Virus record (IMG/VR): IMGVR_UViG_3300045135_000695
Location: 1 to 34,742 of that record
Length of the DNA: 34,742 nt
DNA from: a virus
Lineage: Duplodnaviria; Caudoviricetes
Reading direction: 5' to 3' (one strand)
Shown here: positions 1 to 34,742 of the stretch, one piece after another
Layout of the letters: the number at the start of each line of letters is the position of its first letter
How positions within the stretch are numbered: the first letter of the stretch is position 1
Notes under the pieces: model-generated
What the model saw: only the letters and a program-made list of their open reading frames with translations
Told to the model about the DNA's origin: nothing
Database searches by the model: none
Position numbers and translations under genes: made by a program

Positions 1-142
1 AAAGGAACTCCTGAGCACAACTCTTGGGCTGCAATGAAGCAGCGTTGCTACTATAAAGGCTATCGCAGATATGATAGATATGGCGGCAGAGGTATAAAAG
101 TATGCGATAGTTGGTTAGAGTCGTTTGAAAACTTCTACAACG
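1..142 (+). repeat. Direct terminal overlap, copy 1 (circular assembly junction)
   Basis: 1-126 is identical to 34601-34726; only 5 mismatches in the last 16 nt. Implies a 34,600-bp circular unit. Confidence 0.95.
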
Positions 143-438
143 ACATGGGGCCAAAACCATCACCAAAACACTCTCTTGATAGAATAGATACTAATGGCAA
201 CTACTGCCCTGAAAATTGCAGATGGGCGGATCAGAAAACGCAGACCCAAAACATGGGCATTAGATCAGATAATACTAGTGGCGTTAAGGGTATCTCTCGC
301 AAAAAAGACACTGGTAAATGGCAAGTATGTATTGGTGCAGGCAAATCAAGGAAAACGATATATCTAGGTGTTTTCAGCGATTGGTTTGATGCAGTTTGTG
401 CAAGAAAGTCGGCCGAGAACACCTATTGGACTAAATAA
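1..438 (+). CDS. HNH endonuclease with C-terminal AP2-like domain (3' part; gene starts at 34586 across the junction)
   Basis: MKQRC..YGGRGIKVC..W..F..F..DMG..P..HSLDRIDTNGNYCPENCRWA..Q..N motif, then NTSGVKG..W...YLG.F (AP2-like). Frame is continuous with ATG 34586. Confidence 0.9.
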   Translation, partial: KGTPEHNSWAAMKQRCYYKGYRRYDRYGGRGIKVCDSWLESFENFYNDMGPKPSPKHSLDRIDTNGNYCPENCRWADQKTQTQNMGIRSDNTSGVKGISRKKDTGKWQVCIGAGKSRKTIYLGVFSDWFDAVCARKSAENTYWTK

Positions 439-1597
439 CCTGCCCTATAACAACTTTGTGGCGCTGAACCTCTCCATGATCTTTATCAAATATAATTGCA
501 GACATTGATCGTTTAGCGCCATACCCACTATTACTATGCCATTGATCTGGTGCTGCCATAGTATTGAAAATCTCAAACATCATCCCGCCAATTTCCTTGG
601 AGTGCGAGTGGTGATAATGCCCGCAAAAGCAAAATCTATGCTCTGTATTACCCCAGTCTTTAGCCATATTGCGGGTAAAGAACTGATACATTTGCTCAAA
701 TTTCACCCTATCAGCATGATGACTACCAAAGAAATTATTGCCATACATATACGTCATAAAGCGATTGTTGTTGTCTAGTATAGTTACTCTAGGCTCATTC
801 TCATACACGGCTTGAAGCATAATATTAATTAGCAAGGCAGCCATATCATTATGATTACCTCGCGTCATCATTAAGACAACTTCCCTATGATTACACAACA
901 TTATCTCAATAGCTGTACGGTATATCCGTACAACACTCCTGATAATATCATCAAAGTGACCATCAACATCCAATGGGTGTCCAGATTGGGTTTTATTCTC
1001 TGGTGTAGGTGTATGAAGAAAATCACCCACATCAACAAGCATTCCTATATCTGTGCCACCAGCAGAAGATATCAATTTATGAATTGCATCAAGGGTTACT
1101 CTTTCAGCAATATCTAAATCCCAATCGCCAGCACCATGATTATTTTTCGCTTTGACATAAGCCCCAATATGAGCATCACCGATAACATAAGCAGATAATG
1201 CATTAGTTGTTAGTTCTAAATGGCTAGGTTTCGGTTCGTACTTGGGAAGGGTTTCGCATAGATCAGCAGCGACTTGGTGAAGGGCTTCGGTTAATTGTTC
1301 TTTCTTGAGGTCAGTCCTTACCCATTGCTGCTTAACCATTCCTGTAGGGCCGTATAGCGTAGACACACCCTTAACTAAATGAGTTTCAGGAGCAGGATAT
1401 ATCATGTCGTGATCTGGCGACCAACCGTGCTTAGAAGCATTCTTCTTGGCCCTGCGAATAGCTTTCTCGACATTGCGAATATGAATACCAAGAGCAGCAG
1501 CCGCTTTCTTTTGTGTACCATGTACACTTATCGCGTCAATTATTTCACACTGACGTGGAGTGGCCCACTGTTTCAGAGCTTCTAGATCGGTAGACAT
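431..1597 (-). CDS. N-terminal HTH fused to a calcineurin-like metallophosphoesterase
   Basis: Metal motifs GDAHIG, GDFLH, GNHN, HH, GHYHH; N-terminal TPRQCEIIDAI..HGTQKKAAAALGI; RBS AAGGAGG. Confidence 0.8.
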   Translation of the reverse strand: MSTDLEALKQWATPRQCEIIDAISVHGTQKKAAAALGIHIRNVEKAIRRAKKNASKHGWSPDHDMIYPAPETHLVKGVSTLYGPTGMVKQQWVRTDLKKEQLTEALHQVAADLCETLPKYEPKPSHLELTTNALSAYVIGDAHIGAYVKAKNNHGAGDWDLDIAERVTLDAIHKLISSAGGTDIGMLVDVGDFLHTPTPENKTQSGHPLDVDGHFDDIIRSVVRIYRTAIEIMLCNHREVVLMMTRGNHNDMAALLINIMLQAVYENEPRVTILDNNNRFMTYMYGNNFFGSHHADRVKFEQMYQFFTRNMAKDWGNTEHRFCFCGHYHHSHSKEIGGMMFEIFNTMAAPDQWHSNSGYGAKRSMSAIIFDKDHGEVQRHKVVIGQVI

Positions 1598-1610
1598 GTA
1601 GCCTCCTTGC

Positions 1611-1895
1611 TTAGTAGGTTCCTTTCCAAACCCTTAGCTTATCAAACTCGCCTGATAGCATTTTGCGCTTGATAACATCACTACGAGCCGGATCATCCCA
1701 GCTAATACCAGCTTCCTTTAACCACTCATTAATCAGAGCAGCATCAACAGTACCAACTAGGCGAGAGTCGCCAAATTCAGCACAGCCAGCATCACGTAGC
1801 ATCTTTGCGTGTTCAAGGTTAGGCGTCCAATCCTGTGTCTTGATATGGATTAACTTATCACCTTCTTGAACCCACTTTTCGCTAACCTTAGCCAT
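1611..1895 (-). CDS. Hypothetical phage protein (capsid-gene neighbourhood)
   Basis: Translationally coupled 94-aa ORF in the structural operon. Confidence 0.7.
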   Translation of the reverse strand: MAKVSEKWVQEGDKLIHIKTQDWTPNLEHAKMLRDAGCAEFGDSRLVGTVDAALINEWLKEAGISWDDPARSDVIKRKMLSGEFDKLRVWKGTY

Positions 1896-2080
1896 TATTC
1901 AGCCTTTTTCTTGCGAGTACGCTTTGGAATCACTTTGATACGAGGTGAGCCATAACCTTCGTCTTGAGCATTGATCTCATCAACGATCTTCTGGTCAACT
2001 TCCACAATATCACCTTTGTATGCCCATTCTTCTAGCATAATATTAGCAACTAGAACTTCTACTTTAGCCTTAGCCATCAT
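1895..2080 (-). CDS. Small hypothetical protein with basic C-terminus, downstream of the capsid gene
   Basis: GGAG RBS before ATG at 2080/2077; KRTRKKKAE tail. Confidence 0.65.
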   Translation of the reverse strand: MMAKAKVEVLVANIMLEEWAYKGDIVEVDQKIVDEINAQDEGYGSPRIKVIPKRTRKKKAE

Positions 2081-2092
2081 TTTCTCCAGATA

Positions 2093-2124
2093 CAAAAAAG
2101 GGGCTTACCGAAATAAACCCCTTT
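2093..2124 (-). terminator. Rho-independent terminator after major capsid gene
   Basis: Minus strand AAAGGGG-tttatttcggtaag-CCCCTTT followed by a T run. Confidence 0.8.
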
Positions 2125-2155
2125 GATTATAACGCTTTAAACGTCAAATGGCTAA

Positions 2156-3100
2156 TTAGGAGCAGTCAACTACCGCGCCTAGAGCCTTCTCGTTGCGAAC
2201 TACTAGAGTACCTTCACAAACAACCTGACGCTTCTCGTTGTCACCAGTCTTAGCAAGAGCAGTATTCTTCATCTTACGTAGCTCAGCGAATGCCAGCTTA
2301 TCCTTTTCGATGATGAATACGTCACGAGAACGGTTTTCACGAGCTGGAACAAATTCAACAGAACCCCAAGGAGTCATGTAGATGTTCAGCAAGTTAGCAA
2401 CCTTACCGTCAGCAGCACCGATAGTGGAACGCTGGTTGTTGTTACCAGTGAAGCCCAGAGCAGTATTCATCTGAGAAGCAGACAAGATAACCATGTCTGG
2501 CTTACCGCCTTCTGCCCAAATCTCCTGCATAGTAGTGTCGAAGTCAGCCTGAGTGAAAGCAGTCTGAGTACCGTCAGTACGAGCATTGGAACCGTCACCA
2601 GTAGGGTTAGCACCACCAGTACCTACGTTGTTTACGTTGGTAGTGATCCAAGCGCCTAGACCAGCCATACGGCGAGCAGTGGTGGAGTTACCAGCTACCT
2701 TAGCTTGGTTGTCCATCAAAGCCTTTTCGATGTCTAGCTTCTGCTCAGCACCTACTTTAACGATCTGGTAGGACATTTCCTTACCACGACCAGCAGCGTT
2801 TAGAGCAGCAGAAGTGTCAGGAGTTACTACAGCGTTCTTGAAGATTTGAGTGTAGTTACCCAGACGAGTAGTAGCTGAACGGCTTTCAGCAGTAGTATCG
2901 TCACCTTCAATGTGAGCGTTAGTAGCAGAGCTACGCAGAGTGTCAGTTTGCCATTCATGCAAAGTGTTAGAAGCACTAACCTTAGCAATGGAAGATAGCA
3001 GTGGAGTTTCTTCTGGAGAAACATTATAAATTACGTCAGACAGATCTTCACGAATGCCGTTAGCATCGTAGCTGTCAAAAGTGTTAGTTGGCTGTGCCAT
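2156..3100 (-). CDS. Major capsid protein (DUF5309/SU10-like)
   Basis: REDLSDVIYNVSPEETP, HEWQTD, GNYTQIF, LAKTGD..K motifs; lies downstream of scaffold. Confidence 0.9.
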   Translation of the reverse strand: MAQPTNTFDSYDANGIREDLSDVIYNVSPEETPLLSSIAKVSASNTLHEWQTDTLRSSATNAHIEGDDTTAESRSATTRLGNYTQIFKNAVVTPDTSAALNAAGRGKEMSYQIVKVGAEQKLDIEKALMDNQAKVAGNSTTARRMAGLGAWITTNVNNVGTGGANPTGDGSNARTDGTQTAFTQADFDTTMQEIWAEGGKPDMVILSASQMNTALGFTGNNNQRSTIGAADGKVANLLNIYMTPWGSVEFVPARENRSRDVFIIEKDKLAFAELRKMKNTALAKTGDNEKRQVVCEGTLVVRNEKALGAVVDCS

Positions 3101-3136
3101 GATAATTCACCTTTAAATCTAAATTAAAAAAAACTA

Positions 3137-4126
3137 TTAACCTTGGAATAGCATTGCGGCTGCATCAGCCACGCTACCCGACTTTTTCAGTTTAGACATT
3201 TGAGCTTGCTTTTTCTTTGCAGCAGTCGGTCTAGGCTTCTTAGCTCCAGACTTCATTAAGGGCTTGGCTTTCTTAACTTTAGCCTGCACCTTATCTTGAC
3301 CAGCAATCATCTGGTCATACAGCATTGCTTTGTGCAGAGCGATCATAGCACGGCTATCGGTAACAGCACCGATTTCTTCTGGGCTATAACCCAGTTTAAC
3401 GCCTTGCTGTACAAGGTTTTCTTTAAGCTTAGGTGCCTTTTCAGCGTCCCCGAACTCAGGAATAACTTTGACTAGCTCTGTCATCTGCTCCTGCAAATGG
3501 GCCTGTTGAGCCTGCTGCTGGGCAGCCTGCATTTGCTGTTGCTGGTGCGCAATCTGGTTGCGCTGGGTATCGAATTTAACAACGTCCTCGTCATATTTCG
3601 CTTTGGCTTCCATGTAACCCAATGGGTCATCTTGAGCCATCTGCGCAGACGGTGGGGTTGGTTGTTTCATCATCCCATTTTGCTGCAAGTTTTGCATTAG
3701 CTGTTGAAGTTGTTGCTGCTGCTTACCTAATTCATTGTAAGCGGATTCAGCTTGCTTCTTGGCTTCTGCGGCTTCTCTCATGCCTTTTTGAATATAAGAC
3801 TGGCCTGAATAGTCTCGCTTTAGATCATCAAGGGTTACTTCGACTTCCTTACCGTCTACTTTAACGGTAAATGTCTCAGGCCCAGCTTGATCGGCTTCCT
3901 GTTCGTCCTCTGCTTCATATTCGTCATCCGTCAGCTCTGCTTCCGCTTCACTCTCGGAATCTTCTTCACCTTCATCAAGCTCTTGCTCGACTTCGGGTGA
4001 TTCGGCCTCGGTTTCATCCAACTGTGCTTCTTCCGCATTTGGCTCCTGCTCAGTTACTACTTCTTCGGCTGGCTCACTAGGAGCCATTAACGCCTCTACT
4101 GCTTGATCTATGGTAGTCGCTTCCAC
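3137..4126 (-). CDS. Capsid scaffolding protein
   Basis: Acidic N-terminus, TVKVDGKEVEVTLDDL..YS motif, Q-rich coiled coil, basic C-terminus; between portal and capsid genes. Confidence 0.85.
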   Translation of the reverse strand: MEATTIDQAVEALMAPSEPAEEVVTEQEPNAEEAQLDETEAESPEVEQELDEGEEDSESEAEAELTDDEYEAEDEQEADQAGPETFTVKVDGKEVEVTLDDLKRDYSGQSYIQKGMREAAEAKKQAESAYNELGKQQQQLQQLMQNLQQNGMMKQPTPPSAQMAQDDPLGYMEAKAKYDEDVVKFDTQRNQIAHQQQQMQAAQQQAQQAHLQEQMTELVKVIPEFGDAEKAPKLKENLVQQGVKLGYSPEEIGAVTDSRAMIALHKAMLYDQMIAGQDKVQAKVKKAKPLMKSGAKKPRPTAAKKKQAQMSKLKKSGSVADAAAMLFQG

Positions 4127-4141
4127 GGTGCTACACTCCAG

Positions 4142-4366
4142 TTATTTGCGTTTATCTTTGCGTTCCTCATCAACTATAGCGTTTTTGAGAATACGCTCAA
4201 ACTTGTTTAATACGCGCGTCATTCGATGCGCTTCCTCTCTAGCTTCGATGTCCTCGATGGTAGAGGTTAGGAACAGCTTTACCTGCTCCTGTCTAATTGT
4301 ATCAAATATTTTAATAAAAGTTTCATCTTTTATCAAATATTCAGCTTCTGACTTAGTTATTTTCAC
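4142..4366 (-). CDS. Small head-module protein between portal and scaffold
   Basis: Helical 74-aa ORF (A..L..DE.F...F....REEAH) in the usual position. Confidence 0.7.
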   Translation of the reverse strand: MKITKSEAEYLIKDETFIKIFDTIRQEQVKLFLTSTIEDIEAREEAHRMTRVLNKFERILKNAIVDEERKDKRK

Positions 4367-6531
4367 AATTGTGCATTTCCGTTAATGTCTCTTGGTGCCG
4401 ATTGTATCGCTTTTACACGTTCTACGTCTACGGCTGTGCCGTACTCACCAAGAATCTTAGCGGCTTGTACCAGTAAGTCTTGTGCCATTTGGTCACGTTC
4501 TAAGTCATTAGAAGCCTGTAGGTCACGGTATTTAAGCTGTAGGTCAGCCAATTCCTTACCCTGCTTCTGCTGCATTTCTGCTGCCTTAACTTGCATCTCA
4601 GCTTGTAGCTTGATGTTATCGCCTTGCATCTTAGCCTGAGTTTTCATCTGGTCAGACTGTAGTTTAGCCTGTGCCTTAATATTCTCAGCTTCAACCATAG
4701 CCTGCACCATTGGGTCTGGCTGTTGACCTTGCTGTGCTGCCATCTGTTGTGCCTGCTGCATTAGCTGCTGCTCTTTCTGCTGATCCATTGGAGCATAGTA
4801 ACGATCTGCATTACGGATACCAGAGATAGCCAACATATCAGCTAAAGTGTTACGCATCTGTGTCAAAGAAACGATGCCGTTAGTAGGGCCGTAGCCTTGA
4901 TAGATGTCCTTTTGAATCTGGAAGGTCTGCATTAAGGCAGCGACCTTAGATTCCTCTTTACCAGTACCTAGGCCTACATTAACTGACACATCCATGCCCT
5001 CATCCCATACAGCAGGATTAACAGGCACAAACTGACCATTTAGACGCATTAGAGTTTCTTCTGGGCTATTGGTCTTTAGGACATGCAAAACAAGCTTAAA
5101 TACACGCTTGAAGCCTGTTTCCGCTAGGTTGCGAGCCATTACCTCAATCTGACCTACACCACGCTGATCAGTTAATGCGGCAGCCGTAGCAGTAGTGTTC
5201 TGTAGCGCGTCAGCATCAAGACCCATAGAAGCCTTGGTAATACCTGTCTTTTCCTCTACCAAAGTATCTAAATACTGTAGGGCAGTTAGGGTCTGACCAG
5301 CTACGAAAGGAGTTACCTCGTCACGGATCTGGTTAATGTCAGTAGATCGAATAACAGCGCCAATCTCGTTGTTAAGCACATCTTCCATTTCCACATGCTC
5401 ATCATTAACTACCTTACGTGGGTTGTTAACAAGAGCTACGTTATCCAGAATGCCACGTAGCACAGAAGTAGCCGTATCTTGATCATTCATGATCAACTCA
5501 GCTAGAGAGCGACCAAAGAAAGCATGTGGTTCAGGGTCTACTTGGAAGTCAGCAAAAGGTACAACATCCCAAGGCTCCATTTCTAGAACTTCATGATTAG
5601 TGCCAACGCAAACAAACTTATGTAGAACTGGCACGCCTGTACCGTCCACATCAATGCGCATATATGCTTCTGTTACAACGATAGGCATCATGGATGTATC
5701 ATTGGTATTGTCGGTATCATCTAAGTATTCACCGTGACGTAGGTACTTTTCTTCGTCATCAGTGTTACCGTCAGTGCCAGCGTGTTTAACTAAAGTGTCA
5801 TAGTCGTAGCCAAGGGCTACCATGTCACCCACTACCTTCTCAGTAGTGTGACCACAGATAGTGAAGTCATCTAGGGACTTAGCGGAGCTGTTGATGAAAA
5901 ATTCTTCTGGTGGTACGTTTTCAACCACCATAGAGCCTTCCTCACGCTTGTGAGCCACCTTCATGCTGTGGCGATTCTGCTCGACTTCCATGCCGAACTC
6001 ATCAGCTTCAATCACAACTTCCTGAGCGTGTTCGATAATCTCTACATCATCAGCCTGAGCAATAAAGGTCATTTCCTGATCAGTCAGGTTCTCGTAGGTG
6101 TGAATGTCAGCATCTTCCTCAACATTCCACCATACTTTAACGATACCAGACTTCTTAACTAGCGCATCATGGATAGCGTCATTCAGGACGTTGTAACCAC
6201 CGCACTGCTGGAAAACCCAGTGGGCATAAGTGGTGGCCTGTTCTGCTGCTGCAACCTGTTCTGGGCTGCTAGGAACGTACTCAACGAACTTATCATTAGA
6301 CAGGAAGATACGCATAAGGCTAGGCTTAGCACCACGAACAACGTCACGAACCTTAGTAGATACTACACTGGAGCGACCTTCTTCATGCTCAAGGTTTACC
6401 TTGCCATCAAAGTACTTCTGTGCCTTTTCACGCTCAGGCTGAATCTCTGAGTCCATGTAAGACTCAGCAGAATCAATAGCAGCCTTAATTGCGCTTTGAA
6501 TGTCGATATCTGTCATTTGACCTTGTGGCAT
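4363..6531 (-). CDS. Portal protein (P22-like, long Q-rich C-terminal barrel)
   Basis: GRSSVVS..VRD, DALVKK.GIVKVWW, NVPPEEF, PH.FFGRS, ARNLAETG motifs; 722 aa. Confidence 0.9.
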   Translation of the reverse strand: MPQGQMTDIDIQSAIKAAIDSAESYMDSEIQPEREKAQKYFDGKVNLEHEEGRSSVVSTKVRDVVRGAKPSLMRIFLSNDKFVEYVPSSPEQVAAAEQATTYAHWVFQQCGGYNVLNDAIHDALVKKSGIVKVWWNVEEDADIHTYENLTDQEMTFIAQADDVEIIEHAQEVVIEADEFGMEVEQNRHSMKVAHKREEGSMVVENVPPEEFFINSSAKSLDDFTICGHTTEKVVGDMVALGYDYDTLVKHAGTDGNTDDEEKYLRHGEYLDDTDNTNDTSMMPIVVTEAYMRIDVDGTGVPVLHKFVCVGTNHEVLEMEPWDVVPFADFQVDPEPHAFFGRSLAELIMNDQDTATSVLRGILDNVALVNNPRKVVNDEHVEMEDVLNNEIGAVIRSTDINQIRDEVTPFVAGQTLTALQYLDTLVEEKTGITKASMGLDADALQNTTATAAALTDQRGVGQIEVMARNLAETGFKRVFKLVLHVLKTNSPEETLMRLNGQFVPVNPAVWDEGMDVSVNVGLGTGKEESKVAALMQTFQIQKDIYQGYGPTNGIVSLTQMRNTLADMLAISGIRNADRYYAPMDQQKEQQLMQQAQQMAAQQGQQPDPMVQAMVEAENIKAQAKLQSDQMKTQAKMQGDNIKLQAEMQVKAAEMQQKQGKELADLQLKYRDLQASNDLERDQMAQDLLVQAAKILGEYGTAVDVERVKAIQSAPRDINGNAQL

Positions 6532-6533
6532 AA

Positions 6534-8135
6534 TTATTCCTCTTTAGGCTGCTGCGCCTGATAAGCCAAATTTAAGGCTTGTTGTGTACTCATAGGCATT
6601 ATACCAAGTAATCCCTGTGTCGCTCTACTTAATTGACCAGAAGCATGAGCAGCTTCACCTACCAGACGTGGAGAAGATGACGCTAAGTAACCCATGGTTA
6701 ATGGGTCTAAGCCACCAAACGCCACAGAGCCAGCAGCAGGCAATCGAGCTAGGCCGCGAGGCATGATATCGCCAAGCGCTTGACCAGCAATAATAGGCAT
6801 AAATTCCTTACCGCCAGCTTCCTCTAGCTCTTTAGCTAGAGTCATACGCTGACCGTAGTTAGTCTGTACGTTGTTACGCATCAAAGACTGTAGCTTACGC
6901 ATCTTAGCATCAGCAGTAGCGGTTTCGTTCAAGCTCAGAGACTTCTTGATCTCTCGCATCAAGATAGAGGCTTCAGAGTACTCACCCATCATCTTTTTGT
7001 AGATAGGTGCCTGACTACCAATAGTCTCACTAGTGGCATGATAAATACCCTTACCGATCTTAGAGGCTGTCTCGTTCTCACGAGGGATGTTCTCAATATA
7101 ACCCCACAGCTTCTGCTTAAGCGCATCCATACCTTCTGGGGTATGGAACTCTGCAGGATCAAGATTTTTCCACTGATCTACAGTCTCACTAATCTGCTGT
7201 AATACATCTACTGCCTTCTGGTTTTTAACCTCGCCCTTAAATGTGGCTTGACTATAACCTTCAGCAATAGCGCTATCAATATCGTCAAAAGTAAGCTGCT
7301 GCTTATCAAACTTTAAGCGAGCCTTGTCTGCTTGGTATTGCTTAGAGCGCTTTTCAGCCAGCTTCTGCAAGTCGTACTCTGCAATCTCAATAATATCTTT
7401 AGGATCACCCTTGCCGCGCAAAGCAGAACGGAACTGATCAGAGATTTCACCGCCACGCTTACCAGCACGGTACGCATGTTCAATAGCTTCTACGCCAACA
7501 CCAGTAGTCAGGCCTAAACCAGACTTAACACCTTTGGCTGCAACCTTACCAGTAATCTCAGCGCTCTTTAATGCCAGATAAGCAGGGTCTACATATGCAG
7601 CGCCTTTCTGAATAGCGCTTGTAACCTTAGCAGGAGCGCCAGCCTTAGCAGCTAAGCCAGCACCACCGGACACAACAGTGGCAGCATCCATCATCACTGC
7701 TGCAGGATCGCCAGCTAGCGCTTCCTTAAAACCTTCTACAGAACCGTAACGATCAGCGTAGTAGTTAGCTACTGCACCAGCCATCTCGCGAGATTCTTTA
7801 TCTTCACCAACCCACTGTACAAACTTCTCAGGCAACGCTTCCTGTAAAGCACCAGCACCAATCTTAACCAAGTTGTGAGCTGTATCAATTGGGTTTGTAA
7901 TAGCTTCGTAAATATCACCAGCAACACCTGCCACAGATGATGGCAGATTCTGTACAGCCTCAGAGCCTACTTCGCTCCATGTTTTTTCAGCAGACTGTTC
8001 CAATTCACCATTAGGTAGCACTGGTTGCTCTGCCTGCTGTAAAGCGTATTGATACGCCTGTTGAGAAGTTAACTCAGTTTCAGAGCTAACCTCAAAAGTA
8101 CCCTTGTTAGGGATGGTAATTTGATAAGTAGGCAT
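6534..8135 (-). CDS. Internal virion / DNA ejection protein (large)
   Basis: Ala/Gly-rich helical protein with SSPRLVGE motif; in the ejection-protein cluster. Confidence 0.7.
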   Translation of the reverse strand: MPTYQITIPNKGTFEVSSETELTSQQAYQYALQQAEQPVLPNGELEQSAEKTWSEVGSEAVQNLPSSVAGVAGDIYEAITNPIDTAHNLVKIGAGALQEALPEKFVQWVGEDKESREMAGAVANYYADRYGSVEGFKEALAGDPAAVMMDAATVVSGGAGLAAKAGAPAKVTSAIQKGAAYVDPAYLALKSAEITGKVAAKGVKSGLGLTTGVGVEAIEHAYRAGKRGGEISDQFRSALRGKGDPKDIIEIAEYDLQKLAEKRSKQYQADKARLKFDKQQLTFDDIDSAIAEGYSQATFKGEVKNQKAVDVLQQISETVDQWKNLDPAEFHTPEGMDALKQKLWGYIENIPRENETASKIGKGIYHATSETIGSQAPIYKKMMGEYSEASILMREIKKSLSLNETATADAKMRKLQSLMRNNVQTNYGQRMTLAKELEEAGGKEFMPIIAGQALGDIMPRGLARLPAAGSVAFGGLDPLTMGYLASSSPRLVGEAAHASGQLSRATQGLLGIMPMSTQQALNLAYQAQQPKEE

Positions 8136-8144
8136 AGTGACCCC

Positions 8145-9095
8145 TTAGTCGCTAATTTTCTTAACTGTAACACCTTGAGGTAAACTTGTACCATAAGACT
8201 CGACCTTCGCGGAAGGAATCTGACTAGATGCGCGACCAGCAGCAAGGTATGCAGTCTCTAGCAAGTTCTGTAAGCGCTTCTGCTTGGCAGCAATAGTCTT
8301 CTCATCATCACCAATCTGAGGGAAGTAAGCCTTCTGGTATCCTAGCAACTGCTCACGAGTATAAGCAGCACCAGTACCCAATGTAAGGGCAGCATCAAGT
8401 ACGTCTAACTGTGCAGTCTCTACAACCTGACGCTGTGGAGCAGTAAGCATATTAGGTAGCGCCTCTAAACCAGTAATGGCGCGAATACCCTCTACCAAAG
8501 TCTCAGGCTTGGCAGCTTCAGGATCGGCAGCGATAGCTTGCTGCATCTGACCCATAGCGAAGTTAATACGACTAGCCAAAGTAGCACTCTTACGCTCACC
8601 TTCACTTGGTAGATTCACGTTGGTTACAGACCGCTTAGCTTTGTTTAGCTCAACCTGATAATCTAGCATAGTGCCTTCAAAGCCCTGTGCTACAGCTTTA
8701 TCGTACTGCTGCTCTAAAGCAGTTTTCTTAGGTGCGCCTTGGTAGATCACTGTGCCATCTGGGGCAACTAAAGCATCACCAACAACCTTAGCATCACCGC
8801 CTTGTCGCGCCGCTTTAACCACATCAGTCGGAGACATAATGCCAGCCTGTAAAGCACCGGATAGCATAGGGAATTTATCGCCAAGTAGCTGTGCAGCCAC
8901 AGCCTTTTGCTGCTCAAGTTTGGCTGCAGCAGTAGACTGAGCACGCTGGGTCTTGATATCTTCTAGCTGACCTTGGATAGCAGTCTGTAGACCAACATTA
9001 GGGCGTAGAGACATACCAGCCAAGCCTTGAGCTAGGCGCAAGCGTCTTTCTCGCGCCATTGGGTCTGTACTAGTCATAAAGTCTAATAAAGCCAT
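8145..9095 (-). CDS. Internal virion / DNA ejection protein
   Basis: Ala/Gln-rich; TGAA..R....YFPQIGDD...IAAK motif typical of P22-like transfer proteins. Confidence 0.7.
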   Translation of the reverse strand: MALLDFMTSTDPMARERRLRLAQGLAGMSLRPNVGLQTAIQGQLEDIKTQRAQSTAAAKLEQQKAVAAQLLGDKFPMLSGALQAGIMSPTDVVKAARQGGDAKVVGDALVAPDGTVIYQGAPKKTALEQQYDKAVAQGFEGTMLDYQVELNKAKRSVTNVNLPSEGERKSATLASRINFAMGQMQQAIAADPEAAKPETLVEGIRAITGLEALPNMLTAPQRQVVETAQLDVLDAALTLGTGAAYTREQLLGYQKAYFPQIGDDEKTIAAKQKRLQNLLETAYLAAGRASSQIPSAKVESYGTSLPQGVTVKKISD

Positions 9096-9105
9096 GTGTT
9101 ACCTC

Positions 9106-9816
9106 TTATAGTGACAAGCCAAGACTTAAGTAGTCGAAAAGTCCGGGCTGATAACCTTGTGTAGTAGTAGTTGGCTGTGGGCTTTGACCAACTGCAGACA
9201 ACAGATAAGACAAGCTCTGAGCTGGTGCGCCAGTGTAACCAGCGTACTGACCTTTAGCTTCGTTAATAAGCTGCTGCTGTAGTGCTTGCTGTAGAGCACC
9301 CTGCTGAGTCATATCCTGCTGAATCTGCTGACCCATACCAAAGCCGATGTTAGCCAAGTTACCCAACTGAGCACCAGCACCCAAACGGAACTGAGCTGCT
9401 TGCTGCTGAGCTGCCTGATTAGCTAGAGCTGCCTGTTGAGCCATCTGCTGACCAGTTTGATAACCAGATTGACGTAGACCGGATGCAGTGCGTGCTGCCT
9501 GCTCTGCAAATGCTCGGTTAGTCTCTGCTGCCTGTACGCCATGTCGAGAGCCACCAAAAGCACCTGCTGCGGTAGCTTGTGCGCCTGTCTGAGCCTGAGC
9601 CATCTGGCGAGAGCGTTCAATATCCTGAAGGGACTGACCAACTACCTGAGACTCATATGGGTTCATGTACTGCTGCATGGTACGCTGACTAGGAGCGCCT
9701 ACAGCCATAGGTTTAAAACCCATGCCCTGTGCAGCACCACCCATAGCCTGAGAAATACCCTGACTAGCTTGCTGATATACGTTCTGTGATTGACCGCTTT
9801 GCTGTGGAGCGCCCAT
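9106..9816 (-). CDS. Internal virion / DNA pilot-like ejection protein
   Basis: Q/A/G-rich; YMNPY...V and AGAFGGSRHGV motifs. Confidence 0.7.
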   Translation of the reverse strand: MGAPQQSGQSQNVYQQASQGISQAMGGAAQGMGFKPMAVGAPSQRTMQQYMNPYESQVVGQSLQDIERSRQMAQAQTGAQATAAGAFGGSRHGVQAAETNRAFAEQAARTASGLRQSGYQTGQQMAQQAALANQAAQQQAAQFRLGAGAQLGNLANIGFGMGQQIQQDMTQQGALQQALQQQLINEAKGQYAGYTGAPAQSLSYLLSAVGQSPQPTTTTQGYQPGLFDYLSLGLSL

Positions 9817-9828
9817 AATATTTACCTC

Positions 9829-11352
9829 TTACTTACCAGAGCCGCTAGCGCTAGTGGTTGTGGTTTCCTGTGGGGTAGAGCCTGTGTAGACCTTACCGCC
9901 TGCATTCGCTATAGCGTCTTGTTCTGCCTTTAATTCTGCTTGAGTAGCACCGCTTGCTAGTTTCTCTGCCCAATAAGCTTGATTGTATGTGCCAGTAGGG
10001 CCTTGAGAAGCCAGAGCTGTAACTACGTCAGTCTCAGCACCACCAGCAGGCAAGCTTACAGCAGGAGTACCTTGATCGACTACAGGAACCGGATCAGTGT
10101 TAGGGCTTAAGATACTGCCAGTTGTCACAGCAGAAAGAAGATTGAGCGGAGTAACATTCATGCCTGTGCCGATAACATCCATAATACCCATGTCAGTAGG
10201 AGGCACTAGGCCAGCACCGCCTACAATCTCAGGCAATGGGTTATAAGCAGCCGCTAAAGCTTCCTCAGTTGAAATGCTACCAATAGGAGCTACATAATTG
10301 TTTAACGCGGCCTCATCCATAGCAGAGCCTAATTCACCATAATGAGCAGCTAATTTAGCAGCCTCTTTGGAGTCAGGGTGATGGTACTCACCAGCCATGC
10401 TAGGTGGTACTACAGGTTGAGACATTAAATCAGCATCATCATACACATTGGCACCATAGCCACCAACATAACCGCTAGTGTCATCCATATAATCCCAATT
10501 AATGTCATTAGCAATGTAATGCTCTGTACCATCTGGGCCAAGAACTGTGGTATAGCCGCCACCATCTAAACTAGACGTTTCAGAAATAACCTCATAACCA
10601 GTATCGGTTGTAGCACCACTGCCGTACAAATCTTCCCATTGATTTTCAAGTTGAGCATCACTAACAGCAGAAACATTGGTATTGCCACCAGTGTAATCAA
10701 CAGTACCACCAGCAACACTAGCGTCAAACGCAGGATTATATGTCATGGTAGGATCAACAGTGATCGGGCCTTGTTCTGTTTGCACAGTGATAGGGCCTTG
10801 CTCAATAGTACCGCCAGATACATTAATATTGGTGCTATGATCTTGCTGAGCTTGCAACTGAGCCAATGCTAATTCGTGGGCGTACTGTGCCTCTTGATTA
10901 GATTGAGCTTGAGCATAGGAAGTTTGAGCCAACTGTTGCTCAGTAGGAGAGTAATCGGGAGCCACATATTGACCAGTGTAAGGGTCAATAAACATACCCT
11001 CTAAAGCCATAGCTTGAGCTGGGCGAGCCTGACGGAAAGCATTAACGGACTGTTGATACAATGGCTGAGAGCTATAACCCATCAAGCCACCAGCAAACTC
11101 TTGAGCCTGTGGAATACCAGCCGTAGCATCAAAACCTTGTGGAGCTAAACCGAAAGCAGAAGCAGCACCACCAGTGGCTTGCATTGCTTGCTGTTGCATT
11201 GGTGTGAAAGCCGCTACGTCAGGGCCATAATAAGGAGTATAACCAATCTTCTGTACGTCACGCGCACGATTGATGTTCTCAATAGCAGCATTTTCTAACC
11301 ATGCTGGGATTTCAACTTGGCTTGTAGTAGAGCCGCCTTTGCCACCACTCAT
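9829..11352 (-). CDS. Putative ejection protein with long acidic low-complexity C-terminal region
   Basis: MSGGKGGSTTS.VEIP.W and PYYGPDVAAF N-terminus; first gene of the ejection cluster. Confidence 0.6.
   Translation of the reverse strand: MSGGKGGSTTSQVEIPAWLENAAIENINRARDVQKIGYTPYYGPDVAAFTPMQQQAMQATGGAASAFGLAPQGFDATAGIPQAQEFAGGLMGYSSQPLYQQSVNAFRQARPAQAMALEGMFIDPYTGQYVAPDYSPTEQQLAQTSYAQAQSNQEAQYAHELALAQLQAQQDHSTNINVSGGTIEQGPITVQTEQGPITVDPTMTYNPAFDASVAGGTVDYTGGNTNVSAVSDAQLENQWEDLYGSGATTDTGYEVISETSSLDGGGYTTVLGPDGTEHYIANDINWDYMDDTSGYVGGYGANVYDDADLMSQPVVPPSMAGEYHHPDSKEAAKLAAHYGELGSAMDEAALNNYVAPIGSISTEEALAAAYNPLPEIVGGAGLVPPTDMGIMDVIGTGMNVTPLNLLSAVTTGSILSPNTDPVPVVDQGTPAVSLPAGGAETDVVTALASQGPTGTYNQAYWAEKLASGATQAELKAEQDAIANAGGKVYTGSTPQETTTTSASGSGK
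10757..10803. repeat. In-frame 20-bp imperfect duplication (EQGPITV x2)
   Basis: acagtgatcgggccttgttc (10757-10776) and acagtgatagggccttgctc (10784-10803); 27-nt period. Confidence 0.8.
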
Positions 11353-11726
11353 TTAATCACCTTTTCCATTAATACCAGCTTTTCTTTCCAGCCAGCCTTT
11401 CTATTTGCTTTAGCCCAGCCTTTACGACCAGTCATAGTTAATGCTTCGCAACCGTAGTGCTTTGCCCATACTTCTGCTGATTTCTGCATCTCATGGAGTT
11501 CTTCCATGTCGCCACCAGCTAAGAAGATATGAAGTGTTTTCTTTCTTGGATAGACAATGATTTCCGTTACTGCACAACTTTTCTCGGCAGGCCATAATTG
11601 TTGCTTGCCTGAGCGAATATTGTTAGCAACGTCCTCATAGGTGTGAGTGCCGCCCGAATATTTCAAAGCTGCCTTAATCCATTTCTTGCAACGAATCAAT
11701 TCATCTTCTAGCGTTCTGTCTTGCAT
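11349..11726 (-). CDS. GNAT-fold-like virion assembly protein
   Basis: VTEI..YP.KK.LHIFLAGG and WAK..GC.....GRKGW; sits just before the ejection genes, as in P22 gp14/T7 gp13-like layouts. Confidence 0.7.
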   Translation of the reverse strand: MQDRTLEDELIRCKKWIKAALKYSGGTHTYEDVANNIRSGKQQLWPAEKSCAVTEIIVYPRKKTLHIFLAGGDMEELHEMQKSAEVWAKHYGCEALTMTGRKGWAKANRKAGWKEKLVLMEKVIK

Positions 11727-11735
11727 TATAACATA

Positions 11736-12380
11736 CTATCCTGCTACTCGTGTAATACTCAGTGTGCTTGCTGGCGTAGCCGGAGCAAACGTCTCAGCAG
11801 CACTAGCGTCTAGTTTACCACTAGTGCTATCGACTGCCCACATTGCCTCCAGATAATCACCTGCAGAAACAGTAAATAAAGCAGTACGACTTACTACAAG
11901 TGTAGCATTATTCTGGTGTAGAGCATTCTTCATGGTAGAGCCAGCAACATCAGTACCATTAACACGAGGCCAAAACCAAAAATGAACCGTGCTAGATGAA
12001 CTGGATGCGATCTGAGCAGAGAAGCTAATCAAATACTCACCTGCCTCTACAAACTGAATCTGTGAGCCGTTAAGTGTAATACCATCAGTAGTACCAGTAT
12101 AGGTTAAAGCATACGCAGTATTGGCTGCAGCAGCAGTCACATCAGATGCGATACCCAAGCTAGCACGACCATCATCAAGTACGATCTGTCGCCACTCGTT
12201 ATTCTTGGATACTACAGGATATTCATTGGCAGTATCCCATAAAATCACGCCATCATCATGAGCAGATTCACCTGTTAGCTTATGACGTAAGTGGTCACGA
12301 GTCTGAGTAAGATATGCAGCCAATCGTTGCGCCCAATTGACCCAGTTATTACCATGCGGCTTAGGTGGGATTTGCTGCAT
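11736..12380 (-). CDS. Tail-associated structural protein
   Basis: DG.ILWD...YPVVSK..EWRQ segment plus beta-rich C-terminal domain (G.Y.ISFSAQ, AGDYLE). Confidence 0.6.
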   Translation of the reverse strand: MQQIPPKPHGNNWVNWAQRLAAYLTQTRDHLRHKLTGESAHDDGVILWDTANEYPVVSKNNEWRQIVLDDGRASLGIASDVTAAAANTAYALTYTGTTDGITLNGSQIQFVEAGEYLISFSAQIASSSSSTVHFWFWPRVNGTDVAGSTMKNALHQNNATLVVSRTALFTVSAGDYLEAMWAVDSTSGKLDASAAETFAPATPASTLSITRVAG

Positions 12381-13861
12381 TACCTACGACCTCGACTCTT
12401 AACCTCTAGTCGGTTAATACCTACGCGCCAATCAGCGTTACCAGCACCCTCTACACGCATTCTGACCTGTCTACCAGTAAAGCGTAAGCTAGTAGGATTA
12501 GACATGCTGTAAGGGCCGTATTCACGCTCTGTGTCGTTAGGGTAAAACCTAGTTTTAAACTTAGCTTGTACGTCACCCTGCGTACGTTCATCTGGAATCA
12601 TGCTGGTAATAGACATTACATTGTCACCAGTACCCACGCTAATAGGCCCAGACTCAGCGAATGGAGTATCACCATCGTAATTGCTACCAACCTCATGCTC
12701 ATAAATCTTCTTATCAGAAGGATTAGCATATATAGGGTAACGATAAACTCCAGCATCAACCGCAGCAGTGCGAGCAAGCGTCCCGATAGACCATGTACCT
12801 TCTTGGTAATTGTACGCGACATAACGATCATTCTCAGTGGATGAGCTAGATGGGTAGAACCAGCGAATCTCAGAGAACTTGGCATTAGATACAGCTACAA
12901 CCTTACTAATCTGACTAGAGTTAATATCACTAAACACATAGTCAGCAACATCAGATTCAATCTCCTGTACAGTACCACCACCATACACGTAGAATGACCG
13001 ATAACCCATCCATATAGCACCCTGATCAACTACAGCTACAGCTTGCTTAGAAGCAATACCGCAAGAAGTGCCTACGCGCTCAAAGCCGTAGACATAAGGT
13101 GGGCCTGAATAAGTAGCAGTATGAGCATCATTATCAGTGAGAATCAATGTCTGGTTTTGTACACGGACAGCGCACTCGATACGACCATCTGTTTGTAATT
13201 CAATATCACCAGCCTCATTGGTAGCAGCAGCAGTCCATTCCGTATTGTTCTCACGGTCAGACCATTGCACCTTACGTGGATTACCACCAGCGCCTAAAAC
13301 CATTAAGAAGCGTTCATCAGTTACCACAATACCACGGTTGCTAGTAGGAGCATTAGCAACCACAGCAGCAGGAGTAGCAGTGCTTAACTGCCATTCGTAA
13401 ATCTTACCATCAGCATCAGAGCAAGCAACCAAGTATTCACCCCAAGCATCCATAGACCAAGTAGTAGCAGGATCAGGTAAGTCGGATTCTTGACGTTGCG
13501 TACCGTAAGCATCAATACCATAGAATGAATTACCATAACCTACAGGGTTATTAGCATCTTCAAAGCCAGCAGTAAGCCCCACAGGAGTAATATCAAACTG
13601 AGTGCCAGCACTATTGTACACATATAGCTTATTGTACGTACCAGCAGTAATCCAGCGAGCAGCAGAGTTATCAACCCAAGCATGTAAAGATCGAGCCTTA
13701 GCTGCTGTAGCTGTGTCTGAACGAGTACGCCAACCCTGAATAGGCTGCATAGTGTTGTCATGCCAGCGCACTAGGTTAGAGTCACGCCAGCGACCTTGTG
13801 ATTGTAGATCAGTACCATTGCGGTAAATACCAGCAGGCAGATCAAGTGCAATTAATGGCAT
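12380..13861 (-). CDS. Tail nozzle / DNA stabilisation protein (P22 gp10-like)
   Basis: GRWRDSNLVRW, WGEYLV, VQWSD.E...W, CG.AS, R.TGRQ motifs; beta-propeller-like composition. Confidence 0.8.
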   Translation of the reverse strand: MPLIALDLPAGIYRNGTDLQSQGRWRDSNLVRWHDNTMQPIQGWRTRSDTATAAKARSLHAWVDNSAARWITAGTYNKLYVYNSAGTQFDITPVGLTAGFEDANNPVGYGNSFYGIDAYGTQRQESDLPDPATTWSMDAWGEYLVACSDADGKIYEWQLSTATPAAVVANAPTSNRGIVVTDERFLMVLGAGGNPRKVQWSDRENNTEWTAAATNEAGDIELQTDGRIECAVRVQNQTLILTDNDAHTATYSGPPYVYGFERVGTSCGIASKQAVAVVDQGAIWMGYRSFYVYGGGTVQEIESDVADYVFSDINSSQISKVVAVSNAKFSEIRWFYPSSSSTENDRYVAYNYQEGTWSIGTLARTAAVDAGVYRYPIYANPSDKKIYEHEVGSNYDGDTPFAESGPISVGTGDNVMSITSMIPDERTQGDVQAKFKTRFYPNDTEREYGPYSMSNPTSLRFTGRQVRMRVEGAGNADWRVGINRLEVKSRGRR

Positions 13862-13870
13862 ACTAACCTC

Positions 13871-14326
13871 TTATACAATTCCAAAAACAACAGCACCAAC
13901 GCAACCGATAGCGATTAATCCAGCCAATACAGTAAAAGCTATAATCATGTTTTTCACGTCATCATCCTTCTGCTGTTTCTTCCGTATCTTTTTGCGACTA
14001 TCTATAGTTGCAGCGTGTGCATCATCTTCTAGTCGCCTTTTGTGAGCGTTCCACTCAGCTACTACCCAACCTTCACAGGAATAAGTTATAAATTCGTCAA
14101 GCTCTTTCTGCTTGCGCTTTAAGTCAATGTGAGCGAGAAAGGCCTCAGTGCTTGTTTTGCCGTTGGCCTTATCTTCTTGCGCCTGTACATCAACCTGAGT
14201 CTTTGCCTCAAGGAACTTAGCAGCACATTTCCACGCTTCATTGGCGTTATTAGCGCAGGTCTTTAGTGTCTTATAGGCACCATTCGCTGCGCTTATTGCT
14301 GCTAGTATTGAGGCAGGATCAAGCAT
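13871..14326 (-). CDS. Hypothetical protein with C-terminal transmembrane helix
   Basis: MLDP.SILAA start, coiled coil, hydrophobic C-terminus. Confidence 0.7.
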   Translation of the reverse strand: MLDPASILAAISAANGAYKTLKTCANNANEAWKCAAKFLEAKTQVDVQAQEDKANGKTSTEAFLAHIDLKRKQKELDEFITYSCEGWVVAEWNAHKRRLEDDAHAATIDSRKKIRKKQQKDDDVKNMIIAFTVLAGLIAIGCVGAVVFGIV

Positions 14327-15885
14327 TAGCTAGCCGCTTGTGCTTCCAGTGCTTCGATACGCTCTAACGCTTCCTGCAAAGCAGCAGTTAACAGGGGTAC
14401 TAGTTTGGATTGATCAATACCTTGATAATCTGGCACTTCGCGCTCACCCATTACGGCTTCGGTTACAAGCTGGCTTTCGGTGCGTTCAGGCTCAACTTCG
14501 TTACCATCATCATCCAATACAGCAGGGATTACAATGTCCTCATATACAGCAGGAGTGACTTCGTATTCCTCTATTTTCATTGCGTCTTTAGTACCATGTA
14601 CTGCTTCTGGAACAACCGCCTGCGCTTCGTGGGCCAAGAAGCCATCGACGCGAGAACCATCTACTTTCCATGCAAAATTAATAGGGTTAAGCGCCTTAAC
14701 ACGCTCAACAGAGCCGACCATCGGACGGGCATCTTCTTTTAAACGGTAGTCAGATGAAGTATTGTAGGAAGTGCCTGAATTGTTATAAACAACCGAACCA
14801 ACAGCCGCACCATTGTTTCTAAAACTAAATACCGTTGTATTATTGGTCGTATTTGGCCTATTGTAAATGCAATAAACACCACCTCCAGACCCATTCGGAT
14901 ACATTGTGAATCCATTACCCTGCAATGTAGTAGCACCAACCAGTAGATTACCACTAGAGTCTATACGGGCGCGTTCTGTGCCACTTGTATTAAACGCTAG
15001 TTGACCGCCACCAGCCTGATTACCGATAGTCGTAACTTTACCTGCGCCAGAAGTTGTTACGCGGAATAAACCATAACCGTCGTATGCGTTAAACAGGTTT
15101 GTACCAGATGTTGAGATGTCTAACGGATAAGTAGGACTAGTAGTACCTATGCCTAAACTCTCAGCGCTAGCATCCCAGAAGAACTTAGCCGTTGTGCCAG
15201 TGTCTTCGTAGAATGAGATGTCGCCTGTAGTATGGTCAATTAATATGCGCGGTGTAGTGCCACTAGCAGCATCGTTTAATGTTGCGATTTCAAGAACGCC
15301 ACCATTGTTCTTGATCTGCGTATTTTTATTAGTGGTATCTGTCTCAAATAATCGGATTCGCGGATTTGTACTTGATACCGCGCTAATATCACTAGCAGTA
15401 ACCGTGCCTGTTACGTCTACGCCTGTGGAGGTTGTGGCCAGCTTCTGGTTATTATTATGATATAGCTTTAGGCTATCATTTAAAGTATCAGCGTACAGGA
15501 GATTAACACCGTCTGAACCCTCAATAATAACACCATTGTTGTTGCTTTGAATGAACAGAGAGCCAGCGCCCACATCCTTAATGTAGGAGCCTGTTGCTGG
15601 GTCATGGTAAATCTGTAGGTCATCGGATGCGCCAGCCTTCAACTTGACGTTATCGCCCATTGCGATATCGCCTGTCATCGTGCCGCCAGCTTTAGGCAGA
15701 GCAGCATTAGCAGTGGTGTTTGCTGTATCAGCAGTAGACTGAGCAGCCGCAGCAGCATCGTCATTGGACTTCATCTGTGTGTCGATGGTGTCCATATTGT
15801 CATTAATGTATCCGCCCCACAAATCATCGTCGCCACCGACTGTAGGCTTTTTCAGCAAGTAGTTTGTAGTATCAGTTGCCATCAC
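14326..15885 (-). CDS. Tail fibre/spike with C-terminal intramolecular chaperone (peptidase S74-like)
   Basis: N-terminal L.KP.VG...D.WG..IN.N anchor; GIGTTSP and ERARIDSSGNLLVG repeats; TSSDYRLKE cleavage motif; GFLAHE; DQSKLVPLL. Confidence 0.9.
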   Translation of the reverse strand: MMATDTTNYLLKKPTVGGDDDLWGGYINDNMDTIDTQMKSNDDAAAAAQSTADTANTTANAALPKAGGTMTGDIAMGDNVKLKAGASDDLQIYHDPATGSYIKDVGAGSLFIQSNNNGVIIEGSDGVNLLYADTLNDSLKLYHNNNQKLATTSTGVDVTGTVTASDISAVSSTNPRIRLFETDTTNKNTQIKNNGGVLEIATLNDAASGTTPRILIDHTTGDISFYEDTGTTAKFFWDASAESLGIGTTSPTYPLDISTSGTNLFNAYDGYGLFRVTTSGAGKVTTIGNQAGGGQLAFNTSGTERARIDSSGNLLVGATTLQGNGFTMYPNGSGGGVYCIYNRPNTTNNTTVFSFRNNGAAVGSVVYNNSGTSYNTSSDYRLKEDARPMVGSVERVKALNPINFAWKVDGSRVDGFLAHEAQAVVPEAVHGTKDAMKIEEYEVTPAVYEDIVIPAVLDDDGNEVEPERTESQLVTEAVMGEREVPDYQGIDQSKLVPLLTAALQEALERIEALEAQAAS

Positions 15886-15918
15886 GAGGCTCCTTTAATT
15901 TAATATTGTTCAATTTTA

Positions 15919-16629
15919 TCACAAATTCGTCCAACTTTGTTCATCTGTGGCTTGCGTATTCCACGTTTGAGAATCTATTGGTAAGTCACTGTACGTCTGC
16001 GTATCTAGAGCTAATGGATTCCATATCTGTGAATCGGCAGGAATATCATTGTAGGATTGTACGTCAAGCGTTATACCTTCGTACTTGTAGCGAATATCAC
16101 CAGCAACAGACAATGCAATTGAATTACTGCCTACAGCCTCACGGATACGTAAGGTTTCACCTGTAACCAGTAGGGATACATCAACAGTGCCCAGTAGCTC
16201 ATAGACTACGTTAACATTACCTACAGTGGTCAGCGTAATACTCGACCCACCATCCAGCAATCGGATAGGTGTAGCATCACCGCTAGTAGTAATATCAGAT
16301 ACAGCAGCAGCACCAGCTAAGCGAATACCTAGCACGTCACCGTAAGTTGTTATAGCAATGTTAGAACTACCAGAGCCGCCATTAATCTTGATAGCATTAG
16401 ATGCGGTATTTAGTGCGATATTCACCGCACCATCTGCACCGTTTATCAACTGGCCTACACTTGTGGTAGATACACTTACATCAGTCGTACCATCTGGCAG
16501 GTAGACCTTAGTAGCATCAGCACTGGCACTAACAGCCACGGTAGAGCTGGCAGATATATCTACCCAGTTCTCAGAACCGTATGATGCCACGCCATAGAGC
16601 GCAGCACCGTAGCCGTTATTCACCGACAT
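15919..16629 (-). CDS. Putative tail structural protein
   Basis: YG...YG...YG N-terminus, S/T/G/A-rich beta repeats, C-terminal DxQx(W/Y) repeats. Confidence 0.65.
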   Translation of the reverse strand: MSVNNGYGAALYGVASYGSENWVDISASSTVAVSASADATKVYLPDGTTDVSVSTTSVGQLINGADGAVNIALNTASNAIKINGGSGSSNIAITTYGDVLGIRLAGAAAVSDITTSGDATPIRLLDGGSSITLTTVGNVNVVYELLGTVDVSLLVTGETLRIREAVGSNSIALSVAGDIRYKYEGITLDVQSYNDIPADSQIWNPLALDTQTYSDLPIDSQTWNTQATDEQSWTNL

Positions 16630-16630
16630 A

Positions 16631-17014
16631 TTAAGCTACTGTGATGTCTAGCTCGCCAGCGTTAAAGCGTAATGTATCACCACTTGCCACAGCCTTAGAG
16701 GCAGTCAGCGTACCATAACACATCATGTTGCCAGCACTTACAGCATCATAGATAGCGAAGTGAGTCACAGTGCCCCAAGAAGCTGTAGCCTTTGGAAATT
16801 CTACGTTAGCAGTGTTAGACGCTGTATCACCTGTTACAGTGAACGCCATAGATTGACGTGCGTATGATCCACCAGTGACCTCAGTACCAGCGCCAGCATC
16901 GTTAGGCGCAGTGGTAAATAGGGCTACGTAGTGTGTAGCTGGTGCGGTATAAGGAGTACCACCGAACACATGTTCAGCAATCTTTTGCTCCAGAAAGTCA
17001 GTTGCTTGGCTCAT
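16631..17014 (-). CDS. Small tail (fibre-base-like) structural protein
   Basis: YVALFT..P, EVTGGSYARQ, WGTVTHFAI.DA...GN motifs. Confidence 0.75.
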   Translation of the reverse strand: MSQATDFLEQKIAEHVFGGTPYTAPATHYVALFTTAPNDAGAGTEVTGGSYARQSMAFTVTGDTASNTANVEFPKATASWGTVTHFAIYDAVSAGNMMCYGTLTASKAVASGDTLRFNAGELDITVA

Positions 17015-17634
17015 TTATATGCTCCGATTCTTACTTTTAAGCCGCTACCTGATGCAACAGCTTTGTTACTTGCCTTGTTGGCACGAGCTACAGCGCTTGA
17101 ATACATAGCAGCCCATGTTTGTGTACGCTCATCTTCCTGTAGGAAAGGTGCAGAGTGAATCAAAGCACCATACAAGTAGACATCTGGGTAATTGGTTAAC
17201 AGCCAGTTAGTAGTGTTAACATCGGATAATGCAGCTACCTGAGCTAGATAGTTAATATCAGCACTGTAGTTGCTGTCAGGAGTAGGGTATAACTCAACCT
17301 GACCAGCATTGTGACTGTAGTACTCTGGCGTACCAGTAGCATCTTCGTTAGCTGCTCGCATCTTCTGCATATCTGCACGAGGAACATAACGAACATCGGT
17401 AGTACCATTGCCGTTAATATGGAAGCGTACAGTCTCCAACCAATCACTAGGAAGGCCGATAAACTGAGCATCCAGAGTAGTCTCTGCTCGCTTCTCCATA
17501 CGCCAATGACGTACTTGATCATTGATTGCAGCTTCAGCCAGAGCAATAAACTCTGGAATGTTGCTCGTTAAATCATCACGATTCAACCAGTTAGCAACTG
17601 CTGTCTTTAGTTCGGAATAAGTAGTAATAGCCAT
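17011..17634 (-). CDS. Head-to-tail adaptor protein
   Basis: TYSELKTAVANWLNRDDL..IP.FI.LAEA, P.PD..Y, TNWLL..YPD.YLYGAL motifs. Confidence 0.8.
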   Translation of the reverse strand: MAITTYSELKTAVANWLNRDDLTSNIPEFIALAEAAINDQVRHWRMEKRAETTLDAQFIGLPSDWLETVRFHINGNGTTDVRYVPRADMQKMRAANEDATGTPEYYSHNAGQVELYPTPDSNYSADINYLAQVAALSDVNTTNWLLTNYPDVYLYGALIHSAPFLQEDERTQTWAAMYSSAVARANKASNKAVASGSGLKVRIGAYK

Positions 17635-17642
17635 GACGTAAC

Positions 17643-18554
17643 CTATAACAATTCAAATATAGACGTAGGGTTAACTACACCTGTCTTACGAGACTGACCA
17701 ATATCAAACAGACCTCTAAGCACATCCACGCCAACTTGCGGAGTGCCGAACTCTACAAATCCCTCATCATCTGTAATGATAGGTAGAATAGAGCCTCGCT
17801 GCTGACCTTGTGGTAATGCGAACTTATCTTCAAACTCAGCCATTCGCTCTGCACGGTTGAACTCGTTAACGCCCATTAGGCCTGCGGCTGCTGTTGGCAA
17901 TTTGGCAGACTTCATTAGCCCAACTTCACCTTTCTTTGCTGGATTAAGCTCTGCAAATTTTGAACGCAAATCAGCCTCATCAAATACGGCTACATGAGTT
18001 GCTGGCTTATCGTAATGACCTACAGCGTCATCAAGGTTTAGGAACTTTACACCTTTAAGCCCATCAGACTTAGCTTGGTCGATCGTCTTGTTAACAAAAT
18101 CAGATACTCCCTGATCGTTAAACGATTGCCCCTTCATATCTACAACCTTTAGGCTTTCATCATTTGGTACATGAATAGGCATTATATTCTGCCCACGCAT
18201 TCTTGCCTGTGGGTCTGACATAAACTGAGCCTCTAACTGCTCGGCCTCAATAATCTTTTGATCATACAAATCCCAATCACCCTTACGCTCAGCAGCATCA
18301 GCTTCCTTTAGCAGCTTAACCACGCGATTAGTGGTAGCACTATGATCCGCATAACTTCTTGCTGTAAACTCTGGGTCATCACTAAACCAAAATGCCTTTT
18401 TAGCGCTTGCCGCTTCTGTGTTAGAGCCACGCATACCCTTAGAGAACTCTTGAATATTAGACGCGGTACCATGATAGTAATCATCAGCAGACAGACCCAA
18501 AGCATCAAGCAGGCCTTTTCGCGCCTTAGTAATAGTTGGAATAGTCTTTGGCAT
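17643..18554 (-). CDS. ADP-ribosyltransferase-like protein (ART-PolyVal-like)
   Basis: YHGT...EF, FWFSDDP..A.SYA, G.NIMP, AK.DG..GV.F, VAVFD...LRSKFA motifs. Likely start ATG 18554 after GAGG. Confidence 0.7.
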   Translation of the reverse strand: MPKTIPTITKARKGLLDALGLSADDYYHGTASNIQEFSKGMRGSNTEAASAKKAFWFSDDPEFTARSYADHSATTNRVVKLLKEADAAERKGDWDLYDQKIIEAEQLEAQFMSDPQARMRGQNIMPIHVPNDESLKVVDMKGQSFNDQGVSDFVNKTIDQAKSDGLKGVKFLNLDDAVGHYDKPATHVAVFDEADLRSKFAELNPAKKGEVGLMKSAKLPTAAAGLMGVNEFNRAERMAEFEDKFALPQGQQRGSILPIITDDEGFVEFGTPQVGVDVLRGLFDIGQSRKTGVVNPTSIFELL

Positions 18555-18620
18555 GAATAACCTCAATAATTAAAAGCCGCCACGTAGCCGAACAATAGGT
18601 GACAGGCGTATCAAGGCCAA

Positions 18621-19970
18621 TTATATCACGCCTTTAATGTTACGCCTAATAGGCTTTCTAGACTTATTGCCATGCCTGCCTAAATCACCCGATGTGAATG
18701 CTTGTGCCATCTGTCTAAGAGCATCAGCAGCCTCACTATGGCCTTCACTTTTATCTGGAATATGTGACCATCGTTGCTCACTGTTTGACCACTTTCTACG
18801 GTAAGACTTCAAATGATCCAGACCATTAGCACAAGACACATCATCAATATAGATGTATGGAAACATATCACTCGTCTGCTGTATGCCCCATGTAATCTCT
18901 GGTATACGAGGTACGATATGCCACTTAGCACTAGGCATTAGCTCCTTGAGCATCTGCTTGGGTGACTTGTTACTATTCTGTCCCTGTCGAGTATGATCAG
19001 CATCGTGTGGCAGATACATGTCCTCAAAGATTAGATCAAGCGATTTAAGCCACTTAACAGCATGATTGTATGGCTCACCCCATGATTCATAGAAGTTGAT
19101 GCAACGGAACTCCATACCAACTTTCTGCACCACCCAGATAGCTGTACCATCAGAGTTACCTATATCCCAGAATGTCATACATGGCTGAGACTCTAGCACT
19201 GGCAGCTTGCCAATACGGCCTTCTGTATAGCACTTATTGATCTCACGTAACCAGAAAGCACCCTCTGGGTATTCAAGATAATCTCCCTCCCAAACATGTT
19301 GATAAGTATCTGGACGCTTCTCTAAGTCCTCAAGCCTTGCGTTATTCAGCTTTGTTGTAAACCAAGGATTATCCCTCCAGTTTAGCTTGACGATCTTACT
19401 ATTCTTTGGTGGGTCTTGGATGAATCGTTTGTCAGTGGCAGAGTTCTTTGTTTCCCTGTTCCACGTCAGCCAGCACTCACTGCCATCTTCACGTATAGTT
19501 GGGATCAACTTACTCCAAGCTGTCTCGCTAACACCATCCGCTTCCTCAACCCATGCTATGAGTATTCGGCTCTTAGACTTAACACTATCTAGGTTGGATG
19601 TCAGGCCAGCAAAGCCATATCTAATATTACCATCTTTAGATCTGATGTATTTCTCACCTATCTCGTAGTAATCAACAAGCCAAGGATATAGATACTCCCT
19701 AGTCTCTGGATCACGCAATAAGATCATACCCTTAACTTCTTCTAGGCTTGATTCTTCCAAGGAGTTTAACTTCTGTCGAGCGCAAAGGATCAACCCCTTC
19801 TCCCCAGACATACCAAACCTGTAGCCGAATACAGCAGTCATCAAGGCAAATGATTTACTTTTCGCTGATCCCCTTCCGCCCCAAGCGCCTCGGAACTCAG
19901 TCTCACCCTGAAAGACAGGTACTAGCTTAGGAGGTAGGTTAATCTGTGCTGCCGACACTAGGTGCCTCAT
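18621..19970 (-). CDS. terL: Terminase large subunit (headful/PBSX-like)
   Basis: Walker A GGRGSAKS, Walker B WVEEA, PTIR, WDIG..D nuclease motif, PHD, H.ADA-like C-terminal motif. Confidence 0.95.
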   Translation of the reverse strand: MRHLVSAAQINLPPKLVPVFQGETEFRGAWGGRGSAKSKSFALMTAVFGYRFGMSGEKGLILCARQKLNSLEESSLEEVKGMILLRDPETREYLYPWLVDYYEIGEKYIRSKDGNIRYGFAGLTSNLDSVKSKSRILIAWVEEADGVSETAWSKLIPTIREDGSECWLTWNRETKNSATDKRFIQDPPKNSKIVKLNWRDNPWFTTKLNNARLEDLEKRPDTYQHVWEGDYLEYPEGAFWLREINKCYTEGRIGKLPVLESQPCMTFWDIGNSDGTAIWVVQKVGMEFRCINFYESWGEPYNHAVKWLKSLDLIFEDMYLPHDADHTRQGQNSNKSPKQMLKELMPSAKWHIVPRIPEITWGIQQTSDMFPYIYIDDVSCANGLDHLKSYRRKWSNSEQRWSHIPDKSEGHSEAADALRQMAQAFTSGDLGRHGNKSRKPIRRNIKGVI

Positions 19971-20346
19971 ACGCTACCAGCTCAATCTTAGTAGGCTTAC
20001 CTGTAGCCATAGACCCATCACTAGATATGTTATCAATCTGGGATGTTTCAGTGTAGCCATGCTTGCCTAGCATCATTCTACCTACCTGAGCATTAAACTC
20101 ACCTGATAGAGTGCCATTGATAAGCTCACGCTCTTGCTTTGTAGATATTCTCTTTACGATGTCAGAAAATTGACACTTTTCAGGCTGGCGACACCAATCG
20201 TAAACAGTCTCTCTAGCCACTCCTAGCTCATCAGCAAGACCAGCAACAGAAGGAACCATGTCTCCATAGCTCTTGAAGTTCTTAATGTAGTCTTGAGTCT
20301 TTTCCAGTACAGCATCATTGTACTTTGTCGGTCTACCAGCGCCCAT
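19939..20346 (-). CDS. terS: Terminase small subunit (P22 gp3-like)
   Basis: GRPTKY N-terminus, PSVAGLA..LGV.RETVYDW HTH; directly upstream of terL. Confidence 0.9.
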   Translation of the reverse strand: MGAGRPTKYNDAVLEKTQDYIKNFKSYGDMVPSVAGLADELGVARETVYDWCRQPEKCQFSDIVKRISTKQERELINGTLSGEFNAQVGRMMLGKHGYTETSQIDNISSDGSMATGKPTKIELVAYEAPSVGSTD

Positions 20347-20396
20347 ATCAATCTCCGCTCTGGGGTGGATTGTTAATCATGTGTTATATTGTAACA

Positions 20397-20627
20397 TTAA
20401 TACTTGCCGTCTAGAAAGTCTCTGATCTGCTGTAAGGTCTGACCGCTCAGCCGAGCAAACTCCATTGCCATCTCATACCTACTGTACATCCGTCCTTTGT
20501 ATTCATACATACCGCGAGCAAGGTACACCTCATCAGGGCCAAAGCATCCAATAAACTTAGGATTGCAATACTCTCTAGCCTTATCGCAGTTATCTAGTAT
20601 CTGCTTCATTCTCTCGTTACGCATCAC
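20397..20627 (-). CDS. Hypothetical protein
   Basis: Coupled ORF upstream of terS. Confidence 0.55.
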   Translation of the reverse strand: MMRNERMKQILDNCDKAREYCNPKFIGCFGPDEVYLARGMYEYKGRMYSRYEMAMEFARLSGQTLQQIRDFLDGKY

Positions 20628-21028
20628 AATAACCCCTTCTTAGCTAAAGCTGCGGCAATATCAAGCAGCTTTCTACTCTGATTCTCTAAACTGACAACTT
20701 TCTGCTCAAGATCAACGCAAGTTCTTTCTAACTTTTTCCGCTCTGTGTCGTGTAACGCTTTAATCTTGCTGTTTTCATTTGTGGCTATCTCATGATAACG
20801 CTGAGTAACTTCTAGCTTATCGGTTAGATCTCTAATATCATTAGAGTAGGCTTTGTTCTTAATATCAATTTTCCCTTCCAGTCTAGTAATCCGCTTACTT
20901 AACTCTTTGTTTTCCTCATGCAGTCCACTATAATCTTCACCAGCTTTTGCCAGCATGCCCTGCAATGACTTGCAGTATTCGATCAACTCTTTCTTTTTCT
21001 TGGATTGTAATTCTTTATTAGATAGCAT
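20624..21028 (-). CDS. Coiled-coil hypothetical protein
   Basis: Heptad-rich; AGGAGAG RBS before ATG 21028. Confidence 0.65.
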   Translation of the reverse strand: MLSNKELQSKKKKELIEYCKSLQGMLAKAGEDYSGLHEENKELSKRITRLEGKIDIKNKAYSNDIRDLTDKLEVTQRYHEIATNENSKIKALHDTERKKLERTCVDLEQKVVSLENQSRKLLDIAAALAKKGLL

Positions 21029-21038
21029 ATCTCTCTCC

Positions 21039-21133
21039 TGTGTATACACAACGTATATACATTTAACATTCTCTCACACCACTTTAATGTACCAAAAAGT
21101 GTAAATGTACCTCATTTGGTACACTTCAGTGGT
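21039..21133. promoter_or_regulatory. Palindrome cluster / long imperfect inverted repeat
   Basis: TGTGTATACACA (21039-21050); ACCACT..TGTACCAAA (21078-21096) pairs with TTTGGTACA..AGTGGT (21115-21133). Confidence 0.5.
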
Positions 21134-21148
21134 CTGTGCAATAATGAG

Positions 21149-21490
21149 TTACACATTAGGCGGTGGAGGTAATGGCATCCAGTGGGTTATATCCCCATAC
21201 ATATAGCTCTGCCAATTACCATCCTCAAAACAATCCACATCAACAAATCGCGCTACCTTATTAACACTCACCACTACAACTCCATCATCATCAGGCAACC
21301 GATCATCTACACTTATCCACATCATTTTGCTGGCATCGGGAATATGATCTGCGCGTGTGTTCCATTTACTTGTTACAGTACCTACATCAGACACTATGCA
21401 ATCATCGTTTGAGCAAGTAGCCCAACCAGCAACGCGCTTAGCCTCGCTACCACAAAACGGACACGGCTTTAACTCCTGTTCACTCATCAC
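21149..21490 (-). CDS. Lar-like Zn-finger fused to DUF551
   Basis: LKPCPFCG...C....C...WNTRA then WISVDDRLP...THWMPLP.PP. Confidence 0.8.
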   Translation of the reverse strand: MMSEQELKPCPFCGSEAKRVAGWATCSNDDCIVSDVGTVTSKWNTRADHIPDASKMMWISVDDRLPDDDGVVVVSVNKVARFVDVDCFEDGNWQSYMYGDITHWMPLPPPPNV

Positions 21491-21734
21491 TCACCTCCTT
21501 ATCTTGAAGGAATATCTTTAAAGTCTTACCGCCATCTTGCATAGATAGTGTTACAGAAACACCCTGCTTTACGATAACTCGCCCTTGTAATCCCCTACCT
21601 GAATGGTCTATCACCTCAAAGCGTTCAATATCTTCCGACAGTCTTATATCGTGATCCCTGCTCTTGCGTACACCTTCAAGAGAAAAAAGGTGAGTATCTT
21701 CGTCAGCCAGCCATTGTGGGTTATCAATCATCAC
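21480..21734 (-). CDS. Hypothetical protein
   Basis: RFEVIDH.GR....S.QD.G.TLKIF; coupled by GAGG.GATGA junctions. Confidence 0.65.
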   Translation of the reverse strand: MMIDNPQWLADEDTHLFSLEGVRKSRDHDIRLSEDIERFEVIDHSGRGLQGRVIVKQGVSVTLSMQDGGKTLKIFLQDKEVSDE

Positions 21735-22023
21735 TTACCTCCCATACAACCTTAGTTATCTTAGCAACGGGGCAGTCATCTTTATGGGGCACATCTCCGG
21801 ACTGATAGATATTCTTAATAGCACTACAGTGCTTGCAGCGCACAATCTCTAGTCTTTCAGACTCTGACGTGCCGATCAGATTAGTTCCTGTAGTTTGAAG
21901 CAAGTCTTTCAGTCTATTCAGTTCGTCTTTAGTAGACATGTAGTTATCCATAGCTTCCTGATACTTCATAGTTAAAGAATACAGTTCTTCACCGTAGGCT
22001 TGTTTTATATTAATTTCCATCAC
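21724..22023 (-). CDS. Hypothetical protein, possible Zn-binding (C..C...H...C)
   Basis: CKHC and HKDDC residues; coupled ORF. Confidence 0.6.
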   Translation of the reverse strand: MMEINIKQAYGEELYSLTMKYQEAMDNYMSTKDELNRLKDLLQTTGTNLIGTSESERLEIVRCKHCSAIKNIYQSGDVPHKDDCPVAKITKVVWEVSDD

Positions 22024-22517
22024 TCACACTCCCACGGATAACAATACCCATCAGCTATATGTAATTCAGCTTTAGCTTTCTTGTACGCCTGCTCTGCTTC
22101 ATCTGCTGTGTTGAACGTACCCAAATAAGTCTGCTTACCTTTACTTTGGATTTTAGCGATAAACTTAGAGCCGCTATGATAAACACCTAACCGTTTAGTC
22201 GTGCTATTTGATCTAGCTTTCTTTTGGTTCTCCATGTTCTGACCCTGAGTAACATCACGTAAGTTACAGATGCGGTTATCATCTGGCTTACCATTAATGT
22301 GATCAATTACACCATCAGGCCACTTGCCATAGAAGACATACCACGCAATACGATGCGCCTTTAGTATCTTCCCTTTAACACCGATGACACGATAGCCTAA
22401 CTCATTTACCTTGCCTGCTAATGAGCCTGCTGGCTGGCCTCCTGTTCCTTTGGTGCGGAAGAATAGACCAGTAATGGGATTGTAAGACAACCCATCCTTA
22501 ATTACTTGCTCAATCAT
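22020..22517 (-). CDS. HNH endonuclease with AP2-like domain
   Basis: AHRIAW...G.WP...IDHING...DNRI.NLR; YLGTF.T..EA..AY. Confidence 0.92.
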   Translation of the reverse strand: MIEQVIKDGLSYNPITGLFFRTKGTGGQPAGSLAGKVNELGYRVIGVKGKILKAHRIAWYVFYGKWPDGVIDHINGKPDDNRICNLRDVTQGQNMENQKKARSNSTTKRLGVYHSGSKFIAKIQSKGKQTYLGTFNTADEAEQAYKKAKAELHIADGYCYPWECE

Positions 22518-23064
22518 TCTCTAGCTCCCATGGGTAGCAGTAATCTTCATGCAAGCTAATGACTTCAAAGGCTATGATGTCCAGTCCGTGAGGTTCTTTC
22601 CTATGCTCCCAATAACAGTCACCAGCCCTTTTTACGTAGCTCTCATTAGCTCGCACATAATCTCGATAGTGAATACGAACCATAGTGTTAAAAGGCAACG
22701 GACATTCACCGCCCTTCCAAGCGTGTATATGATTCATACGTGGGCGACAGTATGTCCATGCGGTATTTATATCATCCCAATAAGGCTCATCTACCGAACA
22801 CTTATCAATGTGCGTTAATGGGCCGATTACTTTGTCATCTAACGTGTCGCCCATTACGCAGTCAATACCACTATCAATCAGCACTGATAGGTCTACTGGT
22901 TTCTTGTCTTGCTTGATGCGGTAAGTAACATTATGCCAATCCCATACAGGGTCATTATCACCTCTATAAAACTGCTCCCATTTGTCATCAAAATTACCTT
23001 TATATTCTATCTGCTTACCATCTTCATAAGCCTGCATGACGGCTATCATTTCGCGTGTGTTCAT
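22510..23064 (-). CDS. Hypothetical phage protein (multi-module)
   Basis: MQAYEDGKQIEY..W..P.WDW..YRIK and W.GGECP...DIIAF modules. Confidence 0.75.
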   Translation of the reverse strand: MNTREMIAVMQAYEDGKQIEYKGNFDDKWEQFYRGDNDPVWDWHNVTYRIKQDKKPVDLSVLIDSGIDCVMGDTLDDKVIGPLTHIDKCSVDEPYWDDINTAWTYCRPRMNHIHAWKGGECPLPFNTMVRIHYRDYVRANESYVKRAGDCYWEHRKEPHGLDIIAFEVISLHEDYCYPWELEND

Positions 23065-23188
23065 ATCATCATCCTTAGTATGTTAGTTATAATGTGCCAG
23101 CACTCCTTTCGTTTATCTGGCGTTATCTACCTGCGTTGCAACTAGAATGGCGTTGGGCCTATCTACAGGATTTACAAAGTGTGTAATG

Positions 23189-23217
23189 ATTATATTATAC
23201 TTAATGCATCAATTCAA
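23189..23217 (-). promoter_or_regulatory. sigma70-type promoter
   Basis: TTGAAT-17-TATAAT on the minus strand. Confidence 0.7.
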
Positions 23218-23452
23218 CATCATTTGCCAAGTTATCCATTAAATCCAGCTTTGCTAACTCTATAGCACCAAGCATAGTGGCTAGGTCTAAGATCACGCCA
23301 CCGCATCCCATATTGCCATCCTTGCTTAGTGTTACAATGACAAACTGATTCCTATCTAAGTCAGTGTCATCTAATGCCTCGTATTCATCTGCTAACATGC
23401 GCAGCTTCTGTGGTAGTGTGTTACCGTTATTTCCTAGTTTGGATATACTCAT
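23201..23452 (-). CDS. Hypothetical protein
   Basis: LR.LADE....LGAIELAK..L; ATGA-coupled to the upstream gene. Confidence 0.65.
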   Translation of the reverse strand: MSISKLGNNGNTLPQKLRMLADEYEALDDTDLDRNQFVIVTLSKDGNMGCGGVILDLATMLGAIELAKLDLMDNLANDVELMH

Positions 23453-23859
23453 GCAAATGCCCTCGATGGTTTAGATAGGCCCATTCTTGCCTCTAGATTC
23501 TTTTTGCGCTCACTGGCTTGCTTGTACTTGCGCCAGTCGGATAGGCTCATATCCTTGTTTTGCTTTGCTTCCTGTTCATACATGGCTGTATAGAAACGAT
23601 CTTTTACTAGCTGTTCCTTATCATGGCGGCTGATGTATGTGCTAGGCTTGTTGTATTCGTCTTTCTCTACTATACCGCGATCTTCTAGCTCTTTGATGAT
23701 GTGTGAGAACTGGCAACCGTGTCTACAGTGGTAAAGCACATCGTACTTTTTGCCTTTACTAAGTGTAAATCGGTCTGTTCCTCCACAGATAGGGCATGGC
23801 CCTGCAAATGTTCTACCTTGTCTCTTTAATCCTAGTTGTTCTGCTATACGTTCAATCAT
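23449..23859 (-). CDS. Primase zinc-ribbon domain protein lacking a catalytic domain
   Basis: GPCPICGGTDRF...CRHGC; only 136 aa, with no TOPRIM or AEP motifs. Confidence 0.8.
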   Translation of the reverse strand: MIERIAEQLGLKRQGRTFAGPCPICGGTDRFTLSKGKKYDVLYHCRHGCQFSHIIKELEDRGIVEKDEYNKPSTYISRHDKEQLVKDRFYTAMYEQEAKQNKDMSLSDWRKYKQASERKKNLEARMGLSKPSRAFA

Positions 23860-25337
23860 GCTGCTCTCCTTTTTGAGTTCTTAATATTCTGACTTGTTAT
23901 AAACTTTCTCACCTCATCACTGATACCACCAGAGACAGAGTGAGGCTTAACCTTGTTAGGCCAGACTGAGTATCTTTCCTTATATTTATGTGCTGCCCAA
24001 CCTTGACTATACCCTTTAATGGAAGCCCATGCCATAAGCTCTGAGTAGAATTGCGCTTTATCTTCCATGCTGGTTTTACGGTTGCGCTTCTCTGCTGCTG
24101 TTAGCTCTACCAGTATTTCATCAGTTGATTCTAGCTGCTGCTTAATGGGTATCTCATAACCACAGGCACAGCGTAGACCTACAAACTGACCGTGACACTG
24201 TGGGCATTCTTTTACGTTAGGTTCTTTATCCTTGTCCTTAGTCAATGACTTCTCATCATATCGCTTTTCACCGTCATCTAAACTGTCAGGGACGATATCT
24301 TCACTAAAGCCGTGCCTCAAAGTATTGCCAGCGTGATCGAGTATTACAGCGTACTCTTTGTCGGGATGCGATCTGAGAACACGCCCAATGCGCTGGATTA
24401 TCGTAATTTTTGACGCGGTGGGATAACAGTCCACAAGACAAGAAACTTTTGGTGCGTCATAGCCTGTGTTCAACAACTGGGAACAGGAGAGAATCATAAA
24501 TTCACCCTTATCATGCGCCTTGTACAGCATTTGGCGTTCCTCATCATCCATATAGCCGTCTATATGCTCTGCTGATATACCAGCTTCATTGAACTGTCGT
24601 ACTAGCTCTTTACTGTGGCGAATGCTTGGAGTGAAGGCGATAGTCTGCCTACCCTGACCATATTTTAGCCAGTTCTGGATAATGTCACCTGTTAGCTTAT
24701 CGTCTTTCTCAATGCTTTCTGACAGGCTCTTAGGGTCATAGTCTGTACCACCAGTGGGTAGAGCGCGTTTCTTTACACCCTTTAGATTAACCTTAGCGCC
24801 ACCGTAGTATTTAGCTGGTGCTAGATAGCCCTGATCTTGTAGCTGGCGAGTAGTGATAGGCACTAGCAGATCATCAAAATACTTACCTAAACCCTTGCTA
24901 TAAGGAGTAGCTGATAGACCAATGAATGGTACGTTGTTGTATGTCTCCATCATGGCGATATGGGCTTTGTATAGTACCTGACATTCGTCGATAATACATA
25001 GATCAAATATAGGCATATGTGGCTTACGAGCTAGTGTTTGAATGGATGCGATCTGCACTGGTGCGCTGTACTTGGTGCGTTCATGGCGGCCCTGAATCAC
25101 GCCTACCTCGATACCGAAGCGATCCATAGCCTCTAAAGATTGCTGTACTAGCTTGATACGGTCACAGACGAACAAGACTCGCTTGCCTTTCTCTACTGCG
25201 TTAATGGCTAGCTTAGCTGCTATTACTGTTTTGCCTGCTCCTGTGGGTGCTGCTAGAACAGGATGCTTATTGCCTGCTCGCAATGACTGTCGGAGCATAT
25301 CAATAGCGCGTGTTTGATGTGGGCGTAACTCAAGCAT
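23856..25337 (-). CDS. Superfamily 2 (DExD/H-like) DNA helicase with C-terminal Zn finger
   Basis: LRPHQ, PTGAGKT, IIDECQ, GLSATP, GYDAP, QRIGRVLR, CPQC..C.CG. Real start is probably ATG 25337 (GGGAGG RBS). Confidence 0.93.
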   Translation of the reverse strand: MLELRPHQTRAIDMLRQSLRAGNKHPVLAAPTGAGKTVIAAKLAINAVEKGKRVLFVCDRIKLVQQSLEAMDRFGIEVGVIQGRHERTKYSAPVQIASIQTLARKPHMPIFDLCIIDECQVLYKAHIAMMETYNNVPFIGLSATPYSKGLGKYFDDLLVPITTRQLQDQGYLAPAKYYGGAKVNLKGVKKRALPTGGTDYDPKSLSESIEKDDKLTGDIIQNWLKYGQGRQTIAFTPSIRHSKELVRQFNEAGISAEHIDGYMDDEERQMLYKAHDKGEFMILSCSQLLNTGYDAPKVSCLVDCYPTASKITIIQRIGRVLRSHPDKEYAVILDHAGNTLRHGFSEDIVPDSLDDGEKRYDEKSLTKDKDKEPNVKECPQCHGQFVGLRCACGYEIPIKQQLESTDEILVELTAAEKRNRKTSMEDKAQFYSELMAWASIKGYSQGWAAHKYKERYSVWPNKVKPHSVSGGISDEVRKFITSQNIKNSKRRAA

Positions 25338-25593
25338 TTTGATACACCTCCCTAAGTAGATTAAACACGCCACGCATACGCTTTTGATTGTATCGTGGGA
25401 TAAACAAACCAGTTGAAGGCCAGTAATCAATCTTACCTAGCTTACCTGTTACGATTAAGTGCGCCCCATCGTTCTTAGACTCAAACCATACACCCTTATC
25501 TTTCAGTATTGCGGTTGACTCCTTAGTGTTCTTTTTACGCTTCTTTTTCTTGTACTTGGTCATGGCTTTAAAAATTTCTGCTGAATCGCCCAT
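25330..25593 (-). CDS. Small basic phage protein
   Basis: KYKKKKRKK, N.G.HLIV, DYWPSTG, RGV.NL; AGGAG RBS. Confidence 0.75.
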   Translation of the reverse strand: MGDSAEIFKAMTKYKKKKRKKNTKESTAILKDKGVWFESKNDGAHLIVTGKLGKIDYWPSTGLFIPRYNQKRMRGVFNLLREVYQNA

Positions 25594-25623
25594 TAGACTA
25601 TCTCCTAATTTTAGATATAGTTA

Positions 25624-26082
25624 CCCTTTTTTCCCTCAAAGATAGGCCAATGAGTAATTGGTTATCTACCTTCGCTGCACTTTGGCAAAGCTGACTGAAA
25701 AGCCAAACTTGGTACTAAATACCCCGACCTGCACTGCACATCGGCTTCCCTCTGGGCGATAAGTAATGCCCAAACGTGATCAAACGTACTCTAAACCTTG
25801 CAACCTTTACTAGTTTGAGGTTCCTGTTGTCAGTGGTACGACAGCGCAGGATGACGGTCACTCGGTTCTCGTATTTCTACGGCTGTCTTTAACGCCTTTA
25901 GCTAGGCCATTACTTGAGTTCAGGTCAGCAAAGATTAACACCTGACCAGTGAGAAAATGTCGATAGAATGAGGAAATGTTGACGTTACTATGTAACATTG
26001 ATAAACTAACAACAGGTCGTTAGTCGAAGTTTTCCTACTACTTTCTATCGGCTGTTGCGGAACGCCAATTCCTCACCGACCT
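25624..26082 (-). ncRNA. Candidate long structured RNA (leader or pre-primer, 'RNA II-like')
   Basis: ORF-free and starts below a TTGCAA-17-TAGAAT promoter. Hairpins include GGTCAG/CTGACC, CCTG..TGTC/GACA..CAGG, TGGGC/GCCCA, TTTGGC/GCCAAA, CCAAT/ATTGG. Ends in GAGGGAAAAAAGGG. Confidence 0.55.
25979..26007 (+). promoter_or_regulatory. sigma70-type promoter for antisense RNA
   Basis: TTGACG-17-TAAACT with extended TG; spacer contains GTTAC-tat-GTAAC palindrome. Confidence 0.7.
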
Positions 26083-26131
26083 TTCTATTCTATAGGCCTG
26101 ATTCGCTAATTGCAAGTCAGGCCTTTCTTTT
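26014..26131 (+). ncRNA. Candidate ~118-nt antisense RNA ('RNA I-like')
   Basis: Own promoter; cloverleaf closed by AGGTCG/CGACCT with two inner hairpins; then an intrinsic terminator. Confidence 0.6.
26087..26115 (-). promoter_or_regulatory. sigma70-type promoter for long RNA / replication operon
   Basis: TTGCAA-17-TAGAAT on the minus strand. Confidence 0.7.
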
Positions 26132-26135
26132 ATTT
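26094..26135 (+). terminator. Intrinsic terminator overlapping the opposite promoter
   Basis: AGGCCTGA (26094-26101) / TCAGGCCT (26117-26124) followed by TTCTTTTATTT. Confidence 0.75.
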
Positions 26136-26318
26136 GCCAGCAGCTCCGCAATCGCAATCAGCACGTCTTGGCGGTGTTACTGGTAGCCAGACATTCAGTG
26201 AAGCACAATCCTTATCATGCTTTTTCTGCTCTGCCATGATCTTTTCCCAGTTCTTGTTAAAGTTGTCGTTTGACAACCTGCTGCGTAACGCATCGCCTGT
26301 AATATCGTTGCTGCTCAT
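26130..26318 (-). CDS. Small hypothetical protein (NDITGD motif, C-terminal Cys/His cluster)
   Basis: MSSNDITGDALRSR; ATG 26318 overlaps the upstream stop (ATGA) and has a GGAG RBS. Confidence 0.65.
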   Translation of the reverse strand: MSSNDITGDALRSRLSNDNFNKNWEKIMAEQKKHDKDCASLNVWLPVTPPRRADCDCGAAGK

Positions 26319-26401
26319 TTTGCTAACTCCACTACTAACCCCAGAAACAAGCCGATAAATACGACCCAAATCCAAATTCCAAACCAATCTACCTTATCCA
26401 T
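26315..26401 (-). CDS. 28-aa single-pass membrane peptide (not in ORF track)
   Basis: AGGAGAG RBS; MDKVDWFGIWIWVVFIGLFLGLVVELAK. Confidence 0.65.
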   Translation of the reverse strand: MDKVDWFGIWIWVVFIGLFLGLVVELAK

Positions 26402-26522
26402 ATATCTCTCCTACTGGGATTAACACCCCATCTTTAACAGCGATATAAAACTGATCGCCTCCAAGTTCATTGCACCAGACACTGGCTGGAGCCGTTCTAT
26501 CTGTTTCTACGTTGTAGTACAT
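26394..26522 (-). CDS. 42-aa hypothetical peptide (not in ORF track)
   Basis: TAATG coupling; MYYNVETDRTAPASVWCNELGGDQFYIAVKDGVLIPVGEIYG. Confidence 0.55.
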   Translation of the reverse strand: MYYNVETDRTAPASVWCNELGGDQFYIAVKDGVLIPVGEIYG

Positions 26523-26611
26523 TACATCTGCCCCGTTGCTGTCCATAGAATTACAAACCAGAATAGGAATAGGCCTACTGTGGCAATGGCAAAATCTTTT
26601 ACTTTATTCAT
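26522..26611 (-). CDS. 29-aa single-pass membrane peptide (not in ORF track)
   Basis: AGGAG RBS; MNKVKDFAIATVGLFLFWFVILWTATGQM. Confidence 0.65.
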   Translation of the reverse strand: MNKVKDFAIATVGLFLFWFVILWTATGQM

Positions 26612-26630
26612 ATCAGTCTCCTGAGCCGCA

Positions 26631-27062
26631 CTAGGCGGCATCAATTATGCAAGAGAAACTAGCTTCTAGCTGGTTGCCCCATTTGCGAATATTATTGTAA
26701 AAATTAACGCACAGAGTTCCAGCAACACCAGCTTCACGCATCTTTATAATAAGCTCAGGTAGTGAGTCGGACTCCAAATGCATCAGCCAATCACTGTGGC
26801 TATATCTACGAACTACGCGGAATGCATAATGACCATCAAAAGAAGTATCATTCAAGAAGCCACCATCGTTCTCGTTGAATTGGCCGAACTTTGCATGAAT
26901 GTACTCACCATCCTTATCGAAAGCGTTATACACACGAATGTCAGCGTATTCCGCATGACCTTTGTCATTGTAATAATCCAACAAAGCGTGAATAGCATCA
27001 GCTTCAGCAGGACGCGGATAAACGCAGTCTACAGTGGCAGCAACATATTTAATATTAGTCAT
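26631..27062 (-). CDS. Hypothetical protein, first gene under its own promoter
   Basis: AGGAG RBS; promoter directly upstream. Confidence 0.75.
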   Translation of the reverse strand: MTNIKYVAATVDCVYPRPAEADAIHALLDYYNDKGHAEYADIRVYNAFDKDGEYIHAKFGQFNENDGGFLNDTSFDGHYAFRVVRRYSHSDWLMHLESDSLPELIIKMREAGVAGTLCVNFYNNIRKWGNQLEASFSCIIDAA

Positions 27063-27089
27063 ATCAATCTCCTGTTTGTTTATGTGTCC

Positions 27090-27118
27090 ATATTAACAAT
27101 ACTATTACCTAGTGTCAA
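27090..27118 (-). promoter_or_regulatory. sigma70-type promoter
   Basis: TTGACA-17-TAATAT with extended TG. Confidence 0.75.
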
Positions 27119-27130
27119 CACCTTTGTTAA

Positions 27131-27706
27131 CTATTTTATTAACTTTTTCTTAATGCGCAGTTTCCTGGTGAAGATAGACTTAATCCGCTTGTAGTATTCT
27201 ATGTCGAATCTGCGTATATCGTTATTGTTCTCAAGTGCCTCTACTTTATCTAGGCCGATACGATCTATTAGACCTTTGCGGTACTCTACGATATTGCCAG
27301 ATAGATATTGATTGCAACGCACACATTGAGCATGGCAGTTGTGAAGATGAAACGCCAAGTGTTGTGCGGCACCACGACTGCGATAATGACCAGCATCCAT
27401 AGTCCCTCCCAGCTTTCTTTCGGGGTTATTACCGCAGCTAATACAACCATAGGTAGTGTCACGAAACCTAATATAAGCATTAAAAGCTGTCTGAGCTTCT
27501 CTTTTCCATTGTGAGACATTTTTAGTCCTCTCTCTATACTCGGTTAGTTCTTTCTTATTTTGCTTGCTACGGGCTTTCTGAGCCTTCTCAAGGCCATGTG
27601 CTGTCGCATGGTCATAAGAACAGAAAAAGCCCAAAGGCACTTTCACACCTTGGGCTACTGGGAAATATTCTTTGCAATGTCTACAGCGTTTTTTGCTATT
27701 AGCCAT
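27131..27706 (-). CDS. ninG: NinG/Rap recombination endonuclease
   Basis: AQ.AFNAYIR.RD, CISCG, DAGHYRSRGA, N.HAQC..CN..LSGN..EYR..LI.RIG. Confidence 0.92.
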   Translation of the reverse strand: MANSKKRCRHCKEYFPVAQGVKVPLGFFCSYDHATAHGLEKAQKARSKQNKKELTEYRERTKNVSQWKREAQTAFNAYIRFRDTTYGCISCGNNPERKLGGTMDAGHYRSRGAAQHLAFHLHNCHAQCVRCNQYLSGNIVEYRKGLIDRIGLDKVEALENNNDIRRFDIEYYKRIKSIFTRKLRIKKKLIK

Positions 27707-27707
27707 A

Positions 27708-28181
27708 TTACATCCTGCTTAGTTCCTCGTAATGGCGCATAGCTGGGCCACCAAATTTAACATTCCTTTCAGCACCATAAGCAAACAGCCATTCTATGAA
27801 CTGCCCACCTTCGTCAACAGTAAACTTGCTGGTGCTTGGTGGTACCGGCATGAAGCCGCCCTCAGTCTTACGGCTAGGTATATACTCGATGCCCTGTGCT
27901 AATGGTGTCTGCATTTGCTCCATATCAAAAGCAAACCTCAGCACCAGATAGTGTTTAGCACCTTGATCGTTTAACTCAGCACTGCCAAACTTGGTTTGTT
28001 TAGCTATATCGCTAATCTGGGCATGCCAGCAGGCGTTTTGAGCAATACTGCGTGTTAGGCGTGTTAGACTAATGTCTACACCGTTATACTTCTCTACACC
28101 CTTCTTGATAAACTCTGTAACTACCTCGGTTACATGGTCTACGTTTTCAGGACGTGCTGTAATACTATAGCCAGCCATCAT
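27708..28181 (-). CDS. ninB: NinB/Orf-like recombination protein
   Basis: RS.AQNA..HA...DIAKQ; STSKF......FIEWL.A.GAE..V.F. Confidence 0.8.
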   Translation of the reverse strand: MMAGYSITARPENVDHVTEVVTEFIKKGVEKYNGVDISLTRLTRSIAQNACWHAQISDIAKQTKFGSAELNDQGAKHYLVLRFAFDMEQMQTPLAQGIEYIPSRKTEGGFMPVPPSTSKFTVDEGGQFIEWLFAYGAERNVKFGGPAMRHYEELSRM

Positions 28182-28257
28182 TTAAACTCCACATAATCAG
28201 AAAGAACAACGCAGCACTAACCCACCACGCTATAATTTCTTCATCACTGTCAAACAT
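28165..28257 (-). CDS. 30-aa single-pass membrane peptide
   Basis: MFDSDEEIIAWWVSAALFFLIMWSLNDGWL; overlaps both neighbours. Confidence 0.55.
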   Translation of the reverse strand: MFDSDEEIIAWWVSAALFFLIMWSLNDGWL

Positions 28258-28507
28258 ATTCATCTTCCTCTGGCTTTTCAGGCAGAGGCATCCAGTGAGT
28301 AGGTGTACAACAATGATCGAAACCATACGAGTCCACTTCCTCATCACAGCCGCAATCGTGCATCTTATACCACGTTGGGTGAATTAGCTGCTCATCTTTT
28401 ATTAAAATCCATGTGCTAACAGGCTCAATTGTGCATCTAGTAGCAGCAATAATAAGCGTATTTAGTGGAGGCATACGCTCATCAACCTTAGACCACCAAC
28501 TCATCAT
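28250..28507 (-). CDS. DUF551 family protein
   Basis: W..V.ERMP...THWMPLPE.P. Confidence 0.8.
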   Translation of the reverse strand: MMSWWSKVDERMPPLNTLIIAATRCTIEPVSTWILIKDEQLIHPTWYKMHDCGCDEEVDSYGFDHCCTPTHWMPLPEKPEEDEYV

Positions 28508-28707
28508 TCTTCTCCAAAAGCCATAAACTCAGATGGTGAATAGCCTAGAATCCTAGCAAACTTTACCACTGATTCCGTACTCATATGCTCACTAGCTCGA
28601 ATGTGCGAGATGCGAGTCTTGCTCAAGCCAGCAATTTCAGCTAGCTCAATATTGCTCATATCACGATTAAGCATTGCCTTTTTTAGTGCCTTTCCAGCGT
28701 TAAACAT
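28504..28707 (-). CDS. Cro/XRE-family HTH regulator (no peptidase domain)
   Basis: GKALK......MS..ELA...G.S...IS..R.......A..LG..PSEF; 67 aa. Confidence 0.85.
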   Translation of the reverse strand: MFNAGKALKKAMLNRDMSNIELAEIAGLSKTRISHIRASEHMSTESVVKFARILGYSPSEFMAFGEE

Positions 28708-28765
28708 TTCTAGTCTCTCCTGTTTGTGTTAACATTGGCATATTCATATCCTCCTTAGGACTTTC

Positions 28766-28794
28766 GGCCCACCCCTTCAGTGGGCCTTTTTTTT
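28766..28794 (+). terminator. Intrinsic terminator oriented antisense to surrounding genes
   Basis: GGCCCAC-cccttca-GTGGGCC followed by T8. Confidence 0.8.
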
Positions 28795-28799
28795 GCCTA

Positions 28800-29228
28800 T
28801 CAGAAAGGATTCAATCCCTCACCATTACTTTTATGCCATTGAACATGATGTGCTTGGCACATCCATCTGACATTAAGGGGCTTGCTGTAATCATCATGGT
28901 GGGCGACGATGTTTGTTTCACAACCGCACACTTCGCATGGCTCCCTAAATAACTTGCCCGATCTAATAGCTCTGCCGACAATGCCATGAGCCTTGTATTT
29001 ATTCGGGTATCTTTCTCGGTACTTTCTACAGTAATCGCTACCTTGGCGACTCCCTCTAGCTCGATCATATGCTCTGTAATATTCGACATTACTAGACCTA
29101 TTTTCCCTGACATCTCTTTTATTGCATTCTTTGCATTTATTAAGATGCCCATCCTTCATTTTCTTATGCTTGTAAAATTCGGAGAGGGGTTTAACCTCTC
29201 CGCACTTGAAACATGGCTTAGTATCCAT
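28800..29228 (-). CDS. Zn-finger/HNH-like endonuclease
   Basis: CFKC..K.LSEFY....CK.C; PCEVCG...AHHDDYSKPL.VRW.C..HH..WH. Likely start ATG 29228 (alternative 29237). Confidence 0.85.
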   Translation of the reverse strand: MDTKPCFKCGEVKPLSEFYKHKKMKDGHLNKCKECNKRDVRENRSSNVEYYRAYDRARGSRQGSDYCRKYRERYPNKYKAHGIVGRAIRSGKLFREPCEVCGCETNIVAHHDDYSKPLNVRWMCQAHHVQWHKSNGEGLNPF

Positions 29229-29259
29229 ATTCCCCATCCTATATGTTGATTAAAACTTA

Positions 29260-29288
29260 ATCTTACACACTAACTAGAATGGGGTCAA
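29260..29288 (-). promoter_or_regulatory. Promoter for the HNH gene, embedded in an RBS-sequestering hairpin
   Basis: TTGACC-17-TAAGAT; hairpin arms 29232-29241 and 29275-29284. Confidence 0.6.
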
Positions 29289-29611
29289 TTAAAAGGGATA
29301 TCTTCGTCTAGGTCATCATCGGACAAACCGCCTTGAGGTGTACTAGGTACACTTTGTGCAGCCGCAGCACCACCACATAAAGCCTGTAGTACATGGGCAG
29401 GAATCTTGGAAATCTCAATATCAACAGAGATAGACTGATAGCGTGTACCTTTTGAGCTAGTCTTTGTCCAAGCCGCCATACCGATACCAGCATCTTTATC
29501 CCAAGATTTAGCATTAGGATGATTGTCATTTGCTCGTTCTGCGTTAGCGAACAATGCCCCACTAATATTTAGTTTGCCATCTTTGACGGTGATCTTGTCA
29601 TAGTTACTCAT
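29285..29611 (-). CDS. Single-stranded DNA-binding protein-like
   Basis: G.LF.N...NHP, AAW.K...G..Y.S.S, acidic DEDIPF tail; follows ERF. Confidence 0.75.
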   Translation of the reverse strand: MSNYDKITVKDGKLNISGALFANAERANDNHPNAKSWDKDAGIGMAAWTKTSSKGTRYQSISVDIEISKIPAHVLQALCGGAAAAQSVPSTPQGGLSDDDLDEDIPFN

Positions 29612-29613
29612 AA

Positions 29614-30237
29614 TTACATTCCTTTCAATTCACGGATAAATGTTTTCTGTGCGGTTGTTAGTTGGCCCCACACGGCCTCTTTTTCATGGCTTTCCAGCTC
29701 ACCTAATGCTTCCATTAGCTCACTAGTCTCACCCGATGCCTCAGCAGCTACCACAGTGGCTACCACGCCCTGAACCAGCTTCTTGCTAACACGCTTCTTT
29801 GGTTGCTCATTAGGCACCCCATCTGGGAGCGTAGGCTCAGTTCGTAGCATAGCAGCCTCAGCATCATCATCTACAGCAGGAATACCAGCCATAGCCTGTA
29901 ACGCATAACGCCGAGCATAAGTCACACAACTACCAGCACCCTGAGCGTCTATCTTACTCATAGGTAGATAGAACTCACTCTCTAGCCATTCGCCAGACTT
30001 GTGCATTAATTTGGTTGATACACCCATGCCTTTGCCGCCATCAGATATGATAGGAAATTGCACATAGGATAAACCATGATTAGCAAACGGTTCTTTCAGT
30101 ACCTTAATGATACTGGTTAGATCAGCATAGCTAGACTTGAAGAAAGGGTTAGCACTATCTTTAACAGCGCCACCCATCTCAGCTTGAGCAGCCGCTAATG
30201 CGGTAGCCAGCTCTTGTATTGATTCACTTTGTTTCAT
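29614..30237 (-). CDS. erf: ERF family single-strand annealing recombinase
   Basis: K...NPFFKS.YADL, H.SGEW, Q..GS..TYARRYAL....GI...DDDA. Confidence 0.93.
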   Translation of the reverse strand: MKQSESIQELATALAAAQAEMGGAVKDSANPFFKSSYADLTSIIKVLKEPFANHGLSYVQFPIISDGGKGMGVSTKLMHKSGEWLESEFYLPMSKIDAQGAGSCVTYARRYALQAMAGIPAVDDDAEAAMLRTEPTLPDGVPNEQPKKRVSKKLVQGVVATVVAAEASGETSELMEALGELESHEKEAVWGQLTTAQKTFIRELKGM

Positions 30238-30263
30238 ATGACCTCCTTATAGTTGGTTTGTGT

Positions 30264-30333
30264 AGTGTAATGGAACCATTAACTAAAAGCAAGCTAAAAA
30301 AACACTTGCACAATAAAAATATTAATGTATTAT
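30264..30333. promoter_or_regulatory. Divergent early promoters
   Basis: Minus: TTGCTT-17-TACACT (30292-30264). Plus: TTGCAC-16-TATTAT (30306-30333). AT-rich point where gene direction switches. Confidence 0.6.
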
Positions 30334-30358
30334 AGAGGACATAATTAACCAAAAGGAT

Positions 30359-30787
30359 ATGAATATGGGACTTTACGACACACCTTGCCAAGTAAGCATT
30401 GATACAGCCAGTCACTATAACCGCATGGCTAAGGCAGATGATCTAGAAACTGCTGTGCATGGCTACATTGATGATGCTATTGATGAGATGACAATGTACG
30501 GGCATTACACTTCACCACGCGAATACCGCTACGATCTGCTAGGCAAGGGTAAGTGGGTTGCTAATAAAGTATTTCTTGAGGAAGCTTTAGATCACTATAT
30601 GTCAGATAAAGACAAGCATGGGGACTTCCAGATGCTTGCTCTAGCTACTACCTTTGCAGAAGATAAGGATGAGGCACAAATGAACTTTGAGGAATTTATC
30701 AAGGATGCTTGTGAATACTACTTCACTGAAATTGCATACGAGAAAATGGAAGCTGATTATATTAAATCTACAGAGGATGACTATTAA
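30359..30787 (+). CDS. Acidic hypothetical protein
   Basis: AAGGA RBS; first gene of the rightward unit; D/E-rich. Confidence 0.75.
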   Translation: MNMGLYDTPCQVSIDTASHYNRMAKADDLETAVHGYIDDAIDEMTMYGHYTSPREYRYDLLGKGKWVANKVFLEEALDHYMSDKDKHGDFQMLALATTFAEDKDEAQMNFEEFIKDACEYYFTEIAYEKMEADYIKSTEDDY

Positions 30788-31020
30788 TGACTAAACGATA
30801 TGAAAGTGAAATCGGCAAGGTTGTACTATACAAGTATAAAGACCAGTGGCAAGTGTACGGCAATTCTAATCAGCTAGAATTTAGCGTTAAAGTTAGTTGC
30901 CCTATTGAGGCGGAGCACATCTTCAACTACTGGCGTGAGCGTATCTATACAATCACACCCATAGTGAAAGATCGTGTTAAGTTAGGTATGAGTCCTAGCG
31001 CAATGGTCAGCGAGCTATGA
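30787..31020 (+). CDS. Hypothetical protein
   Basis: TAATG-coupled ORF. Confidence 0.65.
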   Translation: MTKRYESEIGKVVLYKYKDQWQVYGNSNQLEFSVKVSCPIEAEHIFNYWRERIYTITPIVKDRVKLGMSPSAMVSEL

Positions 31021-31214
31021 CGTACACAGCAGAGCAGGTCAAGGCTATATGCTTGGCCTTTTATGAATACCTACCTAAGAACCCAGCGCATCATAATGAA
31101 TCTATATTTAATGCTTGGTTCGAGGTCTATGGAGATAAGATAGCAAGGAGAACATATGAATCTAGCTTGGAAGCCAACGATACCATCACACCTGTCAGTC
31201 AAGGTAAAACCTAG
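31017..31214 (+). CDS. Hypothetical protein
   Basis: ATGA-coupled ORF. Confidence 0.55.
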   Translation: MTYTAEQVKAICLAFYEYLPKNPAHHNESIFNAWFEVYGDKIARRTYESSLEANDTITPVSQGKT

Positions 31215-31641
31215 AAAGCCAAAGCATGAATTGGCTATGCGATCAGATGGCAGGGTTGATTGGAGCAATAAGAAGAATGTCAGTTACTTAGCTGATGCTA
31301 TTCGTGACGGACTAACCCATGAGCAGATAGCAAAGAAGCTAGGCTGTACAACCTATCAGGTTACATGGGGATGTAAGAGAAATAATATAACAGCCAATAA
31401 GGGACGCAGACCCAACAAAGTATTCACTAGAAAGCAGTGGGACTTGATTGTGAATCTACGTGCTGCTGGTGTGTCTTATGTTGAGATAGCAAAGTATGTT
31501 AAGACAACTAAAGCAGTATTGGCTAATCAGATACATAACAATGAATCTGTACAAAAAATAATAGAACAAAAACGTAAAGACTTTATTGATGAAGTTATTA
31601 CGCAGCACTCAAGGAAGTATCAAGATGAACCTAGCATTTAA
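31156..31641 (+). CDS. Double-HTH DNA-binding protein
   Basis: GLTHEQIAKKLGCT and GVSYVEIAKYV; AAGGAG RBS. Confidence 0.75.
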   Translation: MNLAWKPTIPSHLSVKVKPRKPKHELAMRSDGRVDWSNKKNVSYLADAIRDGLTHEQIAKKLGCTTYQVTWGCKRNNITANKGRRPNKVFTRKQWDLIVNLRAAGVSYVEIAKYVKTTKAVLANQIHNNESVQKIIEQKRKDFIDEVITQHSRKYQDEPSI

Positions 31642-31939
31642 GCCAGACACAAAGAAGCTGAAAGAACTCCAAGATAGTCGCCCACCTGTAATGGTTGAGG
31701 TTGATGGTGATCCTAATAGTAATCGTAAAGGTAAATACAAACGATGGTCTAACAAGGAACTGGAAGTAATAGAGGAACTACTTGTATTAGGCGTATCACA
31801 TAGTACACTAGCACGAATGCTTAACTCTGGCGTAGTCGCATTACAGCGAGCAATTCATAACAGAGGTATGAACAGACACGCTAAGAAGAAACGTAAAGCA
31901 CTAATTCAACAAGCTATGGATAAATTAAACGATGAATAA
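31625..31939 (+). CDS. HTH protein, paralogue of the upstream gene
   Basis: MNLAFKP start; WS..E.....L..GVS...LA..L. Confidence 0.7.
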   Translation: MNLAFKPDTKKLKELQDSRPPVMVEVDGDPNSNRKGKYKRWSNKELEVIEELLVLGVSHSTLARMLNSGVVALQRAIHNRGMNRHAKKKRKALIQQAMDKLNDE

Positions 31940-32354
31940 ACTGGAAGAAATGCTAATCAGGCATGAGGCCAAAAGACGGTTCGCTTACAAATGCACCAGC
32001 AATGCTATTACTATCGGTGTAGGGCGCAATATAGACCCTAATAAGGGCGGTATAGGGCTTTCCGATGATGAGGTGATGTATCTGCTACGTAACGACATAA
32101 AGCGCGTATACGAGGAATTAGACAGCAATCTGCCATGGTTCTCTGAGCTGGATGACGTACGCCAAGATATACTGCAAGATATGTGCTTCAACATGGGTAT
32201 TACTCGGTTTATGAAGTTCCGTAAGATGCTAGCAGCAGTAGAACTAGGTGACTATGACCGTGCTGCTGACGAGATGATGGATAGTCGATGGGCAGAGCAG
32301 GTTAAAGGCCGTGCTGTTCGTCTGGCTGATATGATGAGAAAAGGGGAATACTAA
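31932..32354 (+). CDS. Endolysin, T4-lysozyme-like (GH24)
   Basis: HE....AY.C.....TIGVGRN, M.FNMG, F.KML.A, AA.EM.DSRWA.QV..RA.RL. Confidence 0.92.
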   Translation: MNKLEEMLIRHEAKRRFAYKCTSNAITIGVGRNIDPNKGGIGLSDDEVMYLLRNDIKRVYEELDSNLPWFSELDDVRQDILQDMCFNMGITRFMKFRKMLAAVELGDYDRAADEMMDSRWAEQVKGRAVRLADMMRKGEY

Positions 32355-32770
32355 TGTTCAGTTTGCTTGGCAAGATGTTTGGGTCTGAGAAGGCTCTAAC
32401 TGGGATTGTTGATGGTGCTGTAGGCGCTATTGATGCGCTACATTACAGCGAGGAAGAAAAAGCCGCTAATAAGGCTAAGGTGTTTGACCAAGTAATTCAG
32501 TGGCAACAGGCTACACAGGGCCAGAATTTAGCTAGGCGTGTAATTGCTTTGTCTTGCGTATTTGTATGGCTGCTTAGTTATATTGCTGCGCTCGCACTAA
32601 ATGTAGTCGCTGTGTGGGTTGAAGAAGGAAGATTAACGCAATCGGCTGAATTATTGCAAGCGTCTGCTAGTGACATGGATGGCGTTATTATGCTAATCAT
32701 GGCATTTTACTTCTCTGCTAGAAACATTGATAAGATTGCAGATGTTGCATTAAGTCGATTTAAAAAGTAA
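32354..32770 (+). CDS. Holin-like membrane protein
   Basis: S.EEKA, Q..ARR.IA, two hydrophobic helices, FYF; coupled to the endolysin. Confidence 0.7.
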   Translation: MFSLLGKMFGSEKALTGIVDGAVGAIDALHYSEEEKAANKAKVFDQVIQWQQATQGQNLARRVIALSCVFVWLLSYIAALALNVVAVWVEEGRLTQSAELLQASASDMDGVIMLIMAFYFSARNIDKIADVALSRFKK

Positions 32771-32779
32771 TATACTTTC

Positions 32780-32841
32780 GCGGCTAGGTTAGCTCCCGAA
32801 AACAGGACTCATTCCCCTGCTGCCGCTACTTCTAGGAATGA
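32780..32841 (+). ncRNA. c4/c4-2-like three-way-junction RNA, copy 1, with downstream complementary box
   Basis: GCGGC/GCCGC closing stem; core TAGGTTAGCTCCCGAA; CAGG/CCTG stem; loop TCATTCC complementary to GGAATGA (32835-32841). Confidence 0.65.
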
Positions 32842-32864
32842 TAACCAATGAATGTGAGGTTGCT

Positions 32865-33314
32865 ATGCCAAAAACACACGGCATGAAAGGTACTCCAGAG
32901 TACACAGCATGGAAAAATATTAAGACTCGCTGCTACAATCCAAACTTTAATAGATTTGAGTATTATGGCGGCAAGGGTATTCGCGTATGCGATAAATGGC
33001 TAAATGATTTTGAAGCCTTTTATAGTGATATGGGCGCAAGACCAACAGAAAAACACACGATAGACAGAATTAATCCTAATGGCGACTATTCGCCAGATAA
33101 TTGTCGCTGGGCTACATATATAGAGCAAGCTCATAATCGCAAGATTAGAAAGACCAATACTGTAGGTGTATCTGGAGTTTGTTTCAACAAAGGTAAAGGC
33201 AAATGGGAAGCCAGCGTGTGCTACGATAGCAAGAGAACGCATCTGGGTTCATTCTTAGATAAATTTGAGGCAATATGCGCCAGAAAATCAGCAGAGAATA
33301 GGTGTTTAGTATGA
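32865..33314 (+). CDS. HNH endonuclease with AP2-like domain
   Basis: THG..GTPEY.AW..IK.RC.NP..YGG.GI.VC..W; TIDRINPNGDYSPDNCRWA; GAGG RBS before ATG 32865. Confidence 0.92.
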   Translation: MPKTHGMKGTPEYTAWKNIKTRCYNPNFNRFEYYGGKGIRVCDKWLNDFEAFYSDMGARPTEKHTIDRINPNGDYSPDNCRWATYIEQAHNRKIRKTNTVGVSGVCFNKGKGKWEASVCYDSKRTHLGSFLDKFEAICARKSAENRCLV

Positions 33315-33616
33315 TCGACTTAAATAAACTGACAGGCCAGATAGAGATTTGGGGATATGATAAAGGCATCCTTCCTGACTCCCCACCAGAGAAACAGCTA
33401 GAAAAGACTATCGAAGAAGTGCAAGAGCTAGCCGATGCTATAGCTGCCAATGATATAGTCGAAATGGCAGACGCTTACGGTGATATATTTGTAACTATCG
33501 TTATGGGTGCTACCTGTGCAGGGTTAGATATTCGTGATTGTATAGAGGGTGCTTACAATGTGATTAGTAAGCGTACTGGTAAAATGGTCAACGGGATTTT
33601 TGTAAAGGATGAGTGA
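33311..33616 (+). CDS. MazG-like nucleotide pyrophosphohydrolase
   Basis: Q..K..EE..EL..A.......D..GD..VT; AY..I..R.GKMVNG.FVK. Confidence 0.88.
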   Translation: MIDLNKLTGQIEIWGYDKGILPDSPPEKQLEKTIEEVQELADAIAANDIVEMADAYGDIFVTIVMGATCAGLDIRDCIEGAYNVISKRTGKMVNGIFVKDE

Positions 33617-33863
33617 AGTAGTATTAGTAACAGGACGCAACTGTAGTAATTGTTTGATGCTTAAGAAGATGCTTAAGCTAATGCGATTAGAATATGATCG
33701 CACTGTGGACTCCAGTGAGGATGAAGCCGCTAAGATTATCGAGTTTACCAAGGCTCGATCTATTCCAGTGCTTGCGCGTGTGAGTAATACAGGTAAGGTG
33801 AAAGACTTTGTTATTGGGTTAAACCATACTGATAAGAGATTTAGTGAGGTGTGTAATGGGTGA
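33609..33863 (+). CDS. Glutaredoxin/thioredoxin-like protein
   Basis: CSNC (CxxC) near the N-terminus; RSIP cis-Pro-like motif. Confidence 0.7.
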   Translation: MSEVVLVTGRNCSNCLMLKKMLKLMRLEYDRTVDSSEDEAAKIIEFTKARSIPVLARVSNTGKVKDFVIGLNHTDKRFSEVCNG

Positions 33864-34152
33864 ATGTACTTGTGATGCTTATAATAAAATAGGTGGGACA
33901 CACTCTTTTGATTGTGCTATATCCCAAGAGTATATGGCAAAAGATAAAGACTCAATAAACCCAAGTCATTATAAAAGCCATCCCTCCGGTATCGAGTGTA
34001 TCCAGATAACAGAGCATATGGGGTTTAACTTGGGCAATTGTATTAAGTACGTTTGGCGAGCAGATTTGAAACATGATGATGGTGGGGTTGAAGATATTTC
34101 CAAAGCCCTATGGTATCTTAACCGCGAGCTAGATAAACGACAAAACCAATAA
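33856..34152 (+). CDS. DUF3310 protein (T7 gp1.7-related nucleotide kinase-like)
   Basis: NPSHY, IECI, F.LGN.IKY.WRA..K, ED..KA.WYL. Confidence 0.88.
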   Translation: MGECTCDAYNKIGGTHSFDCAISQEYMAKDKDSINPSHYKSHPSGIECIQITEHMGFNLGNCIKYVWRADLKHDDGGVEDISKALWYLNRELDKRQNQ

Positions 34153-34411
34153 GAGCACCCAATACTGCTCTCATAAACCACTCTGACCAGTTGATATTAC
34201 TAGAGTTAACAGCAACAGCTTTATTCAGTGAGTCAATCTCGTTGGAGTGCTTATTTAGTCGATTGTCGTGGTGGTCTAGTCTTTGGGCTACCGCGACATG
34301 CTTTTCCTCAATACGTGCTAATGCCGTTACAACTTCTGCCATATCGTCCACTTTGCCAACCAAGCGGTCAATATTCTTCTCTATTCGATCTAGTCGTTGC
34401 TCTGACATTTG
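34118..34411 (-). CDS. Coiled-coil protein with C-terminal transmembrane helix
   Basis: RLDRIE..ID.L....LARIEEK; hydrophobic C-terminus. Start is uncertain (34417/34411). Confidence 0.7.
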   Translation of the reverse strand, partial: QMSEQRLDRIEKNIDRLVGKVDDMAEVVTALARIEEKHVAVAQRLDHHDNRLNKHSNEIDSLNKAVAVNSSNINWSEWFMRAVLGALIGFVVYLARG

Positions 34412-34464
34412 CATATTCCATACCAAGGGTGATAGTCCTAGCTGTATTTTATCAAAAACTACAG

Positions 34465-34492
34465 TTGATTGATACTTGTCAGGTGCTATAAT
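34465..34492 (+). promoter_or_regulatory. sigma70-type promoter for RNA leader and HNH gene
   Basis: TTGATT-16-TATAAT with extended TG; predicted start coincides with the RNA motif 5' end. Confidence 0.7.
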
Positions 34493-34498
34493 GATAAA

Positions 34499-34561
34499 GC
34501 GGCTAGGTTAGCTCCCGAATCCCAGTGTCGTGACTGGTTGCCGCAATACACTTCTCACGAC
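34499..34561 (+). ncRNA. c4/c4-2-like three-way-junction RNA, copy 2, with downstream complementary box
   Basis: Same 21-nt GCGGCTAGGTTAGCTCCCGAA; CCAGT/ACTGG stem; GTCGTGA complementary to TCACGAC (34555-34561). Confidence 0.65.
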
Positions 34562-34585
34562 CTTTTACTACGCGAGGTAAAGATT

Positions 34586-34742
34586 ATGCTAAAGCATTAC
34601 AAAGGAACTCCTGAGCACAACTCTTGGGCTGCAATGAAGCAGCGTTGCTACTATAAAGGCTATCGCAGATATGATAGATATGGCGGCAGAGGTATAAAAG
34701 TATGCGATAGTTGGTTAGAGTCGTTTTTAAAAATCTACAAAG
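34586..34742 (+). CDS. 5' part of the junction-spanning HNH endonuclease (continues at 1-438)
   Basis: GAGG RBS, ATG 34586, MLKHYKGTPEHNSWAAMKQRC; 3' end of this copy degraded by contig-end mismatches. Confidence 0.85.
   Translation, partial: MLKHYKGTPEHNSWAAMKQRCYYKGYRRYDRYGGRGIKVCDSWLESFLKIYK
34601..34742 (+). repeat. Direct terminal overlap, copy 2
   Basis: Matches 1-142. Confidence 0.95.

Follow-up and report, generated by a model that had tools for sequence, protein, structure and literature searches.

A conserved pair of predicted facing RNAs beside the replication genes of tailed phages: a candidate antisense-controlled, RNA-primed origin

How does a tailed phage begin to copy its DNA when its genome shows neither a recognizable initiator nor a catalytic primase? 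This question is raised by a non-coding locus in the virus record IMGVR_UViG_3300045135_000695 (Duplodnaviria; Caudoviricetes), of which positions 1 to 34,742 (34,742 nt) were analyzed and are referred to here as the window. The window is a near-complete tailed-phage genome, the two ends of which overlap within an HNH gene, and the record's own estimate is 100% completeness. On the minus strand, the gene order is a Cro-like gene, NinB, NinG, small ORFs, a gap (25594-26135) that holds the element discussed below, and then three genes:

25330..25593, minus strand: 87-aa ORF, function unknown (phrog_27571), a variable gene between element and helicase
23856..25337, minus strand: SF2 helicase (phrog_16), nearest solved structures including RadD and T4 UvsW
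23449..23859, minus strand: 136-aa primase-type zinc-binding domain, without the TOPRIM catalytic domain

The helicase matches UvsW with E = 5.8e-12. Among the 33 non-structural window proteins scanned, no polymerase, O-like initiator, TOPRIM primase, integrase or partition gene was found. The lack of an initiator and of a catalytic primase, already remarked on in the initial annotation, is thus borne out by profile scans (these 33 proteins, and the TOPRIM profile), with the reservation that profile searches of selected ORFs could miss remote initiators. Elsewhere in the window, a weak int-alpA-like Rfam match (32777-32840, plus strand; 31 bits, below the gathering score of 35.8) marks a small multi-stem motif immediately ahead of an HNH gene, and a gene with an ART-PolyVal-like ADP-ribosyltransferase domain (17643-18566, minus strand) lies between the terminase and structural genes.

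The gap had been described as about 540 bp free of credible ORFs, and its longest stop-to-stop frame has 53 codons. A hidden ORF in the element was rejected, given this frame length (69 and 98 under stop read-through) and alignments rich in indels. Iterons were discarded as well, a convincing repeat family being absent from the gap, and no tRNA or tmRNA was found there. Cumulative GC skew, proposed earlier as a check, turns at 30245, 4 kb off, where transcription switches strand; as the skew tracks the coding strand, it is uninformative on the origin.

Two facing promoters and two overlapping RNAs are predicted in the gap. Their 5' features, together with the family labels defined further below, are the following:

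26087..26115, minus strand: predicted sigma-70 promoter of the long RNA (-35 at 26115-26110, -10 at 26092-26087), position kept in relatives
25979..26007, plus strand: predicted promoter of the short antisense RNA (-35, extended TG, -10), position kept in relatives
26012..26132, plus strand: putative antisense transcript (~118 nt) consisting of closing stem, two inner arms and terminator, from fold z-score and covariation
26014-26019 with 26077-26082, no strand assigned: closing stem P1 of a three-way junction, common to families A, B and C
26059..26072, no strand assigned: hairpin H1 with a hypervariable 6-nt loop, a candidate kissing or specificity loop
26094..26132, plus strand: intrinsic terminator of the antisense RNA, a hairpin (26094-26124) followed by a T-run

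The promoters lie where they had been claimed, with TTGACG-17-TAAACT and its TG at 25979-26007 on the plus strand, and TTGCAA-17-TAGAAT at 26115-26087 on the minus strand, the -35 of the latter falling within the antisense terminator hairpin. Seven promoter-like sites were found in the region, against 6.5 +/- 2.5 in shuffled sequences, which is the level of chance. As pattern matches alone do no better than this, it is conservation that supports the promoters. The short RNA (26012-26135) folds with z = -4.17, and none of 200 shuffles folded as well. The cloverleaf proposed at the predicted starts keeps its closing stem (AGGTCG/CGACCT) and loses its four-arm shape, being a three-way junction followed by the terminator. 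An automatic terminator pattern scan found none, missing the hairpin and T-run of the antisense RNA.

Helicase searches yielded 87 viral loci with 54-84% identity, near-duplicates included, and iterated profiles defined three sequence families of the element, named A, B and C. The element is present in 79 of the 87 related helicase loci (E < 1e-10), and in 66 of the 68 having at least 1.5 kb of upstream sequence; in this latter set, the two loci with a helicase and no element are L064 and L086. The initial annotation had suggested comparing the intergenic regions upstream of homologous helicases, and this comparison revealed that both element and structure are conserved, with compensatory changes. 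In the helicase tree, the window nests inside family A, and the families mostly track clades. The 5' layout is common to all three: a promoter, a closing stem, a hairpin with a variable loop, and a facing promoter. At a fixed distance from the closing stem, a site scoring at least 8/12 was found for the long-RNA promoter in 31 of 50 elements and for the short-RNA promoter in 24 of 50, vs. 3.7% of random positions; both counts are understated, because the stem script mislocated the helix in 9 of these elements, among them that of the window. The H1 loop shows 28 distinct strings over 50 elements, according to a rough regular expression. The intrinsic terminator claimed for the plus-strand RNA recurs as a hairpin and T-run at this place in 19/19 family A members, with very different stem sequences. 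It was detected in 4/22 and 2/9 members of families B and C, respectively, most members of which show no such terminator.

Some variation in the architecture was also observed. In L094 and L113, the core begins directly after a stop codon, without a 5' module. The 5' modules and 3' cores recombine (L062, G011, L094, L113, and L103), giving unmatched pairings and cores with other 5' modules or none; in L103, the core is preceded by a terminator on the sense strand. In L072 and L229, the linker joining 5' module and 3' core is expanded by short tandem repeats, suggesting that linker length is tolerated.

Covariation supports the predicted folds, as judged by shuffles and permutation tests that ignore relatedness, on loci that include near-duplicates. 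In the antisense RNA, double changes occur in 7 of 16 pairs, a value reached by none of 500 shuffles, and one inner arm keeps G-U pairs that are valid solely on the antisense strand. Outside family A, the covariance model R1 gave weak extra matches only. For the 3' core of family B, aligned from 25 sequences, double changes affect 16 of 26 pairs, again with 0/500 shuffles, and slid controls scored far lower; the G-U pairs of this core are valid solely on the long-RNA strand. The core also contains two pseudoknots, one of which is without covariation support because it is invariant. For family A, the covariation scan of the 3' domain is dominated by two-clade noise and was used only qualitatively. 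The family of conserved, predicted RNAs is real whichever functional reading holds.

The 3' core could nevertheless be read as a single-stranded DNA fold, a priming or helicase-loading signal that forms once transcription has opened the duplex, the RNA being only the opener. The helices Pa and Pb of the family B core, being mostly Watson-Crick, would suit this reading, and replication-linked motifs may act as single-stranded DNA, as the accessible part of PMC5737381 cautions. It is highly unlikely, nonetheless, as three positions keep G-U pairs in 17-25 of the 25 sequences, which suits RNA better, and a dedicated promoter sets the 5' end of the folded strand.

The long RNA of the window is predicted as follows, with its candidate internal elements:

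25600..26082, minus strand: predicted long RNA (pre-primer candidate) of about 480 nt, with a putative 3' boundary
26031..26050, minus strand: alternative long-range helix, 5' strand, covered by the antisense RNA
25961..25976, minus strand: alternative long-range helix, 3' strand, outside the antisense RNA
25746..25752, minus strand: 7-nt G-rich direct repeat, first copy (post hoc; 2.7% of shuffles)
25631..25637, minus strand: G-rich repeat, second copy, within the G/A tract (post hoc; 2.7% of shuffles)
25608..25623, minus strand: 3'-terminal signature ACTAT, short spacer, CTAAAA, like the family A and B ends (compared by eye)

In family A, an alternative helix can form between a purine-rich segment of the antisense target and a segment just beyond that target. 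This helix covaries: 15 of 15 members beat shuffles (p <= 0.01), and the members' own pairs reach -18.3 kcal/mol, vs. -15.2 for permuted ones. When the window RNA is folded as growing fragments, the alternative helix appears by 140 nt.

The 3' half of the window is less typical. A family A profile built without the window matches only 26129-25961 (E = 5.8e-8), the 3' half matches none of the A, B, and C profiles, and no relatives of it were found in sequence searches. The whole 489-nt long RNA folds with z = -1.54, and the seven or more hairpins attributed to it are not above chance for this sequence alone, because 8 of 100 shuffles fold as well. The G/A tract GGGAAAAA near the 3' end, stressed earlier, did not prove family-wide either (0/22 A, 3/39 B, and 5/14 C members). 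Contigs of one sequencing run cover part of the region and hold no informative variants. The A and B ends are alike: four bases separate two helix strands, and the tail is conserved; the window signature at 25608..25623 is a candidate RNA-to-DNA switch region. In family B, a G-rich direct repeat, with copies 70-113 nt apart, co-varies (5.75 vs. 4.62 permuted), a pattern also accounted for if one strand has two RNA partners; the repeat of family A is not significant (p = 0.14).

The gene context bears on what the RNA pair may do. Element-first searches found a helicase in 40/49 family B loci, 66/89 family A loci (18 without, of which 11 short; 5 chance matches) and 32/46 family C loci (7 without, of which 5 short; 7 chance matches), and the element is mostly co-oriented upstream of it, ending just 5' of a ribosome-binding site. 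This arrangement is what an antisense-controlled leader would show, the long RNA being a 5' UTR whose fold governs Rho-dependent read-through into the replication genes, or their translation. Antisense-induced, Rho-dependent premature termination is known from P4 CI, and the refolding switch is what an attenuator needs. However, in eight loci, element and helicase have opposite orientations. In one of them (L069), it ends in a terminator-like hairpin, followed by a separate promoter-like site before the next gene (as seen by eye), and in a family A subgroup (L163/L179/L205/L207), it lies between divergent operons and is followed by a T-run and a separate promoter. Moreover, the first gene downstream varies freely, and no pT181-like conditional terminator is conserved on the sense strand (10/50 weak matches at scattered places, none in the window). 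A pseudoknotted core of ~250 nt with invariant residues would also seem to exceed the needs of a leader. The context, with its eight inverted loci and the separate promoters after some copies, favors an origin over a helicase leader. The attenuator that had been offered as the alternative is weakened by the inverted and free-standing copies and the missing conserved sense-strand terminator, and a leader function is now considered unlikely.

Several observations concern the neighboring genes themselves. The site directly 3' of the element takes many different genes: for instance, L001 (4297-5003) and L003 have near-identical elements and helicases, the difference being an inserted methyltransferase-like gene. 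Some helicase homologues (P0007, P0009, and P0036) are ~765 aa long with intein-type Pfam domains. The cultured phages PS-1 and YA3 (L009:3376-4001 and L014:2247-2992) have in common a poorly coding gap of their own ahead of the helicase; this gap bears an opposite-strand terminator-like hairpin and is unrelated to families A-C. A full family B element is located between NinG and terminase genes in L136, L140, and L141, the helicase being absent from the sequence at hand. A search for hosts in genome collections found none: of eight matches, only one is a clear element, namely a family B core (L150:2827-3049) on a phage-like contig in an Anaerolineales MAG, possibly misbinned. One 74.7-kb record (G007; L300-L303) consists of two different phage genomes joined.

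Replication proteins near the element are often incomplete or missing. The TOPRIM profile matched 5/6 cultured-phage loci, vs. 0/87 clade loci, and it did not match the window; the element occurs in none of the six cultured-phage loci, and two of these phages have RepL-like genes. Cultured relatives with a full primase are without the element. In four helicase-less family B loci, the next gene encodes a protein of 80-122 aa whose match to longer families, three of them annotated initiators, is confined to the C-terminal part. Where the longer protein is an O-like initiator, the match covers only its C-terminal third. One such O-like C-terminal fragment family stands alone in 112 clusters, and the core lies upstream in 6/6 of its strong loci (three lineages), vs. 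0/5 weak matches, two of which are full-length initiators when the sequence is read by eye. L312 shows the lambdoid order Cro-like, HTH, element, and O fragment. DnaB is encoded in none of the five records carrying both element and O fragment. Finally, the circular genomes G001 and G006, which have direct terminal repeats, carry one element each and no helicase, and no primase, initiator, or polymerase was found in the ORFs scanned (53/72 and 30/51, respectively, the unscanned ones being mostly in structural blocks). G001 has an estimated completeness of only 69% despite its terminal repeats, and G006 has a ParB-like gene. In each of five whole records, the element is single-copy.

Another reading is that the 3' core is released as a stable, structured RNA acting in trans. 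Together with the helicase, the zinc domain, or the O-like fragment, it would form a particle that initiates replication or delivers primers, at its own or other sites. The invariant core residues and pseudoknots, the discrete ends of free-standing copies, the occurrence of the core without a 5' module, and partner proteins that have lost precisely their catalytic or DNA-recognition domains are all compatible with such a particle. Nevertheless, the neighbors of one and the same core range from unrelated protein modules to no such module at all, which speaks against a dedicated partner, and an overlapping antisense RNA directed at the 5' end of the nascent transcript agrees with action in cis; this reading is rather improbable. 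No longer or fused zinc-domain proteins were found at E <= 1e-4, which is weak evidence. A role apart from replication, in immunity, exclusion, or host manipulation, may likewise be envisaged, since antisense RNAs with variable loops also control phage immunity in P4 and P1. With the tight linkage to replication modules, the lambda O position, and no small toxin ORF conserved in the element, it is very improbable indeed.

The reading as an RNA-primed origin invites comparison with known systems. In the ColE1 pre-primer, an alternative long-range pairing is prevented by antisense binding, and an upstream G-tract pairs with the template C-tract near the origin. The element resembles ColE1 in its predicted refolding switch, the analogous helix covarying in the alignment of 15 family A members, and, loosely, in its 3' end, which recalls an invariant ori motif in 18/27 B cores. 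It differs in that RNA I forms two or three side-by-side stem-loops, whereas here, a predicted closing stem encloses two arms before the terminator, so that a three-way junction closes off the 5' end of the antisense RNA. At 400-480 nt, the predicted long RNA is also shorter than that of ColE1 and has a pseudoknotted core, and the element is carried by tailed phages, usually near an SF2 helicase and a zinc-domain gene. ColE1 makes a long RNA whose 5' end is targeted by an antisense RNA of ~100 nt, with overlapping convergent promoters and no Rep protein, according to the accessible text of PMC8683028 and PMC4555960. As far as that text goes, the likeness extends to the convergent overlapping promoters (here predicted and conserved), a predicted RNA of ~100 nt complementary to the long-RNA 5' end, an antisense terminator overlapping the long-RNA promoter, and the lack of a detected element-encoded Rep protein (33 window proteins and the scanned G001 and G006 ORFs, from which remote homologues could escape).

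At the level of primary sequence, the initial annotation saw no identity to ColE1, and Rfam and profiles in both directions came back empty. Rfam RNAI (RF00106) is detected in ColE1 itself, and not in the window or the 14 relative loci. Searched with a profile of six ColE1-type oris, 137 element sequences gave no match at E <= 10, and the search in the other direction was empty too. A resemblance of the B core to ColE1 RNA II in two motifs was dropped, as it is present in one of six ColE1-type oris. In the ColE1 record (L319:784-942), an ORF lying within the RNA II region is labeled 'replication initiation protein', probably an annotation artefact. More generally, no Rfam covariance model matched over the element at E <= 1 in the window and 14 relative loci; this holds for ARRPOF, GEBRO, PAGEV, C4, and sar, the models of which we take to be included in the Rfam library. 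Blastn against 50,697 cultured-phage records returned no match for the window and the A and B representatives, and only a 36-nt, chance-level match for C; the same result covers the c2, bIL67, and 923 oris. Plasmid blastn showed no match to the element.

Other replication systems share single traits with it. T4 has its own replisome and is not known to have a structured antisense pair at its origins. Its R-loop origins act together with the SF2 helicase UvsW (PMC2699526, in part), and the likeness lies in the R-loop initiation proposed here and in the window helicase, which matches UvsW. The lactococcal Ceduovirus c2 ori (PE1 transcript) is non-coding, lies between divergent gene blocks with two flanking promoters, exists in several sequence types, and replicates without phage proteins (PMC7150918). 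Its layout resembles that of the free-standing element copies between divergent operons; it differs in its Gram-positive hosts and the absence of a cultured-phage sequence match to the element, and an antisense RNA is not described for it in the accessible text. In the mycobacterial prophages Alma, LadyBird, and RedRock, a non-coding RNA region replaces the RepA of related phages (PMC7157519). These origins differ in being needed only for prophage maintenance and tied to parABS, and the accessible portion of that paper describes neither an antisense partner nor a structure. ARRPOF, GEBRO, and PAGEV are mid-sized structured motifs linked to replication regions (PMC5737381), and MRB plasmid replicons are named in PMC12753305; the resemblance of these, from what is accessible of both papers, is that of a mid-sized structured motif near replication genes, and the difference is that no Rfam or plasmid match was obtained. 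No description of the element family was found in the literature, subscription papers being mostly outside the search. The main text of a phage RNA catalogue (PMC10690425) has no mention of helicase or primase, and six element motifs are absent from three of its six supplements; further files may list these RNAs unnamed.

Comparison of the aligned loci shows facing promoters, an antisense terminator (family A), a 5' junction whose loop is variable, an alternative helix incompatible with part of this junction, and, for family B, a covarying pseudoknotted 3' core. The structured RNA pair thus appears real, widespread, and apparently undescribed, and a role as an origin is the most likely one. 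We put a probability of about 0.62 on the element being an RNA-primed, antisense-controlled origin, ColE1-like in its working, and not a member of the ColE1 group. The RNA-based origin with antisense control proposed at the outset has thereby gained strong comparative support, and ColE1 membership on sequence has not. In the mechanism that we favor, both the long (400-480 nt) and the antisense (~118 nt) RNAs would be made. As the long RNA grows, its 5' junction would refold into the alternative helix, unless antisense binding blocks this refolding. The folded 3' domain might then let a G-rich tract invade the template, creating an R-loop, and the long RNA, annealed again near its 3' end to the template from which it was transcribed, would serve as the primer for DNA synthesis. 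The leading strand could begin through host RNase H and Pol I, or by direct extension. Neighboring proteins would act downstream of initiation: here, the RadD/UvsW-like helicase along with the zinc-domain protein; elsewhere among the phages, the O-like C-terminal fragment or host proteins alone. Copy-number control of this kind is hard to rationalize in a purely lytic phage.

More tentatively, at somewhat less than even odds, the elements may constitute an undescribed, widespread class of tailed-phage replicons. A pseudoknotted RNA would have replaced protein initiators more than once, standing in, depending on the lineage, for the catalytic domain of the primase, the DNA-binding half of a lambda O-like protein, or every recognizable replication protein, and swappable antisense modules would provide control and incompatibility of the ColE1 kind without descent from ColE1. 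In many environmental phage genomes, neither an initiator nor a primase or polymerase is seen, and the element family offers a testable answer to how their replication starts, as well as a marker for locating such origins. It also represents a large pseudoknotted RNA that is not in Rfam. If the reading is true, antisense-controlled RNA priming, known from small plasmids, extends to tailed phages by way of an apparently unrelated RNA, and it could supply protein-free origins with tunable compatibility.
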